64,000 nt of DNA from Candidatus Micrarchaeota archaeon (GTDB taxonomy: Archaea; Micrarchaeota; Micrarchaeia; Anstonellales; Bilamarchaeaceae): positions 1,582 through 65,581 of the forward strand of contig JBDRLQ010000023.1 of NCBI GenBank assembly GCA_043812915.1, written 5' to 3'. The translations under genes and the position numbers were made by a program. Below the pieces are notes generated by a model. That model ran no database searches. It was not told the origin of the DNA and was given only the letters and a program-made list of their open reading frames with translations. How positions within the stretch are numbered: position 1 is the first letter of the stretch; the number at the start of each line of letters is the position of its first letter. Of this stretch, positions 1 to 64,000 are shown piece by piece.

Positions 1-164
1 CGTATTGGAGCCGGTCATCATGTATTCCCGCTGCAGCCTATCGACCCACTCTGGCTGTGGGATTCCTTCAAAACTATACATATTTATCTGTTATAGCATA
101 TGCAAAATGATGTATTTAAACCTATCGGACAGGTGTTTTAAACTGTCCTATATAATGTATTTTC

Positions 165-959
165 ATGAGAGGACTAATTCGCACGAGAAGATTCGCCAGG
201 AGGGCCGCTGCCGCGGTGGCCATTACGGCAGCCCTGACCGGATTCTGCGGGTGCGGACTGTTCGCGAGTGAGCCGATGAGGCTGGATATCGCCAGCATGG
301 ACACCGTCAGAGCAAAGCAGCTCGGGTTCAAAAGGGGAAAGACCTCTGTAGAACAGGCAAAGGCGATGATGGAAAAGAGGAAGATGACCGGGATAGTGCT
401 GGAATCATACGCAGCTCCGGGAAAAAACCTCTTCGACATCCTTGCTGCGGATTACCAGGAGCAGATTCACGTTTTCAAGAACATGAGTTATGAGGGCAGC
501 ATAACCCTTCGCACAAAGGGAGTTCCCCCATACGGGTTTGGCATCAGGCTCGCAGAGACTAAAGGAAGGCTGGCGCTCTTAGTCCTTTATCGGGACCCGC
601 TGGACAACGCCATTCATGTGGATTTCGGGATGAAGGCTCAGCCGCCAAGAATCGATGTCTATCTGCGCACATCCAAGGGCTGGGCGCGCGAGGGGGGCTA
701 TTCCCTGGGCAAGATGGCAGAATCCCACGGTGGTCTCACCGACCCGCTTTTTGTCGGCCACAGCCTGGATGACGGAATCACGTTCATAGCAAGGAACCTG
801 AAAGGGACTGCCTGGAGCAACGGCTATTTCATTTCATTCAATGGGGAAGGGCTGCAGATAACCAAGGGCGATTCCCTTTCCACACTCACACATGGATGCT
901 CATGTGTAAGGAGGCACTTCGGCCTGACTGAAATTGGCGAAGAAGCAAGGACGGAATGA
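165..959 (+). CDS. hypothetical lipoprotein
   Basis: 264-aa ORF. N-terminus MRGLIRTRRFARRAAAAVAITAALTGFCGC has a basic n-region, a hydrophobic core and a lipobox-like Cys. No catalytic motif recognised. Confidence 0.45.
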   Translation: MRGLIRTRRFARRAAAAVAITAALTGFCGCGLFASEPMRLDIASMDTVRAKQLGFKRGKTSVEQAKAMMEKRKMTGIVLESYAAPGKNLFDILAADYQEQIHVFKNMSYEGSITLRTKGVPPYGFGIRLAETKGRLALLVLYRDPLDNAIHVDFGMKAQPPRIDVYLRTSKGWAREGGYSLGKMAESHGGLTDPLFVGHSLDDGITFIARNLKGTAWSNGYFISFNGEGLQITKGDSLSTLTHGCSCVRRHFGLTEIGEEARTE

Positions 960-960
960 G

Positions 961-1665
961 TCACCAAATGCCCGGAACAAGCCTGTATCTCACTTTCTTA
1001 ATATACTCCTTGTAGCCGGAGAGCTCCTTCTGCAGGGTGCCATCCTCCATGTAAGTCCTTCCCAAGATGAAAATTGCGGCTAACGCCCCGGGAATGAAAC
1101 CAATCGCGGAGCCGACGATAAAAGGCCCGGAGAAAGCCCAAAGGATTGTCCCGACATACCCCGGGTGCCTGACAATAGCATAAGGCCCGGTTGAAATCAC
1201 CGTGTGCTTTCTCTCCTTCTGTATCCGCACTGTCATCTCAAAGTGCGGATTCTCGGTCATGGACCAGATTAGGAAAACCATGGAGCCAAGGAAAAGCAGG
1301 ATTCCGGGAAAAACGAACTCAGGTCCAAGGTCGCTCCAGAAGTACCTGCCCACATCAAGGCCCATCACGATTGTCTGGATGTAGAATTGCATGATTCCAT
1401 AGCCGATGACAAAGAACCAGTCCCAGATTTTCGTCCCCTTGTTCTTGAGCCACTCCTGCCTCTCGTTTATGACGCTCGGGTTATAGATTGCAGGGATGAC
1501 TGCGGATGCCCACACATAAACAGCAGTTAGAATCATGAACAGCCAGCCGCGCGGAAGGTCCAGCGTGCCCGCTGCCAGAAAGAACATCGTCCCCATGAAG
1601 AAAGGGCTGATAAGCGACTTGATAAGGTATGTCCTTCCGGATTTGTTGAGCTTGCCCATAACCAA
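961..1665 (-). CDS. isoprenylcysteine carboxyl / phospholipid methyltransferase family membrane protein
   Basis: 234-aa multi-pass membrane ORF. C-terminal VISTGPYAIVRHPGYVGTILWAFSGPF resembles the ICMT/PEMT family signature (GPY..VRHP.Y.G). Confidence 0.6.
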   Translation of the reverse strand: MVMGKLNKSGRTYLIKSLISPFFMGTMFFLAAGTLDLPRGWLFMILTAVYVWASAVIPAIYNPSVINERQEWLKNKGTKIWDWFFVIGYGIMQFYIQTIVMGLDVGRYFWSDLGPEFVFPGILLFLGSMVFLIWSMTENPHFEMTVRIQKERKHTVISTGPYAIVRHPGYVGTILWAFSGPFIVGSAIGFIPGALAAIFILGRTYMEDGTLQKELSGYKEYIKKVRYRLVPGIW

Positions 1666-1751
1666 TGCTAAACTGTGAAACCATTAAAACATTCATTTTT
1701 TTGGCGTGCTCGCCCCAATCAGCTCCTTGTTTTTCATGGGGAGAAAAAAAG

Positions 1752-1825
1752 CGCCCCGACGGCGATTTGAACACCGAATTCAACCTCCGCAGGGTTGCGT
1801 CCTATCCAGGTTAGACTATCGGGGC
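1752..1825 (-). tRNA. tRNA-Arg (anticodon GCG)
   Basis: Reverse complement GCCCCGA TA GTCT AACCTGGATA GGAC G CAACC CTGCGGA GGTTG AATT CGGTG TTCAAAT CGCCG TCGGGGC G folds into a full cloverleaf. Anticodon loop is CT-GCG-GA and the T-loop is TTCAAAT. Confidence 0.9.
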
Positions 1826-2187
1826 AGTGGTTTAGATAGTTAGCGCATCCTCTTTTAATGATTACCTGATGCGGCCACTCTCCGTCGGTGTTTTTCATGG
1901 TTTTTAAACCTTTGCCAGGCATTTCTCTCGCCTGATCCATCCCGTATTTTTTTCTCAGGCGTAGAAAATCAGATATTTATTCTACATGAGCGTGATATCC
2001 ACGGCTCCGTTCGGTTGCCGGGATCCTGGCAACAAGGCGCATATGGTGCCGGAGGGGGACATCATGGCAAAGAAACCGAAACCGAAACCAAAGGACGATG
2101 AATAGCCTGCTCATAAAGGCTGCTGCATATTCACCCCTCATTTTTCCTTTTTTGGTCCCCAATACAAACCTCCCGATGGTGATTGAC

Positions 2188-2340
2188 ATGTTCGAAGGAA
2201 TTGAAAGCTGCTCCCTGTGCAGGAAGGAATTTACCCCCCAGAGCGCGAATTTCAGGGTCGGTCTCACCGGCCACACGTTCGCCTTCTGCGACAGATGCGC
2301 CCAAAGCCGGCGCCCGGAGATACTAAGGATGCTCATGTGA
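2188..2340 (+). CDS. small CxxC...CxxC zinc-ribbon-like protein (50 aa)
   Basis: MFEGIESCSLCRKEF...FAFCDRCAQSRRPEILRMLM has two CxxC knuckles. GGTGAT Shine-Dalgarno lies 4 nt upstream of the ATG at 2188. It is the inner part of the 2098..2340 track ORF. Confidence 0.35.
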   Translation: MFEGIESCSLCRKEFTPQSANFRVGLTGHTFAFCDRCAQSRRPEILRMLM

Positions 2341-2473
2341 CCGCTCTATTGTTTGCAGGAAATGGACAAATCGGGCAACTGCACAGGTATTTAAATGTAT
2401 CCCCATTATATATTTGTCTGCACTTTTCGAGTGCTATTTTTCGTCAGAACTAACGCTATTATTAGGTGGTTTG

Positions 2474-2620
2474 TTGAAACGATGCATTACATGCGGAAAG
2501 AATACCAAGGATTTCGCGGAATTCCCGTGCCCTAGCTGCGGGGAGAAGGTTTGCAGATGCTGCTACTGCAGGGAGAATCGGAACGCATATGAGTGTTCCT
2601 GCGGCTTCGTCGGCCCATAG
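2474..2620 (+). CDS. Zn-ribbon RNA-binding protein of the family usually encoded next to aEF-1beta (COG2888-like)
   Basis: KRCITCGKNTKDFAEFPCPSCGEKVCRCCYCRENRNAYECSCGFVGP has four Cys pairs and the terminal CGF.GP. AGGTGGT SD sits just upstream. Start is TTG at 2471 or 2474 (uncertain). Immediately precedes aEF-1beta. Confidence 0.6.
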   Translation: MKRCITCGKNTKDFAEFPCPSCGEKVCRCCYCRENRNAYECSCGFVGP

Positions 2621-2629
2621 GTGGATTCG

Positions 2630-2887
2630 ATGGCAGAACTAAACGTATCGGCAACGCTCAAGATTTTTGTGGACAATCCAGCGAAGATGGACGCCGTCAA
2701 GGCCGCCATTGAGCAGGTTGTCAAGGTTCAGAAATTCGATGAAATGGACGTCGGCTTCGGAATCAAGGCCCTGAAGGCATACGTCCTCATGGCTGATGAC
2801 GAAGGGGGAATGGACAAACTCGAATCCCAGATTAAGGAAATCGACGGTGTAAGCCAGATGGAAGTCGAGGAAGTCGGCAGGATATAG
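2630..2887 (+). CDS. ef1b: translation elongation factor aEF-1 beta
   Basis: 85-aa MAELNVSATLKIFVDNPAKMDAVKAAIE...GFGIKALKAYVLMADDEGGMDKLESQIKEIDGVSQMEVEEVGRI has typical aEF-1beta length and sequence. AGGTGGA SD lies 5 nt upstream of the ATG at 2630. Confidence 0.85.
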   Translation: MAELNVSATLKIFVDNPAKMDAVKAAIEQVVKVQKFDEMDVGFGIKALKAYVLMADDEGGMDKLESQIKEIDGVSQMEVEEVGRI

Positions 2888-2896
2888 GTGGATTTG

Positions 2897-3553
2897 ATGG
2901 CAAAGAAGAAGGACAAGAAGGAAAAGAAGAACGCTAAAAAAGATATTAAAAAGAAAGAGAAAGAAAGAGAAAAAGAGGAAAGAGAAAAAGAATCGAAGCC
3001 GGCAAAGAAGCCGGAGAAGAGGGTCCCTTTGAAAGGAGATGAGAGTGAGGGCTTCAGGGGAATCGTCCGTATCGCTGGAAAGGATATCAAGGGACACGTT
3101 CCACTCAAGCGCTCATTTCTCAGGGTGCGGGGAATCAGCCATGGATTGGCAAACTCCGCCGCGTCCGTAGTCCGCTCGGAGTTGGGAATCTCCCCGGACA
3201 TGAAGGTCGGTGAGCTCACAGACGAGCAGATTGAGAAAATCGATAAGATTCTCTTCAATCTGGAGAATCACAATATACCCGTGTTCATACTCAACCGTAG
3301 GTCTGATTTTGACAGCGGAAAGCCCCGCCACGTCATCATGAACGACCTGGTATTCACAGAGAGCCAGGACGTAGAGAGGATGAAGAAGGAGTACACCTGG
3401 AAAGGGTACAGGCACGCATACGGCCAGAAGGTCCGCGGTCAGAAGACGCGGAACACTGGCAGAAAGGGTATGGCAGTCGGTGTCCTCAGGAAGGCGATTA
3501 TTGCCCAGCAGAAAGGCGCCGCCAAGAAGGATGAAAAAGGCGGCAAGAAGTAG
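2897..3553 (+). CDS. rps13: 30S ribosomal protein uS13 with K/E-rich N-terminal extension
   Basis: Core is FRGIVRIAGKDIKGHVPLKRSFLRVRGIS...WKGYRHAYGQKVRGQKTRNTGRKG. AGGTGGA SD precedes the ATG at 2897. About 50 aa of K/E-rich sequence precede the conserved core. Confidence 0.9.
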   Translation: MAKKKDKKEKKNAKKDIKKKEKEREKEEREKESKPAKKPEKRVPLKGDESEGFRGIVRIAGKDIKGHVPLKRSFLRVRGISHGLANSAASVVRSELGISPDMKVGELTDEQIEKIDKILFNLENHNIPVFILNRRSDFDSGKPRHVIMNDLVFTESQDVERMKKEYTWKGYRHAYGQKVRGQKTRNTGRKGMAVGVLRKAIIAQQKGAAKKDEKGGKK

Positions 3554-3561
3554 GTGTTCAT

Positions 3562-4206
3562 ATGGGAGATCCAAGAAGACTGAGAAATAAGTTCGACCGC
3601 CCCAAGAAGCTTTGGGAAAAGGACAGAATCAAGCACGACAAGGGCCTTAAGGCCGAGTATGGCCTCAAGAGCATGAACGAGCTCTTCGCGGTCACTGAGC
3701 ACCTCAAGAAATACAGGCGTGAGGCCAGGCGTATGCTTGCTCTTACCCATGAAGCGAGGGGGAAGGACGAGCAGAAGATTCTTGCCAAACTCGCCAGGAT
3801 GGGTGTGATGAAGCCCGGCTCCAGGATAGAGGATATCCTTGCCCTTGATGTCCGCGTATTCCTTGAGAGGAGGCTGCAGACCATCGTCCATAGGAAAGGC
3901 CTTGCAAGGACCACAAGGCAGGCGAGGCAGCTTATCACGCACGGCTTTATTTCAATCGACGGCAGGAAGAACAACACCCCCGGATATATGGTGACTGCTG
4001 ATGAGGATGCATCAATCATGTATTCGAAGCCTATCGACATCAGCGTGCCCACTGAAGAGGATGTTGCGGCTGAATCCGCTCCCAAGGCCGAAGGCGCACC
4101 TGCTGCGGCAAAGCCCGCGGAGGCGCCGGAGGAAGACGCCCCTGAAGAGGCTGCTGCAAAGCCTGCAGAGGCGGCAATGCCAGAAGAGGCGCCCAAGGGG
4201 GCTTAA
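3562..4206 (+). CDS. rps4: 30S ribosomal protein uS4 with A/E/P-rich C-terminal tail
   Basis: [41 protein letters not shown]...[33 protein letters not shown] is upstream. Confidence 0.9.
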
Positions 4207-4216
4207 GGTGATATTT

Positions 4217-4753
4217 ATGGCTGAAAAGAAAGAAGAGAAAACCGAAGAGAAGGCCAAGAAGGCTGAGGAAAATGAGGCGCCGGCAGAGGAAGCAGAGGAT
4301 GCTCCGAATGAAGAGGCCAAGGAAGAGGCGAATGCCGAAGAGAAGCCTGCCGAAGCCACTAAGAAGAGGAGAACCAAGGTGGCAGTCGTCCATGTGTTCT
4401 CCTCCAAGAACGATACAATCATCACCGCAACAGACATCAGCGGCGCCGAGACCCTTGCGTGGGCGAGCGGTGGAATGGTCGTCAAGTCCCACAGGGAAGA
4501 GGGAAGGCCCTACGCTGCCATGCAGGCCGCGACAAGGGTAATCAACAGCCTGAAGGACAAGGGCGTATATCTAGTTCATGTGAGAATAAGGGCTCCTGGA
4601 GGAGTAGGCTCAAAGACTCCGGGCGGAGGCGCCCAGGCGGTCGTCAGGACCATCGCAAGAACCGGTGTCCGCATTGGAAGGATTGAGGATGTCACTCCGC
4701 TTCCGACAGACTCGATGAAGAGGAAAGGCGGAAGAAGAGGAAGGAGAGTATAG
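4217..4753 (+). CDS. rps11: 30S ribosomal protein uS11 with E/K/A-rich N-terminal extension
   Basis: Core is [37 protein letters not shown]...[36 protein letters not shown] precedes the ATG at 4217. The track ORF 4001..4753 extends upstream into the rps4 3' end and is not used. Confidence 0.9.
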
Positions 4754-4768
4754 TCCCGAGGTTTTTTG

Positions 4769-5428
4769 ATGAACTTAGTACTGGAGAAAAAACACGAAAA
4801 CCGGATAGAGTTTTTGGTGGATGGCATAACTTCCGGGTTTGCCAACATGATACGCAGATATTCGATATCCAGGATACCAGTGCTTGCAATCGACACCGTC
4901 GTCTTCTACGACAATTCAAGCCCGTTCTGGGACGAGTACATCGCCCACAGGCTGGGCCTCATGCCGATAATAACCCCTGCGAAGACTGCGGAGGGCACAG
5001 AGGTGCTATTCTCGCTTGACGCGGCCGGCCCCAAGGTTGTTTATTCGGGAGACATGAAGAGCTCGGATGACTCCATCAAGATGGGACAGGAGAAGATAGT
5101 CATAGCCACTTTGGGCGAGAACCAGACCCTCAGGTTCGAGGGGAAGGCAGTCGTCGGCACAGCGCAGACGCATGCCAGGTTCCAGTCCGGCCTCATGGCT
5201 TACGGGGAAAAAGACGGCAAATTCAAGTTCTTCGTTGAGAGCTTCTACCAGATGACTCCGAAAGAGGTTGTCAAGAGGGGCTGCGAAGTGATTGAGAGGG
5301 ACATCGATACAGTCATCAATGGCGTATCGAAGAAGCCCAAGAAGGCGGCAACAAAGAAAACGGCCGCCAAGAAGGGGACAAAGAAGTCCACGAAGAAGAA
5401 AGAGGAAACAAAAGAAAAAGAAGAATAG
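4769..5428 (+). CDS. rpoD: DNA-directed RNA polymerase subunit D (Rpo3) with K-rich C-terminal tail; no Fe-S cluster Cys motif seen
   Basis: MNLVLEKKHENRIEFLVDGITSGFANMIRRYSISRIPVLAIDTVVFYDNSSPFWDEYIAHRLGLMPI. Position after S13-S4-S11 is the archaeal order. Confidence 0.85.
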   Translation: MNLVLEKKHENRIEFLVDGITSGFANMIRRYSISRIPVLAIDTVVFYDNSSPFWDEYIAHRLGLMPIITPAKTAEGTEVLFSLDAAGPKVVYSGDMKSSDDSIKMGQEKIVIATLGENQTLRFEGKAVVGTAQTHARFQSGLMAYGEKDGKFKFFVESFYQMTPKEVVKRGCEVIERDIDTVINGVSKKPKKAATKKTAAKKGTKKSTKKKEETKEKEE

Positions 5429-5465
5429 GTGCCCTTATCTTTTAGGGCATTTTTAAGTTTTACAC

Positions 5466-5551
5466 GCAGGGGTGACAGAGCCTGGTCAAATGTGCTAGGT
5501 TGAGGGCCTAGTCGGTTAGTCCGTGCAAGTGTTCGAATCACTTCCCCTGCA
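5466..5551 (+). tRNA. tRNA-Leu (anticodon GAG), long variable arm
   Basis: GCAGGGG...CTAGG TT-GAG-GG CCTAG TCGGTTAGTCCGTGC AAGTG TTCGAAT CACTT CCCCTGC A. Acceptor, anticodon and T arms pair perfectly, and the class II variable arm is present. Confidence 0.9.
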
Positions 5552-5595
5552 CTTTATTTTTATCCTGGAAAAGACTTAGCGTTCGCCATATCTCC

Positions 5596-6330
5596 CTATC
5601 CAAAGAGCAGGAAGCTTACTGCCCCCAAGATTGCCCCCAAGAGGGCAAAGAGCAGGTACCCGACAGGCAGGAACAGGATGACCATCCCCGAATATGAAGG
5701 ATTGAAGGAGATGAGCAAATCCCCGATAATGAAGAGGTTCAGCGCGAACGGGAAAATCAGGAAGAGCAAAGATGCTCCTATGGCAGCTTCAAGCATATCC
5801 ATGCTGTTTGCTCCGACGATGAACGCCTCCCCAAGCAATGAGAGGGCGAAAACGGCAAGCGCGGTGTAGGTGATAACCAAGGCCGCAGAGCGCCTGCCCT
5901 CCGGAACATTATCTTTCCTATAATACACGATGCGGTTTACCAGGAAGGCGATTACGATGGCCGAGGTGGGGAGGATGGAGAGCAGGGCTAGCAGGGGCAT
6001 CATGCCTTTTTCCAAGACCACTGGGATTATGGCTGCCAGGCTGGGCGACATCGCCAGCATCAGCACGAAAATGAAAACAGGCATCGCTAGCGGGACTCCG
6101 ATGATGACAAGCTCGTTGGCGAACGCGATATTCATCCTGGAGAACAGGAACAGCTTTATCCCGGCGATGATGCAGACTGCGAAAACCAGCATGAATGCCA
6201 GGTCCGGAGAAACAAGCCCTAAGATTGCGCGGTGGCTGACCGCTGCTGTCAGCATGGCCAGCATCATTAGGCAAAGCAGCATGAACCCGACCAGCTTTGA
6301 TTGCTTATTTGATAACACCGCATTTGGCAT
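5596..6330 (-). CDS. hypothetical multi-pass membrane protein
   Basis: 244-aa ORF that is almost entirely hydrophobic helices. No motif recognised. Confidence 0.5.
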   Translation of the reverse strand: MPNAVLSNKQSKLVGFMLLCLMMLAMLTAAVSHRAILGLVSPDLAFMLVFAVCIIAGIKLFLFSRMNIAFANELVIIGVPLAMPVFIFVLMLAMSPSLAAIIPVVLEKGMMPLLALLSILPTSAIVIAFLVNRIVYYRKDNVPEGRRSAALVITYTALAVFALSLLGEAFIVGANSMDMLEAAIGASLLFLIFPFALNLFIIGDLLISFNPSYSGMVILFLPVGYLLFALLGAILGAVSFLLFG

Positions 6331-6798
6331 TTATATGACCTTCATGATTTTGTCCTTGTTCACCAGCGACTCATATGCTCCGCCGGCAACAAACTCGAAA
6401 TTCGATTGGAGGAACACAATCAACTTCCCAGAGCCAAAGTCCGCCCCTCCATTGTATTCCGGGCGGATTGTCGATTTTGATACCCCCTCGATATATATTT
6501 TCCTGTGAGCCTCCATATCCATCGATGTAAACGGGGCGACTATTTCAATCTCCTTCTTCAGCCGCAACCCACCTCTGTTCACGAGTTCTTCTAGCACCCT
6601 ATATCTATATGTGACCTTTCTGAAGGGTGGGCATTTCTTCTTATCTTCATGCAGCTCAACCATCTCGACTTTCTCGAAGGGCCTCAGCCTTTCAACTACT
6701 AGGATGTAGGTCGAATGCGAAACCAGCTCCTCCAGCGAAATCTCCTGCGGCATTTCTAGCGACATCCACTTCTTATCTGCAACAAGATACTTTAACAT
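6331..6798 (-). CDS. hypothetical protein
   Basis: 155-aa ORF abutting the downstream membrane gene (its last base is 6331, the next start is 6330). Composition is protein-like. No motif recognised. Confidence 0.45.
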   Translation of the reverse strand: MLKYLVADKKWMSLEMPQEISLEELVSHSTYILVVERLRPFEKVEMVELHEDKKKCPPFRKVTYRYRVLEELVNRGGLRLKKEIEIVAPFTSMDMEAHRKIYIEGVSKSTIRPEYNGGADFGSGKLIVFLQSNFEFVAGGAYESLVNKDKIMKVI

Positions 6799-7113
6799 TT
6801 GCGCCTTCCATTGAACTGTCCTTACGGGTCAAGAAATGGCGGAATTGCCGGGTAATATGGCAGGGCGGAATTCATGAATTAGGCAGAGACGCTTTTTGAT
6901 GAATCTGAAGGCCTGGCGATGCCAATAAAGGATGATTATGGCAGGGCATCTGCCCTGAGGAAGGGTTTTCAACATGCATCCTGGCAACCTGAAAAAAGAG
7001 CAATAATGATGCTAGAAACAGTGACACTGGAGGCAAAATCAAGGACAAGAGGCCAGATCAGAAATTCATTGCGGCATTGTCTATGAATACTACCAACATC
7101 GCCATGAGGCTAA

Positions 7114-8172
7114 TCATTCGGCATTTTCTTCCTGGGCAGCCCTTCCGTCCACTCCGAACCTTCCATACCTGCCGTAATTTTCGGTCTCGTCCTGCTTTTC
7201 CAGCTCCCTTTTCACGCAGTAGCTCCTCTCGAATCCTTCAGGAAGGCGTGTTAGCCCTAGCCGCTTGAAGCTGCCGTTTTCCACATTGTGCTTCAAATGC
7301 CTGCACACCCATTCCATCCTGTGCATGCCCGGAACATCCCTCCTTTCCCAGGCCCTACGCTCCTCTTCATTGCAGTTCCCTCTCCAGTCCCAGATGAGTT
7401 CGGAATAATATACATCCAGGGATTTGAGCTGCTCATGGCTCATATTGGGCCTAAAATCACAGAGCTTCATGCTGGCGTCCATCCTGTTCTGGAAGCCGAG
7501 CAGGGTATCGAAAAGTGACGCGATGTCCTCCGCGTGCCCGATGTCCATCCTGCCCCCTGGCCTGTTGACCATGCCGACAAGGGTGACTGCCGTGTGCGGC
7601 ATGGTGTGAAGAAGCCTGTATGTGGCCGGGAACCTCTTTGGCCGCAAAGATATGGCGACCCTCCTGCCTGCAAGCAGCTTCTCATTTCGGTCTGCGAAAT
7701 TCCTGCTGGTCTCCAGGACTTCCGCTACGTTCGGGTACATAAGCGACCCGTTCGAATACTTGGCTTTCGTGAAATGCTCGATATACCCCTCCGGCGTTTC
7801 CCTGTCCGAGCCCTTCGGGCGAATCTTGTACAGCGCAATCGAGCCCTCAATCATCTCCACCAGCATCTTGTCGCTGCTAAGCCCCCTTCCTGAATCGAAT
7901 GGGGGGCCGAAGTAAGCCTCATTGAGTCGGTCGAAACACAAGTCCCAGGTTTCCTCCGGGAATGAGTTGTTCTTCTGGAATGCCTTGGAAACATCCAGGG
8001 GCTCTGTAATACGCTCCTGCGGCTCCTGCCCGTTCCCGCAGCAGAGCAGTCCTGTAATCGTCACCGGGGCGAGCATCCTGCCCGTCCAGGCGGCAATCCT
8101 TCTGGGCAATGGCACTTTGGGGGGATGGGCCTCACAGCTTTTCAGTTTCCGTGGAATACACTCGGATTTCAC
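7114..8172 (-). CDS. hypothetical protein (start uncertain: GTG 8172, leaderless, or ATG 8076)
   Basis: The long track ORF 7114..8427 overlaps the upstream gene 8232..8921. A TATAAAAC box lies about 28 nt upstream of the in-frame GTG at 8172. No family recognised. Confidence 0.45.
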   Translation of the reverse strand: MKSECIPRKLKSCEAHPPKVPLPRRIAAWTGRMLAPVTITGLLCCGNGQEPQERITEPLDVSKAFQKNNSFPEETWDLCFDRLNEAYFGPPFDSGRGLSSDKMLVEMIEGSIALYKIRPKGSDRETPEGYIEHFTKAKYSNGSLMYPNVAEVLETSRNFADRNEKLLAGRRVAISLRPKRFPATYRLLHTMPHTAVTLVGMVNRPGGRMDIGHAEDIASLFDTLLGFQNRMDASMKLCDFRPNMSHEQLKSLDVYYSELIWDWRGNCNEEERRAWERRDVPGMHRMEWVCRHLKHNVENGSFKRLGLTRLPEGFERSYCVKRELEKQDETENYGRYGRFGVDGRAAQEENAE

Positions 8173-8231
8173 GATATTCTGTAGCAAAATACGTTTTATA
8201 ATGGTATCAGAAAAAGGAGAAAAAAAGAAAA

Positions 8232-8921
8232 TCAGAGGTGGAGAAGGTATCTCTTCTCCACATTGACATACTTTCCTATATGGAATGCCTTGTCCACCGT
8301 GTTCAGCACATTGGTGAATGCCACATAGCTTCCTGCTATTCCAAGCGCGAACAGTCCGCGCTCGAAGGCTACGACCGGAATAAGCGCAAGCCAGGCCTCC
8401 GCGGGCATGGGTATGGTGTACAGCCAAACCACGCTGCCGATGCAGTGGGCGGTGAATGTCGCGCCAAGGCTTCTTAGCACCAGGTTGTCAGGAAGGAACT
8501 TCGCCGCAACTGGGATAATCCACCATAGCGCGTATATCCAAGCGGCCTGCCCGGTCGGGTGGAGCCAGAACGCGAGCATGGCAAGAACCGGCACCGCCAC
8601 CCCAAGGATGTCCTTTATTCCCCTCAGCCAGTTGCGCCCGAAATAAAGGGCTGCAAAGACCATTGGCAGGAGCCGAAGAAGGTTGATGGCTGTGATTTCC
8701 TTGCCGACAAGCACATAATCCACTATCTGGGCGCCGAGAACTGCGACGCCGCCGAAAATCCCGAGGAACCCTCCGGCAATCGGTCCGAAGAACTGGTACA
8801 ATGTGAAGAATTGGTTCTCCTGGCCTATTATCGAAGAGAAGTTAATCTGCATCCCAACAAGCGCAAGCGCCGTGAATAGCGCCAGGAACAGAAGTCCTTT
8901 TCTGGAAATGATATTATGCAT
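8232..8921 (-). CDS. hypothetical multi-pass membrane protein
   Basis: 229-aa hydrophobic ORF (..FGPIAGGFLGIFGGVAVLGAQIVDY..). No family recognised with confidence. Confidence 0.55.
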   Translation of the reverse strand: MHNIISRKGLLFLALFTALALVGMQINFSSIIGQENQFFTLYQFFGPIAGGFLGIFGGVAVLGAQIVDYVLVGKEITAINLLRLLPMVFAALYFGRNWLRGIKDILGVAVPVLAMLAFWLHPTGQAAWIYALWWIIPVAAKFLPDNLVLRSLGATFTAHCIGSVVWLYTIPMPAEAWLALIPVVAFERGLFALGIAGSYVAFTNVLNTVDKAFHIGKYVNVEKRYLLHL

Positions 8922-9070
8922 TTTTACACCTCTCGAATGAATAATCAGTACTTAGCCATACGTAAATATCTTTATTAAGGTTTTTGGCGGGCGCGGTTTC
9001 CAGGGGCGTTTCCTATATTCTTATAGGAATAATATTTTCAGAAGTAAATAAATATGGAATTTTTTCATTC

Positions 9071-10180
9071 ATGTCCATGACAAGGGGAAGTTTGCGGATA
9101 TACGGTTTTGTAAGGAAGGGGATTGAGCAGGCAAAAGCCGCCGCGTCAGCCGGAAGGCAGAGGATGCGGGCCGCTGCCATCGCTTTCAGGAAACCCTCTC
9201 TTTTAGAGCAGCAAACCGAAACGAAGAAAGCGACGATAGTGCTCGCGACGGACTGGGGGGCTGACGGCGCAGAGACCAATATCGAGAGCCAGATCGAGGC
9301 CTTGTCATCCGGCCTTGGCATGGATGTCTCGATAAAACGGATACCCGGCTTCGCCCCGCTCTCCAGCCCGCTTCCATGCGCGGTCGAGCTTGACCGGATT
9401 ATCACCACGCACAGGATCACATCCGAGCTCCTTGTCCGGACACTTAGAAATGAGGGGCTCCCGGATGGGGAAATCAGGAAAAGGCTGAGCCTGCTGACGC
9501 TTGTTAATGTGTTTGACCGGAAGGTCGGAAGCGGGAGGGTAGCCGGGATAGTGAAAGGTTACATGCCTCTTCTTGATGGGGAATTCACAATCCAGGTCAA
9601 TCTTATCGGCCCGCTCAACAACGGCATCATACGCGCCCTCTCGAGGAGGCTCCGCGACTGCCAGTGCCATGAGCTTGCAAATCCTGAGTTCCAGGTCGAT
9701 GAGCTTGGCTGCAAGACCTGGGACGGAAGGGCCAAGTTCGGCCCGGCAGCAGTTTTCTCATCGTACGGAATAAGTCCCTCTGAGTTCGGGCCCGGGATTG
9801 ATCTTGGCGCGTTCCCTGAAATCTCCTTCCGCGCTTCCATGGATGGCACGATTGCCGAAGTGCCCGTTGTGACTGTGGATGAAATCGGGAATCTGGTGAC
9901 TGGCATAGACAATGGCAGCCTTGGTGGGCTTGGCGAAATCCTCAGCCTGTCCGGCCCGCATGGGTCGCTCCTAGCAAGGAAGGGGGAGAAGTTCGATGAC
10001 GTTCCGGAGGGCGAAGCGGTATTCTACGCGGGCTCCAAGGGGCTAATAGAGGTCGCTGTGAATATGGGCAGCGCGGCTGAAAGCCTCGGAATCGGCCCTG
10101 GGAGCCTTGAGCTTGATGGTGGTGAATCAGCCCTTATCCTCAGGGCTAAGAATATGGGGAGCATCACGGTCGCTGCCTGA
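9071..10180 (+). CDS. SAM hydroxide adenosyltransferase (DUF62 / chlorinase-fluorinase fold)-like protein, unusually long
   Basis: N-terminal ATIVLATDWGADG and C-terminal FYAGSKGLIEVAVNMGSAAESLGIGPGS resemble DUF62 hallmarks (..TDFG.. and ..G.LEIAVN.GSAA..LG...G). Start ATG 9071 was chosen downstream of an AT-rich TATA-like tract. Confidence 0.5.
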   Translation: MSMTRGSLRIYGFVRKGIEQAKAAASAGRQRMRAAAIAFRKPSLLEQQTETKKATIVLATDWGADGAETNIESQIEALSSGLGMDVSIKRIPGFAPLSSPLPCAVELDRIITTHRITSELLVRTLRNEGLPDGEIRKRLSLLTLVNVFDRKVGSGRVAGIVKGYMPLLDGEFTIQVNLIGPLNNGIIRALSRRLRDCQCHELANPEFQVDELGCKTWDGRAKFGPAAVFSSYGISPSEFGPGIDLGAFPEISFRASMDGTIAEVPVVTVDEIGNLVTGIDNGSLGGLGEILSLSGPHGSLLARKGEKFDDVPEGEAVFYAGSKGLIEVAVNMGSAAESLGIGPGSLELDGGESALILRAKNMGSITVAA

Positions 10181-10253
10181 GCGGGAATAACATTTAAAAG
10201 AGGCGACTGGCTAGTAGCGCCTGATGGAGGCCAGAAAAAGAGCTGGAAAGAAA

Positions 10254-11510
10254 ATGCCTGAACTGAGGACCGAGCTTCTGGCTGGCCTCACAACCTTCTT
10301 CACAGTATCGTACATCCTCCTTATCAACCCTAGAATCCTTGGAGTGGCCGGGCTGCCCGAGGGGGAGGTCTTTGTGGCAACAGCCCTTAGCGCTGCTATC
10401 GCCTCACTCATAATGGGCCTTTACGCGAACCGGCCCTTTGCGCTCGCAGCAGGAATGGGCCTGAATGCCTATTTCGCCTATGCGGTAATTCTGGGCATGG
10501 GAATCAGCTGGCAGGCCGCCCTCGCGGCGGTATCCATCTCCGGGCTGCTGATATTCCTCCTGACATTGACTCGGATTGACCTTGGGCGCGGGATTCCGCC
10601 TAGCTTCAAGTTCGCCCTTATAGCAGGACTAGGGCTATTCCTCGTGTTCATCGGGCTGCAGAATGCGCATCTTGTTGTTCCGGACCCGGCGACCATAATC
10701 TCCCTTGGGGATTTCACAAGCCCGAACACGCTGATTGCGATTCTCGGCTTCTTCGTGACCGGGTTCCTGATAGCCCGAGGCGTAAAGGCGCACCTTCTCC
10801 TTGGCATATTCATCACCGCCCTTGTGGGCATGCTCCTGGGGTTAACCCCCTGGCCAGCAGAGATATTCAGCATGCCGCCGGCAGGATTTCCCCTCGCTAT
10901 GCAGCTGGACTTCTCGGACATATTCTCCATCGGGATGCTAAGCGTGATCTGGGGCTTCTTCATCATCACCCTCTTTGACGTAATCGGAACGCTTGATGCG
11001 CTGTCCATCAAGGCGGGCTTCGTGGATAAGAAAGGCCGCATACTGGGTATGAAAAAGGCCCTTAGGGCAAACTCCTTCGGGATAATTGTAGGCTCCGCCC
11101 TGGGGGTGCCGACCATAGTCGCCTTCCTTGAGAGCGCGACGGGCATCGAGGCCGGGGGGCGCACAGGCATCGTCGCCTTCGTTGTCTCAGGCATGTTCCT
11201 GCTCTCACTCTTCTTCCTGCCCCTAATCCAGTCGATACCCATAGAGGCTGCGGCTCCGGCGATAGTAATCACTGGGGTGCTCATGCTCTCTGCGATAGAG
11301 CGGATAAACTACAAGGACATCACGGATTCCCTTCCCGCCCTGCTCACCCTGGTGATAATCCCATTCACCTTCTCGATAGCCCATGGAATCGCAATAGGCT
11401 CGGTCTTCTATGTCTTCCTCAAATTGGTTTCAGGGAAAGCCCGGGACGTCAGCGCGGCCATGTACCTTATCGCCCTGCTTTCTATCATAGATCTGGCCGG
11501 ATTTTTCTAA
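10254..11510 (+). CDS. NCS2/AzgA-family purine (adenine/guanine/hypoxanthine) permease
   Basis: MPELRTELLAGLTTFFTVSYILLINPRILG... is the typical AzgA N-terminus, followed by about 12 TM segments. Confidence 0.8.
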   Translation: MPELRTELLAGLTTFFTVSYILLINPRILGVAGLPEGEVFVATALSAAIASLIMGLYANRPFALAAGMGLNAYFAYAVILGMGISWQAALAAVSISGLLIFLLTLTRIDLGRGIPPSFKFALIAGLGLFLVFIGLQNAHLVVPDPATIISLGDFTSPNTLIAILGFFVTGFLIARGVKAHLLLGIFITALVGMLLGLTPWPAEIFSMPPAGFPLAMQLDFSDIFSIGMLSVIWGFFIITLFDVIGTLDALSIKAGFVDKKGRILGMKKALRANSFGIIVGSALGVPTIVAFLESATGIEAGGRTGIVAFVVSGMFLLSLFFLPLIQSIPIEAAAPAIVITGVLMLSAIERINYKDITDSLPALLTLVIIPFTFSIAHGIAIGSVFYVFLKLVSGKARDVSAAMYLIALLSIIDLAGFF

Positions 11511-11642
11511 AAAAGCAGGCGAGTAGACAGTTTTATTAACTGGCGCGCAGAAATATTTGCGGGCAGCATAAATCTGTTGCCACAAAGAGGTCCCAACCCA
11601 GTTATGGAATGGGGAGGGGCATAAAAAATAGGTGAACATACA

Positions 11643-11795
11643 ATGGATGAAGACGAAGGCAGTCATGATGATCGGCCTATGTACGACGCGGTTTGCTCTA
11701 AATGCGGACAGCCGTGCAAAGTCCCGTTCAAGCCCGCTGAAGGCAGGCCCGTTTACTGCAGGAACTGCTACAGGCCGAAAAGAAGATTTGACTGA
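11643..11795 (+). CDS. small zinc-ribbon protein (50 aa), CxxC-x17-CxxC with RPVYCRNCY motif
   Basis: Not in the ORF track (under 60 aa). ATG at 11643 is preceded by an AGGTGA SD 8 nt upstream. Translation is MDEDEGSHDDRPMYDAVCSKCGQPCKVPFKPAEGRPVYCRNCYRPKRRFD, stop TGA 11793-11795. Confidence 0.55.
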   Translation: MDEDEGSHDDRPMYDAVCSKCGQPCKVPFKPAEGRPVYCRNCYRPKRRFD

Positions 11796-11824
11796 ATTTT
11801 ACAATTCTTAAGAATCAACGTTTC

Positions 11825-12727
11825 TTAATTTTTTGCGCTTTCCTTTTTCTTGATTTCAAGTATCTCTTCCACTGATTTTGCATTGGATATGCTGTTCCTC
11901 AGCCTTGCCGCGCTCCTGGCGCCCCTGATGAAATTCATTGCCTTTAGCCTTATCGGCACGATTGGCATCTTTTCATAATATTTCGAGCACAGGCAGATGT
12001 ATTCCTCAAGCAGACAGAACATGCCCCCTATGGTCTGTGGCTTCTGGTCTTTGAACAGGAGCGGATTGGACATCGCCGCCCTTCCGACCATGAAGGAATC
12101 GCAGTAGCCTTCCCGGACGAGCCTCCTGCCTTCCGAGGCGCTCTGGATGTCACCGTTGCCGACAACCGGTATGTCCAGCCCTTCCTTCACATGCCTTATG
12201 AGTTCCCAGTCGGATTTCCCTGAATACCCCTGTTTCACGGTCCTTCCGTGTATTATTACTGAATCTGCGCCCTCGGCCTCAATCTTCCTGCACAAATCAA
12301 GCGTGCCGTCAACCCCGTTGCTCACCCTTATCTTAACTGACACTGGCAGATCCGCCTTCCTCATCAGTTTCACGGATTCGAATATCTTCTTCGGGTGGAG
12401 CAGCATGTCGCTCCCGCCCCCGCACCTCATCGTCCTCGGGGATGGGCAGCCGGCATTCAGGTTCAGCCATTTCACATGGCTCATGGAGTCCGCTATGAGC
12501 ATGCATGCCTTACCTACCTTTTTCGGATCCCCGCCGATCACCTGCACCCCTATATTCTTCTCATCAGGGTGCGCGTCCACTTCCGAGAGCTTTTTAGGGT
12601 CCCTCTCAATAGCCATGCTGTTGGCCATCGGGGCGCAGCAGGCATCCGCTCCGTATCTCTGGCATAGGATTCTGAATGGCAGGTCGGAATAATCAAAAAG
12701 AGGAGCCAGGAAATTATGGTATTTCAT
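11825..12727 (-). CDS. dus: tRNA-dihydrouridine synthase (Dus family)
   Basis: ..LNAGCPSPRTMRCGGGSDML.. (catalytic Cys), ..SVKIRV.., ..IIHGRTVKQGYSGKSDWELI.., ..PVVGNGDI... ATG 12727 lies just downstream of the sufU stop. Confidence 0.8.
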   Translation of the reverse strand: MKYHNFLAPLFDYSDLPFRILCQRYGADACCAPMANSMAIERDPKKLSEVDAHPDEKNIGVQVIGGDPKKVGKACMLIADSMSHVKWLNLNAGCPSPRTMRCGGGSDMLLHPKKIFESVKLMRKADLPVSVKIRVSNGVDGTLDLCRKIEAEGADSVIIHGRTVKQGYSGKSDWELIRHVKEGLDIPVVGNGDIQSASEGRRLVREGYCDSFMVGRAAMSNPLLFKDQKPQTIGGMFCLLEEYICLCSKYYEKMPIVPIRLKAMNFIRGARSAARLRNSISNAKSVEEILEIKKKESAKN

Positions 12728-12731
12728 GATT

Positions 12732-13109
12732 TCACTGCCTGAGCTTGATTGCTTTCTTGAACGCGTCAAGGACAAGCAGGGCGCACCTTATCCTTGTGGG
12801 GTTCCTGGAAAGATCCACCCTCAGGAGCTTGAGTATGTCATCCTTGCCCATGCCCATGACCTCGTCCACTTCCATGCCCTTGATGACATCCGTGAATAAT
12901 GAGGCGCTGGCCTGGCTTATCGCGCAGCCCTTTCCAGTGAACTTGACATCCGCGATCTTCCCATCCTTTATCTTGATATAGATCACTATCCTGTCCCCGC
13001 AGGTGGCGTTATAGACCTCCGCCTTGGCATCCGCATCCTCCAACTCGCCGAAGTTGAGCGGGTTCTGGTATAGCTCTATTATGAGCTCCTGGTAGATGTC
13101 CTTGTCCAT
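12732..13109 (-). CDS. sufU: SufU/IscU-type Fe-S cluster scaffold / sulfur acceptor
   Basis: The three conserved Cys contexts are present: NATCGDRI, GKGCAISQASAS and RIRCALL. Size is 125 aa. Confidence 0.8.
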   Translation of the reverse strand: MDKDIYQELIIELYQNPLNFGELEDADAKAEVYNATCGDRIVIYIKIKDGKIADVKFTGKGCAISQASASLFTDVIKGMEVDEVMGMGKDDILKLLRVDLSRNPTRIRCALLVLDAFKKAIKLRQ

Positions 13110-13113
13110 GGTA

Positions 13114-13467
13114 TCAACTTTTGAATGAGAAAAACTTCATTAAAAATCCCAGTGAGGCGATAATCATCAGGCTGTATACGACCAGGAGAAAGTTCTCCCC
13201 TACTATCGACAGGCCAAAGAAAATGATTGCGATTGCCATAAATGCGGCAGCCGGGATATTCCACTTGGCGATAAAGTACGCCACTCCCGAAAGCGCGGCA
13301 AAGGCAACCCCTATCCATAGCGTGAACTCCTTCTCAAGAAGGAATCCAAGGGGCGGCTCGAAGCCAGGAATCGGGAAAAAGCCACTCAGAATCAGAAGTG
13401 CGATTGCTACAATCACTGTGAATACTCCGGAGAATCGGACAAGTGTGTGATGAGGGAGGAAATGCAT
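13114..13467 (-). CDS. small hypothetical membrane protein inserted between sufS and sufU
   Basis: 117-aa ORF with about 4 hydrophobic segments. It is separated by 1 nt from the sufS stop and 4 nt from the sufU start. Confidence 0.45.
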   Translation of the reverse strand: MHFLPHHTLVRFSGVFTVIVAIALLILSGFFPIPGFEPPLGFLLEKEFTLWIGVAFAALSGVAYFIAKWNIPAAAFMAIAIIFFGLSIVGENFLLVVYSLMIIASLGFLMKFFSFKS

Positions 13468-13468
13468 G

Positions 13469-14704
13469 CTACTTCCCCTTGAACAGGTCCCTGATTTTCA
13501 CCAGAGACTCCGCCAGCCTGTCAATCTCCTCTTCGGTGTTGTAGAGGTAGACGCTAGCCCTTGTGCTTGCAGGTATCCCGAGCTTCTCATGCAGGGGCAT
13601 CGCGCAGTGGTGCCCGCTCCGGACGCATATGCCGTCCTCGTCAAGCAACGCCGCGATGTCATGCGGGTGCACCCCTTCCAGCTCGAAGGCGACCAATCCG
13701 GCCCTTTCCTTGGCTTCCCCCGGGCCGATTATCCTGAGGCCCTCAATCTCCTCCATCCTCCTGAGCATGTGCGAAACCAGCTTCTCCTCATGCTTCCGGA
13801 TGTTCCCAAGGCCAACCCTGTTAAGGTAGTCCATGGCGACTCCGAGGCAGACGCATTCAGCTACATTGGGCGTTCCTGCCTCGAACTTGTGCGGAAGGCC
13901 GTTCCAGGTCGCCCCATATGTGTGGACCTCGCGAATCATCTCGCTTCCATAAAGGAACGGCTCCATCTCTTCAAGCAGCTCCTTCCTGCCATAAAGCACC
14001 CCGCTGCCAAAAGGCGCGAGCATCTTGTGGCCGGAGAATAACAGGAAATCACATCCCATCTTCCGGACATCCGTCACATTTCCCGGGACATACTGAGCGG
14101 CGTCAACAATCGTGACTGCGCCGGCTTTCCGGGCGAGCCTGCAGAGTTTCGGGACATCAGTGAGAGTGCCCGCGACATTGGATGCTGCTGAAAACGCAAA
14201 AAGCTTGGCCCCCTCCAGCTTCCCCAGGTCCTCTTCCCTGAGCTTACCTTTCTCATCAATGTCGATTATGTCCAGCTGCGCTCCCTTCATCCTGGCCAAT
14301 TGAAGCCAGGGGACGAAGTTGCTGTGGTGCTCAAGGATTGTCGTCACAATCCGCTCGCCCTTCTTGATGTTGCCCTCGCCCCACCCCCGGAAGATTGTGT
14401 TCACTCCGTTCGTGGTGTTGCTTGTGAATACGATTTCATTCTCGTCCGCGGCGTTGATGAATTTTGCGGCCTTCTGCCGCGCTTCCGCATATGCGATGGT
14501 GGCCTCCTCAGCCAGGTGATACAGGCTCCGCCCGACATTGGCATTCCTGAGGGAATAGAACTCGCTGAGCGCGTCAATTACCTGCCTTGGCTTCTGTGAG
14601 GTCGCGGCAGAGTCAAGGTATGCAATGGGCTTTCCGTTCCTTGTTGTTGAAAGAATCGGGAAATCAGCCCTGATTTCATCTACATCCATAGTCATTTCAC
14701 CCAT
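13469..14704 (-). CDS. sufS: cysteine desulfurase SufS (class II aminotransferase V)
   Basis: PLP-lysine context FSGHKMLAPFGSGVLYG and catalytic Cys context VRSGHHCAMPLH. Size is 411 aa. Confidence 0.9.
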   Translation of the reverse strand: MGEMTMDVDEIRADFPILSTTRNGKPIAYLDSAATSQKPRQVIDALSEFYSLRNANVGRSLYHLAEEATIAYAEARQKAAKFINAADENEIVFTSNTTNGVNTIFRGWGEGNIKKGERIVTTILEHHSNFVPWLQLARMKGAQLDIIDIDEKGKLREEDLGKLEGAKLFAFSAASNVAGTLTDVPKLCRLARKAGAVTIVDAAQYVPGNVTDVRKMGCDFLLFSGHKMLAPFGSGVLYGRKELLEEMEPFLYGSEMIREVHTYGATWNGLPHKFEAGTPNVAECVCLGVAMDYLNRVGLGNIRKHEEKLVSHMLRRMEEIEGLRIIGPGEAKERAGLVAFELEGVHPHDIAALLDEDGICVRSGHHCAMPLHEKLGIPASTRASVYLYNTEEEIDRLAESLVKIRDLFKGK

Positions 14705-15426
14705 TCGGAGTAGCCATTTTCCTCAATCCTGTGGGCCAGCTCTCCGCCATCGCTCTTCACCATCTTCCCGTTGACCATTATGTGGACGTAATCAGCCTTC
14801 ATGTGCCGGAGCATCCGTGGATAGTGCGTAATCAGGAGGAAGCAGCGCTTGCCATCCTTCATCTTCTCAAGCTGCTCTGCTATAATCCGCACGCCGTCGA
14901 CATCCAGCCCGGAATCGACTTCGTCCATCACGAGCACCTTAGGCTCTAGGGAGATTGCCTGGAGCATCTCCAGCCTTTTCTTCTCCCCACCGGAAAAGCC
15001 GACATTGAGCTCCCTCTTCACCAGGTCTTTTCCCATCCCGAGGATTGCGGCGTTCCTTTCAAGCTCCTCGCTTTCCCTCACCATCTTATCGAGGTCCTGC
15101 TTTCCATCGGTCCTGGCGGCCTTCGCCTTCCTGATGAAGCGGCTTACTTTCACCCCTTCGATTTCCTCAGGGTTCTGGAACGCCAGGAACAATCCCTTCC
15201 TTGCCCTCTCATCAGTATCCATCTTGGAGATGTCTTCTCCATCCAGGATAATCTTCCCGCTGGTATGGAGCGCGGGGTAGCCCAGCAGTGCTTTTGCGAA
15301 GGTGCTTTTTCCTGCGCCGTTAGGGCCCATTATCACGTGAGTCTCTCCATCCTCAATCTTCAGGCCAATGCCGCTGATGATTTTCCTGCCCTCGACCGAG
15401 ACTGAGAAGTCCTTTATCTCAAACAT
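14692..15426 (-). CDS. sufC: Fe-S cluster assembly ATPase SufC
   Basis: Walker A GPNGAGKST, ABC signature FSGGEKKR and Walker B LVMDEVDSGLD. ATG 15426 (MFEIKDFSV) was chosen. The track ORF extends further upstream. Confidence 0.9.
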   Translation of the reverse strand: MFEIKDFSVSVEGRKIISGIGLKIEDGETHVIMGPNGAGKSTFAKALLGYPALHTSGKIILDGEDISKMDTDERARKGLFLAFQNPEEIEGVKVSRFIRKAKAARTDGKQDLDKMVRESEELERNAAILGMGKDLVKRELNVGFSGGEKKRLEMLQAISLEPKVLVMDEVDSGLDVDGVRIIAEQLEKMKDGKRCFLLITHYPRMLRHMKADYVHIMVNGKMVKSDGGELAHRIEENGYSEWVK

Positions 15427-15498
15427 AATTATCGGTGTTTTCCTTCTATTATGATATGTTTTTATAGTTAGTTCAATGTATTCCTTCTCATTATTCAG

Positions 15499-16893
15499 GT
15501 GCTTTTCTTGGGAAAAAAAGAGACTGGCAAATATAATTTCCACACCCCGGAGCATTATGCCTACCGCTCAAAGAAGGGGCTTTCCGAGAAAGTAATCCGG
15601 GACATATCCTCTATGAAGGGGGAGCCGTCCTGGATGCTTGAGCGAAGGCTCCAGGCACTTGGTCTCTTTGAGGGAATGCCGCTCCCCAAGTGGGGGCCTG
15701 ACTTATCATCCCTTGAATTCAATGACCTCTATTACTATCTGAAGCCGACCGAGAAGAAGACCGATGCCTGGGAATCCGTTCCTGATGATATAAAGGAGAC
15801 CTTCGAGAAGCTCGGGATTCCGGAAGCCGAGAAGAAGTTCCTTGCGGGCAGTTCCGCGCAGTTCGAGAGCGAAGTCGTCTATCATCATCTCAAGGAGCAG
15901 TGGGAGAAGAAAGGAATTATATTCACGGACATGGACACTGGCTTGAAGGAGCACCCGGACATAGTCGAGGAGCATTTTGGGAGCATTGTGCCTGCGGCAG
16001 ACAACAAGTTCGCCGCACTCAATACTGCCGCATGGAGCGGGGGGGCTTTTGTATATATCCCAAAGGGTGTCCACGCTGACATTCCGCTCCAGACCTATTT
16101 CAGGATAAACGCGGAGAAGCTCGGGCAGTTCGAGAGGACGCTCATCATCGCGGATGAAGGCTCAAGCGTATCCTATGTGGAAGGCTGCTCCGCGCCGGTA
16201 TTCAGCACAGCGTCATTGCACGCGGCCGTGGTCGAGATTATCGCCAAGAAGGGAGCGAAAGTCCGCTACACCACAATCCAGAACTGGTCCAACAACGTTT
16301 ACAATCTGGTGACAAAGCGCGCGATTGCCCATGAGAATTCCTTCGTGGAATGGCTGGACGGCAACATGGGAAGCCGGGTGACACAGAAGTACCCTACCGT
16401 TTTGCTCAAAGGCAAAGGCGCGAAGGCAGAGGTCCTCAGCGTGGCTTATGCCGGGAAGGGCCAGACACAGGACACTGGCGCGAAGATGATTCATTTAGCT
16501 CCGAATACCCAATCCAGGATAGTCTCCAAGAGCGTCTGCCAGGATGGGGGCAGGGCAAGCTACCGCGGCCTTGTGAGTATCGGCCCGAAGGCGAAAAACT
16601 CCAAGTGCTTTGTTGAGTGCAACGCATATCTGCTTGATGGGAAATCCCGCTCAGATACTTACCCGACAATAAAGGACGAGCAGGACAATGCTGAAGTTAG
16701 CCATGAGGCGAAAGTCGGAAGTGTTTCCAAGGAGAAATTGTTTTACCTGATGAGCAGGGGGATTTCAGAGAAGGACGCCATGTCAATGATTGTTATGGGC
16801 TTCATGGAATCTTTCACAAGGGAATTGCCGATGGAATACGCTGTTGAGCTGAACCGGCTCATCCAGCTGCAGCTTGAGAGGTCGGTCGGATGA
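15499..16893 (+). CDS. sufB: Fe-S cluster assembly protein SufB
   Basis: ..[68 protein letters not shown]... GTG 15499 (or TTG 15508) start. Divergent from sufC. Confidence 0.9.
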
Positions 16894-17939
16894 ATGATGT
16901 TGAATCAATCTCAAAGGACCTCAACGAGCCTGCGTGGCTGCTTTCAATCAGGCAGGGCGCGCGCAAGCTGGCAAAAGAGCCCGCGGCAATCCCGGCTCTG
17001 AAAAAGCCGGAAGCAACAAACCCAAAGAACACAAGGGCATTCACGCTTTCCGAGATGCTCCAAAAGGACGCCAAGTTCGCGAAGAATGCATTCGCGTCAA
17101 GGAAGATTGTTCCAGAAGCAAGCCCGCAGGCAGCGTATCTCAACGCATATTTCAGGGATTGCAGCTTCATATTCGTAGATGACAACAAGAAGGCTGAACT
17201 CGGGATGTCCCTTGGAGGCTCGCTTTCCATAAACTTCATTTTCTTGGGAAACAATTCCTCGCTCAAGATATACGGCTCGGCGGTCTCTGACTGCCTGGAC
17301 ATATGCGAGATGACAACCGGCGAGAACTCCAGGATAGACTGCGCGTTCCTGAAGCAGAAGAACGCTTATGCGTACAGGGGCCTTTCAGCAACTCTCGGAA
17401 CCCGGAGTTCGCTCTGCTCAGCTTCGTTCTGGAGCGGAAGCGGGCATGGTGACACATCAGTTATGCTCAGAGGAGAGGGCTCGAAAGTGCTTGATGTGGA
17501 GCTTTCCATAGGGGGAAATTCCGAGAATCTTTCATTGCGCTCTGATTTTACGCACTCTGCCAACAACGCGGAGAGCGAAGTCATCATGAGAGGTGTCGCG
17601 CAGGACACTTCCAGCACGGCCTATTACGGCAGGGTGACCGTTGAAGGGAACGGGAGGGGTTCGAAGTCAGAACTGTCCCAGCACGTCCTGCTGCTTGACA
17701 AAGGCGCAAAAGCAGAGGCAAATCCGGTAATGGAAATCAAGAACAAGGATGTGGAATGCTCCCATGCCGCGTCAGTAAGGCAATTGGAAGAGGACAAGCT
17801 CTTCTACCTGATGAGCCGGGGCCTGCCAAGGCAGCAGGCAAAGACTACGATGGTAACCGGATTCCTGAGGGGCGCCATAAACAGGATTGAGGATAAGGAC
17901 TTAAGGAACATGTTCCGGCCTTCATTCTTAAGGGAATAG
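16890..17939 (+). CDS. sufD: Fe-S cluster assembly protein SufD
   Basis: C-terminal ..[50 protein letters not shown]... Start overlaps the sufB stop (ATGA). Confidence 0.8.
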
Positions 17940-17941
17940 AA

Positions 17942-19291
17942 TCATGAGTAGACAAGCACGCACAATTCTTTTCCGAAATAGAACGTCTCGGAATTGCTCG
18001 GGAAGTCATCGCGGCTTTCTGGATTGACATAAAGCCTGCAGGTGTATTCATTCCTTTTGAATCCGACAGATACCACTGTGATTTCGTAATGCCTCCTGCC
18101 TTCTTCATCAGTGAATGCCAGCACAGAGGCGATGTCCTCAGCAAACGCCTTCGGGTCGAAATAAGAGTCGCTTTTCTTGTCCTCAGTGCACTCCACAAGC
18201 TTCGCCTTGAATTCCTCAAGGTCCACAATCGCCTTTTTTGCAGGAGGGGCGAATGAATCGCTCTTTTCCGGAATTTCCCCATTGCACTCCAGAAGAACTG
18301 CGGATATGCTGCTGGACTCGCTGTCCGCCATGCCAAGCGCTTCGACTGTGGCCACATCCACTATCACAAGGTATGCCGGCATGTATCCGGAAGTCTGCCC
18401 CGTAACAGTCTTCTTTGGCCAATAGAACAATGCCTGGTTGTCAAGCCCTCCCTTGGCCGTGAGTGAAGGATATGCGTCCTGCACAAAATCAAGCGGGAAC
18501 GGGGACAGGATGAACATGTGATTTTCGGTCTTGAGCAGGCGGAACTGCAGCTTGGGCGGCTCGCACCCGTCGCCGCATGCATCGAGTATCTTCTGCATCC
18601 TGCTTATCTTCTCTTTCGTCTCCCCAATCGCAAGGGGCCCCTCGCATTTCTGCAGCTTCTCCTTCAGCCTCTTGATATCATCTGATGCTACCTTCCTTAT
18701 GAGGGGAATGAGGATTGGGAAGTCGCTGTATCTCTCCAGTCTCCTGATGAATCTTTCTTTGCTTGTTGACGAGCGTTTGAATCTGAGCTCTCCATCCTCT
18801 CCGAAATAGCAACTCTGCAGCTGGGACTTGAGTGCCGCCAGCGAGCCGTTGCCCTCACTGAAGTCCGGGAAGTATCTTGATGCCATCGCGTTCTGAGGGT
18901 CAACCGGGCCCCCGACCAGGGTGATGTCATCCCGGCCATCTTCGCCTTCAATAACCAGTTTCCTTGGCGCGCCTGATTCGGTGTGCCTTATCATGCTGCT
19001 GATATCCACAACCGATATGCCAGCCTCATCAGTCTCCACCGGGAAACTGGGCTTTGTGTCCACTTCCGTGGTATCTTCTCTGGGAGGCCTTTCACTCTCA
19101 ATCACTATCGCAGGCGTGTTCCTGAACGTGCTCCTGGGATTGAACTCTTCGGCCGGGGCAGTGCCTTGCTGCCCTAGCCTCTGCTGGAGCTTCCTGGCAG
19201 GAACTACCGGCTTTGATGAATACGCGCCTGGCCCTGGCTCGAGCGTAGGTGTCTTCTTGCCGGCCTTGCCACTCTCGTTTCCAAAAGTCAT
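17942..19291 (-). CDS. hypothetical protein
   Basis: 449-aa ORF with protein-like composition, convergent with sufD (2-nt gap). No family recognised. Confidence 0.5.
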   Translation of the reverse strand: MTFGNESGKAGKKTPTLEPGPGAYSSKPVVPARKLQQRLGQQGTAPAEEFNPRSTFRNTPAIVIESERPPREDTTEVDTKPSFPVETDEAGISVVDISSMIRHTESGAPRKLVIEGEDGRDDITLVGGPVDPQNAMASRYFPDFSEGNGSLAALKSQLQSCYFGEDGELRFKRSSTSKERFIRRLERYSDFPILIPLIRKVASDDIKRLKEKLQKCEGPLAIGETKEKISRMQKILDACGDGCEPPKLQFRLLKTENHMFILSPFPLDFVQDAYPSLTAKGGLDNQALFYWPKKTVTGQTSGYMPAYLVIVDVATVEALGMADSESSSISAVLLECNGEIPEKSDSFAPPAKKAIVDLEEFKAKLVECTEDKKSDSYFDPKAFAEDIASVLAFTDEEGRRHYEITVVSVGFKRNEYTCRLYVNPESRDDFPSNSETFYFGKELCVLVYS

Positions 19292-19404
19292 TAAGAAAAA
19301 AATGTCGCAAAGAGTTTTTATTTATTCCCTTCTTCTGACACATGAAGAGGGAGCCCAGGCATCTCACCCGGGCGTCCCTCCCCTGACAGGTTTGTTATGC
19401 CGCA

Positions 19405-19962
19405 TTACTTTATGAAGAGCGCACCGGCGTATTTGTACAGGTAGTTCTCGTCCGTCCAGCCCTCCTCGGTAGTCCCGAAGATGGATTTTGTCTCCAATGT
19501 CCCGTTCATGTTGCTCAGCTGGTGCGACACACCGAACTTGCCGTTCGAGAACGCCGTGATGTCATTGAGCTCCGGCTCATCATAGTTCACTATGTACATG
19601 TATCCTGGCGCCATGGACCACCCCATGCTCCTTGACTGCCAGTGAAGGCTCCCCGAGGGCATAATTACATCGTAATTGCCCTCGAGGATTATGGTCACTT
19701 TACCATCGCCCCTTATCACCTTCACGTCACCGGCGTCCACCGTGCGGGGATGCTCGATTCCATCGCAGAGGTAAGATGCCATTCCGACATTGAACAGGCC
19801 CGCGAGCATAAGGAGCACCAGCCCCTTTTTCGCGAGCGCCCTTCCCACATAATCTTCCCGTTTTCTTGCATTCGCCACTTTCCATCTATTTTTGTGATTT
19901 TCTCTCATCTTCCCCACCTCTCGAATTCTTATCGAAGTGGGACTATATATATTTTTTCTCAA
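19405..19962 (-). CDS. hypothetical membrane-anchored protein
   Basis: 185-aa ORF with a basic N-terminus followed by one TM segment (GLVLLMLAGLFNVGMASYL). Lies upstream of and co-directional with the 449-aa ORF. Confidence 0.45.
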   Translation of the reverse strand: MRKNIYSPTSIRIREVGKMRENHKNRWKVANARKREDYVGRALAKKGLVLLMLAGLFNVGMASYLCDGIEHPRTVDAGDVKVIRGDGKVTIILEGNYDVIMPSGSLHWQSRSMGWSMAPGYMYIVNYDEPELNDITAFSNGKFGVSHQLSNMNGTLETKSIFGTTEEGWTDENYLYKYAGALFIK

Positions 19963-20324
19963 AAAAAATGTTTACAGCTCTAAGTTATTTATAAATGATA
20001 TGTTGCTGACAACAAAAATTCCCTAAAATCACGTTTTCAACGTAGAATGTTCTTGACAACACTTAAATAGTATTATAAGTGTATTCAAACACTCTTTTTT
20101 AATAAAATTCAGAAAAATGTATATGGGAATATAAATGTTACTAATAACAAAACAAACCCGCTTTTTATGCTATCAGGTCAGAATTACGCCGATAAATGCC
20201 GAAAATACCTCTTTACCATCTGCCCGCGCAATGCCAGTACAAAATATCAAATCACGGCTATTCCCGGCAACAGTATTTTAAATGAATTTTGTTCATAGGT
20301 ACACTATTGGAAGGCGGTGTGCAT

Positions 20325-20783
20325 ATGGAACTAGACGTTGTTGACAGGACTATTCTCTCTCATCTGAGGGCGGATTCTAAGACGCAGATTAAGGATATCG
20401 CAAAAGAGCTCAAGATGCATCCCAATACCCTTCTCCAGAGGGTGAGGAAACTGGAGAAGAACGGGATAATCAGGGGCTATATCACGGATATAAATTTCGG
20501 GGAGGCCGGCTACGACCTGCACCTGATAATCAGCATGAAAATCCGGAGCGGGAAGGCGGGTGACATGGAGCAGCTAAAAGACCTGCTGGCGATAAAGGAG
20601 TTCGAGGCAATCTACGCCGCCAGCGGGAACTGGGATGTAATTGCTCTGACCCGGGTGAAAAACCGCGCACACATGCTTGATGTCGTGCACAGGCTAGGGG
20701 AGCATGAAATAGTTGTGCAGACGAACACATCCATCATCCTGCACGAGTACAAGAGGCCGGCGCAGTACAATCCGTTCCTCTAA
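20325..20783 (+). CDS. Lrp/AsnC family transcriptional regulator
   Basis: MELDVVDRTILSHLRADSKTQIKDIAKELKMHPNTLLQRVRKLEKNGIIRGY (HTH) followed by a RAM-like C-domain. An SD-like GGCGGTG precedes the ATG at 20325. Confidence 0.85.
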   Translation: MELDVVDRTILSHLRADSKTQIKDIAKELKMHPNTLLQRVRKLEKNGIIRGYITDINFGEAGYDLHLIISMKIRSGKAGDMEQLKDLLAIKEFEAIYAASGNWDVIALTRVKNRAHMLDVVHRLGEHEIVVQTNTSIILHEYKRPAQYNPFL

Positions 20784-22264
20784 TCCTTTCTTCTTTTCCT
20801 GTATGCCTGCCCGCCCACCGAATGGAAGTCAGGATTCAGGATGATGTTTCCATTGCCATTCCTTGTGAACTTGTCTATAGGGTTCAGTACCACTTCCCCC
20901 TCTGGGACAAGGCCGTGGTCAGCGCACATCTCGTCACGCACCTTCCAGTCGAGGGGTCTTAGCGCCCTCTTTACTTCCTGCGCCACTTCCGCGGTCATGA
21001 ACGGGCTGTGGCTCACCTTCATGGGGGTCTCATCAAGCACAATCAGCACCCCTCCATGGTTGCCTTTGGGGTCCGGCCCCTTAAGGGCGCTGGCAACCTT
21101 CCTTATCGCAGCCTCAGGATCCGCCACCCAGTTGAGGAAATAGATCATCGTCGCCATATCAAGCTGTCCGTCCCTCCCGTTTCCTGTAGGGTCTCCCAAG
21201 GCATCGCCCATCTCAAGGGCCAGAAAGTCCGCCTGGAACAATGTATGCAGCATTACTTCTTCAGGGCTGATTGTGCGGCCTGCGAATTCCGCTCCCATAT
21301 CAGCGAGCTTTCTGGACATCTCATCCTTGTATGTGCCAAGCCTTTTCCTCCCCCGGACAAGCAGGAACGGCGTCATGTCAACCCCGAAAAGCTCATTGGG
21401 CTCGCACTTCCCATTCTTCTTCATGTCTGCCAGGAATGACGGGAATCCGACATCCTCCATGAATAGCTTGAGTACGGGGCAGCTTCCGCAGCCGACATCC
21501 ATTATCCTTCGCACCGAGCCTGGATACCTGAGCATCAGCTCCAGCGCCACATTGAATATCGATTTGTAATGCCCTGTTATGCGCTGGTGCTCGTCGAACC
21601 TGTATGCGAACAGCGCCATCGCGTTGGCAATCTGGTTGAGCTGCTCTTCCGAGACTACCTTCAGCTTGCCATCCACGAAATTCACGATAAGCCCGTCCGG
21701 GTGCTCCTCCCGGCTCAGAAGCTCCCCTGATGGGGGATTCGGCAGCTTGCTCCGGCTTTCCATCCTGGCGCACAACTCATCCGGCTTCGCATCCATTATC
21801 TCACTGCGGAATACTCCTATGCCGCCAGCGGCATCAATGGTGTCAAAGGGGCCAAGATATCCCTCGGTGAGTGCCTCGTCTATACTGACCTCGCGCCCCG
21901 CAAGCTTCGAAGGCGCATCATCACCGATAACGACATGCACGGGGATGTCCTTTCCGCCCTTCACACGGCCAATCATCTCTCCCGGATTGAAGATGTCGTA
22001 GGCTTCGGGCCCCAGGATTACAACTGCCTCTTCGGCATTGGCTATCTGCGCCGCAGCGTTCTCTGCCCTGTCGTATGATGAGCAGACGTACCGCTCATCA
22101 TCAACGCCCCTGAGCTTCTTATCCAGCTCCCGATCGCAGCCAATCGCGAAAATCCTGACAACTCCTGACCTCGGTCCGGCGATGACGCTGGGCCTGTCCC
22201 TCCTCTTTATTGGCCCTTCAGGTTTTGCCGCCTGAGGACTAGAAATTATCTGTGTCCCTCCCAT
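20780..22264 (-). CDS. class I SAM-dependent methyltransferase with N-terminal receiver-like (pseudo-receiver) domain, paralog 1
   Basis: Motif I is IMDVGCGSCP. Also ..FQADFLALEM.., ..MIYFLNWVADPEAAIRKVASAL.., ..GGVLIVLDE... N-terminal alternating beta/alpha pattern (VRIFAIGCD...AVVILGPE...VHVVIGDD). TTTATATT box lies about 27 nt upstream of the ATG (leaderless). Confidence 0.65.
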   Translation of the reverse strand: MGGTQIISSPQAAKPEGPIKRRDRPSVIAGPRSGVVRIFAIGCDRELDKKLRGVDDERYVCSSYDRAENAAAQIANAEEAVVILGPEAYDIFNPGEMIGRVKGGKDIPVHVVIGDDAPSKLAGREVSIDEALTEGYLGPFDTIDAAGGIGVFRSEIMDAKPDELCARMESRSKLPNPPSGELLSREEHPDGLIVNFVDGKLKVVSEEQLNQIANAMALFAYRFDEHQRITGHYKSIFNVALELMLRYPGSVRRIMDVGCGSCPVLKLFMEDVGFPSFLADMKKNGKCEPNELFGVDMTPFLLVRGRKRLGTYKDEMSRKLADMGAEFAGRTISPEEVMLHTLFQADFLALEMGDALGDPTGNGRDGQLDMATMIYFLNWVADPEAAIRKVASALKGPDPKGNHGGVLIVLDETPMKVSHSPFMTAEVAQEVKRALRPLDWKVRDEMCADHGLVPEGEVVLNPIDKFTRNGNGNIILNPDFHSVGGQAYRKRRKD

Positions 22265-22339
22265 CAGAAATTGATGTGTGCCATAAGGAATATAAAGGCA
22301 CTATAAATGAAAAAAAGTGATTCTAAGAAAGCAATGCAA

Positions 22340-22759
22340 TCAGTTCTGCGCCGGAGGTTCGCTCTCTTTCTTCTTGGCATCCTTATCTGCGAACCATTCT
22401 GCAATCACGCGCGGCTGGCACTCCTTACACATCCCATGCGTGCGGATTTTCTTCTTGAGGCCCAACCCCTCGACTATTGCCTGCGGGACCTGCTTGCTGG
22501 TCTGCCGGTAGACGAACGTGTTCCCTCCCGGGTGATAGCAGCAGAGCAGGTAAACCTTCCCCAGTTCCTCATCTGTCTGCAGGGGCGCATGTTCCTTCTT
22601 TTTGGCAAACTCCTCCCTCCTGATTTCCGAGGCACTGCTCTTGGTTGTCAGCGGGAATCTGAGCTTTGTCCTGTCAGAGCCGAATCGGCTGGTCCAGACG
22701 CTTGGCTGAGCCCGGAGAACTCCTGCCCGTCTCTTCATCAGCCTTGTTCCGTTATCCAT
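22340..22759 (-). CDS. small Cys-knuckle zinc-ribbon-like protein P2 (CCYH...THGMCKEC)
   Basis: GAGGTGG SD lies 6 nt upstream of the ATG at 22759; the alternative ATG 22774 overlaps the upstream stop as ATGA. Motif is YLLCCYHPGGNTFVYRQTSKQVPQAIVEGLGLKKKIRTHGMCKECQ. Paralogous to P1 and P3. Confidence 0.5.
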   Translation of the reverse strand: MDNGTRLMKRRAGVLRAQPSVWTSRFGSDRTKLRFPLTTKSSASEIRREEFAKKKEHAPLQTDEELGKVYLLCCYHPGGNTFVYRQTSKQVPQAIVEGLGLKKKIRTHGMCKECQPRVIAEWFADKDAKKKESEPPAQN

Positions 22760-22770
22760 ATTCTTCCACC

Positions 22771-23049
22771 TCATTTTCTCGGCTTTTCCTCGAGCACTTC
22801 CTCGGATTTCCATCTTTTGCTCTCAACGCACGGCGACCATATGCCATCACTATTCACTCCTTTCAATCCCAGGGAATCAATCTCCTTTTCCGTGAGCTTC
22901 CGGCCGGTGTTCTTTTCCACCAGCGCCTTTCCGCCTGGATGCCATGCGCAGAGGGTGATATCTTTCCGAAGGTGGGCCGGCACTATGACAGTGTCATTCT
23001 TGGGCGCAATTGCCTCTGGCTGCCTGGAAATCTTCTTCTCCTGATTCAC
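22771..23049 (-). CDS. small protein P1, degenerate paralog of P2 (CAWH knuckle kept, second CxxC lost)
   Basis: ITLCAWHPGGKALVEKNTGRKLTEKEIDSLGLKGVNSDGIWSPC aligns residue-for-residue with P2. GTG start at 23049. Its stop codon lies inside the SD of P2. Confidence 0.45.
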   Translation of the reverse strand: MNQEKKISRQPEAIAPKNDTVIVPAHLRKDITLCAWHPGGKALVEKNTGRKLTEKEIDSLGLKGVNSDGIWSPCVESKRWKSEEVLEEKPRK

Positions 23050-23136
23050 TTTGGTCGCCTCTATATTCCAAAAATCTGTTGGAAATGTTTTATAAATTGT
23101 TTGATAGGCAATGTATCTTCGTGATAGAGGGATTTT

Positions 23137-23682
23137 TTGAGAAAACTTACTATTTCAGGAAGATTGCTGAAAGAGGCTATAGCGGAGCAGCAGCTGGAGA
23201 ATGGAAGGATAATCGTGCGGGCAAGGCGTCTTCCACTCCTAAAGGCTGGCTATGATGTGCTTTTCGAGGATGGGCCCCGGAGGGCGAGGGCCGAGGGCGA
23301 TTTCCTTTCAGTGATGCAGTGGGTTCGCAAGCACAGGCTAGATGATGTCGGGGACCTGGTATGGATGGCCGGCACCGCGCTCAAGGATGTCAGGCACCAT
23401 TCCGATTCATGGTTTAGCAAAAATGAGATGCTGGTGCTCTCAGCACTCGTACACAACGAACTGACCGTAAAGGGGCTGGCCATGGTTACTGGACTAAGTC
23501 CAAGGGCCGCGGAAAAAGCCCTGGGCTCATTAATAGAATGCGACACCGCTGAGGAAGGCAGAAAGACCAGCACAGGAAGGGGCGTCTTCAGGCTCACGGA
23601 GGATGGGAGGGAATTCACAGACCGCTTCCTGACAGATGCCGGATTCTTCAGCATGCAGGAGCGGATGAAGGACCGCTATTAG
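23137..23682 (+). CDS. winged-helix (MarR/TrmB-like) DNA-binding protein
   Basis: ..NEMLVLSALVHNELTVKGLAMVTGLSPRAAEKALGSLIECDTAEE..GVFRLTEDGREF.. has an HTH plus wing pattern. TTG start with GAGGGA upstream. Divergent from the P1-P2 genes. Confidence 0.5.
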   Translation: MRKLTISGRLLKEAIAEQQLENGRIIVRARRLPLLKAGYDVLFEDGPRRARAEGDFLSVMQWVRKHRLDDVGDLVWMAGTALKDVRHHSDSWFSKNEMLVLSALVHNELTVKGLAMVTGLSPRAAEKALGSLIECDTAEEGRKTSTGRGVFRLTEDGREFTDRFLTDAGFFSMQERMKDRY

Positions 23683-24362
23683 ACAAGGCCCTTCAAAAGG
23701 CCAATTAGGTCCTCGAATTTCTCAATCTCAAAATCAGCTTTTGTAATTCCCCTCTTGTTCCACAATCCGTATTTTGCAAGGCACGTGTGCATGCCAACTT
23801 CCTTGGCTCCCTTTATGTCCCGGTCCGGGTCATCGCCGACAAAAAGGCAGGCCGGGGCCAGCAGCCCAAGCCTCTGGAGCGCAATCTGGAAAGGCGTCGG
23901 GTTGGGCTTCCTCTCAAGGGTCTCATCAAGGGTGACAACCATGTCGAATTCATCCGCGAGGCCGGTCAGCACCAGGCGCTGCCATGCCTTGTTCCTGGGC
24001 GCGTCGGTGATTATCCCGAGCTTGTACCTTTCCCTGAGCTTCTCCAGAGTCGGCTTCACCATCGGGTAGGGCTTTATGACCTCGAACTTCTTCTGGAGGT
24101 AGGCAAGAATCGCGGCCTGCTGTATCCTTTCAGCCTTGTTGACTTCCAGGCCGAAAGGGGAAACCACATCGAAGAATGTCTTCTGGTATTCTATCCCCTT
24201 CTCATCATAGACAGAGAAAATCTTCCCGTATGCCTGCACCTCCGTTACCGGCAGGCCGTTCTTCACCATGGCAGAGGCCGCGGCCTTGGCGGTCTCCACC
24301 TTGAATCTCAGGAAGTTAATGAGCGTGTTGTCCAGGTCGAAGAGAATGGCTTTGATTGGCAT
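23679..24362 (-). CDS. HAD-superfamily hydrolase (subfamily IA)
   Basis: Motif I FDLDNTL, motif II GIITDA, motif IV FVGDDPDRDIKGA. ATG 24362 (MPIKAILFDLDN). Confidence 0.8.
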   Translation of the reverse strand: MPIKAILFDLDNTLINFLRFKVETAKAAASAMVKNGLPVTEVQAYGKIFSVYDEKGIEYQKTFFDVVSPFGLEVNKAERIQQAAILAYLQKKFEVIKPYPMVKPTLEKLRERYKLGIITDAPRNKAWQRLVLTGLADEFDMVVTLDETLERKPNPTPFQIALQRLGLLAPACLFVGDDPDRDIKGAKEVGMHTCLAKYGLWNKRGITKADFEIEKFEDLIGLLKGLV

Positions 24363-24412
24363 CGGGTATTCATCCCAGAGAATGTAATTAATCCTTCGCA
24401 ATCCAGAAAAAA

Positions 24413-24811
24413 TCAATAGAAGAAGCGAAGCAGGATTTTGTAGGATAGCAGCAGGACTATCAGCAGCGCGCATATCAGGTAGCTCAGGAACATGTAGTAT
24501 GGCATGGTTATCGGGCTGATCCCATCAACTATCATCAGGACGAATGAAATGAGGATGAGCGCAAGGAACGTTATCCTCATCGCCTTGGCGCTCACATATT
24601 CCATCCTCTCGTCAACGACCTTCTTCTTCGCAACAATCTTCCGAAGAAGGACTATTACCAGGGTCATGAATCCGATGTACATCAGCCAGTTCCCAACAGA
24701 GTCGAACAGGAAATCCGTGCGTCCGACTCCAAGAATGTTCAACGCCAGTCCCAGCACGATGGCTATCAGGCCAAATCCAAGCTTCAGCATATTTCTAGCA
24801 GGCTCATCCAT
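24413..24811 (-). CDS. small membrane protein partnered with XRE regulator
   Basis: 132 aa with 4 TM segments, 9 nt downstream of the XRE gene. This gene pairing is common in prokaryotes. Confidence 0.5.
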   Translation of the reverse strand: MDEPARNMLKLGFGLIAIVLGLALNILGVGRTDFLFDSVGNWLMYIGFMTLVIVLLRKIVAKKKVVDERMEYVSAKAMRITFLALILISFVLMIVDGISPITMPYYMFLSYLICALLIVLLLSYKILLRFFY

Positions 24812-24820
24812 TTCTCCACC

Positions 24821-25018
24821 TCATACTCCGAAAATGCCTTCTACACTGGTTCCGAATGCCTTGGCTATCAGAAGCGCGAGCTGCAGGGAGGGGACATACT
24901 TCCCGCTCTCTATGGAGATTATCGTCTGGCGCGTTACTCCCAGCTTCTGCGCAAGCGCCTCCTGGGTCATCCCCTCTTTCTCCCGGCATTCCCGCAGCCT
25001 GTTTTTCGAAAGTTTCAT
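24821..25018 (-). CDS. XRE-family helix-turn-helix transcriptional regulator
   Basis: [63 protein letters not shown] is a canonical Cro/C1 HTH. Confidence 0.8.
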
Positions 25019-25114
25019 TCCGGACACCGATGTAAAGCATACTATACGTTAAGCATGCTTAACATTTAAAAAGCTGCCTTTTGTTAGGCATTGCCGCAGC
25101 AAGAAAAAAGAAAA

Positions 25115-25498
25115 TCACTTCGCGTCCTCATCGGTTTCCCAAAGCGCGAAGGGATTGCCCTCGGTGTCCTGGCAGCAGATGAAGTACCCGTGGCCAGGGA
25201 CCGCGGTCTTCCCGAAAATCCTCTTGCCGCCAAGCTCCTCCACCTTCTTCACTGCCTTATCTACGGAAGGAACGCTGATATAATTGGTCGGCCCGTGCCC
25301 TTCGCACTGCTTCTTCATTATCCCACCGCAGACACTCTCCTTTCCCTTGTCATCCTTGGTGGTGAAGTACCAGTAATCTCCGCACGCCCCTCCGGTGGGC
25401 TTCATCTTCTCCATCTTCCATCCAAACAGGGATTCATAGAACTTCCTTGCCCTGTCCGTGTCTTCTGCAGGTATCTCAAAATGCACAATTGTAGCCAT
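25115..25498 (-). CDS. VOC (glyoxalase/bleomycin-resistance/dioxygenase) family protein
   Basis: MATIVHFEIPAEDTDRARKFYESLFGWKM...GHGYFICCQDTEGNPFALWE is the typical single-domain VOC pattern. Confidence 0.8.
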   Translation of the reverse strand: MATIVHFEIPAEDTDRARKFYESLFGWKMEKMKPTGGACGDYWYFTTKDDKGKESVCGGIMKKQCEGHGPTNYISVPSVDKAVKKVEELGGKRIFGKTAVPGHGYFICCQDTEGNPFALWETDEDAK

Positions 25499-25571
25499 GC
25501 TTTTCACCAAGAAATAGACCAGCAAATCCATTTATCTGCTTTTTCTGGCAGCGCATTTCCGCGGAAAGCAA

Positions 25572-27218
25572 TCAGATGCCCTTGCCAAAGTCAACCAGCG
25601 TCCAGCCTCCTATGCTGCCTCTCCTCCTGAACACGCGCCCTTCCATCGTGTGCGGCTCCTTGAATTCCGACCTGTCCCTCTTCCTGCTGATTTTGTCGAT
25701 TTCAAGGACTTCCCGCACTTCTTTGCCCTTGGCGTCCAGTTCCGGCTTGAATCCGCTGGATAGAATCATCTCTACATACTGGCCGAACGGGATGTGATAT
25801 ACTGCGCTTGCGATTGATTGGGCGTCGTCCTTATCCAGCCCGCCAGGGCTCACCCGAAGGTGCGGCTCTTCAACAATTATCAGCCTGCCACCCGGCTTTA
25901 TCAGCTCCGCAGCTTTCCGGACTGCGGCTTCTTTGTCTGCCAGCCAGTAGATGACGTAGGACATCAGCATTGTGTCAATATCCTGAAAGTTGAATCCCCC
26001 CAGATATTCGGGACGCAGGGATGTACCGGAAAAATCAATTTCCTTTAGGGCCTCCATGGTAAGCTCCAGAAAATCAGCCTGCTTGAAACACATCCCGAGC
26101 CTTCCCCTTATCGAATCCTCGTTTTCCGCAAGAAGACCGTTAAACTCCGAATGGGCCTGGGAAAGCATCTCCTCAAGATAATCTATCGATAGTATGAGCA
26201 TCGGTTCCTCTCGCAGTCCCAGCCTGAATTTGGAGACAACCGCATGCTCAAGGAACTGCCTCATCGGGTAGCCCGTCCCGCATGCAACATCCGCGATTGT
26301 ATTGCCGAAGAAATCCCCCAGCCGGTAATACATCACAAGCATGGCTGCGAAGTGACCGGTCATCAGCATGTGCTGGTTGTATCTGTATGAGAACTCAATC
26401 ATTGTCCTCCTGGCCTCAGCCGCAGCATCGGCATCCATATTCCACGAATCCCTTGTCCTGGCCGCGCAGACCATCGGGTCGAAGAACGTCCTTGCCCTGG
26501 GCGTGCTGGGATGCTGCTTAAGGCTCCTCTGAATCCTTTGCAGAAGTATCTCCGCGCTGGCGCAATCATTTTCAAGCACTTCTTCCGCGGTCAGCCCGCT
26601 CTGGAAAAAAGTTCCTGGCCCGCGTTCCTTAGGATTATAAAGAACTATCGTCCTTGTCCTCTCGTCGAATCTCATTCCGGAGAGGAGCTTTAGGACCTTT
26701 GCCTGCTCCACGCCCCTCCCATCCATCTTCATATCCAGTCCGACAACGACAACTCTTGGTGGCTGGGGGTTCTTTGCGAAGCTGCCCATCAGGGACTCCA
26801 CGGTGTTGGCGGATTCCCTTCTCAGGCCAAGGAGGCCGAGCCCTCCTTTAATCTGCTCCCACTCGTTGCGGGAATGTGAAATGTTGCAGCCGACAAAGAG
26901 CACCCGCGCCCTGCCTTCAGCACCCTCGGGCTGAGCGCGTTCCTGTTCCTGGAACAAATGGTACCTGCCAGGCCCATTGCCCTCATCCTTTATTACCTGA
27001 TTCTTGTCGCTGCTTTCCGCAAGCTTCCTGAAAATATCCTGTATTGGAGGGGGTTTTCTAAAAGTCGCCGAGCTCCGGACCCTCACTTTTTCATGGTAAT
27101 GCCTAGGAAATCCACCATCGAGGCGGGGGCTGAGCTTTAGCCGTTCAGACTTCTGTGTCTCTCTTCCGGGCCTTTCAGAAAACTCTGCTTTTCCAGCCCT
27201 GCCTCTAAACGAAGACAT
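25572..27218 (-). CDS. class I SAM-dependent methyltransferase with N-terminal receiver-like domain, paralog 2
   Basis: Motif I is IADVACGTGYP. Also ..FKQADFLELTM.., ..MSYVIYWLADKEAAVRKAAELIKPGGRLIIVEE... Receiver-like VLFVGCN...VVVVGLDMKMDGRG...IVLYN. TTTTTAAA box lies about 25 nt upstream of the ATG (leaderless). Collinear similarity to 20780..22264. Confidence 0.65.
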   Translation of the reverse strand: MSSFRGRAGKAEFSERPGRETQKSERLKLSPRLDGGFPRHYHEKVRVRSSATFRKPPPIQDIFRKLAESSDKNQVIKDEGNGPGRYHLFQEQERAQPEGAEGRARVLFVGCNISHSRNEWEQIKGGLGLLGLRRESANTVESLMGSFAKNPQPPRVVVVGLDMKMDGRGVEQAKVLKLLSGMRFDERTRTIVLYNPKERGPGTFFQSGLTAEEVLENDCASAEILLQRIQRSLKQHPSTPRARTFFDPMVCAARTRDSWNMDADAAAEARRTMIEFSYRYNQHMLMTGHFAAMLVMYYRLGDFFGNTIADVACGTGYPMRQFLEHAVVSKFRLGLREEPMLILSIDYLEEMLSQAHSEFNGLLAENEDSIRGRLGMCFKQADFLELTMEALKEIDFSGTSLRPEYLGGFNFQDIDTMLMSYVIYWLADKEAAVRKAAELIKPGGRLIIVEEPHLRVSPGGLDKDDAQSIASAVYHIPFGQYVEMILSSGFKPELDAKGKEVREVLEIDKISRKRDRSEFKEPHTMEGRVFRRRGSIGGWTLVDFGKGI

Positions 27219-27411
27219 ACATCGAAATTAGCAAAGTTCAGGTTTAAAAAGACTTGCCGGACCCTGGAAATATTCTATTTTACCACGTATTCCAAAGGAG
27301 GCCTGAAAACGACTGTGATGGGACAGAACAAGAAAAAAACAATACGTTAGCTACTCACAAACCAAGGGTTTCAAAAAGGCGTAAATTATGAAAGCTGCTT
27401 GACCCGGGTAG

Positions 27412-27771
27412 CTATTTCCTGAGGGATTCTGCCATCGGCTTCCTGAGCCCGCCCTCAATCTCAGTTTTCCGCTTCAAGATCTCCGCCCTCATCTCTGCAG
27501 CGCACTTGTCGCACATGGAATTCGTCACTCCGTCCGGGTCGGTCGGGAGGCCCTCTTTCATTATGGTCTCGATTGGGACAAGGGCTCCAGTGTCTCTGAA
27601 CCTGATCCTAGGTGTTGGAGACACTAAGCGGTTTTGCGAGAATTTCCCCTCGTCCTTGAATTCTCTGGAATCGCACCAGTTGCAGACTACATATCTGCTG
27701 GGCAGCGATTTAGCTGGCGCCTCCATCCGCTCTCCCAAAGTCCTCATCTTCAAAGGTTTTGCTGCGTTCAT
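27412..27771 (-). CDS. small Cys-knuckle zinc-ribbon-like protein P3 (CNWC...CDKC)
   Basis: YVVCNWCDSREF...IETIMKEGLPTDPDGVTNSMCDKCAAEM has the same knuckle architecture as P1/P2. GTGAT SD lies 5 nt upstream of the ATG at 27771. Sits directly upstream of methyltransferase paralog 2. Confidence 0.5.
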   Translation of the reverse strand: MNAAKPLKMRTLGERMEAPAKSLPSRYVVCNWCDSREFKDEGKFSQNRLVSPTPRIRFRDTGALVPIETIMKEGLPTDPDGVTNSMCDKCAAEMRAEILKRKTEIEGGLRKPMAESLRK

Positions 27772-27933
27772 TTGTTATCACGTTTCTATACATATCGCAA
27801 CATAAGTTATATTTAAATGTTGCGGTTTCTAGCCAATCATGGGATTCTAGAACATTTATAGCATGGGTAACCATCTTATAACAACTATATGTTTTTAAAG
27901 GTTTCCAAGCCTATTCAAATACGAGGGAATTAA

Positions 27934-28848
27934 TTGGTAGTTGTTGGTGAAAAAGGGAATGTCTCCAAAGCGAGAATATCGGTGCTACGCCGGGCAAGGC
28001 CCATCCCAGAGCACTCGCTTCTACTTACCAAATTCAAAGACCACTTCAACCCAATCGTTTCTTTCCTGAATGAGCCCAATCCGTTTGACCGGCTGGACAA
28101 GGAGAAAAGGCATCTCTGGTTCACGCATGAATATTTCATAAGCCGTAAGTTCGCCCTGAATGTGATGGAACTTTTCCCAGGACTTAAATCCGGGGATTTC
28201 CTTTTGCTAAGGGAGTTCGGCCTCTCACCTGCGGTACTCAAAAAAGACCCTAGCCCGGCAAATGTCCAGAATGTCCTGGCAGGGCACATGAGCCATGAAA
28301 GGTCTCCGAGATGGGGCCTGATGGGCATTCTAATACTATTGGATCAGATGGGCAAGATGCCTGAAGCTGCGCCAGAGGAGCACCACCGGGCGGTGCTGGA
28401 GTTCTTCAGGTACATGCGAAAGAGGGTTGAGCCATATGTGAGGGCCTGCCAGACTCTACAGCAGACTGGCAACGCGAGGTATTTTGATTCTAGCAATGAG
28501 TATCTTTTCGATCCGCATACTGGAGTTCCCCTGCGGTATCTGGTGCACATGATTGACGGTGTTGTGCTCAACTTTGCCTATGACCCTGATTTCGATCCCG
28601 AGACATTCGAGCTTATGAGCCTCGAGTGGGCAAGGATACCCAATTCCATGGGATTCAATAACGCCCCCACGCTCTTTGCGGAAGCGGATTCGGGATCAGC
28701 CTTCGGAAGGAATGTCGCAAGAAGGCTTAGGTCCCTCAACAAGGCCGGCACCATGGACACGGTCGGAAGGGAGTGGATGAAAGCCTTTGACATTGCCGCT
28801 CCGAAGGATGCTGACCCGAATGGCGGGTTCCCATCTACCCAGAAATAG
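27934..28848 (+). CDS. hypothetical protein
   Basis: 304-aa ORF. TTG start with a GAGGGA SD 5 nt upstream. No family recognised. Confidence 0.5.
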   Translation: MVVVGEKGNVSKARISVLRRARPIPEHSLLLTKFKDHFNPIVSFLNEPNPFDRLDKEKRHLWFTHEYFISRKFALNVMELFPGLKSGDFLLLREFGLSPAVLKKDPSPANVQNVLAGHMSHERSPRWGLMGILILLDQMGKMPEAAPEEHHRAVLEFFRYMRKRVEPYVRACQTLQQTGNARYFDSSNEYLFDPHTGVPLRYLVHMIDGVVLNFAYDPDFDPETFELMSLEWARIPNSMGFNNAPTLFAEADSGSAFGRNVARRLRSLNKAGTMDTVGREWMKAFDIAAPKDADPNGGFPSTQK

Positions 28849-28928
28849 CTGTTTTTCCCCCAATTGCCCGGATGTCCTTCTTTGTGTTTGTTGGCGGGTT
28901 AAAAATGTTTCTATTAAAATAATAATTT

Positions 28929-30056
28929 ATGTCTATTAGTGCAAGCTTGGCAAAAGAGTGCGTTCCCGGCCCCAATGGGCTCGGAGCTGCCGCCAAAAGG
29001 CCCGTAGCCCGCTGCAAAGGCGGAGAGGCGCTCCGATGCCGCAAGGGCCGCAAAAATACCAAACCCCCCCTCCTGCCGATTCTTGATTCTAACCATCCCC
29101 CGGCGAATCTTCGGGACCCTGGACTGCTCAAAGAAATTCTGGCAACCGCCGATGCTGATTTACACTCTCTTCCCCTTTCCAAAATCAGGTCGGTGCATAT
29201 GAAGCATCCATTGTTCACTGGCACCCTGCTAACCCTCATGCACAAGGTCTTCGGGATATCTCATACTGCGGAGAGCCTCCTCAGCCATAAGGAAGACGCA
29301 TACATGTTCCTGTGGTATGTCTATGAAGATGAGCGAATCGCATTCGATGGCAGCCTTACCATGGGCGAGATGGAAAACGGTTTCGTTGGCAAAGCCTCCA
29401 CCTCCAGGCGGCCCGACAGGGACTATGAGCTGCTGAGCCTGGCGATGAATGTCCACAGGGCCCTGGAGACCCTAACTTCCAGGGAGCAGATGGTGCTTGA
29501 AGGCAGGTTTGGCGGTGGCGCTACGCTGCAAGAGCTGGCAGATGAATTTCACATAACCCCCGAGAGAGTGCGGCAGATTGAGTCAAAGGCCTTGAGGAAG
29601 ATGAGGATGCGGGAGCGGGCCGCCCTCATGGAGCCATTCACCGAGGACTTCCAGGAAGCCCCGTTCTACCAGGGCCATGCATATTCATATACACCGGTTC
29701 TTATCAGGCGCTACATCCCTGAAATTGTGGCGGTCTCGGAATTTGCACTAAACGGCCCACCCGAAGGAGAAGCGCTCCTTTCGCTTTCGCTGGAGATATC
29801 CGCGCTCTGGCGCAAGCTCCATGAAGAGATGCCTGAAATCAACCTCGGGTTCCTTGAAAACTGCGGCTTTATCGGAATTTCAGAGGAAATGGGAAAAATC
29901 CGGAAACCTGGGCTGAGTGACGTGAAGGGATATCTCCTCCGCTCCATCATGAGGCGCTATCCTGGATACGCAATTGCCCGGCTGGTTGTGAAGCATGAAG
30001 TTGGCCTTAGGGATGAGCATTCCCAGACTGACCTTGCCAGCTGGGAAGAGTATTAA
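28929..30056 (+). CDS. protein containing a sigma-70 region 4 (4.2 HTH)-like domain; N-terminal boundary uncertain
   Basis: LTSREQMVLEGRFGGGATLQELADEFHITPERVRQIESKALRKMR closely matches the bacterial sigma-70 region 4 consensus (..RER.VL.LRFG....TLEE.G..F.VTRERIRQIE.KAL.KLR). No region 2 motif was seen. The first ~90 codons are GC-rich and open on both strands; ATG 29200 (MKHPLF) is an alternative start. Confidence 0.55.
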   Translation: MSISASLAKECVPGPNGLGAAAKRPVARCKGGEALRCRKGRKNTKPPLLPILDSNHPPANLRDPGLLKEILATADADLHSLPLSKIRSVHMKHPLFTGTLLTLMHKVFGISHTAESLLSHKEDAYMFLWYVYEDERIAFDGSLTMGEMENGFVGKASTSRRPDRDYELLSLAMNVHRALETLTSREQMVLEGRFGGGATLQELADEFHITPERVRQIESKALRKMRMRERAALMEPFTEDFQEAPFYQGHAYSYTPVLIRRYIPEIVAVSEFALNGPPEGEALLSLSLEISALWRKLHEEMPEINLGFLENCGFIGISEEMGKIRKPGLSDVKGYLLRSIMRRYPGYAIARLVVKHEVGLRDEHSQTDLASWEEY

Positions 30057-30385
30057 TCCTGCCCCGGAAGCTCGCTTAGCGCCTGCTGCATGCTCTTCCT
30101 ATATATCTCAAATGCCCGCCTTCCCTTCTTTGTGAGCCTCAGCATGGTATGCGGCTTCCTGTCCACGAACTCCTTACTGATTTCAACGTATCCAGCTTTT
30201 TCCAATTTGCTTAAATGAGAAGAGAGGTTGCCCCATGTCAGTTCCGTCTGGTTCATGATGAAAATGAAATCAGCTTCCTCAACAACGTAAAGGTATGACA
30301 TTATGGAATACCTGGCAGGCTCGTGTATGAGCCTATCTATCGCATGGGGCCTTCCCGCTCCTCTCTTTGCTTTCGTCTTACTCAT
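30053..30385 (-). CDS. ArsR-like winged-helix transcriptional regulator
   Basis: IHEPARYSIMSYLYVVEEADFIFIMNQTELTWGNLSSHLSKLEKAGYVEISKEFVDRKPHTMLRLTKKGRRAF. Confidence 0.7.
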   Translation of the reverse strand: MSKTKAKRGAGRPHAIDRLIHEPARYSIMSYLYVVEEADFIFIMNQTELTWGNLSSHLSKLEKAGYVEISKEFVDRKPHTMLRLTKKGRRAFEIYRKSMQQALSELPGQD

Positions 30386-30986
30386 TATGTTTCTCCTTTG
30401 CAATCGGGTATTTCCGCAGGAACATTATTAGCTGTGCGATTCCCCCTGCCAATATCAGCACTCCCGGAATCAAAAAGTACTCTGCCCTGCCGATGTCATA
30501 GAACGGGCCTCCGATGAAGGAGACTGCCATAACTCCGGCGTATATGTAGAACCTCCGGAGCTGCTTCCAGTACGCAACGGCCGCCATTAATAGCGCGCCA
30601 AGAAGCCCGATCACAACCAGCGGCAGGTCCTTGATTTTCATCAGCTCTTCAGTTGGCAGCATCGTCCAGGCAAGGAAGAATAGCATCCCAAGGAGTGCCG
30701 TTGCGGTGAAGAAGAGGGTGAAGTATCTTTTTTCCTTCCGTATCCTCTTCTGCCTCTCCTGCCCGAATTTTACAAGCCCCATACGCGGGACAGTCACTAT
30801 CTGCTTTGCCGCAAAGTATACTGACACTCCGCTTGCTGCCATGATGGCCGGCAGCACGCCCATGTCGAACATTATCGCCCCTGCCCAGCTAAGCACCAGG
30901 ATTCCAAGGCCTATGTCCAGCAGCCCGTCCTGGTGGTATGACAGATACGCCTTCTTCTCAACTTCATTCATGTCCATGCTTTTCAC
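30378..30986 (-). CDS. hypothetical membrane protein, paralog A
   Basis: 202 aa. N-terminal EKKAYLSYHQDGLLDIGLGILVL followed by about 5 TM segments. Overlaps both neighbouring genes. Confidence 0.55.
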   Translation of the reverse strand: MKSMDMNEVEKKAYLSYHQDGLLDIGLGILVLSWAGAIMFDMGVLPAIMAASGVSVYFAAKQIVTVPRMGLVKFGQERQKRIRKEKRYFTLFFTATALLGMLFFLAWTMLPTEELMKIKDLPLVVIGLLGALLMAAVAYWKQLRRFYIYAGVMAVSFIGGPFYDIGRAEYFLIPGVLILAGGIAQLIMFLRKYPIAKEKHNE

Positions 30987-31635
30987 CCCGGATTATCGGA
31001 TATTTCTCCAGGAACTTCAGCAGGTATTGCACGCCAAATAGCAGCACCGCGAGCCCCGCTATGCTCATGCCGACATCCCCTGGCAATTCACCTGCGCCAA
31101 AAGCCCTTGCACTCTCCCCAAGGAACATGCTAAGGCCAAAGAGAGTCGCAATCACATACATCCGCTCGAACTTCAGGAAGAATCCGATCAAGACAAGCGG
31201 GATGAAGACTATGAGGGAAATCATCAGCGGCCCGAGGAACAGGTCCTCAATGCTACCTTGGGAAGGGTGGAACCCGCTGCTCCCGAGGTACCAGAGCCCG
31301 GCTGTTGCCACAATCGAGACGACTATGAGTATCGATAAGGCAAGCTTCGCAAATGCCATCTTCCTCATCCTCTCAGGGCTGAATTTTACAAGCCCGATTC
31401 TCGGCCTTACAATTAACGCTTTGCCTGCAACCAGAACAACTATCGCAAGCCCGGGAAACAGGAATGAGACAATCATTTCCGGAAGCCCCAGGGATTCGAA
31501 TATATTGCGGACATAGGAGCCGATTCCCATGCCGAGCAGCATCATCCCGAAATAGATGTCCCAGAGCCCGTCGTCGAACATTGACAGGTACACCTTCTTC
31601 TCGAGTTCTTTCATGTCTTCCATGAGCGTTTTCAC
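30964..31635 (-). CDS. hypothetical membrane protein, paralog B
   Basis: 223 aa. N-terminal EKKVYLSMFDDGLWDIYFGMMLLG parallels paralog A, with the same TM topology. Confidence 0.55.
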   Translation of the reverse strand: MKTLMEDMKELEKKVYLSMFDDGLWDIYFGMMLLGMGIGSYVRNIFESLGLPEMIVSFLFPGLAIVVLVAGKALIVRPRIGLVKFSPERMRKMAFAKLALSILIVVSIVATAGLWYLGSSGFHPSQGSIEDLFLGPLMISLIVFIPLVLIGFFLKFERMYVIATLFGLSMFLGESARAFGAGELPGDVGMSIAGLAVLLFGVQYLLKFLEKYPIIRGEKHGHE

Positions 31636-31763
31636 CTCTCAATAATCCTATTCGCATTATCTCCTTTTAATACTTTGCAGTGCAAAGTTCTTTGCACAAT
31701 TGAATTATTCAGTTGTAGAACCTATATATTAATGTTTATATACCTTGCCTGAGATATTTCCCC

Positions 31764-32828
31764 ATGCGTATCAGGGTAGCGAAACCCCCCAAAGGCAAGA
31801 GGGAGCCAATCTGCGAGGGGGACGAGGCAAGGGTCAGCAGAATCACCACTGGCAAGTTCAAGGGGCTTGTCGAGAGGCTGCAGCCCTTTAGGCCAGAGCT
31901 TTCCCCGATGCAGAAAAGGCATCTCGCTTTTTGTGATGGGCAGGAGCAGGAACTTATTGTCCCGGGCTTCCCTTTTTCAGTAATGGGGGAGGAGGATACA
32001 GTATTCTATTCTACAAAGGTTTCCTACCACGTGCTAAAGGCACTGGCCGGCAGGTGCGCATTTTCAATGTTCCCGGAAAATTTCGTCAACACCCATGAGC
32101 TGCGCTTCTTCCAGAACAATGATGGGCTACAGGCTGCAACATATTCGGATTTTGTCCCTGATGATACCGGAGTAATCGCCAGAATCAAGGCGGTCAAGGA
32201 GCGCTACTATGCGGCAATGCGCGATAATAATATGGATGCTTCCGAGAGAATCAAGGCCGAACTGGATGAAGCCGAGCTGGTGGGAAACCCCAAGATTGCA
32301 GTTATTAGGAATCAGATGGAGGAGCTAGGGATTTTCCCATCACACCCTGAAGCAAATTATCACCTTAATGGAGGGAAGACAGTATTCTTTGAGATAAACT
32401 CCATAGATGCAAGGAAGCTTTTCATCTCCCTTGCCACCGACCCGAAGCGTTATGAGGAGCAGATGGGGGATTTCGCGTCATTCTTCACGGCAGCGCTCAG
32501 GTTCAGCGCAAGCTTTACTGCAGCGCGCGGATGGATTCCATCAGACCTGCTGGCAATGTCATTCCAGGAGAGCTATAATTTACTGCTGACGCGGCTTCTC
32601 GACTGGGCTTCAATAGGGGAGGGGGAGCTGGCCACTTCATTCGACCTGTCATTGCCGTGCCTGCTCACCTGGAATGCAAGACTCTGGGTTATGAAGGAGC
32701 GGATGCGGGGCAATTCTTTTATCTCCCCTGTGGAGCTTGATGGCGCAATGGAGAGTGTGCTTGGGGACCCTCTTTCGCCCCTGGCTTCTGATTTGGAAAA
32801 AACCGGAGAGGATGAAAAAGGTGAATGA
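31764..32828 (+). CDS. hypothetical protein
   Basis: 354-aa ORF. GTTTATATA box lies about 25 nt upstream of the ATG (leaderless). No family recognised. Confidence 0.5.
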   Translation: MRIRVAKPPKGKREPICEGDEARVSRITTGKFKGLVERLQPFRPELSPMQKRHLAFCDGQEQELIVPGFPFSVMGEEDTVFYSTKVSYHVLKALAGRCAFSMFPENFVNTHELRFFQNNDGLQAATYSDFVPDDTGVIARIKAVKERYYAAMRDNNMDASERIKAELDEAELVGNPKIAVIRNQMEELGIFPSHPEANYHLNGGKTVFFEINSIDARKLFISLATDPKRYEEQMGDFASFFTAALRFSASFTAARGWIPSDLLAMSFQESYNLLLTRLLDWASIGEGELATSFDLSLPCLLTWNARLWVMKERMRGNSFISPVELDGAMESVLGDPLSPLASDLEKTGEDEKGE

Positions 32829-33977
32829 ATGAACAAGCAACGCACGCTAAAGAACGGAAGGATTGAGGACAAGGAGAAGCCTCGATTGCCAACATTCGCG
32901 AAGGCAGCATCAGCAATCGGGCTTGGAACGCTGCTTTCATCCTGCGCTCCTCTAGTCACTATACTGGAGCCGGATATCGATGCCATCTCTGCAAGCTATA
33001 TGCAAAAAACCAGGATTCTGTACTGCCCTGGAGAGGAAGAGTGGGAGAGGCTGAAGATACCTGTGGGGTGTGACCTCCGGACCACTGGAATCCTGCAGAG
33101 AGAGTACGTTCATGAGGGGGTGGCCTATGCGAAGGGCACAGTCTTCCACAACTTCTGGTACAAGACATACGGGACGCTGGCAAGGGATGCTGAGATTATG
33201 GGAGTGCTCTTCAAGGGCGGGACCAAGAACTTCCGCGACACCCGCGGGGCAGTCGCAGGGACGCTGGCGAAAACAAGCGATATCCATGGGGTGGTATTCG
33301 GGGAAGGCGCGGACGTGGAGCTGTTGCTCTCAACTGTCAAGGGCATCCCGCGCGACCCGGTAGTCGAGATTGGCGGCAGGCGCTATGACGGCACTCAAGG
33401 CATTCTCTTTGATGGCGCAAGCAGCATGGTGCAGGGAATACTCGCAGAGGATACTGAAGTCAACGGCGCAATCATTCCTGAAGGCAGCAAAATCTGGATT
33501 CATCCCAATGGCAATCTCCAGAGGACAAAGCTCTCGGCGGACACGGAGTTCGGGGGGATAATCTTCAATTCAAGGCGAAGCGTCTTCTTCATAACAAGCG
33601 GCCCATACACTGGACTTGCGCATTCTGGCAGCCTTGCTGAGGAAACGCTTATCCAGGGGATAACTTTCCCCGTCGGGACTGGAGTGTCCTTCTGCAGTAA
33701 AAGCGGCAGGCTCAGGTCCGCTCGGGATTTCAAGCTTCTGGTAATTGACGGAATCAAGTATGAGGACCTCATAGAGCTCTATCCGAGCGGGAAAATCAAG
33801 CGGGCAGACCTCGCTGAGCCTGCGGTGATTGAAGGCATCAAGGTTTTCGTCGCCGTCGAATATCACGAGAACGGCAGGCTGAAATCCTGCTATCTGGCCG
33901 AAGGGCAGAGAATCGGCGAGCTGTTCATGCGTGCGGGGACGCGCCTCGAGTTCGACGAGCAGGGACACATCGAGTAG
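32829..33977 (+). CDS. lipoprotein with internal ~24-aa G/hydrophobic repeats
   Basis: Signal/lipobox is AIGLGTLLSSC. Recurrent ..G..F..G......G.L....L.. units (for example EGIKVFVAVEYHENGRLKSCYLAEGQRIGELFMRAGTRLEFDEQGHI). TGAATG junction with the upstream gene, with a GGTGA SD. Confidence 0.55.
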   Translation: MNKQRTLKNGRIEDKEKPRLPTFAKAASAIGLGTLLSSCAPLVTILEPDIDAISASYMQKTRILYCPGEEEWERLKIPVGCDLRTTGILQREYVHEGVAYAKGTVFHNFWYKTYGTLARDAEIMGVLFKGGTKNFRDTRGAVAGTLAKTSDIHGVVFGEGADVELLLSTVKGIPRDPVVEIGGRRYDGTQGILFDGASSMVQGILAEDTEVNGAIIPEGSKIWIHPNGNLQRTKLSADTEFGGIIFNSRRSVFFITSGPYTGLAHSGSLAEETLIQGITFPVGTGVSFCSKSGRLRSARDFKLLVIDGIKYEDLIELYPSGKIKRADLAEPAVIEGIKVFVAVEYHENGRLKSCYLAEGQRIGELFMRAGTRLEFDEQGHIE

Positions 33978-34023
33978 AACATTTATAAGCACTACCAAAC
34001 ACATAAGTTTCAGAGGTGCTAGA

Positions 34024-34551
34024 GTGACTTCCATGCAACAGAAAGCGAAGGGACCAGGAGTAATAGAAAGAATCCAGAGCGGCATTCTCAGGAGAAGAAT
34101 CAGGAAACTCACCGGTTGGCTAGGGTCCGGAAACGGCGCCATTCCAGAGCGCCTGATCAGGAAAGTAGGCGCGGATACAATCACAGCTACTGCCCTTGGC
34201 GCGTATGCAGGCGGTAACCGGGAGAAAGCCCTGAAGGCAGTCACGGTCCTTGGGGATGAGGGCATAGAATCTGTCAGGCGCCTCTGTGAAAATAAGAGCG
34301 GGGCTGAGAGGGCATTCGCGGTAGAGATGCTCGGGCTCCTTGGCTCTGTCAACGATTTTGTCGTAATCTCGGACCTCTATTTCGATGACCACAATGGCGT
34401 TGTGAAACAGCGGGCGATATTAGCGGCGAGCACCCTGGCAGCTAGGTTCCCGGAATCACCTGAAATCGGCTCCTGCCAGAAGATGGTAAACGACGCTCGG
34501 GAGAGGAACGGAACAAAGGTCCCGGATGCTCTTGGCTCCCGGTTCTGTTAG
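34024..34551 (+). CDS. hypothetical protein, HEAT/PBS-lyase-repeat-like
   Basis: All-helical ..ALGAYAGGNREKALKAVTVLGDEGIESVRRL..AFAVEMLGLLGS..VKQRAILAASTLA... GAGGTG SD lies upstream of GTG 34024 (ATG 34033 is the alternative). Weak assignment. Confidence 0.4.
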   Translation: MTSMQQKAKGPGVIERIQSGILRRRIRKLTGWLGSGNGAIPERLIRKVGADTITATALGAYAGGNREKALKAVTVLGDEGIESVRRLCENKSGAERAFAVEMLGLLGSVNDFVVISDLYFDDHNGVVKQRAILAASTLAARFPESPEIGSCQKMVNDARERNGTKVPDALGSRFC

Positions 34552-34571
34552 CTTTTTTCTTTGCCGGTAAT

Positions 34572-35282
34572 TTACTGAGCCCCGAACAGCTTTGCAATCT
34601 CTTTAGCTCTCGGATGGAATATCCTTGTCTTCCAGTGATAGTTTGATGTCCTGATGTCAATATGCGGCATTCCGTCCGTTTCCCCATATCTGATTTCCGT
34701 TATTGTGAAGTTCCTGCGAAGGCCGCTGTTAAGCAGGTCCTTCTCCCCACTCGGGTCCAATCCCATGCCCCAGAAATTTATCGAGCCAAAGCTCTGCCTT
34801 GTTATGAATATGGAGCCAACCAGAATGCGTTTGTTCGTGACGGCCACTTCCCTGACCATGCCCCGCCTCCCGCGCTTTACTGGGGGCCATTTTATATGGC
34901 AGGGCCTCATCCCGATAACTATGTTCTCGCCCTCAGCCAAATCGAAGCTCTCATTTGTCTCCAGCCTGAAAAGATGGCTTTCCTTCCATTTCCGGTAGTC
35001 CCTCATATAGCCATCAATCCTCTCCTTCTCCGGAGTTGTTATGAAAATGGCAAGGTCAAATATAGCGGATAAGAAAATGAAGAGCAGGAATGCCCCCAGC
35101 ATTATCGTAAGCGTCCCTTCTTGGCTGGCAACCCCCAGAACCGGCCGCATGCCATGTGGAAGCAGCAGATAGGCAATTATCAGGAAGAGTGTCACTGCCG
35201 CGAAAAAACGCGGGATGGCATTAAGGCGAAATCCCCCATTCTCATCATCTGCTGCCGGATAATCCATAATTATCTCCTCCAT
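34572..35282 (-). CDS. hypothetical membrane protein (2 TM + soluble C-domain)
   Basis: 236 aa, 10 nt downstream of the 1283-aa repeat protein gene, so probably co-transcribed. Confidence 0.5.
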   Translation of the reverse strand: MEEIIMDYPAADDENGGFRLNAIPRFFAAVTLFLIIAYLLLPHGMRPVLGVASQEGTLTIMLGAFLLFIFLSAIFDLAIFITTPEKERIDGYMRDYRKWKESHLFRLETNESFDLAEGENIVIGMRPCHIKWPPVKRGRRGMVREVAVTNKRILVGSIFITRQSFGSINFWGMGLDPSGEKDLLNSGLRRNFTITEIRYGETDGMPHIDIRTSNYHWKTRIFHPRAKEIAKLFGAQ

Positions 35283-35292
35283 AAGCTAATTA

Positions 35293-38200
35293 TTATGCCT
35301 TCCTGGTCTTCCTTGGGCGTTCTCTCCCGCCCCCTAGCAATCTGTTCCGGTGCGTCTGCGCAGCCCTTCTCAAGACCTTGAAGTACTTGTCTCCAGCATC
35401 CCGAACATCCACTGAAAGCTCCTCAACAAGCCTCTTGGCATTGGCCTCCAATCTCTCCGGTTTTTCATCAGGCTTGACAATCTTTGGGTCGAGCATGAAT
35501 CTTGAAATGACGCTCTGGATGAGCCTTGCATGGGATATGTGCGCCTCTGCCGGCAGACCGTCAAGCATCTCCTCAAGCACCTCGGCTCCCTTGATTGCAG
35601 AGTCTGTCGAATCCTCAATCCTGCTATCGAGCTTCCTGGATATTGCGGCAATCCCCTTTGCCTCTTTTGGCACTTCTGCCTTCAGCCTCTCGAATCTGAA
35701 CATCTCCGGGTCTGAGTCCTCCGGGTCCCTTCCGCTCTTTACAGCAATCAGGTAATAGGCGCTCCTGGTGGCGCCAATCGCCTTATCAAGCACATCCTGC
35801 CCCATCGTAGAGCCAATCCTCTCCTGTGCCGCATCATCAAGCTCAATCCTGCTGTTTGCATCCATCACGATATCGAATCCGAGCTTCCTGAGGCCTTCCT
35901 CGAAATCCCCGCAGAATCTCTTTCCGGTGCTTGCCAGGAGAAGGGAACTTCCTTCCTTTAGCACTCTCCTGGCTTCGGAGAGGATTTCCTTAACAAGGCT
36001 CGGATGCTTCCTTGAATGGAACTGGTAGAGGCTCGAGCACTCGACAAATGAGAGCGAGCCGTCCTTGATTGGGGAATCTGGAAGCATGGCATTTGCCCGC
36101 AGCGCATTTCCGGATTCCCTGAGCATGTCAGGTTCGGCATCTATGTCTATTACTGTCGGCAACTTCTGGTCCCAGTACTCTATCTCGGCTTTTAGATCCT
36201 CCAGCGCTCCATGCACTTCTCCTGGCCCGCTAAGGAAACTGGCACCAATCCCAAGAGCGGGGATATCTCCCTCAATTGAAAGCCGAATTGCGTGGAGCAT
36301 CAGGAGCCTTGTCGAAAGGTATGGGGCAATGTATGCAAATCCTTCGGAATACTTCTTTGCCAGCTCTCCTCCCCAGTTATCGGTGGACATGCTAAGGCGC
36401 ACAAGCTCTCCGGTGCTCAGGCCGGAGCTGGCATTTCCAGGGGAGATGTGGAGCTGTCCCATGCCCTCCCCATTTGGCCCGGCAACCTCAGTTTCGCAAA
36501 GCTGCAGGCAATCCGAGATTCCGCTGAAGCTCGTTCCTTTCTTTGCCCCGCTCAGCCTTTCTGCTACTATCGCATATTTCTTTCCGCTTTTGTTCCAGCC
36601 TTCGCTCAGTTTCCTTCCAGAGAGGGCTCTGGAAATCTTCTTTCCGGCCCGGACCGCGTATTCATCCCTCACTTCATGGGCGAATTCCCTGGCGCTCTCG
36701 AAATCATCGAACCATCCGACAGCAACCATTATCTTAGGCAGCGTATCATCATACCAGGAAGCGCCGTTTGAGCCCGAGAATATGCGCTTTGAGGAATTGA
36801 CCCAGGATGATAAGCCGCTCTTCTTGAGCGCTCCCTGTGCCAGGCGCCATTTCTCCTTCCGCGCTTCCTCCAGCGAAGGGAACCTATCAGTAAATGCCTT
36901 CTTTGCCTCTTCGATTGTGAAGTTCCCCTTACTCTCCCAAATACCCTCCATTTTCTGTTTGTAGTTTTCCTCCTTTACTTTGTTTGAAAAATCCCTGGCT
37001 TCTTCCAGCGTATCAAACCATCCCGCCCCAAGCATGAGGTGCGGAAGCACCGTGGGGTACCATTTGCCGGGTTTTCCATTTTCCTCCTTGAACATAGCAC
37101 CTGTCCTGAAAAACCAGTGCCCGCTCTTTTCCTTGGCCTTCTTGGCAAGCCTGGAGGGTGAGAGCAGGGCCGGATTCTCAACGACCGCCGCCTTCGATGG
37201 GAATTCCTCTGAAAAAGCCTTGTATATGTCATGCTCATCCATCTTGTCCCGGTCGCGCAGGCTGATTCCGAATTCTAGTGCTTCCTCCATTGTCGCAAAC
37301 CAGCCGGACCGGAAAGCAAGGGCGGGAAGGACACTCTCATACCATTTCTTGCTCTCCCCGCCAAATATCCTGACTGCGGGGTGGAACCATTTCCATCTCT
37401 TTGCCTCTTTCCCGCCTCCCTTTGCTTTCTTATGAATCTGGCTCGGGCCTATTGAGGCGGGATTTGCCCGAACCGCCTCCAGAGAAGGGAAACACCTCAT
37501 GAATGCCTCAACTACCTGCTCTTTGCTCATAAGCCCTCTTGCCCGCCGATGTTTTTCATGCCTGCGGACGGATGCGGCGGCCTCTACCTTCTCAACAAAC
37601 GCCCTGGCTTCTTCCTCACTGGAGAACCATCCTGCCTTCAATATCAGCTGGGGCAGCGAATCCCGGTACCAGTCAGCCCTCTCTTCACCCTCGCGTCTAA
37701 ATATTGTGCGGGCCGAATAGTACCAATGGCCCTTGTGCAGCCTCTCAACTATCGCAGGCCTTCCAAGGGCCGCAAGGTCTTTTTCTGCTTCCTTAAGAGA
37801 AGGGAAATCATTCTGGAATCCCTCCACAATCTCATCCATGCCCATTTTCAAAATTTTCTTGGCTGTCTCCTCCGCCCTGCTTTTTATGGAAGCCCTTCGG
37901 ACCTCTTCAGAGAATTCCCTTGCCTCCTCAAAAGAGCCGAACCATCCTGCCTCAAGGGCCAGGTTTGGCAGGACCATTCCATACCATGATCCGATGGATT
38001 TTCCCTTGGATTTCCTGAATATCGAGCCGGCTGAATGGAACCACCTCCTTCCCTTGGCATCTTCCAGCTGCCTTACTGCGGACCTGCTTAGGGCTGAGAT
38101 GTCTCTGCGGGCTTCTTCAAGAGATGGGAAAGCCTGGCTGAATGCCTGGATGATTTCCTCCTTGCCCATCTTCTTGTTGCGTTCCTTGCTGCTAAACTCC

Positions 38201-39144
38201 CGAACTTCTGATGCGAACTCCCTGGCCTCCTCAATTGTAGTGAACCATCCGGCCTCCATTGCCAGGCCTGGCAGCACCTGCCTATACCACTTGCCATTTT
38301 TCCCATCCTGCTGCATGAACGCCGTTTTGGCTGAGTTGAGCCAGGCACCCCCTCCTGCAACCTCCTTGGCTGCCTTCGCTGCGCTAAGGCGGCTAAGATC
38401 CTTCTCTGTTTCCTCCATGCTGGGGAATGCCTGCCTGAAGGCTTCCACAATTTCCTCTTTTGAGAAATTTCTTCGCATATCTTTCAGTGGCTTTGTTGCT
38501 TCCAGTTTTCTGGATTTGCGCACTTCTTCAGCGAATTTGCGGGCTTCATCCATATTATCGAACCAACTTGCCCTCATCACAAGCCCTGGCAGCACTTCAT
38601 CATACCAGTTCCCATTTCTCCCATCCGCCTTGCTAAAGACTATGATTGCGGTATTGTAGAAGTCACGTGTTGGCTTATCATCCGAATTGACGAACGCAGC
38701 GCATGCAAGGGATTCCATTTTCCCCCTCGCATCCTCAAGGGACGGGAATCTCTTGCTGAATTCGCTCATCAGCTCATCATCATCCATTGCCCTCTTTGCC
38801 CTGGATACCCTCTCTATCCCCTTTTGCTTGCCGCAGGCCTTAACTTCCATTGAGAAAGCCTTCGCCTTTTCAATGTCATCGAAATATCCAAGGGAATGGA
38901 GCAGGCCCGGAAGGGCGTTTTCATACCAGTTCCCCCTCTTCTGCCCCGCCTCTGCATACAGGCTGAGAGCCAGATAGTACCAGTTCGGTTCGTTTCCTTT
39001 TGCCGCAGCAAGCGCCCTTTTTGTAGTTAGCTCGAACATGTTCGCTTTGGCGTGCTGTAGGCTAGGGAAAAATCGTGTGAATTCTGCCTTTAGGAGTTCC
39101 AGCCTCTCCTCTCTGCTCCTTGCCATACCAGTAATAATATGCAT
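35293..39144 (-). CDS. 1283-aa protein: eight tandem ~100-aa repeats + C-terminal class I methyltransferase-like domain + basic tail
   Basis: One uninterrupted ORF. Repeat anchor FPS[LMK] falls at aa 26, 133, 240, 339, 447, 552, 648 and 755. Each unit ends ..WY..[VS]LP.L....GWF....EA..F... C-terminal region has IPALGIGASFLSGPG, TVIDIDAEPDML, GSLSFVECSSLYQF and ARRVLKEGSSLLLAS. Confidence 0.7.
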   Translation of the reverse strand: MHIITGMARSREERLELLKAEFTRFFPSLQHAKANMFELTTKRALAAAKGNEPNWYYLALSLYAEAGQKRGNWYENALPGLLHSLGYFDDIEKAKAFSMEVKACGKQKGIERVSRAKRAMDDDELMSEFSKRFPSLEDARGKMESLACAAFVNSDDKPTRDFYNTAIIVFSKADGRNGNWYDEVLPGLVMRASWFDNMDEARKFAEEVRKSRKLEATKPLKDMRRNFSKEEIVEAFRQAFPSMEETEKDLSRLSAAKAAKEVAGGGAWLNSAKTAFMQQDGKNGKWYRQVLPGLAMEAGWFTTIEEAREFASEVREFSSKERNKKMGKEEIIQAFSQAFPSLEEARRDISALSRSAVRQLEDAKGRRWFHSAGSIFRKSKGKSIGSWYGMVLPNLALEAGWFGSFEEAREFSEEVRRASIKSRAEETAKKILKMGMDEIVEGFQNDFPSLKEAEKDLAALGRPAIVERLHKGHWYYSARTIFRREGEERADWYRDSLPQLILKAGWFSSEEEARAFVEKVEAAASVRRHEKHRRARGLMSKEQVVEAFMRCFPSLEAVRANPASIGPSQIHKKAKGGGKEAKRWKWFHPAVRIFGGESKKWYESVLPALAFRSGWFATMEEALEFGISLRDRDKMDEHDIYKAFSEEFPSKAAVVENPALLSPSRLAKKAKEKSGHWFFRTGAMFKEENGKPGKWYPTVLPHLMLGAGWFDTLEEARDFSNKVKEENYKQKMEGIWESKGNFTIEEAKKAFTDRFPSLEEARKEKWRLAQGALKKSGLSSWVNSSKRIFSGSNGASWYDDTLPKIMVAVGWFDDFESAREFAHEVRDEYAVRAGKKISRALSGRKLSEGWNKSGKKYAIVAERLSGAKKGTSFSGISDCLQLCETEVAGPNGEGMGQLHISPGNASSGLSTGELVRLSMSTDNWGGELAKKYSEGFAYIAPYLSTRLLMLHAIRLSIEGDIPALGIGASFLSGPGEVHGALEDLKAEIEYWDQKLPTVIDIDAEPDMLRESGNALRANAMLPDSPIKDGSLSFVECSSLYQFHSRKHPSLVKEILSEARRVLKEGSSLLLASTGKRFCGDFEEGLRKLGFDIVMDANSRIELDDAAQERIGSTMGQDVLDKAIGATRSAYYLIAVKSGRDPEDSDPEMFRFERLKAEVPKEAKGIAAISRKLDSRIEDSTDSAIKGAEVLEEMLDGLPAEAHISHARLIQSVISRFMLDPKIVKPDEKPERLEANAKRLVEELSVDVRDAGDKYFKVLRRAAQTHRNRLLGGGRERPRKTRKA
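36655..39117 (-). repeat. eight diverged tandem coding repeats (~290-325 nt each) inside the 1283-aa ORF
   Basis: Protein-level periodicity is 96-108 aa between FPSL anchors. The nucleotide copies are diverged, so this is not a recent duplication. Confidence 0.7.
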
Positions 39145-39275
39145 AATTACATTTATATACGTTTCTTGCCACCTTTGGCTTTATGGCAACTTATCTCGCA
39201 GCCTTTCCTTAAAAAAAGTCGAATTGTCTAAAAATGGGGTATGAAAAAAGAAGCATCCAGGATTTCGTTTCCGAT

Positions 39276-39830
39276 TCAGGGATTTCTCCCGAATCCCTGG
39301 CCAACAAGCACCTTCTCTCTGAACTCATCCACTATGCTCCCGACATAGAGCGAGAGCGAGCCAAAGAGCATTGTAAGGGCGGTTGTTACACCCAGGAAGA
39401 ACCCGATTGCGAAGACGTCCATCTCGGGGTCCATCTGGCCCATCGCCAGGAAGGTGTAGAAAGAGAGCCCGAGGATTGCCGCGCAGTAGAGGGCGATTAC
39501 CCGGTACCTCCCGATGATTATCTTAATTCCTGCCAGGCGGAGCAGGGTCTGGCCGAATGCCCCGATAATGGAATACAGGAATGAGAATATAGGGATTATC
39601 GCGAATATCTCATTTGCCCCAAGGCTAGTCCTGAATGAGAAGTTCCCTGATTCATCCCCGAATATTGAGAGGAATATCGAGAGGAAGGACTCGGAGAAGA
39701 AAGTGGAGACAAGCGCAACCGAGAGCATGAATATGATGAAAAGAACTGCCGGGAAGGCGAACCAGTTCTCGATTATGGATAACCCGAAATCGATTACCCA
39801 AATGATTGGCATCTCTTCTTTCTTTTTCAT
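39276..39830 (-). CDS. hypothetical membrane protein
   Basis: 184 aa with about 5 TM segments. No family recognised. Confidence 0.5.
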   Translation of the reverse strand: MKKKEEMPIIWVIDFGLSIIENWFAFPAVLFIIFMLSVALVSTFFSESFLSIFLSIFGDESGNFSFRTSLGANEIFAIIPIFSFLYSIIGAFGQTLLRLAGIKIIIGRYRVIALYCAAILGLSFYTFLAMGQMDPEMDVFAIGFFLGVTTALTMLFGSLSLYVGSIVDEFREKVLVGQGFGRNP

Positions 39831-39884
39831 ATAAGGAGAATAGAATCACTAGATTAAAAAATACTCTCGGGGCTCTTGCCCTTC

Positions 39885-40799
39885 CTAAGACGCCTTGCCA
39901 ACTGCAGGGTTGATACTAACAAGCTGCGCAAGCAGCGCTTCCCTGCCATACTCGTACTTCAGGCTGATTATGACATTGTCCCCGTCCCTTACCTTGAACG
40001 GCGTCGCGTAGAAATGCTCATCAGTAACTTCGAACGGAACCCCGTTGCAGAGCATCCGGTATTCGCCGGTAGTCTGCCCTCCCGGGTAATGCAGTTCTGT
40101 TTTGAGGAGGAGCGAGCCAGAGGTAATTTCTCCAGGCACATCTGCTCTTGCCCTGAAGCTTATGATGGCATCCACCCCGTCCCGGTCAATGGTCCTCATG
40201 TCGACTACATCGAAGATTTCAGGATCTGATATCGGCACTCCGGATGCGTTGCAGAGGGTAAGGGTGGAGACTGCCTTCTCCGGGATGAAAACCGTATCTT
40301 CCCCAACATGCGCGCGTATGAATCTCATAGCCTTGACCATCGGCTCAGATAGCAGCCCTGTCCCAATCAGCTCTGCCAGAACGAAATCCACTTTTTTTGG
40401 GATATAATAGCTCATCAGCCAGTCGAATATGTTGCTCTCGATGATTTCCAGCCGGTCATTGAACCCGAGCCTCGCAGCGCTACGGACAAGAACCCTGCAG
40501 AGCTCTTCTGATTGCTCTATTGCGACAACCTTTCCCCCTCCCGCATTCAGGAACGCGAAGGAAAGCGGCCCGCAGCCTGCCCCGAGGTCGATTGCAGTTG
40601 CGCCTTCTTCAGTTGCATTCTCAACAATTTCCATCAGGTCAAGCGTCCTGTGCTCGTCTTTGAGGCACTGGCCCCCAAGCGTATTCCTGGTTTCATTGAC
40701 CTTTGCCATCTCTTCGAGCATGACAGCGCGCATCTTTTCCCTGGAGTGGCGCTTTGGCCTGCCGCTTTTGGAAATCCTTCTGGCCGCTAGATTCTTCAT
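39885..40799 (-). CDS. protein arginine N-methyltransferase (PRMT)-like class I methyltransferase
   Basis: CLKDEHRTLDLM (compare PRMT ML.D..RT..Y), motif I AIDLGAGCGPLSF, VVAIEQS, double-E-like loop LAELIGTGLLSEPMV, and a C-terminal beta-rich domain. Confidence 0.6.
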   Translation of the reverse strand: MKNLAARRISKSGRPKRHSREKMRAVMLEEMAKVNETRNTLGGQCLKDEHRTLDLMEIVENATEEGATAIDLGAGCGPLSFAFLNAGGGKVVAIEQSEELCRVLVRSAARLGFNDRLEIIESNIFDWLMSYYIPKKVDFVLAELIGTGLLSEPMVKAMRFIRAHVGEDTVFIPEKAVSTLTLCNASGVPISDPEIFDVVDMRTIDRDGVDAIISFRARADVPGEITSGSLLLKTELHYPGGQTTGEYRMLCNGVPFEVTDEHFYATPFKVRDGDNVIISLKYEYGREALLAQLVSINPAVGKAS

Positions 40800-40847
40800 T
40801 GAATATTATATGGTAATTAATGTATATAAATGTTTGTAGAAGAAGGG

Positions 40848-42152
40848 CTACCTTCTTGAGAATCCGACAGAAGTAATCTCCCTTCCAGTTGTTCCGACTG
40901 AAACATCCCATGAAGCACCTTCTGCCTCAACGATGTCCCCGTCCCTGAACCTGTGGAGCACCTGGTGCTGCTCAACCCACACGCCAAGATCAAGCTCATT
41001 TAGGACCATCGGAAGGACATACATCACGTATTCATTGCCTTCCTCATCCCACGTGAATCCGTGCAAGTTGTTGAATGCCTCCATGCGAAATCCATTAACT
41101 GATACTGTGGTCTGGATTGAGTTGGAATCAGGGTCGATGAATACTTCCTCCATCTCTACCGGAGTTGGGGACTCGAATACCCTGTTCCTCTCATGCAGGG
41201 CCTCCCCGCCGCAGAACTCGCCTTCCATGCACCTTGTCAGCTGGATTTCCGCGTCTTCCGGGTCCTCGCTTGTAACATGCACTGCCCAGGTGGCATCATC
41301 CATGAATGGCCTCAGGTCGATATACGGAAGAACCCCTAATTCACTCCTGTAGAAAAGATCGTGCATGCCAAGTTCATCTCCCTGGACCAGGAAAATCCCT
41401 TCTGCGAATTCAATTTCCATGCCTATCATGGTCTCATAAAGGATGAATTCAGGATCATCTTCGTAGACCACCCTCTCCAGGGTAGTGGTTTTTGTATAGG
41501 CAAAATCATTGCTGTCATATATCCTGATTTCAGCACAGGGGACATATCCTTCTGAATCAAGGGCATATCCTGCAGATACCCTGATATTGCCGGTCAGTTC
41601 AATTGAATCAGGCGGGGATAAGATGCTCCCTAGTGATGACGTGAGTGTCTCTCTTGCCCGGAACCCTTCTGGCCCCCTGACATCCACATCGACAAGGTTG
41701 CCTGTCCACAGGCCAACTGCGTCTGGGCCAACTTCAACGTTTTCAACTTCTATTTCGAATCCCATGTATTCAAGTTCAGTAGTTCTACAGCCTTCCCCGC
41801 GATATTCCCTTTCCATCGCGAATGAGATTTCCTCTGTTTCAGTCTCGGTCAACGTAATTGTCCTTCTTACATCCGAATCAGGCTCTGCATCAAACGGAGC
41901 ATCAGCATCATGATTGTCAATATCAGAATCAGGGCCAGAATCAGGCCTTGCATCAGGGGCAGCATCAGGGCCGGATGCGTCTGTTGGAGGGTTCGGCCTC
42001 ACATCGAGGGCCGTCTTTGCGCCGCAGCTTGTTATGAGCGGAGCTACAAGTAGCGCAGTAGTGACAACTGCTCTCTTGAACCAGTTGCTTTTCTTCTGCT
42101 TCTCTCCTTTCTTGCTTCCGACTTCCCCGCTCTTTAGCTGCCTCTCGACCAT
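40848..42152 (-). CDS. secreted/lipoprotein with D/P/A-rich linker
   Basis: TM/lipobox is TTALLVAPLITSCGA, followed by RPNPPTDASGPDAAPDARPDSGPDSDIDNHDADAPFDAEPDSD and then a globular region. No family recognised. Confidence 0.55.
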   Translation of the reverse strand: MVERQLKSGEVGSKKGEKQKKSNWFKRAVVTTALLVAPLITSCGAKTALDVRPNPPTDASGPDAAPDARPDSGPDSDIDNHDADAPFDAEPDSDVRRTITLTETETEEISFAMEREYRGEGCRTTELEYMGFEIEVENVEVGPDAVGLWTGNLVDVDVRGPEGFRARETLTSSLGSILSPPDSIELTGNIRVSAGYALDSEGYVPCAEIRIYDSNDFAYTKTTTLERVVYEDDPEFILYETMIGMEIEFAEGIFLVQGDELGMHDLFYRSELGVLPYIDLRPFMDDATWAVHVTSEDPEDAEIQLTRCMEGEFCGGEALHERNRVFESPTPVEMEEVFIDPDSNSIQTTVSVNGFRMEAFNNLHGFTWDEEGNEYVMYVLPMVLNELDLGVWVEQHQVLHRFRDGDIVEAEGASWDVSVGTTGREITSVGFSRR

Positions 42153-42283
42153 ACTGGATATATATGTGTAATTAGGTTAATAAACGTGATGATTGACGTG
42201 AAATAACCTGAAATCACGCCAATGCTAGGGAAAAATTAAAAGGAAAGGAAAATACTTCGATAATTATTAGCCAAAATATAGAC

Positions 42284-43726
42284 CTAGTAGTTCTCCTTCG
42301 GCTTCTCCCCTCTTAGCACCCTCAACACATTCCTCTTGATTAGCGCCGTAACTGGAAGCGCCCCGACAACTTCGATAATCCTTGATTCGTTCTTGAGCAG
42401 CTTGACCAATGCTTCATCATCCATTCTTTTCATGTTCTCGACCTGCGCGTCCCACACAGGGTCATTGTAGTTCTGCCCCCAGAAGACCAGGGCCCGCGCG
42501 ATATGGAATGTCAGGTCATGCACCCTGGCCTCCGCCCTCCTCCTGTCATAATTCTCCTTGAGGGCGGCATCATCACTGGATTCCTCGATAGCAACAGCAG
42601 CTGCCAGTCCGGATTCAATTCCTCTCCGAACCCCTTCTGCGGATAATGGGGTTGCATCCAGGCCGGCGTCCCCTATCCTGATTATGCCATTCTCGCACTG
42701 GGCAAGCATCCGCGGATATGGAATCAGCCCGAGCAGGCTCTCCCTAAGGTATCCTGACTGGGGGATGGTGTTGAATGTCTCCTCCACAATCTGAGCCCCC
42801 CCGAAGTGTCCTTCCATCTGCGGGTCGTTGGCAATCTCCTTCCACATGCGTTTCCTGTGGATATCCAGTATCATGTTTCCGGTAATCCCCGGCGCCTGCA
42901 GAAGCCCCGGGCCCCCAAAATCATCCATGGTAAAGACCACGTGATGGAAATCCACAGGATAGAAGCAGGCGCAGGAGGTGTTGGTCGGATCCTCCGTATC
43001 CCTGTTCGGGTCGGTATCCAGCCTGAAGACCCCTCTCTTGAGGAACCAGTCAGGGAAAGGTGTTTCCACCTTCAGCAGGAACTCCGAGCAGTTGTGCCAC
43101 TCTATCGGGACGAAATTCGGGGAAGTCAGCATCTTAGCCCCACTGGCGTCTATGAGGACATCATACCTGAATGCGCCATTGTCCGTGAATACCTGCTTGT
43201 TCTTTGCATCTATACCTTCCACTGTGGTTCCGAATACGAAGTGGTCCAGCATGCCGACGCTCAGTATTGCATGGACAGTCACAGGGTCCATGTTGTCCAG
43301 GGCGCACCGCCATCTCGCCTCTCCATTCTGGGAGACGAAGGCGAATGTGTCCAGCTGGTTGCGCACCATAGCCGTTTCTGCCCATTCCCTTATCTGGTTG
43401 TCAGAGAGGCAGTGGAACGCGCCCATTATCTTTCTTCTCCTCTCACTGCCCTCGAAGGTGTGCTCGAAGTGCGGGTATTTTTCCTTGTCCCCGAATCCGA
43501 AGGCGTCTTTTTTCAGGGCTTCCCTCAGGGGCTGCATAAGGTCGAATTTGTCGATTAGCGCCCTATGCCACTTCCTCCATGTGCAGTATTTGGAGTTCGG
43601 GTGGGTCAGGTCCTTGTTCCTCTCCACCACTTTCAGCCGGACTTTCCCGTCCTGGACAGCTTTCCTCAATGCGGCGGTAATCCCTGATCCGGCAGAGCCG
43701 CCTCCGATGACTACAACTCGTTTCAT
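42284..43726 (-). CDS. FAD-dependent oxidoreductase (geranylgeranyl-reductase-like family)
   Basis: N-terminal dinucleotide fold MKRVVVIGGGSAGSG and C-terminal ..IGDAGLDATPLSAEGVRRGIESGLAAA.. (GD motif). ATG 43726 was chosen. Confidence 0.6.
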   Translation of the reverse strand: MKRVVVIGGGSAGSGITAALRKAVQDGKVRLKVVERNKDLTHPNSKYCTWRKWHRALIDKFDLMQPLREALKKDAFGFGDKEKYPHFEHTFEGSERRRKIMGAFHCLSDNQIREWAETAMVRNQLDTFAFVSQNGEARWRCALDNMDPVTVHAILSVGMLDHFVFGTTVEGIDAKNKQVFTDNGAFRYDVLIDASGAKMLTSPNFVPIEWHNCSEFLLKVETPFPDWFLKRGVFRLDTDPNRDTEDPTNTSCACFYPVDFHHVVFTMDDFGGPGLLQAPGITGNMILDIHRKRMWKEIANDPQMEGHFGGAQIVEETFNTIPQSGYLRESLLGLIPYPRMLAQCENGIIRIGDAGLDATPLSAEGVRRGIESGLAAAVAIEESSDDAALKENYDRRRAEARVHDLTFHIARALVFWGQNYNDPVWDAQVENMKRMDDEALVKLLKNESRIIEVVGALPVTALIKRNVLRVLRGEKPKENY

Positions 43727-43848
43727 GGGAACAATCGTGCTGCGAGGATGTTTTAATGGTTTTCTAGACAACTGCTTGAAACTGAATACCCAATTTACCA
43801 TCTATCCTTAACCTATTATACGTCTGAAATAACCAGCCTCCCGCTAGC

Positions 43849-43856
43849 TTTATAAA
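43849..43856 (+). promoter_or_regulatory. TATA box (TTTATAAA) of the 23S rRNA transcription unit
   Basis: This is the only strong TATA element in the 340-nt non-coding region upstream of the 23S gene. It predicts a structured leader of about 260 nt. Confidence 0.45.
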
Positions 43857-44048
43857 CCCGCACCTCCATATTAATCGTCCTATCTATCCTGCTGAGGATT
43901 GATAGGGCCCCAATTTGTTTTGGATTCCCCTCGTGGGAAGACGCTAAAAAACATTTAGAGGCTTTGTTGGCACCCTGGTTCTCTGGGACTCTGGTTCTTC
44001 AGACCGGGTGCTGGTCTCTCCCCGTATTTCGGGGAAATTGATGCGTGT

Positions 44049-44064
44049 GAAATGATGACAAGAA
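44049..44064 (+). other. 5' arm of pre-23S long-range processing stem
   Basis: GAAATGATGACAAGAA is perfectly complementary to 47238..47253 (TTCTTGTCATCATTTC). The inner pairing 44112-44131 with 47207-47224 is nested inside it. Confidence 0.7.
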
Positions 44065-46096
44065 GCTAAAAACTGGAAGTAATTCTTCAAGACGAAAGTC
44101 TTGATGAGTGAGAACCATCTTAGCAGAGGTTAATTTGCTGATACAAACCACATAGTGGATGGCTGGGCTGAGGCCCGCACGGCCACGCGGCAAGCGGCGA
44201 AACGCCCTGGGTAGACGCACGCAGTCTTTGATCCAGGGATCTGGCGGTGCACAGTAATGTGCAGTAACCCACCGAAATGAAGCATCTTAGTAGGTGGAGG
44301 AAGAGAAACCAATTGGGATCCGGATAGTAACAGCGAGTGAAATTCGGAGAGATCAAGCTGAATTCCATTGCGGTAACGCAGTGGTAGATGTGGCGGGGAG
44401 TATCCTTTCTGTGAGCAGAAGTCGGCTGGAATGCCGTACCATAGCGAGTAATAGTCTCGTATGCGAAGCAGTGGAGGAGTGATCCAATGAAGAGTAGCGT
44501 ACCCCGGTTAGGGTGCGTGAATATGGGTGCATCAACATCCAAATCTAAACATGAGGCCTTAGACCGATAGCGAAATAGTAGCGCGAGCGAATGCTGAAAA
44601 GCACCGGGGGACCGGTGTGAAAAGAACCTGAAATTATGTGGTGACATTATGGTATGGCACGAAAGGGATTAGGACAATGGAAGCGACTGTTGGTAACGGC
44701 AGGAGCGACATTGTTTAACCGGTGTCATATCTTCCTTCTCGAAGCAAGAACCAAGGAGTTAATGGATGTGGCAAGACGAAAGTCGAAGCGAAAGCAAGCG
44801 CCCGCAGCAGGCTTGTCCTGTCAGGGGCATCGTGGTAACTCGCGATCAGTCACATTCATCAGACCCGAAGCCATAGTGATCTACGCCTGAACAGGGCGAA
44901 GTCAACCTGACGGTTGATGGAGGCCCGCAACTAGTGGTGGTATATTCCCCTTAGGTGATTTGGGTGTAGGGGTGATAGTCCTGTCGAACATGGCGATAGC
45001 GGGTTCCCTTCGAAATGTGTCTTAGCACAGCGTCTCCTGAGAATTATATAGCGGTAGAGCACCGATTAGGCGGAGCGGCCCCGAGAGGGGTCACCATCTT
45101 CTCAAACTCCGAATGCTGTATATTCTAAGACGGAGGCAGTGGGGATTGCGGAGTAAGTCCGTAGTCCCTTACGGGAAAGACCGTACGCAAGGCTAAGGAC
45201 CCTAAATGCTGGTTAAGTGTTAATCATCAAGGAGTCTCTACTCAAAGACAACCGGGAGGTAGGCTCAGAAGCAGCCACCCTCTAAACAACGCGTAATAGC
45301 GGACCGGTCGAGAGTGCAGATTCTTAAAATTCACGGGGCTAAACCAGCTTCCGATACCTTGCCAGAGCCAAAAGCTCATGTGTAGGGGGGCGAACGGGTT
45401 GCGCCGAAGCGCGGTGGTAACATCGTGTGGAGCGGCCTGTTATGAACATCTTGGTGTTAGTAGCAGCATATCCGGATGAGAATTCCGGACACCTCATAGA
45501 GCAAGGATTCCTCAGCCACGTTCTTCAGCTGAGGGTTAGGCGATCCTAAGGGCCATGGTAAAACCTGAAGCCCGAAATCAGGGAATCCGGTTAATATTCC
45601 GGACCTATATGGGTAGGCGCGGTAACGCAAGCCTACTTCTTACGCCTTTGGATATGTGAAGCGGCTTCGGCCGTCTGATAGAAGTAACTCCGTGGAGTCT
45701 CATTGTGAGGAGAAGCGGATGAAATCTTTAGGGGAAACTTCATTGAGTCCGGGGGTCCATGAAAAGTGAAGTAGGAACGATCCCATATAATCGTACCCAG
45801 AACCAGTACAGGTGCTCTAGCTGAAAAGGCTAAGGTGTGACAGGATAACCCAAGCAAGGGAACTCGGCAAGTTAGCCCTGTACCTTTGGTAGAAGGGGTG
45901 CCTTCGCATGCGTAATGTGGAGGTCGCAGTGACAAGTGGAGTGCGACTGTTTACCAAAAACACAGGTCATCGCAGAGCGGAAACGCTGAGTATGATGGCT
46001 GACGTCTGCTCACTGCCAGTACCTGAACACCGGTTTCAACCGGGAGAAGGGCTGGTAAAGAGCGGGGGTAACTCTGACCCTCTTAAGGTAGCGTAA

Positions 46097-46224
46097 ACAA
46101 GGCCAAGAATCATGTTTACATGAGGATTGCCTTGAGTTTGCGGTAATTGTTGCCAAAAGCAAGTCGTTAAAGTAGTGAGGAAATCCTCGATCTATATCCT
46201 TAACCGGATATGGCCTTGACGTAA
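46097..46224 (+). other. archaeal bulge-helix-bulge intron (128 nt, no ORF) in 23S domain IV
   Basis: Removing it restores the conserved GGTAGCGTAATACCTCGCCGCTTAATTGGCGGCTTGCATGAATG. Outer helix is AGGTA/TACCT, central 4-bp helix GCGT/ACGT, bulges AAA and AA(T), inner helix CAAGGCC/GGCCTTG. The boundary is ambiguous by up to 5 nt because CGTAA is repeated. Confidence 0.8.
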
Positions 46225-46750
46225 TACCTCGCCGCTTAATTGGCGGCTTGCATGAATGACGTAACGTCGCTCCAACTGTCCCTGCTTGGGACCTGGTGAA
46301 CTCACTGCCCGGTGAAGATGCCGGGGACTTCCAGAGGGAAACGAAGACTCCATGGAGCTTTACTATAGCCTGATGTTGTGATATTGAGTTGGCTACACAG
46401 TGTAAGTGGGAGCCGTTAAGCTGTGCCTTCCGGGGTACAGATAGGCAAAAGTGTAACACCACTTAGTTAGTTCGATATTGCTTACCCGCAAGGGGACAGC
46501 GTCAGGTGGATAGTTTGGCTGGGGCGGTACGCCCTCGAAAAGGAAACAAGGGCGCCCAATGTTCTGCTCATGCCGGTCAGAAATCGGCAGTAGAGGGTTA
46601 AAGACAAATGCAGGGCTGACTGTATTTCTCATAGTATGGAATGCAGAGACGAAAGTCGGGCTTAACGAACCTTGAAATCCCTTTGATGAGGATTCAAGCT
46701 GTCAGACAAGCTACCCTGGAGGTAACAGGCTCGTCGCGGGCGAGAGTACA

Positions 46751-46800
46751 CTGCGATGTAGTCAAAACGTTTCTTTTGAACTAGGACTACTTCGCGTGCG
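46751..46800 (+). other. 50-nt insertion in the 23S domain V H89 apical region: mini-intron or expansion hairpin
   Basis: GAGAGTACA[50 nt]TATCGAC interrupts the conserved GAGAGT.CATATCGAC string. The insert forms a ~10-bp stem (GCGA-GTAGTC / GACTAC-TCGC with one U-U mismatch). No canonical BHB could be drawn. Confidence 0.5.
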
Positions 46801-47237
46801 TATCGACCCCGCGGTTTGGTACATCGCTGTCGGCTTGGGATATCCTGGCCGTGTAGGAGCGGCCAAGGGTTGGGTTGTTCATCCATCAAAATCCCACATG
46901 AGCTGGGTTCAGTACGTCGCGAGACAGTACGGTAGTATCTCCTGGAAGTGTTGTCTCTTGAAAGGAAGGATCCTTGAGTACGAGAGGAACGGGGATCCGG
47001 CGCCTCTAGTCTACCGGTTGTGAATTGCATTGCCGGGCAGCCACGCGCCAACCGATAAGACCTGAAAGCATCTAAGGTCGAAGCGGCTCTTAAAACGAGG
47101 AGACATACCGCAGATAACAGATCTGTTTGATAGGACCATGGTGTAAGACGCTAGGTTCGCCGAGCGTTTCAGCCAGTGGTTACTAACGGTTTACTTCAAA
47201 GAATTCAACCTTTGCGGATGGTCCTTCTGGTTTTTGT

Positions 47238-47253
47238 TTCTTGTCATCATTTC
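47238..47253 (+). other. 3' arm of pre-23S long-range processing stem
   Basis: TTCTTGTCATCATTTC is the perfect reverse complement of 44049..44064. Confidence 0.7.
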
Positions 47254-47282
47254 TTCACTCATTCAATCATGAGGCCAACTAA

Positions 47283-47290
47283 TTTTTTTT
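47283..47290 (+). terminator. oligo-T (T8) candidate archaeal terminator after the 23S unit
   Basis: A run of 8 T lies about 30 nt beyond the 3' arm of the processing stem. Oligo-T tracts act as archaeal termination signals. Confidence 0.4.
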
Positions 47291-47349
47291 CTTCATTTAC
47301 CTTAGCGCAAGCACTGGGTATTTATTTCGTTCGATGGAGATGTTAACTG

Positions 47350-48096
47350 ATGGATAAGGGAATGAACAAGTGGATTCAGCTAAAGAAGCTTATCAAGGAG
47401 GCCAATGTCATCGTGGAGGTAGTGGACGCCAGGGACATAGACGGGACCAGGCTCAAGCAGGCCGAGACGATGGCTGGCACCAACCGGCTCCTTATCGTCG
47501 TCAACAAGGTGGATTTATTGCCCGAGGACATTGAGCTCACTTTGCCCAAGAACTCGATTGCGATTTCGGCAAAGGAAGCGGACTCCCACGAGCGGAAGAT
47601 GTTCATGCGCGCGATAATCGCCAAGGCAATCGGAACCCCTGTGCGCGCGCTGTTCGTGGGATACCCGAACATCGGGAAGAGCTCGCTGATCAATCTCTTG
47701 GCCCAGAGGAGGGCGGCCAAGGTCTCATCCATCGCCGGAACAACAAAGAACGTGCAGTGGGTGAAAATCAGCGACGAGCTTATGGTCACCGATTACCGCG
47801 GCCTTTTCCCTGAATGGGAAGGCCGGATGGGGCTGGTGACAAAAGGCGCGCTAAATACCGAAGGGCACGAGGACAAGTACGCCCACGAATATGCAGACAA
47901 GGTGCTCAAGAGTATCGCATTGCGCGGATGGCTGGAGGACAAGTTCGATATCGACCTCTCACTTGCCAATACCGCAGAAGATGTCCTGGAAGCGATAGCC
48001 AGGAGAAGGAACTGGTATGTCAAGGGCGGGGAGCTTAACATCCCCGAAGCCATGAAAGCCCTGGTCCGCTCCATGCGGGAAGCTCCGGAACTCTGA
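47350..48096 (+). CDS. circularly permuted ribosome-biogenesis GTPase (YlqF/RbgA/MJ1464 family)
   Basis: Motif order is permuted. G4 (VVNKVDLL) precedes G1 (GYPNIGKSS), G2 (GTTK) and G3 (DYRG). Confidence 0.8.
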   Translation: MDKGMNKWIQLKKLIKEANVIVEVVDARDIDGTRLKQAETMAGTNRLLIVVNKVDLLPEDIELTLPKNSIAISAKEADSHERKMFMRAIIAKAIGTPVRALFVGYPNIGKSSLINLLAQRRAAKVSSIAGTTKNVQWVKISDELMVTDYRGLFPEWEGRMGLVTKGALNTEGHEDKYAHEYADKVLKSIALRGWLEDKFDIDLSLANTAEDVLEAIARRRNWYVKGGELNIPEAMKALVRSMREAPEL

Positions 48097-48139
48097 ATCT
48101 TTTTTTAAAATGTCCTATTTAACATAAATATGTGTTTTT

Positions 48140-48571
48140 ATGAGCGGGGCAAAGAAGAAGCGTGAGGAGCCGATGGGCTCTATCCGTGTCATCATGGTCG
48201 GGAGGAACTCTGCCGCTGATTGCTTCAGGGAATTTGCCGAGCGCCACCGTGCAGCTTCAGAGGCCCTGGATGAATACAAAGAGGACGCCCGCCTCCTTCG
48301 TGCATATGAGGGATACAGGCGCAGATGGGGGTTCCTGTCCAAAAAGGAGTTCATGGCGGTCATGAAATACCCGGCAGATTCCGAGGAGCTTCTTCACACC
48401 GCCTTCAACATTTGCTTCATGGTGACGACCATTCTCCAGGCCGGCCCTCCGGATGATGGGGATGTCATTGTCGCAGCCAAAATCATGGGAGCCCTGGATG
48501 ACCATCCCAAGATATTCGACGGGGTGTCCCTATGGGCAGAGGCCCGCACCATAAGGGGAGAGATGCTCTAG
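48140..48571 (+). CDS. hypothetical protein
   Basis: 143-aa ORF. No family recognised. Confidence 0.45.
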   Translation: MSGAKKKREEPMGSIRVIMVGRNSAADCFREFAERHRAASEALDEYKEDARLLRAYEGYRRRWGFLSKKEFMAVMKYPADSEELLHTAFNICFMVTTILQAGPPDDGDVIVAAKIMGALDDHPKIFDGVSLWAEARTIRGEML

Positions 48572-48602
48572 CTTTATTAACGGTTCTTGCAAAGATTAAT
48601 CC

Positions 48603-49589
48603 ATGAGGGATATCCTTCTTGTTCTTGGAATAACGTTGATTCTTTTTTTCGGGTGCACGGGCAACGGCCAGTCATCGCAGGCTCCATCCCTGGGGGTCCA
48701 AACACTTTCGGAGCCTTCAATCTTGGTTTTACCAAGGGAGAGCACAATCCCCGCCGGCGCGGTCAAAATAACCCCTGAAACAGACATGTATCCGCCGATT
48801 CTGCATTCTGAAGATTATTTTGAGCCTGTTCCGCTCTCGGGACCTATAAACAGCCGGGGCGCCGAGGATTCCGCCTTCATCCGCCCTGACGGCAGCGAGA
48901 TGTTCTTCTTTTTCACTCCGGATCCATCAATCCCGGCCGAGAAGCAGCTTTTTGACGGGGCAACGGGCATTTATTCCTCGAAGAGGGTGAACGGCCAGTG
49001 GGGCGAGCCGCAGAGAATTGTCCTGAACAATGACATATCCCTCGAAGGCTGCGAGTTCGTTCAGGGCAACAGAATGTGGTTCTGCTCTGCCCGAGCCGGG
49101 AACAACCGTGAAATCGACTGGTATGTGGCGGATTACGAGAATGGGGAATGGAAGCGCTGGCGCCTTGCCCAGGACCTCAATGAGCTTGGGGCGGGCGAAT
49201 TGCACATAACCTCGGATGGGCAAGCCGTCTACTTCCACGCCCAGATGGATGGGGGCAGGGGAGGCTATGACCTGTACGTCTCAAGAAAGGAGAATGGAGA
49301 ATGGTCGGAACCAGAGAACCTGGAACACCTGAACTCGGTGGAGACTGAAGGATGGCCATATGTCAGCGAGGATGGGCCTGAGCTCTGGTTCACGAGGGAT
49401 TACAATGGTTCGCCAGCAATTTTCAGGACAAGGTTCGAGAATGGCAGGTGGGCAGTCCCATACCTTATCGTTTCCCAATTTGCCGGGGAGCCGACGGTGG
49501 ACTATGAGGGCAACCTGTATTTCACGCACCATTTCTTCCAGAATGGGCAGATGCTGGAAGCGGATATCTACGTCGCTTATAAAAAGTAG
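48603..49589 (+). CDS. lipoprotein with TolB-like (PD40) beta-propeller repeats
   Basis: Lipobox is ILFFGCTG. Recurrent ..E..P.[IV]S.DG..[LM][FY]F...R......D[IL]Y... units (for example ELHITSDGQAVYFHAQMDGGRGGYDLYVSRKENGEWSEPENL). Confidence 0.6.
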   Translation: MRDILLVLGITLILFFGCTGNGQSSQAPSLGVQTLSEPSILVLPRESTIPAGAVKITPETDMYPPILHSEDYFEPVPLSGPINSRGAEDSAFIRPDGSEMFFFFTPDPSIPAEKQLFDGATGIYSSKRVNGQWGEPQRIVLNNDISLEGCEFVQGNRMWFCSARAGNNREIDWYVADYENGEWKRWRLAQDLNELGAGELHITSDGQAVYFHAQMDGGRGGYDLYVSRKENGEWSEPENLEHLNSVETEGWPYVSEDGPELWFTRDYNGSPAIFRTRFENGRWAVPYLIVSQFAGEPTVDYEGNLYFTHHFFQNGQMLEADIYVAYKK

Positions 49590-49622
49590 CTGTATGCCGC
49601 TCTGGTGCGCTTAAGCTAAAAT

Positions 49623-49838
49623 TCAGATCGGATACAGCCTGGTGAATCTCGGGTCTTTGGCGTCATTGGCGAATCTACGGAGCCCCAGCTCAATGAATTG
49701 AGGCCCGATCGAGTAGATGTCAACCCTGATGGGGCGCTCAAAGCACTTTTCATAGTCCCTCCTTCCGGATTTTCGTCCGAGCTCTCCCATAACTCCACCA
49801 ACCCGGCTTACCATCCTAACGTTGTTATTCTCCTTCAT
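49623..49838 (-). CDS. small hypothetical protein (71 aa)
   Basis: GAGGTGG SD lies 4-5 nt upstream of the ATG at 49838, with a TATATATA box further upstream. No family recognised. Confidence 0.45.
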   Translation of the reverse strand: MKENNNVRMVSRVGGVMGELGRKSGRRDYEKCFERPIRVDIYSIGPQFIELGLRRFANDAKDPRFTRLYPI

Positions 49839-50037
49839 TTTTACCACCTCCCGTATTAACCGCAGCTGTTCTCATATATATACCTTTTTGAAATAAATCT
49901 GTATAATTGCACATTGTTTTTAAAAAAAGTGGTGTGAATTGCACAGAGTTTCGGGGGAACTCATTAATTACGCCATTATATGGGGGTTAGTGGTCTTTTT
50001 ATAAATAATGTGATACAAATTTTCTATGTGACCAACA

Positions 50038-50550
50038 ATGTTTAAGAAAAAATCTACTCATTCTCCCCACCCCCAGAGCGGGGGAGATGTCAATGGCAAG
50101 GCACCAAAGAAATCCGGCATCCTCCTCGCGGGCGAGCCCTCCAAGGAGCAGAAGCCGCTGCGCATCATGGCAGTGGATGATGAGCTTCTGATGCTGAGGG
50201 CGCTCCGGAGGAGCCTGGCAAAGCATGGCTTCGAAGTGGAAGCCTTCAGCTCCGGCGCGGACGCTATCAGGGCATACCCGGAGGGAGCATTCGACCTTGT
50301 GATATCGGGCCTTGAAATCATGGCGGCCCTGCGCGAAATCGACCCTGACTCAAGGATAATACTCCTGAGCGGAAGCGTCGATTCTGTGGATCAGCTGCTA
50401 ACTCTCACAGAGAGGGGGGCAGACCTTGTTCTGAACAAGCCGGTAACCGAAGAGCAGTTGCGCTTCGGGATTGCCCAGGTGCTCGGGCAGCAGGACGTTC
50501 TCGAGGAGCTTCTCTCAAATCCCTGCACTGGCGGGAATGGCAGCTCCTAA
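50038..50550 (+). CDS. stand-alone response-regulator receiver (CheY-like) domain lacking the phospho-acceptor loop
   Basis: Acidic pair IMAVDDE, beta4 IILLSGS and beta5 LVLNKPV are present. The beta3 region reads FDLVISGLEIMAALREI instead of FDLVISD..MP.MDGLE... Confidence 0.65.
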   Translation: MFKKKSTHSPHPQSGGDVNGKAPKKSGILLAGEPSKEQKPLRIMAVDDELLMLRALRRSLAKHGFEVEAFSSGADAIRAYPEGAFDLVISGLEIMAALREIDPDSRIILLSGSVDSVDQLLTLTERGADLVLNKPVTEEQLRFGIAQVLGQQDVLEELLSNPCTGGNGSS

Positions 50551-50582
50551 GCAATTATAACCTTTTTCTAATAATCTTCTTC

Positions 50583-52049
50583 ATGAAATTCTGGAAATTA
50601 TCATTAATCGGGATTGTTTTTCTGGTATTAGCGACCTCTTCTTTTGCCGAGACCACCTGCACGCGAAACGGCTGTGATATCGAAATCACCCTGAAAATCG
50701 CCTTCCAGGGAGCGACCCCCCAATACATCAACAATGTCGAGACTGAGATTGAGGGGGTGTGGAACGGGCCCAACGGCTTCCAGACAGTCGGCGACTGCAA
50801 GTGCAAAATGACATTCAATGTGATAACAAGCACTGCGGCAGACTGCAAGAACAATCCGCCTGCCGGCTGGCACTGCGTGATGGTGACCGATTACAACAAC
50901 GACCCTCCAAGGAACCAGACCAACTGGAACGGGGCCAAGTTTTACATCGGCTACATGTATGGCGTCTCTTCAGGAAATGGCGGCAACAGCCAGATGGGCT
51001 GGTGGTCCAACATAATGAGCCGCCCTGTGGACCCGAACAACCCTGGAGGGGAGCACTACAAGGATTTTGCCCATGAGGCTGGCCACATGATGGGGCTGGA
51101 AGACGGCGATGGGGGGATAATGTCCCAGACCTCGGGGCCGAACTCCAACCCCACGCAGGCCAACCTAGATGAAATCGCCAATGATGTCTGCGGGAACAAC
51201 TACTGCCCTGATTCCTGCTGCTGCGGGAACAGCGAAATCGACAGAACCAAAGGGGAAACATGCGACCCTATGGCCATGCCCGACGGATGCGCGCAGGGCC
51301 AGTCCTGCTGCGCGGTGTGCTGCAACTGCTATGGCCCGCTCTGCATAGCCGCCAATGGCGAATACACCAGCGAGCAGGCCTGCCAGTCCTCCTGTGGGGG
51401 GAGCGCCAAATGCTACAAGAACTACAAGAGCGGCTGCTGGGACTGTGTGAGGCAGAACATCGTAGTCCATGGCACCTGCCGGGACCCGACGAACATACGG
51501 GGCAATTCCAACTGCGACCATGTCCAGAGGACTGTGGTTGAGATAGTTGCCGACTTCTACGACACCTCTTTGAGCAGCGCGCCGATAATGGGCGATGTCT
51601 TCAGGAACGAACGGATTAACATTGACGTGGAAGGAAGGGGAATCGGGCACATAGTTACTTCTGAAGGGGCGATAATCGAATCCGGGGATGGCCCTGTGGA
51701 TGGCGGGACGGTCACAATCACGACCGACAGCGACACTGTTGAGTATCTCGCGGCGGATGAGATGACTGTCCAGCAGGGGGTCTCAAGCGGAAGAATCAGG
51801 ATAGACGGGCTCGGTATCGTCGATGGGATGAAATTCGGCGTCTATCACCTGATATTCGACATCTACAACCTCGTTTCGCCCGGGCCGGAATTCATTCCTC
51901 CGGAATATGGTGATGAGCTCCCCCTGGAATACCAGGAGCAGATGCTTGAGATTATCTATGCTGAGCCGGCCTCAGGAGATGATGGGGTATATGACCCGGA
52001 GCATGTTCCAGACGGAGGCTATATCGGCTCCAATGTTTTCCCGGAATAA
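50583..52049 (+). CDS. secreted zinc metalloprotease (HExxHxxGxxD, metzincin-like) with Cys-rich module
   Basis: Signal peptide is MKFWKLSLIGIVFLVLATSSFAE. Active-site string is FAHEAGHMMGLEDGD. Cys-rich block is CGNNYCPDSCCCGNSE...CAQGQSCCAVCCNCYGPLC... Confidence 0.65.
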   Translation: MKFWKLSLIGIVFLVLATSSFAETTCTRNGCDIEITLKIAFQGATPQYINNVETEIEGVWNGPNGFQTVGDCKCKMTFNVITSTAADCKNNPPAGWHCVMVTDYNNDPPRNQTNWNGAKFYIGYMYGVSSGNGGNSQMGWWSNIMSRPVDPNNPGGEHYKDFAHEAGHMMGLEDGDGGIMSQTSGPNSNPTQANLDEIANDVCGNNYCPDSCCCGNSEIDRTKGETCDPMAMPDGCAQGQSCCAVCCNCYGPLCIAANGEYTSEQACQSSCGGSAKCYKNYKSGCWDCVRQNIVVHGTCRDPTNIRGNSNCDHVQRTVVEIVADFYDTSLSSAPIMGDVFRNERINIDVEGRGIGHIVTSEGAIIESGDGPVDGGTVTITTDSDTVEYLAADEMTVQQGVSSGRIRIDGLGIVDGMKFGVYHLIFDIYNLVSPGPEFIPPEYGDELPLEYQEQMLEIIYAEPASGDDGVYDPEHVPDGGYIGSNVFPE

Positions 52050-52108
52050 TCCGGGCGTTTTTTCATTTTTTGCCAAGCTTTATTAACGCTCAGAGGGATT
52101 CTCCTTTC

Positions 52109-53431
52109 ATGACTGAAAAGGATGGAAACATCAGGATTTTCGGCGGGGATGGCGAGATCGGCGGCAACAAGGTTCTGGTTGCCGATAAAAAAGAGAAGAT
52201 ATTCCTTGATTTTGGCCAGTCGTTCAAGCACCTTGATGACTATTACGTTCAGTTTTCCTACCTCTTTCCAAGGGGCAGGTTCGGGCTCAAGGACTATTTC
52301 GAATTTGATTTGATGCCCAGGCTCGAGGGCCTTTACGGGGAGCATTTCCTCAAAGACACGGACATGAAGTTCGCCAAGCCCGCCTATGACGCGGTATTCC
52401 TCAGCCACGCGCACTATGACCACCTTGCCCACGCGCGCTTCCTCCACCCGGGGATTCCCATACATCTTGGGGAAGCGACAGAAAGGATTGTGCGCTCCAC
52501 TGAGAAAACCTCCTCCAAGGCGGGAACGGGGATGCTTCCAGCCGGAGCCCCAGTGCACAAGTTCAGGAGCGGCAAGAAGGTGGATGTCGGAAATATCTCG
52601 GTAACTCCCATTCATGTGGACCATTCGGTCCCAGGCGCCTATGGATTCATCGTGGAAACTTCCGGGGGCTCGATTGCATATACCGGGGACCTGAGGCAGC
52701 ATGGGCCAAGGGCGGACATGACCGAGGAATTCCTTAAGAAGGCAGAAGGGGTTGATTCGCTTATAATTGAAGGGACGCGGGTGGGCCCAAAGGAGGAGCA
52801 GAACCGGAGCTATTTCTCCGAGCAGAAGGTCTTTGAGGGCAGCATGGAGGTTGCTGAGAAATGCGATGGGGCGCTGATTACCAGCCGCTATCCAAAAGAC
52901 CTGGACAGGTTCAGGACTTTCTATGAGATTGCCAAAAAGACCGGCAGGCAATTGATTATCTCAATCAAGACCGCGCATCTCCTGCTTTCCCTCAAAGGGG
53001 ACGAGGGGATATCCCTGCCCGACCCGCTCAACGACAAGCACATCAGGATTTACGGGCGGGAGAAGAAAATCTACTATGATTTCGAGAAGGAGCTGATAAC
53101 AAAGTGCGTCAACAGCAGGTATGTCGCCAAGAGGATGGATGAATTAATATTCGAGATTGACTTCTACACTTTGCCCGAATTAATCGACCTCAAGCCCAAG
53201 AAGGGGCATTTCATACACTCCATGAGCGAGCCGTTCCAGGAGGACCCGCTCAGCATCCTCTCGGATGAGGTCCTCCAGAACTGGCTGGACCATTTCCATC
53301 TGGAGAGGCACCAGCTGCACGCCTCAGGGCACGCGTCAATGGAGGAGATTTTCGGGATGATTGAGCGGATTGGTGCAAAGAAGGTCTATCCTATACACAC
53401 CGAGCACCCGGAGCTCTTCAATAAGCATTAA
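52109..53431 (+). CDS. rnj: archaeal RNase J (metallo-beta-lactamase / beta-CASP ribonuclease)
   Basis: HxHxDH motif is LSHAHYDHLAH. Also ..PIHVDHSVPGAYGFIVE.., ..YTGDLR.., and C-terminal HASGHASMEE...IHTEHPE. Confidence 0.8.
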   Translation: MTEKDGNIRIFGGDGEIGGNKVLVADKKEKIFLDFGQSFKHLDDYYVQFSYLFPRGRFGLKDYFEFDLMPRLEGLYGEHFLKDTDMKFAKPAYDAVFLSHAHYDHLAHARFLHPGIPIHLGEATERIVRSTEKTSSKAGTGMLPAGAPVHKFRSGKKVDVGNISVTPIHVDHSVPGAYGFIVETSGGSIAYTGDLRQHGPRADMTEEFLKKAEGVDSLIIEGTRVGPKEEQNRSYFSEQKVFEGSMEVAEKCDGALITSRYPKDLDRFRTFYEIAKKTGRQLIISIKTAHLLLSLKGDEGISLPDPLNDKHIRIYGREKKIYYDFEKELITKCVNSRYVAKRMDELIFEIDFYTLPELIDLKPKKGHFIHSMSEPFQEDPLSILSDEVLQNWLDHFHLERHQLHASGHASMEEIFGMIERIGAKKVYPIHTEHPELFNKH

Positions 53432-53458
53432 AAACGGGCACTCCAGAAAGATGATACG

Positions 53459-54064
53459 ATGTTCAAACAGAACTTAGCCCTGAGGGGATTGCAATCTAAA
53501 ATCGGCAAGGCGCTCTCAGCGATACCGCTATCCCCGAACTCCTGGACCCTCCTTTCAGTGCTGATGGCTTTCGTGGGGGGGATGGTGATTGCGGTATCCG
53601 GCAATCTCCTTGCAGGCATCATCCTGTTCGCATTGTCAGCCCTGTCCGACGCCTTTGACGGCGCGGTCGCAAGGGCAAGGAACCAGGTATCCAAATACGG
53701 GGGTTTCCTGGACGGAGTCGCGGACAGGTTCGTTGAAGCGGCGTTCCTCTTCTCATTCATGTTCTTTCCCCTTCCGGACATTTTCATCCAGGCCAAAATC
53801 TGGCTCGCAGGGGTGGTTTTCCTTGGCACATGCATGCCCTCATTCATACGCGCGTATGCCCATCACAAGGAAGTGCTAACAAGCGAGCAGGCGCACGCCG
53901 TTGGCGGGATATGCGAGAGGAGCGAGAGGATGCTGATCCTGATTGTTGGGCTGGCAGCCGGGATGCTTTTCTCAATGGAGTATTTCGTATATGCCCTCAT
54001 TCTTGTGTGCGCGCTATCAGCGATAACAATCCTCCAGAGGCTGGCGGCAGTCAAGCTTAAATAG
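53459..54064 (+). CDS. CDP-alcohol phosphatidyltransferase family protein (archaeal phospholipid head-group synthase)
   Basis: Complete D-x2-D-G-x2-A-R-x8-G-x3-D-x3-D signature: DAFDGAVARARNQVSKYGGFLDGVAD. Confidence 0.8.
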   Translation: MFKQNLALRGLQSKIGKALSAIPLSPNSWTLLSVLMAFVGGMVIAVSGNLLAGIILFALSALSDAFDGAVARARNQVSKYGGFLDGVADRFVEAAFLFSFMFFPLPDIFIQAKIWLAGVVFLGTCMPSFIRAYAHHKEVLTSEQAHAVGGICERSERMLILIVGLAAGMLFSMEYFVYALILVCALSAITILQRLAAVKLK

Positions 54065-54085
54065 CTTGCAGGCTTTTTCTTGCGC

Positions 54086-55255
54086 ATGGCCGATATCTTT
54101 TCCTTCTTTATAGTGATGGCCGCCGGGCTGTTCTTCGCCGAATTCTTCAGGCCTTTCCATATGCCGTACGTGGTGGTTCTCATACTCACCGGCATATTGA
54201 TCGGCCCATCAGCCCTCAATTTCTTCACTCCGGACGACACCATAGAATTCATCGGCCAGATAGGGCTGGTATTCCTTATGTTCATGGCAGGGCTGGAGGC
54301 CAGGCTCTCCGTAATGGCCGAGCTGCGCAAGTCAGTTGCGGTTCTGGCCATCCTGAACGGATTCATCCCATTCATCGCGGGGGTGGCAATCGCGCTCTCA
54401 TTTGGCTATGGCTGGACCAGCGCGCTGTTCCTTGGCACGATATTCATCTCATCATCAATCGCGGTGATCATTCCCTCGCTGCAGGCCAACAACCTGCTCC
54501 AGACGAGGCTGGGAAAGACGATACTAGGCGCCACGATAGCGGAGGATGTGGCAAGCCTTGTGATATTCTCTATCCTTCTACAGACGATAAACCCGACGCA
54601 CAACGTCCCGCTGCCCCTGTTCTACCTGGTGCTATTCATGTTCCTTGTGACATTGAGGGTTTTCATCCAGAGGCTCAGAAAATTCTACCAGTCCCTGCTG
54701 TCCAGGCGCGCCAGGAAGGAGATATTCGAGAATGAGGTCAGATTCATCTTCGCAATCCTCCTGGCGACGGTGGTGCTCTTCGAGATTCTCGGCCTCCATG
54801 CGATAATCGCTGGCTTCTTTGCCGGCATGGCGTTGTCCGAATCCATAAAAAAGGACATACTGAAGAAGAAGCTGCACGCGATAAGCTACGGGCTGTTCAT
54901 TCCGGTATTTTTCGTAATAATAGGCTCGCAGACAGATATTCAGGTTCTCCTGGACGGCTCCGGCGTGGCGGTCCTTGCGGGCATTATCGTAATGGGCTCA
55001 GTGGCATCAAAGTTCCTCAGCGGATTCCTCTCCGGCAAGCTATCCGGCTTCACTTCCAAGGAGAGCAGCATAATGGGTAGCGCGACCCTGCCCCAGCTAT
55101 CAACAACCCTGGCGGTCGCCTTCATAGGGCTTGAGCTCAATCTCTTTGGCCCCGAGCTGATACTGGCGATGACAATTTTGAGCATCCTGACGACAATCGC
55201 AGGACCATACATAATCGGCATTCTCGTTGAGCGCAAAAAGCCAAAGAGCAAATAG
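54086..55255 (+). CDS. monovalent cation:proton antiporter (CPA2 / Kef-NapA type)
   Basis: About 12 TM segments, with ..VVVLILTGILIGPSALNF.. and ..GLVFLMFMAGLE.. typical of Na+/H+ exchanger family proteins. Confidence 0.8.
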   Translation: MADIFSFFIVMAAGLFFAEFFRPFHMPYVVVLILTGILIGPSALNFFTPDDTIEFIGQIGLVFLMFMAGLEARLSVMAELRKSVAVLAILNGFIPFIAGVAIALSFGYGWTSALFLGTIFISSSIAVIIPSLQANNLLQTRLGKTILGATIAEDVASLVIFSILLQTINPTHNVPLPLFYLVLFMFLVTLRVFIQRLRKFYQSLLSRRARKEIFENEVRFIFAILLATVVLFEILGLHAIIAGFFAGMALSESIKKDILKKKLHAISYGLFIPVFFVIIGSQTDIQVLLDGSGVAVLAGIIVMGSVASKFLSGFLSGKLSGFTSKESSIMGSATLPQLSTTLAVAFIGLELNLFGPELILAMTILSILTTIAGPYIIGILVERKKPKSK

Positions 55256-55292
55256 CCGAATGCAATAAAAAGATTGCAGGAAACTACCTCTC

Positions 55293-55556
55293 ATGGTATC
55301 CAAGAAGATTATTGAGATAGCGCTCATAGTCATCGCGTTCATCCTTTTCCTTGGCATATTGAAGGCTTGGGGCCCATGGGTGCTTTTAGGCAACATCCTG
55401 GTCGCCCTGGTTGCGCTCAAGGTCCTTGGATGGCTCGGCATAAAGATTGAGATAAGCATGTGGAGCATACTGATTCTCCTCCTGGGGGGGATAATCGGGC
55501 TGCTGCTCGTGATGTTCCTGAGCGTCTCAGGAATAGCCTTCAAGGCCAAGAAGTAG
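55293..55556 (+). CDS. small hypothetical membrane protein
   Basis: 87 aa with 3 hydrophobic segments. Confidence 0.4.
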   Translation: MVSKKIIEIALIVIAFILFLGILKAWGPWVLLGNILVALVALKVLGWLGIKIEISMWSILILLLGGIIGLLLVMFLSVSGIAFKAKK

Positions 55557-55557
55557 C

Positions 55558-55776
55558 CTATTCCTTCTTTTTTATTTTTTTGGCGAGTATTTTCTTCATC
55601 TGGCGCACATGCGCGGTCTCATCCTTCTTTATTTTCTCAAACAACTTGACGCACTCTGCATGCTTGCATTTCTCCGCGTCTTTGATATAGCTCTCGATAT
55701 GCCACAGAAGCTCCAGTTTCTTGGTCATCTGCTTGATGACGTTGTAATCGCAGTCGCATAAAGGCTTCCTGACCAT
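55558..55776 (-). CDS. small helical hypothetical protein
   Basis: 72 aa, K/E-rich and helical. Lies downstream of the membrane-anchored ArsR gene. No confident family. Confidence 0.4.
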   Translation of the reverse strand: MVRKPLCDCDYNVIKQMTKKLELLWHIESYIKDAEKCKHAECVKLFEKIKKDETAHVRQMKKILAKKIKKKE

Positions 55777-55820
55777 TCCGAATCACCCCTGATAAGGCAA
55801 CTCCCCATAGGAATATAAGC

Positions 55821-56492
55821 CTACTTCCTGGCCAGTTCGTATATGCAGATGAGCATGGTCCCCAGGCTGAGAAGCGCCACCACTACGAATAGCGGAACCT
55901 CTGAATTCCGCGGGGGCTCATCCATTGCCTGCATCAGTGCCCCGTTCGCGGTGGCCTGCGCCAGTTCGCCTCCCCGTGCATCCGCTTCCGGCATCGGGGG
56001 AGGGAACTCATCCCGGATGGCATAATCCATCTCGGCCCCGTAGGCTTCTTCATACGAGCCTGCCATGGGCCCTGATTCGGTTTTATCCAGGCCTGTCTCT
56101 TCCCAGCCGTCCATTGGGGTGTCAATCATTGCCGTCGGGGGATTCATTACAGGGGCAACAAGCATGAATGAGGAAGCGAGGAAAGCGACGATGGAAAGCG
56201 AGAGCATCAGCATAATCCGCATGCCCTTATGCCTGGGGGCGATTATTCCGGCCCCCTTCTCCGTAAGCTCGTAATACTTCCACTTGTGGCCGTCGTCCTT
56301 CTTCTCAATCAGGCCGGCATCCTCAAGGGTCTCAAGATGCTCCTTCACTCCGGAGACCGACATCCTCAGCTCTGCTGCGAGCTCGGAGAGGGTCTTCCTC
56401 CGCTTGGCCAGTGATTTGAGTATCTTCACCCTGGTGTCGGCTGCCAAAGCCTCGAAGCTCTTCCGGTCAAGGACAATCTGGGCCTCTTCCAT
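55821..56492 (-). CDS. ArsR-family winged-helix regulator with C-terminal transmembrane anchors
   Basis: FEALAADTRVKILKSLAKRRKTLSELAAELRMSVSGVKEHLETLEDAGLIEKK...KYYELTEKG, then TM segment MLMLSLSIVAFLASSFMLVAPV and a second C-terminal TM segment. Confidence 0.7.
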   Translation of the reverse strand: MEEAQIVLDRKSFEALAADTRVKILKSLAKRRKTLSELAAELRMSVSGVKEHLETLEDAGLIEKKDDGHKWKYYELTEKGAGIIAPRHKGMRIMLMLSLSIVAFLASSFMLVAPVMNPPTAMIDTPMDGWEETGLDKTESGPMAGSYEEAYGAEMDYAIRDEFPPPMPEADARGGELAQATANGALMQAMDEPPRNSEVPLFVVVALLSLGTMLICIYELARK

Positions 56493-56598
56493 GGAATACT
56501 AAGGCCCGGCAGGTCTTTAAAAAGTTAGGATATCTTTCGGTCAGGGCCTCAAAAAGCTTTATAAGGAAGCCTGAGACCTATTTAGCGGAGTTGGGAGA

Positions 56599-56940
56599 AT
56601 GTATCATCTTGGAATAGTACAACACCTTATCAGGCCAAATGGCAGCGTGAAGAGTTCGGACGACAGCACACAGGCCGTCATCAGGATGTGGGATGAGAAC
56701 CTGCTGATGATTCTTGTTGACAAGAAGCTCGGCCCGAAGATAAAGGAGAAGGACTATGTCATTGCCGATTACACTCCGATTACCGCTGATTCCCCGAACA
56801 GGAAGATGGTAATCGTGAAGGTGCTGCCCGCCGAGAAGGGCAAGAAAATGTGGCGTGACTTCGAGAAGGAGCTTGAGAGGAAGAAGACGCGGCTGCAGGA
56901 GATGAAAGGACAGCAGCAATCATATCCGTACATAAGGTAA
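56599..56940 (+). CDS. hypothetical protein
   Basis: 113-aa ORF with GGAG/GGGAG upstream of the ATG. No family recognised. Confidence 0.4.
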   Translation: MYHLGIVQHLIRPNGSVKSSDDSTQAVIRMWDENLLMILVDKKLGPKIKEKDYVIADYTPITADSPNRKMVIVKVLPAEKGKKMWRDFEKELERKKTRLQEMKGQQQSYPYIR

Positions 56941-56944
56941 GATT

Positions 56945-57136
56945 ATGGAGAGCGAAGCGGTTGGGCCTTCTCCTGATTTCCGCATGGTCGGAAGGTCCAG
57001 GAGCATAGAGGAGGCCGAGCAGATTGCGCTGCAGTATGAGGCTCAGGGATTCATGACAAAGATTATCCGGAAGGGGATGGGCGGAATCACTCTTTATGAG
57101 GTGTGGGCGGCAAAAGAGCCCACCGCGATAAACTAA
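56945..57136 (+). CDS. hypothetical small protein
   Basis: 63-aa ORF 4 nt after the previous stop. No family recognised. Confidence 0.35.
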   Translation: MESEAVGPSPDFRMVGRSRSIEEAEQIALQYEAQGFMTKIIRKGMGGITLYEVWAAKEPTAIN

Positions 57137-57147
57137 ATTAGGAGGAA

Positions 57148-57220
57148 TGGGGCCGCCGAGATTCGAACTCAGATCACAGCCTCCCGAAGGCTACAGCATA
57201 CCAGGTTAACCTACGGCCCC
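57148..57220 (-). tRNA. tRNA-Pro (anticodon CGG)
   Basis: Reverse complement GGGGCCG TA GGTTAACCTGGTATGCT G TAGCC TT-CGG-GA GGCTG TGAT CTGAG TTCGAAT CTCGG CGGCCCC A. Acceptor, anticodon and T arms pair. The D stem has G-U pairs and one 13:22 mismatch. Confidence 0.85.
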
Positions 57221-57286
57221 AAAAATTGAGTAATTTTGACATATCTTCAGTAGGGTTTATATATCCTTTTTCACCACCCCCTAAAC

Positions 57287-57955
57287 ATGGTGGAGTGGAA
57301 CCTCGGCTGGGCCAGGCGCAGGGCTGAAGGCCTGGAAATGGGGCTCGATGGGCCAAGGGACTGGATTGGCAATCTCAATCTGGACGGCTCGGAGAAAATG
57401 CTCATTTTCAGCAACCTGGTCACTATTGCCATGGCCGTGGTTTTCAATTATCCGCTCGCGACGCTGATATGGATATACTGGCTCGAGAGCGTCATCATCG
57501 GCTTCTTCGCATTCTTCAAGATTCTCCTTGCCAAGAGGCTAAAGGACGAGTCCTTCAAGAACAACCTGGCCATGGCCCTTTTCTTCGCCTTCCACTATGG
57601 ATTCTTCCATATAGGCTATTTCTTTTTCCTGGCCATCCTGCCCTGGTTTGCAAGCGGGCTGAGGAACCCCGAGTACATACTGCTCACCGGGGGTGTATTG
57701 TTCATCAGCCATGGCTTCTCATTCATACTGCATGTGCTCAAGCAGCATGAGGGCAAGAATGAACAGACGGCCGACATCCTTTTCACCGAGCCCTACGCGA
57801 GGATAATCCCGATGCACCTCACAATAATCCTTTCAGGATTCGTCATCGGTTTCCTTGGGATCATCAGGAACCTGCTGATACTGGTCCTCTTCATGGGGCT
57901 CAAGACCGGAACGGACATCTACTTCCACCGGGAGAAGCACAGGATGGCAAAATGA
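57287..57955 (+). CDS. hypothetical multi-pass membrane protein (start uncertain)
   Basis: 222-aa ORF with ..YWLESVIIGFFAFFKILLAKR.. and about 6 TM segments. Confidence 0.5.
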   Translation: MVEWNLGWARRRAEGLEMGLDGPRDWIGNLNLDGSEKMLIFSNLVTIAMAVVFNYPLATLIWIYWLESVIIGFFAFFKILLAKRLKDESFKNNLAMALFFAFHYGFFHIGYFFFLAILPWFASGLRNPEYILLTGGVLFISHGFSFILHVLKQHEGKNEQTADILFTEPYARIIPMHLTIILSGFVIGFLGIIRNLLILVLFMGLKTGTDIYFHREKHRMAK

Positions 57956-57958
57956 TTT

Positions 57959-58273
57959 TTATCTTTTCCGAACGAGCAATTCCGCGGATTCGGAAGCGCC
58001 CAGAAGCTCGACCGAATATTCCTTCCAGTCCGCTTTCGCTTTGCTCGCATAGCCTTCGGAAAGCCGGCACAGCTCAATCTTGGCAGACTCATCAACCTTC
58101 CCAAGGAGCAGGACGACTGTCACCCCGCTTCCTCCGGGGTAGCTTCCCCCGGTGCCCTCCGGCCCGGCCTCTATCGTCTCATTGACGATGTCCAGAATCT
58201 CCACTTCCAGCCCGTCCTCAAAAACAGCCTTCTGTTTTATCTCCAGCCTGAACTTCTCTCCAAATGCCAGCAT
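57959..58273 (-). CDS. hypothetical protein
   Basis: 104-aa ORF, co-directional with the 72-aa ORF upstream. Confidence 0.4.
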   Translation of the reverse strand: MLAFGEKFRLEIKQKAVFEDGLEVEILDIVNETIEAGPEGTGGSYPGGSGVTVVLLLGKVDESAKIELCRLSEGYASKAKADWKEYSVELLGASESAELLVRKR

Positions 58274-58297
58274 GAAAAAACCTAAAAAAGGAAAAAA

Positions 58298-58516
58298 TCA
58301 GTCCGCCAGCGAAAGCAGGACCTTCATCTTGAATGTTGTGAGGAATTCCTTGTTCTGCCACTGCCCGATGAGGTAGTCGCCTTTCACTTCGAGCACCTTG
58401 AACTTGGGAGGGCTCGGAAGGCCGTGGTCAACCGCCAGCGTCTTCCCTTTCAAATGCTGCAAAGCAGCGGCATAATCCTCTGCCCCTGCCAGAACTTCAC
58501 TCAGTTTTTTTGCCAT
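58298..58516 (-). CDS. hypothetical small protein
   Basis: 72-aa ORF. No family recognised. Confidence 0.4.
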   Translation of the reverse strand: MAKKLSEVLAGAEDYAAALQHLKGKTLAVDHGLPSPPKFKVLEVKGDYLIGQWQNKEFLTTFKMKVLLSLAD

Positions 58517-58645
58517 AATTCACACCTTGCTTTCCCTTCGGAACCTAAGTTTATTAGCATATCGGAGCTCAATTTGGCGGCGGGCAGGACACACTCCCAA
58601 ACGCAGGCACACACCACAATCATACGTCGTTGGGCAGATGAAATG

Positions 58646-58653
58646 TTTATATA
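58646..58653 (+). promoter_or_regulatory. TATA box (TTTATATA) for leaderless transcript of the large surface protein gene
   Basis: It begins 29 nt upstream of the ATG at 58675, and no SD lies in between. Confidence 0.5.
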
Positions 58654-58674
58654 TTTATTTCCTGAATTTCTTCC

Positions 58675-61600
58675 ATGCACCCGAAAGAACGCAAAAGTTC
58701 CAGGAGCTATTTTGGAATAAAGGAAGAATACATCACTCTTGGGCTTATTGCACCGCTGATATTCGCCTGCATGGTGACCGATCCAATCCTTGTCTCTGTC
58801 GACAACTTCAATAACGGCCAGTCTTCGGCATTGCTGGTTTATGGCGGGTTGGAGAATCAGACATTCGATTTCAACATCTCGAAATACGTTGCCAGGGGCA
58901 ACTGGTCGAAGGACGGGGTATTCGCTGATTTCACGGTGCAGATGTGCCCCACTGCTGGAGCGCCATCGAACCTTAGGTTATATTTCCCGGATACAAACAA
59001 TTCTGTTCTCCTTCACGCGGGTGCGCTAGGAGGGTGCCAGAACGTCACGGTGGATACGCTGGGATTCGACCCTTATTTCAACACCACCACCGCGACCATA
59101 ATTAACCTGCCGATGATTATCGAGGCCGCAATCGCGGGTGGGCAGCTCAACGGGGTCAACTTCATGATGCTCAGGAATCCCAAGATATACGATTCCTCTG
59201 AGGCCGTGACATACACCCTCATGTGGCCCTACTTCCAGTCTGACCAGGTGAGGTACAAGTGCAATGATTCGGATGTTGAACGCCTAGTAACATCTCCAGC
59301 TAAGACATGGAATTTTGCCTTTAAACTCCCGATGGATCTTCCTGCACTTCCTCCGTTGCCTTCGTTACCGGTTCCAATACCTCTACACGGCAACCAGCTA
59401 AGTAGCTCTGCAAATTTCTATGACATGCCATGCCCGGCCTATGGCATCCCTGGTAAGCATACTGGCAAGGTGACTGGTGTTCATATGTTTATTGACGGCA
59501 TCGATTGGGTGGACTACTTCAACACCACCGATTATTTCAACACCACCCTGAACACCACCTACTGGGACGTGCGGACTGCCAATGCCTCACTCCCGGCGCA
59601 GAATTACAGCGTGCTGCGGATGGAATCCCCACAGGTTGCGACTGGTATGAACGCATTCTATTCAATCCCGGTCACTCCGAATGCGACAGAAAGATTCAAC
59701 ATATCGCTCAAACTCGCGAGCATGGACGTCTCCGGGGACATAGGGGCATCGGCGGCAGGGATAATCGCTTTCTTCAATGGCACTTCTGAACCGACGACCC
59801 AGGCACTATTGGTAACCAACCTCAGCCAGCTTCTGGTCTTCAATGAAACCGCGATAATGCTTATGTGCAATCTTTCTGGGCCGGAGGCCAGCGGGGCTCT
59901 TGGGCCATCACCGCATATTTTTGAAATCAGCAGTGAAGGCAAAAACATCAGCTATTATCTGGATGGTGCCCTGTTTGGCAGTTGCCTTGGTGAGAACGGA
60001 ATCAATGATACTGTCTACTACATGTTCTCCCCTGATGCCATTACTGATGGCTGGATTGGCAACATGAGCGTGGATTCTGTAAATGTCACTTATGAGAACT
60101 GGAATGGAACTGACTGGGTGCCTTACGTTTATTTCCAGGAGACATTCGATGCCCTGAACACAACCGCATGGACAATACTGAACGACACTGCTGCCGGAGG
60201 CTCAAACTACTCGATAAAAAGCTGGCTCTACGATCCGAGCGGTTTCGCTTACTATGAGGACAACTGGCCGGCAGGGGAGCTTGACCTTTACTCATACGCG
60301 GATGATGATGGCAGCGGCATCGTGATGTATTATAATGAGCCCTTGGTCTACTTGGATGCCAGCACCAGGCTCTTTTTAGTGAATATTACCGCAAGCGCGA
60401 ATGATGTTCAGGGAGACGCCTCCGGGATATTCCTGATGAGGAGCAAGATGGATCCTGATACGATGGCCAACTTCATTCCACAGGTGGCAGCAGCCATTGT
60501 CTACAATGGCACTGACTACAGCATGTTCTGCGACCTTTCGGCAGGCGCGAACGCAACTGGCACTTTCACCGTGCAGAATGATTCTTTCGGAATGTTCTTT
60601 GACAACACAACGCTCACCATGGTTGCTGGAACGACAATCCTGGACAACTGCACATTGCCGGATTCAGACCTCTATTTCGCCTTTACATCCGATCCGCTCA
60701 TAGACGCGAACAACGGGAACTCAACGCTCGATTCGGTAACAATCGCCGCAGTGAACCTGCACAATGTGACCGACTGGAGATGGTTCGAGCCTGAATCGGA
60801 GGTATGGGAACAGGTCTCGGCTTTTGGTGGGGCATTCAACTTCAGCATAACATCCGATGTGATAGTCAGGGACTGCACAGACCCATGGAACTGTGGATAT
60901 GATTTCCAGCTCCAGTCGGATACGGCCGGGAGCGTCAATATCTCAATAGTGAATATCAGCTACGAGAGCCTCATCGGATACAATGGCGGTGCACCAAATG
61001 TCACAATAACCAACACACCGATATTCTCATGGATGGCTGACAATTCAACAATAAGCGATTCGGAAGTGAGGTATCAGAGCGCCTTCTTTGATTCCAGAGT
61101 GGAAAGCAGCGACATAATAATGAGCGACCTTGAGTGCACCTACGCCTCCGGCTCGCAGCTGTACGGCGCGTACAGGCTCTCAGGGTTCAGCAATAACAGC
61201 CTGGGCAACCCGCCCCCTCTGGGCGTGCCCTCAATCGAGATTTCTCCAGAGCCCTGCGGGGAAATAGTCAATAGCGAGATAAACGGCGGGCTGATGCTGG
61301 GTGGCTCCGCATATAATTCTGTAATCCGCGGAGGCGGAGGACTGTTCATGGACTTCGAGGACGCTGTTTTCGAGAACTATTCCCTGGCTACCGGCAAGGC
61401 GACCATGAACCTGACGAAGTATGGTGCCAACGCCCCTGCATGGCTCACTGCGATGGGGCAGCCTAATGACAGCATTGATGTCACGGCGCTCCTGGGTATT
61501 TTCGGGGGCGGCTCTGTGCCGCTTGGCTGCTTCGAGGGAGCGACTTTTGCGATAGAAGGCTTCCCGGAGGCTGTGCTCTCGGATTCCACCGAGCCGTTCG

Positions 61601-62856
61601 CCTGCTGGATGCAGCTCTATAGCATTCATCTTATCTTCAACAACATGAGCATCACCAACAGCTCCATCGGAGGCCCGACGATATCGCTGGAGAATGCCAG
61701 CTTCACCATCGGGGACCAGGATGAGCTCTTTAACCTGAGGCTGATGCAGGAGAACGCCTATGTCGTGTTCTGGGGGGTGAACACCTCTGCCGGAGCCATA
61801 AACTTCAATTCAACGGCGCAGTATGTCGGCTCGGACCTGTTCGCAATCAACGCCTCGTATTACAACTGGACCAACGGCTCGGTGAGCACGATAGCCTTCA
61901 CAAACCTACCATCCAGGCCAACGACCGTCTACTATTATCCGTTGTTCACTAACGACACGAGCACCGTGGTGGCCGATGGCATACCCTGTGATGCGAGCAA
62001 CTACTGCTTCAACATAACCTGGGTGGCCTCAACCGGCACTCTGCTCTTCAATGTCACCAACTTCTCTTCATACGCCATAGCCCGGGCCGCGCCGCCTCCA
62101 GGAGGGGACGAAGACGAGCGATTCTCGCTCTTCGTTGATGCCGGCAGGGTTGGGGAAGAGACGCTGTTCAGGGCGGAGAGGAGCTCCGGAAATCCGCTAG
62201 GGCTTGTTGAAATCAGGGTGTTTGGCCCTGGGAGCTCTGCCCTGCTCGCTGAAGTCCTCATGACTGATGCCCTTGGCGAGGCGATCTTCGTTCCTGCCGG
62301 GGAAGGCATGTATTATTATCGGGCCACAAGGCCCGGCTATAGGGCCGAGGAAGGCTCGTTCTACGTCGCTGAGCTTGAAGGGTCGGGCGAAGAGCCTGAA
62401 TCTCCGGCGACTGTCCCCGGAGAGGATGAATGCGCTGATGATTCCGCGTGCGCCAATGACCAGGTCTGCACCGGCGGCTCATGCATAGGCATCGAGCCTG
62501 GCGTCTGTGGACATTTCGTTGGCCATGCGTGGGTCTCATACCAATGCTGCGATGATTCCATGTGTCCGGAGAACTACGTGTGCACGGACAATGCGTGCAT
62601 TGAAACGCAGGCTGAAGTGCCCGCGGCTCCGGAAACCGAGCCTCCAGAGCAGCCGGCAACGGTTCCTTCAAGCCCTGTTATTGATGAAATCGAGCATTTC
62701 GACGAGCAGCATGTGCCTGAATGCTGCTTCCTGGGAATCTGCGGCGTATATGGAGGGCTCTGCTGGTACTGGTGGCCGGTACTGCTTGGGCTGCTCGCCA
62801 TTCTCCTGGCTGGAGTGGTTCTTTACAACCAGGCGATGAAAAGGGGCAAAAAGTGA
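58675..62856 (+). CDS. 1393-aa membrane-anchored surface (S-layer-like) glycoprotein candidate
   Basis: N-terminal signal/anchor is ITLGLIAPLIFACMV. There are 55 N-x-S/T sequons by manual count. C-terminal parts: a CarboxypepD_reg-like beta domain, two Cys-rich DDS.C...CT...CI units, a P/E linker, TM segment CWYWWPVLLGLLAILLAGVVLY and a KRGKK tail. Confidence 0.7.
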   Translation: MHPKERKSSRSYFGIKEEYITLGLIAPLIFACMVTDPILVSVDNFNNGQSSALLVYGGLENQTFDFNISKYVARGNWSKDGVFADFTVQMCPTAGAPSNLRLYFPDTNNSVLLHAGALGGCQNVTVDTLGFDPYFNTTTATIINLPMIIEAAIAGGQLNGVNFMMLRNPKIYDSSEAVTYTLMWPYFQSDQVRYKCNDSDVERLVTSPAKTWNFAFKLPMDLPALPPLPSLPVPIPLHGNQLSSSANFYDMPCPAYGIPGKHTGKVTGVHMFIDGIDWVDYFNTTDYFNTTLNTTYWDVRTANASLPAQNYSVLRMESPQVATGMNAFYSIPVTPNATERFNISLKLASMDVSGDIGASAAGIIAFFNGTSEPTTQALLVTNLSQLLVFNETAIMLMCNLSGPEASGALGPSPHIFEISSEGKNISYYLDGALFGSCLGENGINDTVYYMFSPDAITDGWIGNMSVDSVNVTYENWNGTDWVPYVYFQETFDALNTTAWTILNDTAAGGSNYSIKSWLYDPSGFAYYEDNWPAGELDLYSYADDDGSGIVMYYNEPLVYLDASTRLFLVNITASANDVQGDASGIFLMRSKMDPDTMANFIPQVAAAIVYNGTDYSMFCDLSAGANATGTFTVQNDSFGMFFDNTTLTMVAGTTILDNCTLPDSDLYFAFTSDPLIDANNGNSTLDSVTIAAVNLHNVTDWRWFEPESEVWEQVSAFGGAFNFSITSDVIVRDCTDPWNCGYDFQLQSDTAGSVNISIVNISYESLIGYNGGAPNVTITNTPIFSWMADNSTISDSEVRYQSAFFDSRVESSDIIMSDLECTYASGSQLYGAYRLSGFSNNSLGNPPPLGVPSIEISPEPCGEIVNSEINGGLMLGGSAYNSVIRGGGGLFMDFEDAVFENYSLATGKATMNLTKYGANAPAWLTAMGQPNDSIDVTALLGIFGGGSVPLGCFEGATFAIEGFPEAVLSDSTEPFACWMQLYSIHLIFNNMSITNSSIGGPTISLENASFTIGDQDELFNLRLMQENAYVVFWGVNTSAGAINFNSTAQYVGSDLFAINASYYNWTNGSVSTIAFTNLPSRPTTVYYYPLFTNDTSTVVADGIPCDASNYCFNITWVASTGTLLFNVTNFSSYAIARAAPPPGGDEDERFSLFVDAGRVGEETLFRAERSSGNPLGLVEIRVFGPGSSALLAEVLMTDALGEAIFVPAGEGMYYYRATRPGYRAEEGSFYVAELEGSGEEPESPATVPGEDECADDSACANDQVCTGGSCIGIEPGVCGHFVGHAWVSYQCCDDSMCPENYVCTDNACIETQAEVPAAPETEPPEQPATVPSSPVIDEIEHFDEQHVPECCFLGICGVYGGLCWYWWPVLLGLLAILLAGVVLYNQAMKRGKK

Positions 62857-63875
62857 GCGCGCTTGAAAAGCTCGGAAAAGCGATCCGGATAAGCAGGCCA
62901 CTTTTCTGGCCAGCGCCATTCGCGGCCTATGCGGCCGGGATAATCATCGGAGGGGTTCCTCATAGCCTTTTCGTGATGTGGGAGTTCTTCCTTGCGACAT
63001 TCCCCCTCTCATTCGCTGTCTATTTCCTGAACGACTACTTCGATATGCCATATGACGCCAAGAATCCCAGAAAGGGCGGCGTGTGGGGATACAGGCTCAC
63101 AAAGGCCGATGCGGCATGGGCATGGAAGCTGTGCGCGGCCTTCGCCATCCTGGCGGTAATCACCGCAATCCTCTCATTCAACCTGGTGCACGCGGCGCTG
63201 ATAGCCGTGGGAATGATTCTTCCCTTGGCATATTCCGCCCCTCCGCTAAGGCTGAAGAACATCCCGGTTCTGGATTCCATCTCCAACGCAGGCTATGCCT
63301 TCATCCCATTCGCGGCCGCGGCATCGCTTGGAGGCTCCCTGGCATTCCTTGATTACCGGGTCCTTGTAGCGGTGCTTATTGTCGCGGCGTTCCATGCCCT
63401 TGCGACCATCATGGACTACCGGAAGGACAAGGAGGAGAACCAGGCGACCTTCGCGGTGGTGCTCGGGCCCAGGGCGCCCGCAGTGTTCGCCGCGTCCATA
63501 TTCCTGCTTAATCTGGCAGTAGTGTTCCCGTACCTTTCAGCAGTCACCTTCGGGCTCATCCTCGCGCTCGCCCTTTCGCTGGCGCTGGCAGTGTGGCCGG
63601 AGCCGAAGAATGCGGTCATTGTGTTCAAGGCGCTTATGGGATATTCGATCCTGGTAGGTTACATCCTCATGCTCAAGTATGCGCTATTCACGCAGTTCGC
63701 CGACTACGCGGAGCCGGAAATTGGATATTTCATAAGAGAGTGCAGGGAAAATCCGGGGGGGCCGTTATCCGCATTATGCCCGACCTTCCAGAAAATGGAG
63801 GATGACTGCTCGATAGGGACTGAGAATCCGGCCATGCCAGGCTTCTGTGATTACCTGTCGCGGGAGACCGAGTAA
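62853..63875 (+). CDS. UbiA-family prenyltransferase
   Basis: NDYFDMPYD (NDxxDxxxD) motif and about 8 TM segments. GTG start overlaps the upstream stop (GTGA). The track ORF 62721.. extends into the upstream gene. Confidence 0.75.
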   Translation: MSALEKLGKAIRISRPLFWPAPFAAYAAGIIIGGVPHSLFVMWEFFLATFPLSFAVYFLNDYFDMPYDAKNPRKGGVWGYRLTKADAAWAWKLCAAFAILAVITAILSFNLVHAALIAVGMILPLAYSAPPLRLKNIPVLDSISNAGYAFIPFAAAASLGGSLAFLDYRVLVAVLIVAAFHALATIMDYRKDKEENQATFAVVLGPRAPAVFAASIFLLNLAVVFPYLSAVTFGLILALALSLALAVWPEPKNAVIVFKALMGYSILVGYILMLKYALFTQFADYAEPEIGYFIRECRENPGGPLSALCPTFQKMEDDCSIGTENPAMPGFCDYLSRETE

Positions 63876-64000
63876 TCGGCGATATCAAGAAGCGATTTCT
63901 TATCCTCGGATTCCTCGAGCGGCCCCAGCGCCGCCTTCGCCTCATCCGCAAGCTTCCTGGCGAGGGATTTGGCGTATTCCAGGGAGCCGCGGCCCTTCAT
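63851..64000 (-). CDS. C-terminal fragment of a polyprenyl (GGPP-type) synthetase, truncated by the window edge
   Basis: Reverse strand reads ..KGRGSLEYAKSLARKLADEAKAALGPLEESEDKKSLLDIADYSVSRDR*, which resembles the conserved C-terminus of trans-isoprenyl diphosphate synthases. Overlaps the UbiA 3' end by 25 nt. Confidence 0.45.
   Translation of the reverse strand: MKGRGSLEYAKSLARKLADEAKAALGPLEESEDKKSLLDIADYSVSRDR

Follow-up and report, generated by a model that had tools for sequence, protein, structure and literature searches.

A rare pseudo-receiver methyltransferase family and its convergent Lrp/AsnC partner gene in Candidatus Micrarchaeota

Micrarchaeota are tiny symbiotic archaea. A contig of a Candidatus Micrarchaeota MAG, from which the window analysed here (the whole stretch of 64,000 nucleotides) is taken, carries two similar genes on its minus strand: (i) paralog 1, of 494 aa (20780..22264), and (ii) paralog 2, of 548 aa (25572..27218), each predicted to join a pseudo-receiver to a class I SAM methyltransferase. 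Both genes are present in the NCBI annotation, in which paralog 2 is named 'class I SAM-dependent methyltransferase'. The locus raises the question of how the two proteins are related, what their N-domains can still do and which neighbouring genes belong with them.

Both paralogs share a three-part layout of a basic disordered N-tail, a pseudo-receiver and a methyltransferase domain. The C-terminal parts are 27% identical over approximately 290-297 aligned columns (BLASTP, E 4e-18), an alignment that spans residues 215-491 of paralog 1 and includes all of the shared strings quoted in an earlier note, which had described the two ORFs as collinear paralogs. The N-terminal halves are not aligned by BLASTP. 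A leave-out HMM of 17 N-domains, all from other genomes, matches both proteins (residues 102-237 of paralog 2, E 1e-16; residues 35-90 of paralog 1, E 6e-5); thus, the N-domains are homologous, the second half of that of paralog 1 being divergent, and the collinearity is supported. The nearest relatives of paralog 2 are P0003, P0004 and P0005 (34-37% identity), while that of paralog 1 is P0006 (30% identity across residues 6-468). As these relatives reside in other genomes, the pair does not stem from a recent duplication and is instead, as judged by sequence comparison, an ancient pair of paralogs within one rare class I SAM methyltransferase family.

When 1.84 billion cluster representatives are scanned in full with HMMER, 27 match this family at E<1e-10 and 45 at E<1e-3. 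Of ten that were checked, nine stand alone in their cluster at 90% identity, and the tenth belongs to a cluster of two. Relatives are noted in six species-representative genomes, of which five are Micrarchaeota MAGs and the sixth is an unclassified 'archaeon' MAG, the remaining sources being unlabelled metagenome contigs. The family is very rare, and its named hosts are so far only Micrarchaeota and the unclassified archaeon. The combination of pseudo-receiver and methyltransferase falls outside all Pfam and NCBIfam families, and no paper on it was found in the literature, in agreement with the earlier remark that the architecture is not recognised as a described family.

The methyltransferase core of paralog 2, with the family signature motifs, is delimited by Pfam, AF2 and Foldseek to aa 263-535 (25614..26432, minus strand) and is preceded by a linker (aa 238-262; 26433..26507, minus strand) in which the family alignment reveals a conserved 'P-x-I-C-E' cysteine (C251). 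This Cys column is occupied in 18 of 23 family members; paralog 1 is without the linker Cys. In paralog 1, the linker hairpin and core together span about aa 205-491 (20792..21652, minus strand), as placed by BLASTP to paralog 2 and the family alignment. Pfam assigns paralog 2 to Methyltransf_31 (30.7 bits, cut-off 27) and Methyltransf_11 (25.2 bits, cut-off 21.2), paralog 1 falls slightly short of Methyltransf_23 (26.6 bits, cut-off 27), and class I methyltransferase models match 16-20 of 26 family members. The AF2 core of paralog 2 has a pLDDT above 90 for most residues, and the best Foldseek matches are PMT-2, NNMT, Coq5, toxoflavin methyltransferase and Hvo_0019 (E ~1e-10), structures that share just 10-17% identity and have highly varied substrates. 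Compared with PDB sequences, the core profile finds PEAMT (8.9e-10), followed by JHAMT and UbiG. Pfam models, the AF2 core and Foldseek matches agree on the class I SAM assignment made in the earlier note. Residues that are invariant or nearly so (paralog 2 numbering) are M273, F276, H283, H289, D310, D346, D382, W425, E450/E451 and H523; of these, the motif residues D310, D346 and D382 are kept in 23-26 of 26 family members. Since every SAM-binding motif is intact, both copies are probably active enzymes.

The number of pseudo-receivers varies within the family, with one in each window paralog, two in some relatives and none in a short subfamily. In paralog 2, the domain (aa 102-237; 26508..26915, minus strand) is delimited by AF2 and the leave-out HMM as an aspartate-less (beta-alpha)5 unit and follows a basic N-tail (aa 1-101; 26916..27218, minus strand) that is predicted to be disordered (pLDDT <50 at residues 1-57 and 69-101); comparable basic N-tails occur in the L009 orthologue and P0003. 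The AF2 model, computed with the family alignment as input, has a mean pLDDT of 76.9 and places five strands interleaved with helices in the N-domain, where 10-residue-block means are mostly 72-90 (with dips to 61 across residues 201-210 and 65 across 231-240). In paralog 1, the family HMM match sets the domain at about aa 33-176 (21737..22168, minus strand), with a clear first half and a second half that has diverged and has insertions. The receiver homology is based on the family profile, relatives and the predicted model: the natural PDB matches of the N-domain profile are nearly all receiver domains aligned over their full length (PhoB is best at 3.8e-4, then FrzS, CheY and KdpE), and the relatives L015 and P0007 reach 29.9 and 26.2 bits with Pfam Response_reg (cut-off 30.2), a threshold below which the window proteins themselves remain. 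The proposal of a CheY-like N-domain is thereby borne out by both fold prediction and profile.

The top Foldseek matches raise a different reading, in which the N-domain is the vestige of a second methyltransferase or Rossmann domain, like that of PMT-2/PEAMT from nematodes and plants, since these two-domain chains align over more than 500 columns. Those alignments have TM scores of 0.27-0.37 and rmsd of 17-19 A, however, so that a single domain superposes; moreover, the modelled N-domain is five-stranded rather than seven-stranded, the sequence profile finds receivers rather than methyltransferases, and one relative is at most 0.3 bits short of the Response_reg cut-off. A vestigial methyltransferase origin is therefore very unlikely.

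As a receiver homologue, the N-domain has lost all phosphotransfer residues. Relative to PhoB, E9/D10 are replaced by G110/C111 of paralog 2 and the acceptor D53 by G160; the acceptor column is Gly in 25 of 25 family members, 19 of 23 have Cys at the DD+1 column, and neither the Thr nor the Lys position of receivers is conserved in the family. With the acceptor Asp replaced by Gly, the acidic pair by Gly-Cys and Thr/Lys unconserved, canonical phosphorylation is not possible. The loss of the acidic pair had been noticed earlier (GCD/GCN instead of DD) and is verified in the sequences. By contrast, the reading of LDMKMDG in paralog 2 as phospho-acceptor-like does not stand: the string is present, but it is a lineage quirk that recurs only in the L009 orthologue. 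Nor has paralog 1 lost such a loop, as had been suggested from its ILGPE, for 'VVILGPE', like 'IGCD', agrees with the family consensus. That paralog 2 can still be phosphorylated as a response regulator, on Asp162 of this loop, is accordingly the least probable of the alternatives: the GLD-x2-(M/L)-DG loop common to the window protein and the L009 orthologue does resemble the D-x3-P-x-MDG loop of true receivers, yet Gly160 holds the acceptor column, Asp162 is found two residues beyond the end of strand 3, Gly-Cys stands at the metal-binding acidic pair, the Thr/Lys positions are unconserved and the loop is missing in the next closest relative, P0003.

The genes upstream are small Cys proteins and, as had been reported, are real ORFs. 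A protein of 119 aa with a CxxC ... CxxC pattern lies upstream of paralog 2 (27412..27771, minus strand), while two in tandem lie upstream of paralog 1 (22340..23049, minus strand), namely 22340-22759/22813, for which NCBI places the start at 22759 instead of 22813, and 22771-23049. The tandem proteins are homologous to each other (E 7e-9), and the third is marginally similar to them (E 1e-3). The 27412-27771 protein has no Pfam, NCBIfam or PADLOC family and has a homologue at L009:2121-2543 (25% identity, E 7e-5). An HMM of the four small Cys proteins finds none in 12 other loci (L003-L008, L010-L016), and the tandem genes have no counterpart upstream of the paralog-1-type gene of L010, a close relative. 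Among the loci searched, a homologue upstream is thus limited to the closest relative, L009, and linkage to the small proteins, the lack of which had been named beforehand as counter-evidence, is not conserved in the family; this bears on the linkage point alone. The small Cys proteins are lineage-specific neighbours outside the family-level module.

Each paralog also has a TATA-like box of its own, as claimed earlier, read directly from the sequence 25-32 nt upstream of the ATG: TTTTTAAA for paralog 2 (27243..27250, minus strand) and TTTATATT for paralog 1 (22289..22296, minus strand). Both are octamers of A/T only. Across the window, an A/T box starting at -36 to -28 precedes 19 of 54 genes and A/T content is maximal at -30 to -21, such that the spacing in both paralogs is the usual promoter geometry of the window.

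Downstream of paralog 1 and convergent with it is a gene for an Lrp/AsnC (feast/famine) regulator (20325..20783, plus strand), which is above the Pfam cut-offs (HTH_24 42 bits, HTH_AsnC-type 39.1, AsnC_trans_reg 29.9) and related to FL11/PH1519, ST1022 and LrpA in the PDB (E ~1e-15). The earlier note had overlooked this conserved partner. At the 3' ends, 4 nt belong to both coding regions, the stop codons overlapping in CTAA. A convergent Lrp/AsnC gene at -14 to +84 nt is found for 23 of the 28 family genes whose 3' flank is readable, including short members without a receiver; the cassettes are frequently repeated in tandem, and a [FY]-N-P-[FLIY] tail is conserved at the C-terminal end of all 23 cassette Lrps. 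The conserved unit is a methyltransferase gene plus a convergent Lrp/AsnC gene with abutting or overlapping 3' ends, and paralog 1 with the 20325-20783 gene is one such cassette. Paralog 2 is of the type without its own Lrp directly downstream. In three genomes (the window, L009/L010 and L023+L024), a paralog-2-type gene precedes a paralog-1-type gene on the same strand by a few kb, and the latter is seen to carry a convergent Lrp in two cases, the window and L010. No shared operator-like motif was found in the promoters of both enzyme genes and the Lrp gene.

Enzyme and regulator co-diverge, the pairwise identity of enzyme cores being correlated with that of the partner Lrps (r = 0.69, Mantel p ~2e-4). 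When the window is compared with L010, a close relative, the Lrps share 84% identity and the paired enzymes just 25%, and tight co-adaptation is hence hard to uphold; in closely related MAGs, part of the Lrp adjacency is simply inherited synteny. These figures bear on the possibility that the enzyme is a protein methyltransferase acting on the Lrp of its own cassette or, within this lineage, on the adjacent small Cys proteins. The near one-to-one enzyme-Lrp pairing, kept through duplication and relocation, would suit this reading, as would the Lrp tail as a docking or acceptor site and weak matches of single members to CheR (0.0013; 7.5e-5 in a short L005 member) and PrmA (0.0028). The 84% versus 25% identity speaks against a co-evolving interface, however, genes of the paralog 2 type lack an Lrp of their own, conservation of the small Cys proteins does not extend to the family and small-molecule methyltransferases are the best matches by both structure and profile. 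A protein substrate is thus considered unlikely, though it is the strongest of the alternatives.

The pairing is kept in at least four genomic contexts: SufBD (the window), UbiA with L18e-L13-S9-RpoN, HSP70-GrpE-HSP20 and a 1626-aa gene. The UbiA and L18e-L13-S9-RpoN neighbours bear on two other substrate readings. A UbiE/MenG-like methylation of quinones or prenylated lipids, partnered by the UbiA prenyltransferase whose gene adjoins cassettes in L003-L005, L007, L008, L018 and L020, would agree with the JGI name 'ubiquinone/menaquinone biosynthesis C-methylase UbiE' on two members and with weak Pfam Ubie_methyltran matches in 12 of 26. This role is nevertheless improbable: with the NCBIfam models for UbiE/MenG the score is 19 bits, where the cut-offs are 158-216, the window protein matches Ubie_methyltran over no more than about 40 residues, UbiA is near neither window copy nor the cassettes beside HSP70 genes, and a locus holding two to three paralogous cassettes, every one of them with a separate regulator, is a poor fit to one biosynthetic step. 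As UbiA adjoins ribosomal-protein genes, its adjacency is probably plain synteny. Equally improbable is an rRNA or tRNA methyltransferase that binds nucleic acid through its basic tails. In both paralogs and many relatives, the disordered N-tail and the C-terminus are indeed basic, cassettes adjoin L18e-L13-S9-RpoN genes in several genomes, and CmoA/CmoB, Hen1 and cap guanine-N7 methyltransferase are among the PDB matches; these matches are weaker than those to small-molecule enzymes, however, a search for an RNA-binding domain detected none, and multiple copies, fast evolution and a ligand-sensing regulator apiece are unusual for housekeeping RNA methyltransferases.

Pseudo-receivers are reviewed as binding ligands and, in RitR, as being under redox control by a linker Cys, whereas none from archaea has been studied according to the same review (PMC12632262). 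The whole is best explained, with somewhat better than even probability, as a regulated small-metabolite methyltransferase with a pseudo-receiver and a cassette partner Lrp. The enzyme would methylate a small polar metabolite, a substrate class suggested by the resemblance of its fold and active-site lid to small-molecule N-, O- and C-methyltransferases. The pseudo-receiver would serve as a regulatory or dimerisation module independent of phosphorylation and may respond to thiols through the former metal-site Cys and the linker Cys, the conservation of these two residues being the sole basis for such a switch. The RAM domain of the partner Lrp would sense the substrate, product or a related amino-acid-like ligand and so set transcription of the cassette, and the tail-to-tail overlap could permit mutual antisense interference between the enzyme and Lrp genes. 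New here is the convergent Lrp/AsnC partnership of the pseudo-receiver methyltransferase genes; were the Lrp or a small Cys protein the substrate after all, the cassette would be a methylation-based sensor-effector pair.

The two methyltransferase genes of the window, paralog 1 (20780-22264, minus strand, 494 aa) and paralog 2 (25572-27218, minus strand, 548 aa), encode a predicted receiver-like domain followed by a class I SAM methyltransferase. The earlier note had read this structure from the sequence; its observation was real and the reading largely right. Exact or near-exact copies of both proteins are found on a 78-kb contig of the Candidatus Micrarchaeota MAG GCA_043826765.1. That the two are collinear paralogs, as the earlier note held, is borne out by their C-terminal halves, which align at 27% identity (BLASTP, E 4e-18) and contain every shared string that it had quoted. 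Pairwise BLASTP gives no alignment of the N-terminal halves; an HMM built from 17 N-domains of other genomes only, with neither window protein included, matches residues 102-237 of paralog 2 (E 1e-16) and residues 35-90 of paralog 1 (E 6e-5). Each paralog is closer to proteins of other genomes than to its own-genome counterpart, with paralog 2 sharing 34-37% identity with P0003, P0004 and P0005 and paralog 1 sharing 30% identity with P0006 over the full length. Thus, the duplication is old.

The TATA box noted earlier before each ATG is present as an all-A/T octamer at -32 to -25, but such a box occurs at 19 of the 54 window genes, and A/T content is maximal at -30 to -21; this is the common promoter geometry of the window and the one expected of leaderless archaeal transcripts. 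Neither the sigma-70 scan nor the terminator scan rose above background, and a search for an operator or palindrome common to the two paralog promoters and the Lrp promoter returned only A/T runs. An inverted repeat, GTGCC-N14-GGCAC (22278-22301, minus strand), flanks the TATA-like box of paralog 1; with 5-nt arms, it may be chance.

Paralog 2 was modelled by AF2 with a 26-sequence family alignment at a mean pLDDT of 76.9, compared to only 32 from the single sequence. The model includes: (i) a basic N-terminal tail (residues 1-101), mostly disordered, with pLDDT <50 at 1-57 and 69-101, (ii) a five-stranded (beta-alpha)5 domain (residues 105-235), with pLDDT mostly 72-90 and dips to 61 and 65, (iii) a short linker hairpin (residues about 238-262) of low to moderate confidence, and (iv) the methyltransferase core (residues 263-535), with pLDDT >90 over most of its length.

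The C-terminal domain is a class I SAM methyltransferase. Pfam models of this class match 16-20 of the 26 family members; paralog 2 is above cut-off for Methyltransf_31, Methyltransf_11 and Ubie_methyltran, and paralog 1 falls 0.4 bits under the Methyltransf_23 cut-off. Foldseek with the whole paralog 2 model gives 610 PDB matches at E<=1e-3; class I methyltransferases or their close derivatives make up 49 of the 50 listed, the best being phosphoethanolamine N-methyltransferase, NNMT, Coq5, the toxoflavin methyltransferase and Haloferax Hvo_0019 (E about 1e-10, 10-17% identity). Against PDB sequences, a profile of the core finds PEAMT (8.9e-10) and then JHAMT and UbiG, while single-protein phmmer finds nothing significant. 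The family shares a Rossmann-type fold, SAM motifs I-III and an N-terminal helical lid bearing a 'Y-D' motif with the class I small-molecule methyltransferases (5wp5/4kri, juvenile-hormone acid O-methyltransferase, UbiG, Coq5, toxoflavin methyltransferase and Hvo_0019). By contrast, identity to these enzymes stays within the same low range, and the family has a signature of its own: T-M-x2-F-x3-Y-D-x-H-M-x2-T-G-H-Y, then S-Y-x-I-x-W-x2-D-K, I-E-E and I-D-x2-H-x-M-x-G-x-V-F-x-K.

Motif I (D/E-x-G-x-G-x-G) reads 'ADVACGTG' in paralog 2 and 'MDVGCGSC' in paralog 1. In paralog 2 numbering, D310 is conserved in 24 and C313 in 25 of the 26 members, and the G314 column is invariant. The ribose-binding acidic residue at the end of strand 2 (D346, 26/26) and D382 of motif III (23/26) are present in both paralogs, and the family-specific conserved positions (M273, F276, H283, H289, W425, E450/E451 and H523) are likewise kept in both window copies. 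Thus, judged by their SAM-binding and family-specific residues, both paralogs look catalytically competent. An unlikely rival reading is that the enzyme acts on lipids in the manner of UbiE. Paralog 2 does match Ubie_methyltran; an assignment as the UbiE/MenG quinone C-methyltransferase is not supported, with 18.7 bits for TIGR01934 (cut-off 158) and 19.3 bits for NF001244 (cut-off 216), both over short fragments. In the NCBIfam scan as a whole, no curated family reaches, or nears, its cut-off.

Membership of the MADS defence system was rejected, as the paralog 2 match to PADLOC mad2 (1.5e-8) covers the SAM-binding region alone; a PADLOC search of paralog 1 and eight neighbouring proteins gave no defence-system match beyond generic HTH. 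Variants of the enzyme include short members (293-318 aa) that lack the receiver and have the same core motifs. A third methyltransferase type of 471 aa lies after RpoN on a related contig (L020:9969-11384), with a convergent Lrp gene following; it has a family-like core and a second, C-terminal O-methyltransferase-like region.

In the N-domain of paralog 2, predicted strands (105-109, 133-137, 156-159, 189-194 and 214-216 of the AF2 model) alternate with helices. Searched against the PDB, the family N-domain profile has natural matches that are almost all response-regulator receivers and span the whole domain, with PhoB (E 3.8e-4) ahead of over 40 further receivers at E<1, among them FrzS (2gkg, 2nt3), a known pseudo-receiver, followed by CheY and KdpE. 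Two AI-designed TIM barrels outscore PhoB in this search, via repeated short beta-alpha units. Pfam Response_reg (cut-off 30.2) scores the N-domains of two relatives at 29.9 and 26.2 bits and has no match in the window proteins. An hhalign comparison to E. coli CheY, a single-sequence template and thus a weak test, aligned alpha3-beta4 only, at negligible probability. The whole-model Foldseek search is governed by the methyltransferase domain and carries no verdict on the N-domain. Its best chains, from the two-domain PMT-2, bring up the alternative of a vestigial methyltransferase domain at the N-terminus; at TM 0.27-0.37 and rmsd 17-19 A, this reading is improbable.

A still-functional receiver is the other alternative, and the family alignment argues against it. 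The column aligned with the PhoB acceptor D53 is Gly in 25 of 25 members (G160 in paralog 2), a 'G-C' (G 20/24, C 19/23) replaces the acidic pair E9/D10, and the columns aligned with T83 and K105 are not conserved, with 'K-P' kept only in the subgroup resembling the family protein P0007. The phospho-acceptor-like loop that the earlier note saw in paralog 2 does not hold up, as 'GLDMKMDG' recurs only in the orthologue of a close relative (L009) and the acceptor column is Gly; nor has paralog 1 lost such a loop, since its 'ILGPE' is the family consensus. Two conserved cysteines lie outside the SAM loop, one at the former metal-ligand site (19/23) and one in the linker motif 'P-x-I-C-E' (18/23), the latter missing from paralog 1. 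Thus, the N-terminal domain, recognised at the profile level or near cut-off, is by its aligned residues a degenerate receiver that has lost those used for phosphotransfer.

Pseudo-receivers are defined as computationally recognisable receivers without the residues needed for phosphotransfer (PMC12632262), a description that the family N-domain fits. They are estimated to form 10-15% of archaeal receiver domains, although no archaeal one has been studied (PMC12632262). The family shares the CheY-like (beta-alpha)5 arrangement, the receiver profile match and the absence of phosphotransfer residues with the pseudo-receivers of FrzS, RitR and ShkA, and its linker cysteine recalls the redox-controlled dimerisation of RitR (PMC12632262). 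By contrast, the described pseudo-receivers are all bacterial or eukaryotic, and the archaeal family differs from them in its invariant Gly at the acceptor position, its conserved cysteine at the metal-ligand site and its SAM methyltransferase output. A conceptual likeness is found in CheB/CheR, where a receiver-type domain controls a methyl-group enzyme, and a few members have weak CheR SAM-domain matches, far under the CheR cut-off. However, CheB, a methylesterase, has a true receiver, CheR lacks one and has a distinct N-domain, and no chemotaxis genes are found nearby.

The family is rare and restricted to the phylum. Run by exhaustive HMMER against 1.84 billion cluster representatives, a profile of both paralogs finds 45 proteins at E<1e-3, of which 27 pass E<1e-10. 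Queried with either paralog or with the 26-sequence family alignment, word-indexed searches covering 5.8 billion proteins recover the queries alone, such that only the exhaustive scan detects the family. Among 10 representatives checked, nine are singleton clusters and one has two members. Pattern scans, built on a 10-sequence sub-alignment and biased to paralog-2-like and P0007-like subgroups, locate six loci among genomes taken at one per GTDB species (five Micrarchaeota MAGs and one unclassified 'archaeon' MAG) and eight further contigs in metagenomes. A literature search for the family or its gene cassette found no description. The existing names of the checked representatives, 'SAM-dependent methyltransferase' or 'UbiE', and the generic class I label mask a distinct phylum-restricted family.

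The conserved partner of the enzyme is a convergent Lrp/AsnC gene, which lies 3' of 23 of the 28 family genes with a readable 3' flank, at a spacing of -14 to +84 nt such that the 3' ends abut or overlap. The pairing was detected by all-against-all BLAST of locus ORFs and, on further contigs, by independent gene calls and Pfam labels. In the window, paralog 1 and its Lrp gene (20325-20783, plus strand) overlap by 4 nt, with both stop codons within CTAA. The encoded protein has an AsnC-type HTH and a RAM domain (HTH_24 42 bits, cut-off 21.9; HTH_AsnC-type 39.1, cut-off 27; AsnC_trans_reg 29.9, cut-off 25) and matches solved FFRPs over its full length (E about 1e-15). While this architecture is that of FL11/PH1519, ST1022 Grp, LrpA and LysM, the partner Lrp falls under every NCBIfam equivalog cut-off, and its gene is always convergent and end-to-end with a methyltransferase gene rather than divergent from a target operon. 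A tail, Y-K-x-P-x-(D/E)-[FY]-N-P-[FLIY], directly follows the RAM domain in all 23 cassette-associated Lrps surveyed (window 20325-20783 and loci L003-L013, L018, L020, L022 and L025); this tail was not found in the three best-matching solved FFRPs among the alignments listed.

The cassettes are often tandem, with two or three per locus, and the short receiver-less members are also Lrp-paired. Their settings include: (i) adjoining UbiA and L18e-L13-S9-RpoN genes, (ii) HSP70-GrpE-HSP20 and a small winged-helix gene, for members with two pseudo-receivers, and (iii) SufBD, in the window. Pairwise identities of enzyme cores and Lrps are correlated (r = 0.69, Mantel p about 2e-4); thus, the cassette is passed on, and duplicated, as one piece. 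The winged-helix protein (132-137 aa; L019:4544-4957, L022:2570-2968 and L025:1811-2212), which is 71-82% identical across three contigs and placed between the HSP70-GrpE-HSP20 genes and the double-pseudo-receiver methyltransferases, may be a heat-shock regulator. At the edge of some cassette arrays lies a P-loop protein of about 311-335 aa that resembles the HPr kinase C-terminal domain (L003:4790-5785, L005:1811-2746, L008:2142-3083, L017:3957-4901 and L020:2660-3595). Its gene, often divergent from the first methyltransferase gene and near arginase/agmatinase or agmatine-deiminase and CN-hydrolase genes, is absent from the window.

The five genes without an Lrp partner are paralog 2, its 56%-identical orthologue in L010, P0003, P0004 and a gene of L014, with a transposase-like fragment in place of Lrp at P0004. 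Paralog 2, the L010 orthologue and P0003 all belong to the paralog 2 type, and each is followed, a few kb downstream and on the same strand, by a paralog-1-type gene. Thus, the layout of two paralogs 3.3 kb apart is itself conserved, although the intervening genes differ among genomes. In one sample, SRR25213504, the layout is seen from two Logan contigs (the end of L023 and the start of L024) that share a 29-nt overlap inside asnA and, when joined, place paralog-2-type and paralog-1-type methyltransferases on opposite sides of asnA. The proximity of asnA to an AsnC-family cassette recalls the asnC-asnA pairing of E. coli.

The small Cys-rich ORFs that the earlier note placed upstream of the two paralogs (27412-27771, 22340-22759/22813 and 22771-23049) are real. 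The two in tandem are homologous (E 7e-9), and the third is marginally similar (E 1e-3). Their linkage to the enzyme is lineage-specific. In the close relative, L009, a homologue of 27412-27771 (25% identity) is located upstream, separated from the enzyme gene by a glyoxalase gene; the paralog-1-type gene of that relative has a membrane protein upstream instead. An HMM of four small Cys proteins has no match in the other 12 loci searched with it, and these proteins were therefore rejected as conserved partners at the family level. The adjacency thus stands as a local feature, and the functional pointer drawn from it gives way to the convergent Lrp as the partner to test.

Divergence from the close relative, L009/L010, is uneven. 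The HAD hydrolase (89% identity), Lrp (84%) and glyoxalase (79%) are well conserved compared to paralog 2 (55-56%), while paralog 1 and its Lrp-paired counterpart, P0024 (20780-22264 versus L010:2237-3655), share only 25% identity. The enzyme of this cassette has either evolved very fast or been swapped for another paralog, with the regulator staying in place. Other features of the window include a bacterial-type Sigma70 region 4 protein (PF04545; 28929-30056, plus strand; 285-375 aa by start) in this archaeon, with a 42% identical counterpart at L009:1-1013. An archaeal LSU (23S) rRNA gene (44129-47205) stands alone; Rfam finds no 16S or 5S rRNA in the whole 64-kb window, and the rRNA genes thus appear unlinked. 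A tRNA-Leu(GAG) is called by ARAGORN at 5466-5552, where the Rfam tRNA model is silent at the gathering score.

The family is an assembly of known parts that is itself new. The enzyme is predicted to methylate a small polar metabolite, with the Lrp likely coupling a related ligand to transcription; under less likely rival readings, it would instead methylate a protein, namely the Lrp, or RNA. The pseudo-receiver probably serves as a phosphorylation-independent control or dimerisation module and, by analogy with RitR (PMC12632262), could be thiol-sensitive. The convergent overlap of the enzyme and Lrp genes would permit antisense interference. A bolder and rather improbable proposal is that the cassettes are signalling devices, in which the degenerate receiver gates the methyltransferase by redox or ligand through the metal-site and linker cysteines, the enzyme methylates its cognate Lrp or makes or destroys the Lrp effector, and the tail-to-tail overlap adds antisense cross-control. 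If so, methyl transfer would in effect take the role that phosphotransfer has in two-component systems.

The family offers a compact test case for pseudo-receivers, in which a dead receiver is joined to an easily assayed enzyme and adjoined by the gene of a dedicated regulator. Micrarchaeota have very small genomes, and two to three cassettes per locus are a large investment for reduced genomes of this type. Thus, the repetition of the cassette suggests that it is important to metabolic sensing or adjustment in these symbionts.

What the first reader, a model, noticed from the sequence alone, without database searches (positions are those of the whole stretch)
28929..30056. Near-canonical bacterial sigma-70 region 4 HTH in an archaeal gene context
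Residues ~TSREQMVLEGRFGGGATLQELADEFHITPERVRQIESKALRKMR match the sigma-70 region 4.2 consensus almost position for position. No region 2 (-10 recognition / core-binding) motif is visible, and the ~170-aa C-terminal half is unrelated to sigma factors. Archaea use TBP/TFB and have no known use for sigma factors. The flanking genes have archaeal-type TATA/leaderless or SD signals, so contig chimerism seems unlikely. The protein may be a repurposed HTH regulator acquired from bacteria.
Basis: partly seen in the sequence, partly recalled or inferred. Interest (0 to 1): 0.6.

Follow-up and report, generated by a model that had tools for sequence, protein, structure and literature searches.

The report
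Sigma region-4 DNA-binding protein, Micrarchaeota
A tiny symbiotic archaeon (Micrarchaeota) carries a native gene whose protein contains only the tail end of a bacterial sigma-70 factor, the part that reads the -35 promoter element. This piece is joined to two domains with no known relatives, so the protein is most likely an ordinary DNA-binding regulator from a rare, undescribed family and not a working sigma factor.

Summary
ORF 28929-30056 (+, 375 aa) has a strong Sigma70_r4 match (PF04545, 61.8 bits, aa 178-226). Profile comparison extends the homology to primary sigma factors (RpoD) over aa 151-241. No region 2 or 3 was detected in the protein, and no region 2 in the genome.

The contig is archaeal and not chimeric:
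- It carries an archaeal 23S rRNA.
- An independent metagenome contig repeats the gene order.
- The gene has a conserved TATA box about 26 nt before its ATG.
- The genome has TBP and TFB, TATA-rich upstreams and no -35 enrichment.

The protein belongs to a rare family of about two dozen proteins among the 15 billion that the searched collection represents. Every member whose source genome I could identify is from Micrarchaeota. The family is defined by an unnamed ~90-aa domain followed by the RpoD-type region 4. This pair occurs alone, with ankyrin or HEAT repeats, or at the end of RadD/XPB-like SF2 helicases.

The most likely role is a sequence-specific DNA-binding regulator, analogous to archaeal Tfx/EnfR but not a member of that family.

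Sigma-70 genes in DPANN archaea are already published (Castelle et al. 2021), and this scan has met them before on other DNA. The new elements are the N-domain family and the helicase fusions.

The parts
28899..28906 (+). TATA-like box TTAAAAAT, centred about 26 nt upstream of the ATG. This implies a leaderless or near-leaderless mRNA.
   Evidence: Sequence read. The box and the ATG are conserved in the orthologous contig L051. TATA-like hexamers are 7-9 times enriched upstream of genes in this genome.
28929..30056 (+). Coding sequence of the 375-aa protein. The public gene call (P0001, 285 aa) starts at internal Met91 and cuts off part of the N-domain.
   Evidence: ORF list. P0001 covers 76% of the ORF. 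Conservation with P0002 and the family starts at about aa 58. The ATG is conserved in L051.
28929..29099 (+). aa 1-57: basic, Pro/Gly-rich, poorly conserved tail, predicted disordered.
   Evidence: pLDDT is below 50 for aa 1-45. Identity to P0002 is low here.
29100..29372 (+). aa 58-148: unnamed conserved N-domain. Motifs: LLxEIL, HPxFxGTxxTLMHKxFGI, EDxxxFLWYxxED.
   Evidence: Found by the profile search of 1.84 billion representatives. Alignments. An HMM of the domain hits 21 family proteins at 75-120 bits. No Pfam family in 25 members. No similarity to RpoD or to Micrarchaeota sigma-likes. pLDDT about 90, with helices and one beta-hairpin.
29379..29651 (+). aa 151-241: segment derived from a primary-type sigma factor. 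It runs from the end of region 3.2 (the LGDFIED-equivalent GFVGKAS) through regions 4.1 and 4.2 to the C-terminal tail.
   Evidence: hhalign of the family profile against RpoD: probability 99.3%, 91 columns, 41% identity, RpoD columns 458-554 of 563. Profile search against PDB sequences: SigA/RpoD, E down to 8e-22. Structural matches span residues 157-239.
29460..29606 (+). aa 178-226: Pfam Sigma70_r4 helix-turn-helix. The recognition helix reads TPERVRQIESKALRK.
   Evidence: PF04545 at 61.8 bits. In the alignment with RpoD, the E, R, R and Q of TRERIRQIE are kept and the first R is replaced by P.
29661..30023 (+). aa 245-365: C-terminal domain. It opens with the motif F-x-x-(D/G)-H-x-(H/Y)-x-Y. 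The model shows two long paired strands enclosing four helices.
   Evidence: Model pLDDT about 80. The motif is visible in six family members. The domain as a whole is shared only with P0002 (jackhmmer). No Pfam, PDB or Atlas relative.
27934..28848 (+). Upstream co-directional gene (304 aa, near-orphan). It is the conserved neighbour of the sigma-4 gene and has its own TATA box and a GAGG-type ribosome-binding site.
   Evidence: Same order in L051. Homologs exist only in close kin. In the same-genus genome G001 it is present without the sigma-4 gene downstream, so the pairing is not obligatory.

Best explanation
The gene encodes a stand-alone, sequence-specific DNA-binding protein, most likely a transcription regulator of a few loci. 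Its DNA-reading head is a sigma-70 region 4 domain of the primary (RpoD) type.

Shown:
- The domain is present and is predicted to fold like solved region 4.
- It keeps four of the five residues of the recognition helix that, from my memory of the solved sigma-A/-35 complex, read the -35 element.
- The parts of sigma that bind core polymerase and read the -10 element are absent.
- The cell has the archaeal TBP/TFB machinery and TATA-type promoters.
- The gene has its own archaeal promoter, and both gene and promoter are conserved with a 40%-identical ortholog in the same gene order.

Inferred:
- The HTH docks in the major groove of a short site resembling TTGAC.
- The unnamed N-domain and the C-terminal domain provide oligomerisation, partner binding or signal input.
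- The protein modulates archaeal transcription by occupying promoter DNA, as the archaeal Tfx/EnfR regulators do.
- The whole protein corresponds to the module that relatives carry at the C-terminal end of RadD/XPB-like helicases. There the same module probably serves as the DNA-targeting part.

For: Recognition helix: TPERVRQIE against TRERIRQIE.

No region 2 or 3.

Archaeal machinery: TFB and TBP are present. TATA-like hexamers are 7-9 times enriched upstream of genes, while TTGACA is at 0.75 times expectation.

Native gene: promoter and ATG are conserved and synteny is conserved in L051.

Family: the N-domain plus r4 family and its architectures are shown.

Against: - No target site was found.
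- The one conserved palindrome nearby (27797-27823) is also conserved in G001, which lacks the gene at this locus.
- The N- and C-domains have no assigned fold, so an enzymatic or polymerase-binding role cannot be excluded.
- In my recollection of sigma-70, region 4 also binds the beta-flap of RNA polymerase. A protein-protein role for this domain is therefore possible.
Confidence: 0.6

Rival explanations
1. Targeting or regulatory subunit of a DNA translocase or repair machine. Relatives carry the same N-domain + r4 (+ tail) module fused to the C-terminus of RadD/XPB-like SF2 helicases. The free protein could therefore work in trans with such an enzyme, guiding it to particular DNA sites.
For: Fusions P0089, P0090, P0095, P0100, P0110, P0112, P0232 and P0233. 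The helicase part is closest to RadD and XPB/Rad25. In G363 the fusion gene lies 4.4 kb from uvrA-uvrC.
Against: The own genome has no ortholog of that helicase, only generic Helicase_C matches of 18-34 bits (genome 89.6% complete). The neighbours of the gene are not repair genes.
Confidence: 0.15
2. Polymerase-associated factor. The sigma-4 module contacts the archaeal RNA polymerase, or TFB, and works as an alternative initiation or recruitment factor. This would be a reduced relative of the full sigma-70-like genes scattered in Micrarchaeota.
For: Sigma-70-family genes with region 2 occur in 44 of 401 genomes of the phylum. Several also have region 3 and region 4. The segment kept here includes region 4.1, which in bacteria binds the beta-flap (my recollection).
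Against: Region 2, the main core-binding part, is missing. There is no -35-like enrichment upstream of genes. No tool here can test binding to archaeal polymerase.
Confidence: 0.1
3. Decaying remnant of a once complete sigma-like or helicase-fusion gene, with no present function.
For: Patchy distribution: the N-domain was found in only 3 genomes at E below 1e-4, plus one weak hit, among 401 of the phylum. It was not found at the same locus in the same-genus genome G001.
Against: The 375-codon frame is intact. Conservation with a 40%-identical ortholog is domain-wise, strong in the N-domain, HTH and C-domain and weak in the tail and linkers. The promoter is conserved. The predicted domains are confident.
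Confidence: 0.05
4. Assembly or binning artefact: a bacterial fragment joined to an archaeal contig.
For: The best region-4 matches outside the family are bacterial RpoD.
Against: Archaeal 23S rRNA lies 14 kb away on the same contig. GC is even. The same four-gene order is found on an independent metagenome contig. The promoter is of archaeal type. The genome's contamination estimate is 0.24%. A family member lies on a 132-kb contig of a Micrarchaeota MAG.
Confidence: 0.01

Closest known systems
Region 4 of bacterial primary sigma factors (RpoD/SigA; Pfam PF04545; e.g. PDB 1rio, 1ku7, 7vpd chain F)
   Same: Sequence and predicted fold over aa 151-241. This includes the end of region 3.2, regions 4.1 and 4.2, and a degraded form of the C-terminal tail. 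Other family members keep the KLRHPSRS tail of RpoD. Most of the -35-reading residues are kept.
   Different: It has no regions 1.1, 1.2, 2 or 3. The domain sits in the middle of the protein, between two unrelated domains. The host has an archaeal polymerase with TBP and TFB.
Tfx family of archaeal regulators (EnfR/TON_1525, PDB 8hno; MTH0916) (PMC10570040)
   Different: There is no TFX_C domain. The HTH is central, not N-terminal. The region-4 match is far closer to real RpoD and includes region 4.1 and the tail. The flanking domains are different.
Sigma-70-family genes of DPANN archaea (Castelle et al. 2021, fam00359, PMC8204110; from my memory also Rinke et al. 2013)
   Same: A bacterial-type sigma sequence in native DPANN genes of unknown role. 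In this phylum, 44 of 401 genomes have region-2-bearing genes.
   Different: Those are sigma factors with regions 2 to 4. This protein has only the last quarter of a sigma factor. Its N-domain shows no similarity to them.
MzaA of the MZA anti-phage system (NF041931, PDLC02203)
   Same: It is the best NCBIfam and PADLOC hit. MzaA is a large protein that ends in a sigma-70 region 4.
   Different: Only the terminal ~80 positions match: 66.9 bits against a cut-off of 800. No other Mza component was found among the six neighbouring gene products scanned against PADLOC.
LuxR/GerE 'solo' regulators
   Same: Same HTH superfamily, and the same logic of an HTH joined to a variable sensor or partner domain.
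   Different: GerE scores 16.5 bits, below its cut-off of 23.5. The sequence is clearly of the sigma type, not the LuxR type.

Membership tests
Sigma-70 family sigma factor | Region 4 (-35 recognition HTH, PF04545) | tested here: met
Sigma-70 family sigma factor | Region 2 (core binding and -10 recognition, PF04542) | tested here: not met
   No Pfam hit. N-domain profile against RpoD gives probability 0.1%. The same kind of hhalign comparison recovers regions 2-4 in degenerate Micrarchaeota sigma-likes at 99.9%. No PF04542 match anywhere in the genome. TIGR02937 passes its cut-off (50.7 against 42.9), but only through model positions 96-162, which is region 4. Automatic annotation may therefore over-call the protein as a sigma factor.
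Sigma-70 family sigma factor | A bacterial-type core RNA polymerase to bind, and -35/-10 promoters | tested here: not met
   The genome has TFB and TBP and archaeal rRNA. Upstream regions are enriched in TATA-like hexamers and not in TTGACA. The polymerase subunits themselves were not examined.
Tfx family (archaeal) | N-terminal r4-type HTH followed by the acidic TFX_C alpha+beta domain | tested here: not met
   No TFX_C hit in Pfam at E up to 0.1. The HTH starts at aa 178. Only the HTH superposes on 8hno.
LuxR/GerE family | GerE-type HTH above the Pfam threshold | tested here: not met
   PF00196 scores 16.5 bits against a cut-off of 23.5.
MzaA (MZA defence system) | Full-length match and neighbouring Mza genes | tested here: not met
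   66.9 bits against a cut-off of 800, with only positions 635-716 of 726 matched. The six neighbouring gene products scanned give no PADLOC hit.
Unnamed 'N-domain + sigma region 4' family (this report) | About 90-aa N-domain with the motifs LLxEIL, HPxFxG-TLxHKxFG and FLWYxxED, directly followed by RpoD-type region 4 | tested here: met
   Profile search, alignments and the N-domain HMM (own protein 106.8 bits).

The most novel reading that the evidence does not exclude
The N-domain + sigma-4 module is a Micrarchaeota invention that couples a promoter-reading (or polymerase-touching) head to RadD/XPB-like DNA translocases, and the stand-alone proteins are free versions of it. This would be an archaeal, sigma-derived counterpart of transcription-coupled repair or polymerase-recycling factors such as Mfd or RapA. 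It would also give the puzzling sigma sequences of DPANN archaea a concrete job.
Probability: 0.1. Interest if true: 0.8.

Novelty: new variant of a known kind. Interest (0 to 1): 0.42.

Why it matters
Sigma-like genes in DPANN archaea are a published but unexplained oddity. This case shows that one piece of a primary sigma factor, the -35-reading region 4 with its linker, has been cut loose and recombined in Micrarchaeota with an unnamed domain, with repeat domains and with repair-type helicases.

This gives a small, tractable protein (375 aa, or the roughly 180-aa minimal members) on which to test what a sigma region 4 does in a cell with TBP/TFB-type transcription. It also defines a domain that is missing from Pfam.

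There is a practical point as well. The NCBIfam sigma-70 superfamily model passes its threshold on region 4 alone, so pipelines may label such proteins as sigma factors. The public gene call also starts 90 codons too late.

Tried and rejected
- **Degenerate region 2 in the N-terminus.** I suspected that 'FLWYVYED' corresponds to region 2.1/2.2 of the Micrarchaeota sigma-likes. hhalign against two groups of those proteins and against 81 RpoD sequences gave probabilities below 1%, with a working positive control. Rejected.
- **Donor of region 4.** A FastTree of 125 region-4 segments over 109 columns was unresolved. Family and Micrarchaeota sequences intermix and supports are mostly below 0.85. 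No claim is made.
- **Provirus or defence island.** PHROGs and PADLOC scans of the neighbours gave no phage or defence-system hits. No integrase or tRNA lies next to the gene.
- **Split helicase partner in the own genome.** Not found.
- **Operator search.** The palindrome at 27797-27823 is unique in the genome. It is kept in G001, which lacks the gene, so it is not assigned to this protein.
- **Related loci.** Pattern scans of genome contigs and viral contigs with the family alignment found nothing. One alignment was too diverse to scan with.

Full report
**1. What is there**

Pfam places Sigma70_r4 (PF04545) at aa 178-226 with E 4.2e-17 and 61.8 bits against a cut-off of 24.1. The match covers 49 of the 50 model positions. 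NCBIfam models of RpoD, RpoS, RpoH, FliA and MzaA all match, but only through their last 60-85 positions. No significant region 2 or region 3 hit appears. The Sigma70_r2 model finds nothing anywhere in the 1.30-Mb genome (89.6% complete, 0.24% contamination), although it fires in all ten bacterial control genomes and in none of the four archaeal ones.

**2. The context is archaeal and the contig is sound**

- A complete archaeal LSU rRNA lies at 44129-47205 of the same window.
- GC content is even at 0.50-0.55 up to 62 kb; only the last 2-kb bin reaches 0.58.
- The genome encodes TFB and TBP.
- In 1,078 upstream regions of crude gene calls, the most enriched hexamers are TATA-like (TTTAAA, TTTTAA and TATAAA, 7-9 times expectation). 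TTGACA is at 0.75 times expectation.
- The genome search places the genome in the same family as G363. G363's contig is the public record 'uncultured Candidatus Micrarchaeota archaeon MFD03804.bin.2.25'. This agrees with earlier notes of this scan.
- An independent metagenome contig (L051, Ga0180433_10045149) carries the 40%-identical ortholog P0002 behind the same neighbours in the same order. These are a methyltransferase (-), a small zinc-ribbon protein (-), a ~300-aa near-orphan (+) and the sigma-4 gene (+).
- A mis-join is therefore excluded as far as sequence can show. The read-level check could not be run.

**3. Gene start and promoter**

The public gene call (P0001, 285 aa) begins at Met91. 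Conservation with P0002 and with the wider family starts at about aa 58. The ATG at 28929 and a TTAAAAA(T/C) box centred about 26 nt upstream are conserved between the two contigs. The gene thus has its own archaeal-type promoter and probably a leaderless mRNA. The true product is 375 aa.

**4. Anatomy**

With two sequences AlphaFold failed (pLDDT 40). With a 25-sequence family alignment it gave pLDDT 74. The parts are as follows.

- **aa 1-57:** a basic, disordered tail.
- **aa 58-148:** a compact domain (pLDDT about 90) of helices and one beta-hairpin.
- **aa 151-241:** the sigma-derived segment (pLDDT up to 98).
- **aa 245-365:** a domain (pLDDT about 80) in which two long strands pair around four helices.

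The recognition helix reads TPERVRQIE where RpoD has TRERIRQIE. From my memory of the sigma-A/-35 DNA complex (Campbell et al. 2002), the kept E, R, R and Q are base- or backbone-contacting residues, and the first R is lost.

**5. The N-domain is not a hidden region 2**

I suspected a degenerate region 2. hhalign of the N-domain profile against RpoD, and against two groups of Micrarchaeota sigma-like proteins, gave probabilities below 1%. By contrast, the Micrarchaeota proteins in which Pfam sees only region 4 match RpoD regions 2-4 at 99.9% over 227 columns. None of the 25 family members has a Pfam hit in this domain. It has no PDB sequence relative.

**6. The family**

An exhaustive profile search of 1.84 billion representative proteins and a second profile search found about two dozen proteins that share the N-domain. 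An HMM of the N-domain scores 21 of them at 75-120 bits. In most of them the N-domain is followed directly by region 4. The observed architectures are:

- the bare module (181-208 aa: P0094, P0140, P0087);
- the module plus a C-terminal extension (P0002, P0084, P0085, P0108, P0118 and this protein);
- the module plus ankyrin repeats (P0093) or HEAT repeats (P0090);
- the module at about aa 450-660 of 790-950-aa proteins that begin with a ResIII + Helicase_C SF2 helicase (P0089, P0090, P0095, P0110, P0233; also P0232, P0112 and P0100);
- the N-domain without region 4 (P0100, and two short G363 proteins).

The helicase part is nearest to RadD and XPB/Rad25, though far below the equivalog thresholds. 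Two further helicase proteins (P0251, P0252) carry a very RpoD-like region 4 (95-100 bits) but no N-domain. Some members keep the RpoD tail KLRHPSRS..L. A short motif, F-x-x-(D/G)-H-x-(H/Y)-x-Y, follows region 4 in six members. The C-terminal domain as a whole is shared only with P0002.

In 401 genomes of the phylum the N-domain was found in G000, G363 (four copies) and G248, with one weak hit in G175. The same-genus genome G001 has the zinc-ribbon gene and the 300-aa gene at this locus, but a different gene follows them. The family is therefore rare and patchy. Every member whose genome I could identify is Micrarchaeota. The contigs of the other members could not be fetched.

**7. Relation to other sigma-like genes**

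Sigma-70 genes in DPANN archaea are published. Castelle et al. 2021 (PMC8204110) report family fam00359, 'particularly prevalent in Woesearchaeota'. They rule out mis-binning, find no anti-sigma factors and leave the mechanism unclear. rpoS-like genes have also been reported in DPANN viruses (PMC12647753). From memory, Rinke et al. 2013 had already noted sigma factors in archaeal single-cell genomes; I could not find that text in the library. This scan has met such genes repeatedly on other DNA.

In my own searches, PF04545 occurs in 40 of 201 genomes of the phylum and PF04542 in 44 of 401. These include proteins with regions 2, 3 and 4 and tandem arrays. The present protein differs from those. 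It keeps only the last quarter of a sigma factor, and the genome has no region-2 gene. A tree of region-4 segments is unresolved, so neither a bacterial donor nor descent from the Micrarchaeota sigma-likes can be claimed.

**8. How it most likely works**

The best-supported reading (0.6) is a free-standing DNA-binding regulator. The sigma-4 HTH would read a short site, and the flanking domains would supply oligomerisation or partner contacts, as in the archaeal Tfx/EnfR regulators (PMC10570040). The protein is not a member of that family, because it has no TFX_C domain.

- Shown: the domain identity, the absence of core-binding parts, the archaeal promoter type of the genome, and conservation of the gene and its promoter.
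- Inferred: DNA binding itself, the kind of site, and the regulatory outcome.

The rivals are:

- a trans-acting targeting subunit for a RadD/XPB-like translocase (0.15; the fusions argue for it, the lack of such a helicase in this genome against it);
- a polymerase-associated factor (0.1);
- a decaying relic (0.05);
- an assembly artefact (0.01).

No provirus or defence-system signature surrounds the gene.

**9. Verdict**

What is new is a rare, unnamed domain family that recombines an RpoD-type region 4 with repair-type helicases and repeat domains in Micrarchaeota. I rate it a new variant of a known kind, with interest 0.42.

Noticed in passing
window 27797-27823: Perfect palindrome GCAACAT-N13-ATGTTGC with a TATA-like centre (TTATATTTAAA). 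It lies in the divergent intergenic region between the zinc-ribbon gene (27412-27771, -) and the 304-aa gene (27934-28848, +). It is nearly identical in three genomes (G000, L051, G001) and occurs only once in the 1.3-Mb genome. It is a candidate operator or bidirectional promoter of unknown regulator.
   Followed up: partly
window 27934-28848 (+); L054 1459-2319 (-); L051 2223-3119 (+); L055 1065-1988 (+): The 304-aa upstream neighbour is a near-orphan with no Pfam, NCBIfam, PHROG or PADLOC hit. Its only homologs are in very close kin. In G392 a 26%-identical homolog sits between ORFs that look like pieces of a group II intron reverse transcriptase/maturase (read by eye, not tested).
   Followed up: partly
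G097:C13:21.9-28.3 kb; also L013, L019, L024, L032, L011 and L017: Other Micrarchaeota genomes carry complete sigma-70-like genes with regions 2, 3 and 4. One genome has a tandem array of five PF04545-bearing ORFs within 6.4 kb. Region 2 (PF04542) was found in 44 of 401 genomes of the phylum and in none of the four control archaea.
   Followed up: partly
P0251 (782 aa), P0252 (795 aa, on a 513-kb contig): These are RadD-like SF2 helicases that end in a very RpoD-like region 4 (95-100 bits against an RpoD region-4 profile) but lack the N-domain. They represent a second kind of helicase-sigma-4 fusion. Their organisms are unknown.
   Followed up: no
L042 (CAWBTT010000005.1) 82-3581 and 8001-10370; G363:C5 14.3-30.6 kb: In the Micrarchaeota MAG MFD03804.bin.2.25 a helicase-N-domain-r4 fusion lies 4.4 kb from bacterial-type uvrA-uvrC. 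Two short N-domain-only genes lie on the same contig about 15 kb from the fusion gene. A second helicase fusion is on another contig (C4).
   Followed up: partly
G000:C16:81832-82380 (TFB gene): A weak Sigma70_r4 hit (20.4 bits) falls inside one of the two TFIIB cyclin repeats of TFB. This fits the proposed distant relationship between the HTHs of sigma and TFB (PMC4581349; title and abstract only).
   Followed up: no
window 44129-47205; window 5466-5552: The 23S rRNA gene stands alone; no 16S or 5S rRNA was found in the 64-kb window, so the rRNA genes appear unlinked. ARAGORN calls a tRNA-Leu(GAG) at 5466-5552 that the Rfam tRNA model did not report at its gathering score.
   Followed up: no

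Follow-up and report, generated by a model that had tools for sequence, protein, structure and literature searches.

A tandem array of predicted all-α domains fused to a predicted class I methyltransferase in Micrarchaeota

RESULTS

Organization of the gene

We analyzed a 64,000-nucleotide stretch of a Micrarchaeota contig (referred to here as the window). Its − strand carries an open reading frame (ORF) at positions 35293..39144 (stop codon, 35293–35295) that encodes 1283 amino acids (aa) when read from the first ATG. A database copy of the protein and the N termini of its orthologues indicate that the true translation start is probably Met7 (ATG, 39124–39126) rather than the first ATG, which would give a product of 1277 aa. 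All of the features described below lie on the − strand and are numbered from the first ATG.

The N-terminal two-thirds of the protein consists of eight tandem units. Unit 1 (38788..39108; aa 13–119) is the most diverged and has GYF in place of GWF. It is followed by unit 2 (38467..38787; aa 120–226), unit 3 (38170..38466; aa 227–325), unit 4 (37846..38169; aa 326–433), unit 5 (37531..37845; aa 434–538), unit 6 (37243..37530; aa 539–634), unit 7 (36922..37242; aa 635–741), and unit 8 (36601..36921; aa 742–848). Next is a strongly basic connector that leads into a family-conserved element, YAIV…SF.GI..LL (36367..36600; aa 849–926); this region was mostly disordered or of low confidence in the structural model. 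A predicted class I (Rossmann-fold) S-adenosylmethionine (SAM)-dependent methyltransferase domain (35737..36366; aa 927–1136) and a family-conserved C-terminal helical region (35329..35667; aa 1160–1272) complete the protein, which ends in a basic tail. The 1283-aa protein contains no hydrophobic segment (maximum Kyte-Doolittle value over a 19-residue window, 1.09) and was therefore taken as cytoplasmic. An initial annotation of this DNA had treated the repeats alone and did not mention the methyltransferase third.

Reality and age of the repeats

The initial annotation had proposed eight tandem repeats of ~100 aa, anchored by FPS motifs at residues 26, 133, 240, 339, 447, 552, 648, and 755. 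We found FPS at exactly these residues and nowhere else in the ORF. In all eight units, WY follows 46 to 50 residues after FPS, and GWF, SWF, or GYF follows 59 to 62 residues after it. The units are 96 to 108 aa long and share pairwise identities of 25 to 52%. Their boundaries span 36601–39108, where the span first given was 36655–39117 (aa 10–830). The consensus of the eight aligned units (M..EEI..AF...FPSLEEAR.....L...A...W..SA..IF....GK.G.WY..VLP.L...AGWFD..EEAREF..EVR) matched the one originally derived. With unit 3 as the phmmer query, the other seven units scored 35 to 84 bits, while the best of 50 shuffles scored 1.7 bits. These scores confirm that the eight repeats are genuine and far beyond chance.

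The codon-aligned DNA copies of the units were 43 to 55% identical, and Tandem Repeats Finder saw no ~300-nt array in the DNA of the gene. This divergence bears out the earlier suggestion that the array is old and has been maintained. Each unit had also been described as containing two F-x-S-x-EEA helices. Both motifs are real, but what they have in common is a 9-column helix-cap motif, the only columns over which they aligned (hhalign), and the idea of the unit as an internal duplication was thus rejected.

Predicted fold of one unit

On the basis of a shallow alignment of 47 units, both paralogous and orthologous, AlphaFold2 modeled unit 3 with seven helices and zero β-strand (mean pLDDT, 89.5; pTM, 0.76); all five models had a pLDDT of ≥84.8. 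W42 lies within the helix at residues 39–49 of the unit, W60-Y61 starts the helix at 60–71, and the G-W-F residues are in a loop ahead of the helix at 78–99. The hydrophobic periodicity of the W, WY, and GWF segments, averaged over 67 family units, peaked at 84 to 108° per residue, which is helical. The array units are thus predicted to be independently folding all-α domains of ~88 residues with seven helices each. In the model of unit 3, the last helix continues into the linker. The strand-strand-strand-helix layout of AP2 or NUMOD modules, to which the W, GxWY, and GWF segments had initially been likened, is at odds with this all-α model, with the helical periodicity, and with the lack of AP2 or NUMOD profile matches detailed below.

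The conserved positions of the unit are nearly all hydrophobic. Judging from residue type and helical periodicity, F10, F14, L27, W42, W60, Y61, L65, P66, W74, F75, A81, and F84 probably form the hydrophobic core. Conservation is confined to such core positions, surfaces differ between units, and no conserved ligand-binding surface is evident.

Searches for relatives of the module

The initial annotation had called the module unrecognized, and this description held: it had no match in Pfam, NCBIfam, PHROGs, PADLOC, or PDB sequences, and the unit model had no PDB fold match (Foldseek). AP2 (PF00847) gave no Pfam match at E ≤ 10 in any of 47 units or in the full protein. NUMOD1 was seen in a single unit of the 47 (E = 0.13) and NUMOD3 and NUMOD4 in none; none of these was significant, and the full-length protein, linkers included, had no NUMOD match at E ≤ 1. 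SPOR appeared in 2 of 47 units at E ≥ 0.047, which is not significant. The structural model, the periodicity, and these profile scans together led us to reject AP2-, NUMOD-, and SPOR-type βα modules. A Sel1/TPR repeat or another characterized family, raised originally as an alternative identity, was likewise not found in Pfam, Foldseek, or PDB searches: TPR and Sel1 matched none of the 47 units, and Foldseek returned no solenoid. At 96 to 108 aa and seven helices, the unit also differs from the 34- to 44-residue helix-turn-helix units of which TPR and Sel1 solenoids are built.

Several apparent relatives were discarded. The only two TPR proteins of the profile search (P0025 and P0033) and three giant repetitive proteins (P0016, P0023, and P0026), which came up in the representative search, were judged spurious, sharing only a ~30-residue motif match. 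The one Chitinophagales sequence that matched the motif was interrupted by stop codons and was attributed to chance. An origin in a defense system or a phage was also rejected, given that PADLOC gave 0 matches, that the single PHROG match had no passing stretch, and that the module motif was not found in 2.9 million viral contigs.

The methyltransferase domain

From sequence and model, the C-terminal third is predicted to be a class I SAM-dependent methyltransferase; its motif I (xSGPG) could plausibly bind SAM, and its motif II is acidic. The model of the domain core had a pLDDT above 90 and showed alternating β/α elements, as in the seven-stranded α/β fold of this class. It gave 264 PDB matches in Foldseek at E ≤ 0.001 (probability, 1.00), with class I methyltransferases throughout those listed. 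In the window protein, motif I reads GASFLSGPG (36220–36246), motif II VIDIDAEPDML (36121–36153), and the β4 motif LSFVECSSLYQF (36019–36054). Across 16 family members, motif I is GASF(L/M)SGPG, with S140, S143, and G144 invariant and P145 conserved in ≥90%; a different residue takes the place of the first glycine in the canonical GxGxG. Motif II is ID(I/V)D in the same 16 members, with D171 invariant and D173 conserved in ≥90% (in the window protein, D1000 is invariant and D1002 is ≥90% conserved). The acidic residue of motif III is present in 2zfu and in a diverged subfamily (described below) and is unconserved in the main subfamily.

The best match of the family profile (A3) to PDB was 2zfu, the nucleomethylin methyltransferase domain (E = 1.4e-7; next match, 0.011), over ~82 residues of the β4–β5 region at about 16% identity. 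In structural comparisons, 2zfu had the highest target-normalized TM-score (0.62) but came only ninth when the matches, many of them generic methyltransferases, were ordered by Foldseek E-value, and generic small-molecule methyltransferases match the fold as well as 2zfu does. Among Pfam families, Methyltransf_11 matched 15 of the 16 members. Methyltransf_8 (PF05148; Rrp8 family) matched 11 of 16, at best marginally (best E, 1.7e-4), and the window protein scored 14.7 to 15.5 bits against it, below the gathering score of 27 bits and hence outside that family by Pfam's own threshold. The 82-residue profile match and the subthreshold Pfam scores suggest that nucleomethylin/Rrp8 may be the nearest solved relative of the domain.

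Orthologues, genomic neighborhood, and charge

The gene codes for a predicted modular enzyme that appears to be confined to Micrarchaeota, within the DPANN archaea. Orthologues retain the methyltransferase and carry arrays of 3 to 8 units joined by basic linkers; array size varies among them by lineage-specific duplication and loss. The diverged subfamily (P0018, P0032, and P0034) also combines the repeats with the methyltransferase, and the module occurs in 1 to 3 copies in other proteins that have no methyltransferase. No methyltransferase-only relatives were found in an index of 5.8 billion proteins, in which the A3 profile gave one match and the C-terminal sequence gave two fragments, in a search limited by its word-index candidate step.

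There was no conserved operon partner, as the neighborhoods of P0007, P0004, P0017, P0009, and P0024 differ. A bPH_2 gene adjoins the P0009 homologue and a gene for an unannotated membrane protein adjoins the window gene, neither consistently across loci. A 23S rRNA gene lies ~5 kb from the gene in the window; this linkage did not recur in six related loci.

All 14 of the members that we examined had a basic array (pI, 9.3 to 10.0; net charge, +13 to +39). The window protein has a net linker charge of +24 (102 residues), and its unit cores sum to −6. The linkers between units are 5 to 18 residues long and mostly strongly basic. Given that the ORFs of the window have a median pI of 8.1, with 30% above 9, the array pI of 9.3 is unremarkable for this genome and only the linkers are unusually basic. 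We therefore gave less weight to the overall pI of the array as evidence.

DISCUSSION

Given its basic linkers and its fusion to a methyltransferase resembling Rrp8, the array would most plausibly be a multivalent binder of nucleic acid or another polymer, as the initial annotation had suggested. Our main reading, to which we assign a probability of about 40%, is that the array may act as a multivalent tether of low specificity. Many weak contacts, made by its basic linkers and by the surfaces of its modules, would keep the methyltransferase on a large polyanionic substrate. This would most likely be rRNA or pre-ribosomal particles; chromosomal DNA or chromatin is a less likely candidate. The methyltransferase would install base methylation on the substrate so tethered.

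This arrangement can be compared with that of Rrp8/nucleomethylin (NML), the eukaryotic 25S/28S rRNA m1A methyltransferase, whose catalytic domain is also a class I SAM methyltransferase. In both proteins, the catalytic domain is C-terminal and a long noncatalytic region precedes it. However, the N-terminal region of Rrp8/NML is a low-complexity extension, whereas the present one is an ordered array of 3 to 8 helical domains. The present protein also differs in being archaeal (Micrarchaeota only) and in its xSGPG motif I. Rrp8 is the m1A645 methyltransferase of 25S rRNA, and m1A has been reported in archaeal 23S rRNA (PMC3553958).

It is possible, though rather unlikely, that the array is instead a protein–protein scaffold, whose partners could be, for example, proteins of the ribosome or of chromatin, or a single protein bound in several copies, and that the enzyme is a protein (Lys, Arg, or N-terminal) methyltransferase or is recruited to a protein complex. 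All-α repeat domains often mediate protein interactions, the roughly neutral unit cores agree with such a role, and conserved core positions with surfaces that vary between units would fit diversified partners. The generic class I fold also includes protein methyltransferases (CypM and Trm112-dependent enzymes were among the Foldseek matches listed). However, the best PDB sequence match is an rRNA methyltransferase, the linkers are consistently basic, and no conserved adjoining gene is available to encode a partner.

We regard as improbable a purely passive role, in which the array would have no ligand and would serve as a spacer or rod, either as a molecular ruler or to add bulk, and likewise the view that the methyltransferase is a catalytically dead SAM sensor in a structural or regulatory protein. 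The number of copies does vary freely from 3 to 8 among orthologues, conservation is restricted to core positions, the last helix running on into the linker is compatible with a semirigid rod, and the motif III acidic residue is lost in the main subfamily. Yet 1 to 3 copies of the module in nonmethyltransferase proteins argue for an autonomous function, and the invariance of motifs I and II and of many other methyltransferase residues across deep divergence argues that cofactor binding has been kept. The retention of ~2.5 kb of diverged coding DNA in a reduced genome also points to selection beyond length.

That the unit is a three-stranded β-sheet plus helix of the AP2/integrase or NUMOD type, and that the protein thereby binds DNA multivalently and sequence-specifically, is hardly credible: the resemblance (W…, G.WY…, GWF.T.EEA..F, in segments with aromatic and β-branched residues) is superficial and the isolated NUMOD1 (1/47; E = 0.13) and SPOR (2/47; E ≥ 0.047) matches are not significant, while the confident model lacks β-strand, the periodicity is helical, and there was no AP2 match and no consistent NUMOD match, and such domains were matched in PDB neither by sequence nor by fold. 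What the module shares with these families is only the short helix-starting motif aromatic-x-S/T-x-E-E-A-x-x-F/Y; an AP2 domain is a three-stranded β-sheet and a helix in about 60 residues, whereas the module is predicted without β-strand and has no AP2 profile match.

A multivalent tether, the reading that we prefer, would recall nucleic-acid-binding helical repeats (PUF, PPR, TALE, and mTERF) and α-solenoids (TPR/Sel1/HEAT), in which tandem α-helical units that vary in number by duplication are attached to effector domains for targeting. Those arrays are built from units of 30 to 45 residues (2 to 3 helices) that form a continuous solenoid, whereas the unit described here models as a self-contained globular domain of ~100 residues and seven helices, with basic linkers between units. 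No PUF, PPR, TALE, mTERF, or TPR/Sel1/HEAT family of Pfam matched any of the 47 units, and there was no such match in Foldseek.

The module is modeled with confidence and no relative of it could be detected in Pfam or PDB, which makes it a candidate for both a new fold and a new Pfam family. We consider it quite doubtful that this new fold is a helical nucleic-acid-reading repeat in which each unit would read one RNA or DNA site, so that arrays of 3 to 8 units would direct a Micrarchaeota-specific, Rrp8-like methyltransferase to an rRNA or genomic target; this would be a hitherto unknown class of modular domains for targeting RNA or DNA, found in DPANN archaea only.

Fusion of the module to the methyltransferase is a new methyltransferase architecture, and the protein family is well defined, rare, and uncharacterized. 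Micrarchaeota are symbiotic DPANN archaea, many of whose genes have no assigned function. If the enzyme is an rRNA m1A methyltransferase, it would be an archaeal counterpart of Rrp8. With a domain number that differs between species, the putative tether would lend itself well to studies of how valency modulates the residence of an enzyme on its substrate. If correct, our interpretation would mean that an RNA or DNA methyltransferase is targeted in a lineage-specific manner in the reduced genomes of Micrarchaeota.

An array of eight diverged repeats

The uninterrupted 1,283-aa ORF at 35293..39144 (−) encodes globular helical domains arranged in a string, then a basic connector, and finally a SAM methyltransferase domain. 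FPS occurs in this protein at residues 26, 133, 240, 339, 447, 552, 648, and 755 and nowhere else, and every anchor is followed at fixed offsets by WY and then by GWF (GYF in unit 1 and SWF in unit 2). The eight units (96 to 108 aa), delimited by cutting 13 residues ahead of each FPS anchor, are 25 to 52% identical and align with few gaps. When unit 3 was used as a phmmer query, the other seven units scored 35 to 84 bits, compared with ≤1.7 bits in 50 shuffles of the remaining sequence, confirming the eight repeats reported in the initial annotation. Codon-aligned DNA identity between units was 43 to 55%, and Tandem Repeats Finder detected no long-period array in the repeat region; the nucleotide copies had therefore been correctly described as well diverged. 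The units in this protein are old (identity, ≤52%), as had also been proposed. No further copies of the module were found in the window outside this ORF.

The N termini of the database copy (P0001) and of orthologues (M..REER…) indicate that the probable translation start is Met7 (ATG at 39126). A Met also opens most repeat units (consensus, M-[ST]-x-E-E-[IV]), both in the array (36601..39108, −) and in the relatives P0002 to P0013. Either this Met belongs to the domain core, or it could be left over from an origin of the array in small, tandemly duplicated genes that became fused.

A predicted all-helical unit

Searches of the full protein and of one unit against Pfam, NCBIfam, PHROGs, and PADLOC revealed nothing significant, and a 47-unit profile found nothing among PDB sequences (best E = 0.4). 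The module thus merits the label "unrecognized" that it initially received and belongs to none of these curated families. Scanned singly at E ≤ 10, the 47 units matched no recurring family, the commonest being Latarcin (6 of 47).

An AlphaFold2 unit model, based on a shallow alignment composed of these 47 repeats, had a mean pLDDT of 89.5 and a pTM of 0.76 (all five models, ≥84.8). It was entirely helical (residues 3 to 13, 17 to 22, 24 to 27, 29 to 35, 39 to 49, 60 to 71, and 78 to 99). W42 lies within a helix, W60-Y61 starts another, G-W-F forms the loop ahead of the long final helix, and both F-x-S/T-x-EEA motifs are helix N-caps. Independently of AlphaFold, the family-averaged hydrophobicity of the supposed strand segments had a spectral peak at 84 to 108° per residue, with an appreciable 160 to 180° component besides the helical peak in the WY segment. 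This periodicity agrees with the predicted helices, and the β-strands initially assigned to the W, WY, and GWF segments are not upheld. The module represents a domain family not described before; its all-α structure is confidently predicted and unmatched in the PDB, small helical domains being difficult targets for Foldseek.

A C-terminal domain nearest to Rrp8

Nearly all relatives share a conserved C-terminal region of 450 residues (alignment A3). The A3 profile matched the methyltransferase domain of human nucleomethylin/RRP8 in the PDB (2zfu; E = 1.4e-7; next match, 0.011). The core of the AlphaFold2 model (pLDDT above 90) displayed Rossmann-type β/α alternation. Foldseek returned 264 PDB matches at E ≤ 0.001; all matches listed were class-I SAM methyltransferases, a well-known enzyme class, and 2zfu had the best target-normalized TM-score among them (0.62). 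Pfam Methyltransf_11 and Methyltransf_8 (the Rrp8 family) matched 15 and 11 of 16 members, respectively, with marginal scores. These data support a class-I SAM methyltransferase nearest to Rrp8/NML and fall short of placing the domain within the Rrp8 family.

Distribution and evolution

Only nine relatives of the full protein were present in a 5.8-billion-sequence index. A search of 1.84 billion cluster representatives with the unit profile gave 32 proteins at E ≤ 0.001. About 25 of them are genuine matches; in two TPR proteins and in three giant, repetitive ones, the similarity was confined to a short motif. The three giants (P0016, P0023, and P0026; 3,100 to 4,700 aa) carry a motif of approximately 30 residues, Y..LLP.L.LP.GW(F/L)TA.E.P.EL.NG, that resembles the WY..VLP.L…GWF region of the module; given so short a shared stretch, we regard them as convergent or spurious.

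Three architectures were observed, namely, 3 to 8 units with the methyltransferase, five units with an unrelated C terminus (P0009), and smaller proteins that have one to three units and lack the methyltransferase. The first architecture is also kept by a diverged subfamily (P0018, P0032, and P0034) that has lost the FPS and GWF motifs. Four module-only proteins (P0021, P0024, P0027, and P0028) continue after the module into segments that are rich in lysine and repeat the motif K..W.DP.(F/Y)R.K; these segments are reminiscent of nuclease-associated DNA-binding linkers, and Pfam detected no NUMOD3 in these proteins.

The named sources of relatives are "Candidatus Micrarchaeota" (P0007 and P0031). 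The methyltransferase core was found in two Micrarchaeota MAGs only among 185,579 species genomes. A DNA pattern for G·WY···LP·[LI]····GWF was found in a single Micrarchaeota MAG, besides one out-of-frame and hence chance match, and in none of 2.9 million viral contigs. The module is extremely rare and phylum restricted. In a nearest-neighbor analysis of 67 units, some arrays showed positional orthology (P0010 versus P0013) and others showed 70 to 78% within-protein similarity (P0006, P0008, and P0012); arrays thus grow and shrink through lineage-specific duplication.

Genomic context

Gene neighborhoods were not conserved across homologue loci, and no rRNA gene was found near homologues. The window itself holds a complete archaeal 23S rRNA gene (44129..47205, +), which stands alone; Rfam detected no 16S or 5S gene in the 64 kb, which suggests that the rRNA genes are unlinked. 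The 23S gene marks the window as archaeal chromosome, presumably from a relative of the Micrarchaeota. The repeat gene is followed, after 10 nt, by a gene for a predicted 236-aa membrane protein lacking a Pfam match (34572..35282, −). Elsewhere, bPH_2 (PF03703) genes neighbor homologues (L007, 5414–5926; L008, 2103–2615), directly upstream of the repeat protein at the P0009 locus and approximately 3 kb from P0024. These neighbors may reflect a loose association or coincidence.

The strand of the repeat gene also encodes, two genes upstream of it, a second class-I methyltransferase (304 aa; 39885..40799, −) with weak Methyltransf_31, PRMT5, and PrmA matches and a PADLOC mad2 (mads_2) match (E = 3.6e-11). 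A 375-aa ORF (28929..30056, +) strongly matches bacterial Sigma-70 region 4 (PF04545; E = 4e-17), which is unexpected for an archaeal genome; it may encode an HTH regulator that originated in bacteria, or it may have been acquired by horizontal transfer. Two predicted proteins are very acidic (1,393 aa, pI 4.05, 58675..62856, +; 434 aa, pI 4.25, 40848..42152, −), and the N-terminal hydrophobic segment and Cys (LITSCG) of the latter suggest a possible lipoprotein or surface protein.

Possible role of the array

The protein contains no hydrophobic segment and is cytoplasmic. Array pI is 9.3 to 10.0 across 14 members. In the window protein, net charge is near zero in the domain cores (−5 to +5), +3 to +5 in each of five of the seven inter-unit linkers, and +9 in the final connector. 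A control showed that proteins encoded in the window also tend to be basic (median pI, 8.1), so linker charge density (approximately +23 per 100 residues) is the only distinctive charge feature. Conserved unit positions are almost all hydrophobic, and no conserved surface patch was identified on the units.

From the linker charge, we tentatively propose (probability, roughly 0.4) a role for the array as a multivalent tether, one that would hold the methyltransferase on a large polyanionic substrate by many contacts. The Rrp8 affinity of the methyltransferase makes rRNA or a pre-ribosome the favored candidate; Rrp8 installs m1A645 in yeast 25S rRNA, and the 23S rRNA of Haloarcula is reported to contain an m1A (PMC3553958). 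The main rival, that the array is a scaffold for protein interactions, perhaps joined to a methyltransferase that acts on proteins, is less likely. In the C-terminal domain, the S, S, and G of motif I (GASF(L/M)SGPG) and D171 of motif II (ID(I/V)D) are invariant; the acidic motif III residue is present in 2zfu and the diverged subfamily, and its conservation does not extend to the main subfamily. A SAM-sensing pseudoenzyme or a passive spacer is improbable. The AP2/NUMOD-like DNA-binding model of the initial annotation is essentially excluded, with AP2 matching 0 of 47 units at E ≤ 10, NUMOD1 matching one (E = 0.13), and no strand in the model.

With the tether as the preferred reading, we classify the protein as a methyltransferase of modular build that carries a novel, putatively targeting array. 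The module merits a Pfam entry and a structure.

Follow-up and report, generated by a model that had tools for sequence, protein, structure and literature searches.

The 23S rRNA gene of Aeropyrum pernix harbors an intron devoid of any open reading frame (ORF). Archaeal rRNA introns spliced at motifs of the bulge-helix-bulge (BHB) type, including short ORF-less ones, have been known since 1985-1991 (PMC3608112), and two short ORF-less introns were described in the 23S gene of Staphylothermus marinus (Kjems & Garrett 1991, as cited in PMC3608112). Stable circular forms of excised rRNA introns occur in Desulfurococcus mobilis and Pyrobaculum, according to the summary by Danan et al. 2012 (PMC3326292). 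In addition, both BHB and group I introns have been reported from the LSU genes of Micrarchaeota, Woesearchaeota and Pacearchaeota (Nawrocki, Jones & Eddy 2018, PMC6125680); that paper gives 1923, 1931, 2500 and 2593 as group I sites, with 1923, 1931 and 2593 as those of the Micrarchaeota LSU genes, alongside BHB introns. Introns also occur in the 16S genes of ARMAN-2 and Mia14 (PMC5498576), and the tRNA introns of ARMAN-2 are cleaved by an ε2-type EndA (Fujishima 2011, PMC3239211; Hirata 2012, PMC3488258).

The 23S rRNA gene in which the 128-nt insertion described here is found belongs to a Micrarchaeota-like DPANN archaeon. With high confidence, the insertion is an archaeal protein-spliced BHB intron, excised and circularised. 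Like the crenarchaeal ORF-less 23S introns, it is short, lacks a protein gene, presents a BHB motif at its junctions and would be removed by the tRNA splicing endonuclease; its host, however, is a DPANN archaeon equipped with an ε2 endonuclease. As in D. mobilis and Pyrobaculum, excision of the rRNA intron is followed by its closure into a circular RNA, but the introns of these organisms are large, ORF-bearing (e.g., with I-DmoI) and reported as stable, whereas the present one is ORF-less, measures 128 nt and amounts to some 0.1-0.5% of the rRNA depth, assuming that the abundant strain carries it. The introns of Nawrocki et al. belong to the same lineage and occupy the same H69-H71 hotspot; the available sections of their paper contain neither BHB sites nor RNA evidence for excision or circles, in contrast to the circle documented below. 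The ARMAN-2 tRNA introns are served by the type of enzyme that is encoded here, which tolerates relaxed BHB motifs, but those substrates are tRNAs instead of an rRNA; neither paper assays the enzyme on rRNA, and the word "rRNA" occurs 0 times in PMC3488258.

The window, i.e., the whole 64-kb stretch of DNA that was analysed, contains neither a 16S nor a 5S gene, so that the 23S gene is unlinked there. The gene and its insertion are located as follows.

44129-47205, + strand: host 23S rRNA gene (Rfam RF02540, 2327.7 bits, model positions 1-2987)
46097-46224, + strand: ORF-less intron of 128 nt, missing from the LSU model, absent from the same-genus genome G001 and others, and represented by a circular 158-nt RNA contig

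The alignment to the Rfam model LSU_rRNA_archaea omits about 129 nt near model position 2031, exactly at the place of the insertion. For the comparison with empty sites, the homologous stretch was taken from 60 related genomes. The sole other species of the genus (G001) reads GGGGTAACTCTGACCCTCTTAAGGTAGCGTAATACCTCGCCGCTTAATTGG continuously, as do many relatives, and the uninterrupted empty site GGTAGCGTAATACCTCG occurs in this species and in many members of the family. Since the intronless relatives read CTCTTAAGGTAGCGTAATACCTCGCCGC at this place, the length of the insertion is exactly 128 nt, between GCGTAA and TACCTC. The initial annotation had stated that the conserved string after H69 is interrupted by 128 nt and had proposed an alignment to an LSU covariance model as a check; both this alignment, once run, and the intronless relatives agree with the statement. 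Its view that the intron has no homing-endonuclease ORF likewise stands, as no ORF is contained inside the 128 nt, and the four overlapping ORFs of at least 20 aa all extend into the exon. No Rfam family matched the intron at E <= 10.

Using the annotated E. coli 23S gene for numbering, corrected by +2 and anchored on ψ1911, ψ1915, ψ1917 and m5U1939, the insertion is placed between A1938 and U1939, within the conserved H69-H71 stretch of domain IV, just after H69; this stretch is drawn unpaired at the site in the Rfam consensus. The site 1938/1939 was not found in the literature compared, and no novelty is claimed for it. The 5 nt CGTAA end both the 5' exon and the insertion, and because of this repeat six registers are possible from the comparison of sequences alone.

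The junctions form a BHB fold, the elements of which are given below together with the internal helices of the intron.

46086-46090, + strand: outer (exon-exon) helix, 5' strand AGGUA, paired with 46225-46229 and invariant in 10 homologs
46091-46094, + strand: central 4-bp helix, 5' strand GCGU in the exon, paired with 46219-46222, kept in 9 of 10 homologs, with intron-side changes G-U/G-C and U-G/U-A
46095-46097, + strand: 5' bulge AAA, unpaired in the RNAalifold consensus and invariant, with a predicted cut at 46096/46097 that would leave GCGUAA at the end of the exon, the sequence also present in intronless relatives
46098-46104, + strand: inner (intron-intron) helix, 5' strand CAAGGCC, paired with 46212-46218, one pair of which varies between C-G, U-A and U-G
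46122-46126, + strand: internal long-range helix, 5' strand GAGGA, paired with UCCUC at 46184-46188 and invariant in 10 homologs
46184-46188, + strand: internal helix, 3' strand UCCUC, from the homolog alignment
46194-46211, + strand: terminal hairpin, AUAUCC...GGAUAU, which stacks upon the inner helix and shows compensatory changes (C-G/U-A in 4 sequences, U-A/C-G in 2)
46212-46218, + strand: inner helix, 3' strand GGCCUUG, from the pairing check and homologs
46219-46222, + strand: central helix, 3' strand ACGU in the intron, from the pairing check and homologs
46223-46225, + strand: 3' bulge AA(U), 2 nt left unpaired by the consensus (8 homologs with AA, 2 with AU), with a predicted cut at 46224/46225 and the exon start UACCU
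46225-46229, + strand: outer helix, 3' strand UACCU, from the pairing check and homologs

The outer helix comprises 5 bp and the inner helix 7 bp, the latter reaching 9 bp in homologs. All of the base pairs named in the initial annotation are standard pairs, and the fold it proposed as a textbook substrate of the archaeal splicing endonuclease is recovered by RNAalifold in the homologs; the word "textbook" is nevertheless slightly too strong, as the 3' bulge consists of the two nucleotides AA (46223-46224) and becomes the 3-nt AAU only when the pair A46090-U46225 opens, which leaves A46090 unpaired. The motif is thus mildly relaxed at the 3' site. With the exception of a strict 3-nt bulge at this site, the intron displays the testable defining features of the BHB class.

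A strict BHB motif, defined by a 4-bp center, a 7-bp inner and a 5-bp outer helix, occurs a single time in the whole 23S gene. Dinucleotide-shuffled genes contain 0.22 of them per gene, at any place; for a motif to fall on the two junctions that homology sets independently, the chance is on the order of 1e-7. Because the only strict motif of the gene sits on junctions that homology fixes independently, it is not due to chance. In BHB motifs, each strand is cleaved after the second nucleotide of its bulge, at a distance of 2 nt beyond the central helix. Applied to the present motif, this rule predicts cuts after A46096 and after A46224, 128 nt apart, which regenerate the intronless sequence: the joined ends, GGTAGCGTAA followed by TACCTCG, match the alleles with an empty site exactly. 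That CGUAA recurs at the junctions just reflects the two-fold symmetry of the substrate, one strand of which carries GCGU-AA and the other ACGU-AA.

The fold constrained to the BHB motif has an energy of -45.1 kcal/mol, against -46.1 kcal/mol for the unconstrained minimum free energy fold of 46080-46240, in which the 5' junction pairs with an internal copy of GCCUUG instead. This copy belongs to the internal GCCUUGAG at 46129-46136, which duplicates the 3' end of the intron and, by a pairing of about 12 bp with the 5' junction, hides the 5' splice site in the minimum free energy fold. A role of this pairing as a switch was considered and dropped, only its AAGG/CCUU part being conserved in the homologs. 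The isolated intron is predicted to close through its inner helix.

Homologous introns were collected within the family with a covariance model built from 6 same-site introns and searched in 99 family genomes. A BLAST search with the intron alone across the order had returned weak partial hits only, L034 and L037 showed no intron at the site, and the covariance model was used in its place. The intron occurs in 10 of the 99 genomes, distributed over 5 of 23 genera, and each match corresponds to one copy per genome, of full length and at site 1938/1939 every time. A class-wide pattern search for the 5' junction added a single genome, G053, which is discussed below; the matches to the pattern in G129 and G308 lie within protein-coding sequence and were discarded as due to chance. 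With 6 as well as with 10 homologs, RNAalifold, unguided, returns the same BHB motif. In the central helix, the exon half is fixed and the intron half retains the pairing (G-U in 6 and G-C in 4 sequences, U-G in 6 and U-A in 3), the single A·G mismatch corresponding to the genome whose exon reads GCGA. One pair of the inner helix appears as C-G, U-A or U-G across the homologs, and several double changes affect the terminal hairpin. The extent of covariation is limited by the fact that half of the BHB motif is invariant exon sequence and, similarly, the invariance of the internal GAGGA/UCCUC in the 10 homologs offers no covariation for or against its pairing. A C/D-box guide RNA inside the intron was also considered and rejected, inspection of the homolog alignment by eye having revealed no conserved C/D boxes (RUGAUGA, CUGA).

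With respect to the splicing enzymes, two proteins of the genome match tRNA_int_endo (PF01974). One of them, an EndA of 391 aa (L038:889-2061), matches the PDB entries 4fz2 and 9w2k over its full length (E 1.1e-130), and conserves all four key residues of the ARMAN-2 enzyme (Y236/H251/K282 and K161). The entry 4FZ2 represents the endonuclease of ARMAN-2 (Candidatus Micrarchaeum acidiphilum), of the three-unit ε2 kind, an enzyme that cleaves strict as well as relaxed BHB motifs (PMC3488258). On the basis of this resemblance, the genome is assigned an ε2-type splicing endonuclease and, as enzymes of this type accept relaxed BHB motifs, the relaxed 3' bulge of the intron lies within its expected range. 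The second EndA-like protein, of 165 aa (L039:1294-1788, in G000:C3), matches PF01974 at E 1.5e-11; its gene accompanies that of the ε2 enzyme. The ligase RtcB (PF01139) is present as well. At a run of five A (ggaaaaagc; L041:2036-2049, in G000:C16, about 101524-101537), its gene passes from one reading frame into a second, overlapping one. The break is probably a homopolymer error of the assembly, since the organism would depend on tRNA splicing; if real, it would matter, because the genome relies on RtcB for the splicing of both tRNA and rRNA.

Evidence at the RNA level was sought in contigs, not reads, from four public runs (X1, X2, X3 and X9) placed on 45600-46700, so that rare exon-intron junctions may be lost; the depths are means per contig. 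In the groundwater metatranscriptome X1, exon contigs free of mismatches reach depths of 8,212, 9,600, 2,530, 3,777 and 5,218, and differ from every sampled relative by 1-17 mismatches each. The most specific of them, 96 nt long (45714-45809, depth 8,212), has 17 mismatches to the best relative and the others 1-6; to judge from these differences, the exon contigs most likely come from the source species or from a closely related strain. Inside the intron, both bins have a depth of 13 and are covered by a sole X1 contig, of 158 nt and equally free of mismatches. This contig covers 46092-46204 and then passes from 46219 back to 46092 (it "goes back 128"), with 45 letters on its short side and 5 ambiguous letters, the ambiguity resulting from the CGTAA repeat. 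A 128-nt circle assembled with words of 31 letters is expected to yield a contig of 128 + 30 = 158 nt, as observed. RNA therefore contains the intron in the form of a circle of 128 nt, or of a read-through of such a circle. The initial annotation had expected the release of a small, probably circular RNA and had suggested looking for its junction in RNA, and a contig that crosses from the 3' end to the 5' end of the intron is precisely what X1 contains. At about 0.1-0.5% of the rRNA level, again if the abundant strain carries the intron, the circle looks like a by-product and not like an abundant stable RNA.

The joint between the exons (contigs that "skip 128") was found in the RNA run X3 and among the loose ends of X1, but also in the DNA-type runs X9 and X2. 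The 66 nt that flank the site are, moreover, identical in many intronless relatives, and for both reasons the spliced junction was rejected as organism-specific evidence and cannot be credited to splicing in the source organism. The DNA run X9 leaves the intron and 45600-46043 uncovered, a gap that carries no weight. A contig of X3 that bridges 46206-46249 ("skips 100, between not known") was set aside, as it probably derives from the homologous intron of a relative, in precursor RNA or in DNA.

These data also bear on what else the 128 nt could be. A segment retained in the mature 23S rRNA as an expansion would have been continuous with the exons at full depth across both junctions, the outcome that the initial annotation had named as its refutation; instead, the interior of the intron has a depth of 13 as compared to 2,530-9,600 for the species-specific exon contigs of the same RNA run. 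The existence of a circular junction and the distribution of the insertion, absent from the same-genus relative and present in 10 of the 99 family genomes, further oppose this explanation, in favor of which only the presence of the insertion itself can be cited, and which is accordingly considered very improbable. Somewhat less remote, though still quite improbable, is an excision without ligation of the exons, leaving a 23S rRNA in two pieces held in the ribosome as in the bacterial 23S rRNAs fragmented by intervening sequences. It would account for the lack of an exon-to-exon contig attributable to the source organism and agrees with the interrupted frame of RtcB in the assembly, but the intron is circularised, which means that a ligase acts on the same cleavage products, and contigs of the exon-exon junction exist in RNA, both in X3 and, among the loose ends, in X1. 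In archaea, RtcB is known to join both the exons and the intron produced by BHB cleavage, and this established knowledge also speaks against a 23S rRNA in two pieces.

The cores of introns of group I or group II far exceed 128 nt. A degenerate self-splicing intron of either group, or another known structured RNA, residing in the rRNA gene is therefore hardly credible, the more so as the insertion has no match in Rfam at E <= 10 and its junctions build a BHB motif and not a pairing of the P1/P10 type. The point in its favor is the occurrence of group I introns at the nearby sites LSU/1923 and LSU/1931 of Micrarchaeota, listed by Nawrocki et al. 2018 (PMC6125680).

As a protein-spliced BHB intron, the insertion would be transcribed within the pre-23S rRNA, where AGGUA/UACCU, exon GCGU with intron ACGU, and CAAGGCC/GGCCUUG are predicted to fold into a helix-bulge-helix-bulge-helix arrangement, conserved in the homologs. 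Following the BHB rule, the ε2-type endonuclease would cleave both strands 2 nt beyond the central helix, behind A46096 on one and behind A46224 on the other, positions consistent with both the empty sites and the length of the circle. RtcB would join the exons into GCGUAA-UACCU and, as the presumed ligase, would close the intron into the 128-nt circle that is seen in RNA.

Concerning the origin of the intron, G053, a genome of a neighboring family, contains an 803-nt intron exactly at site 1938/1939, with the same central helix and bulges and an inner helix, CAGAAUUAUAU/AUAUAAUUCUG, which differs wholly in sequence and is still complementary. Between the short introns and that of G053, no similarity was found beyond the bases obliged to pair with the exon. 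The G053 intron holds an ORF of 233 aa with LAGLIDADG-like motifs recognized by eye; its best Pfam match, LAGLIDADG_3 (E 0.06), and a LAGLIDADG entry of the PDB (E 0.23) are both weak, a comparison to NCBIfam gave nothing useful, and an AlphaFold model from the single sequence (pLDDT 50) was too poor for a fold search, so that its identity as a LAGLIDADG enzyme is not established. A second ORF-bearing intron of G053, of about 735 nt (L054:1276-1974), is inserted after GGCGGCUU, some 25 nt further downstream, and its 233-aa ORF is paralogous to that of the 1938/1939 intron (35% identity, E 8e-16). At the position of this second intron, a similar insertion occurs in G044 and shorter ones (45-54 nt) in G045 and G046. 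The presence of an ORF-bearing intron at the same site fits the usual cycle of invasion with a homing endonuclease gene and subsequent loss of this gene, and the 128-nt intron, itself devoid of a gene, is probably related to ORF-bearing introns inserted at the site, or a leftover of them.

The short introns form two subtypes, the distribution of which cuts across genera. In G100, a member of genus g20, the intron shows a likeness of 74% to the introns of g13 and of 46-50% to those of its congeners, whereas its exons reverse this pattern, being 93% like those of the congener G102 and 82% like those of g13 (local identities). Tests comparing the intron and exon trees gave p-AU values of 0.015 (post hoc, for the intron data against the monophyly of g20), 0.088 and 0.090, and are only suggestive of intron transfer. 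With such values, a movement of the intron between lineages, or an old polymorphism, is no more than a possibility. A more far-reaching proposal makes the 128-140-nt family a gene-less mobile RNA element instead of a mere relic, the conserved internal blocks of which (GAGGA...UCCUCG, GCCUUGAG and GAGUUGC) would be under selection for a role played by the circular RNA. An example of such a role would be movement between Micrarchaeota lineages without a homing endonuclease, e.g., by reverse splicing of the circle into an intronless rRNA and subsequent recombination. The hints come from the subtypes that cross genus boundaries, the conflict between intron and exons in G100 and the p-AU of 0.015, and the proposal is regarded as improbable.

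Other insertions occur in the rRNA genes of this genome and of the family. The 23S gene that holds the intron has a further insertion, of about 50 nt (46751-46800); located between GAGAGUACA and UAUCGAC near the peptidyl-transferase region, it folds as a stem, and the LSU model skips 52 nt there. The 16S gene of the genome measures 1583 nt for a model of 1478 positions and contains an insertion of 38 nt (L042:2589-2626, in G000:C4) between GUGGUGUG and ACUGUCC, at about model position 1018, which may be a mini-intron. Within the family, the 30 nt upstream of site 1938/1939 are a hotspot of introns. Insertions of about 280-700 nt follow CCCUC in L007, L011, L016, L019 and L029 and AAGGU in L013, close to the group I sites LSU/1923 and LSU/1931 given by Nawrocki et al. 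(PMC6125680), and the introns of about 700 nt in L007 and L013 gave no Rfam group I match at the gathering score. Mini-insertions of 37-47 nt follow UUAA in L017, L018, L022, L023, L024 and L032, and G131 possesses a mini-insertion 11 nt upstream of its own 1938/1939 intron.

The intron belongs to a known class and leaves the knowledge of archaeal splicing unchanged in concept. Its main value resides in the direct RNA evidence that, in a DPANN archaeon not in culture, a BHB intron is cut out of the rRNA and circularised, which links an rRNA substrate to an ε2-type endonuclease, a type studied so far on tRNA. The 10 gene-less introns, together with the ORF-bearing one at the same site, constitute a set for questions on the loss of homing endonuclease genes and on continued mobility. 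For the organism itself, the mature 23S rRNA would be 128 nt shorter than its gene and, for the family, the H69-H71 segment is a hotspot of introns, which is expected to disturb rRNA alignments, primers and phylogenies.
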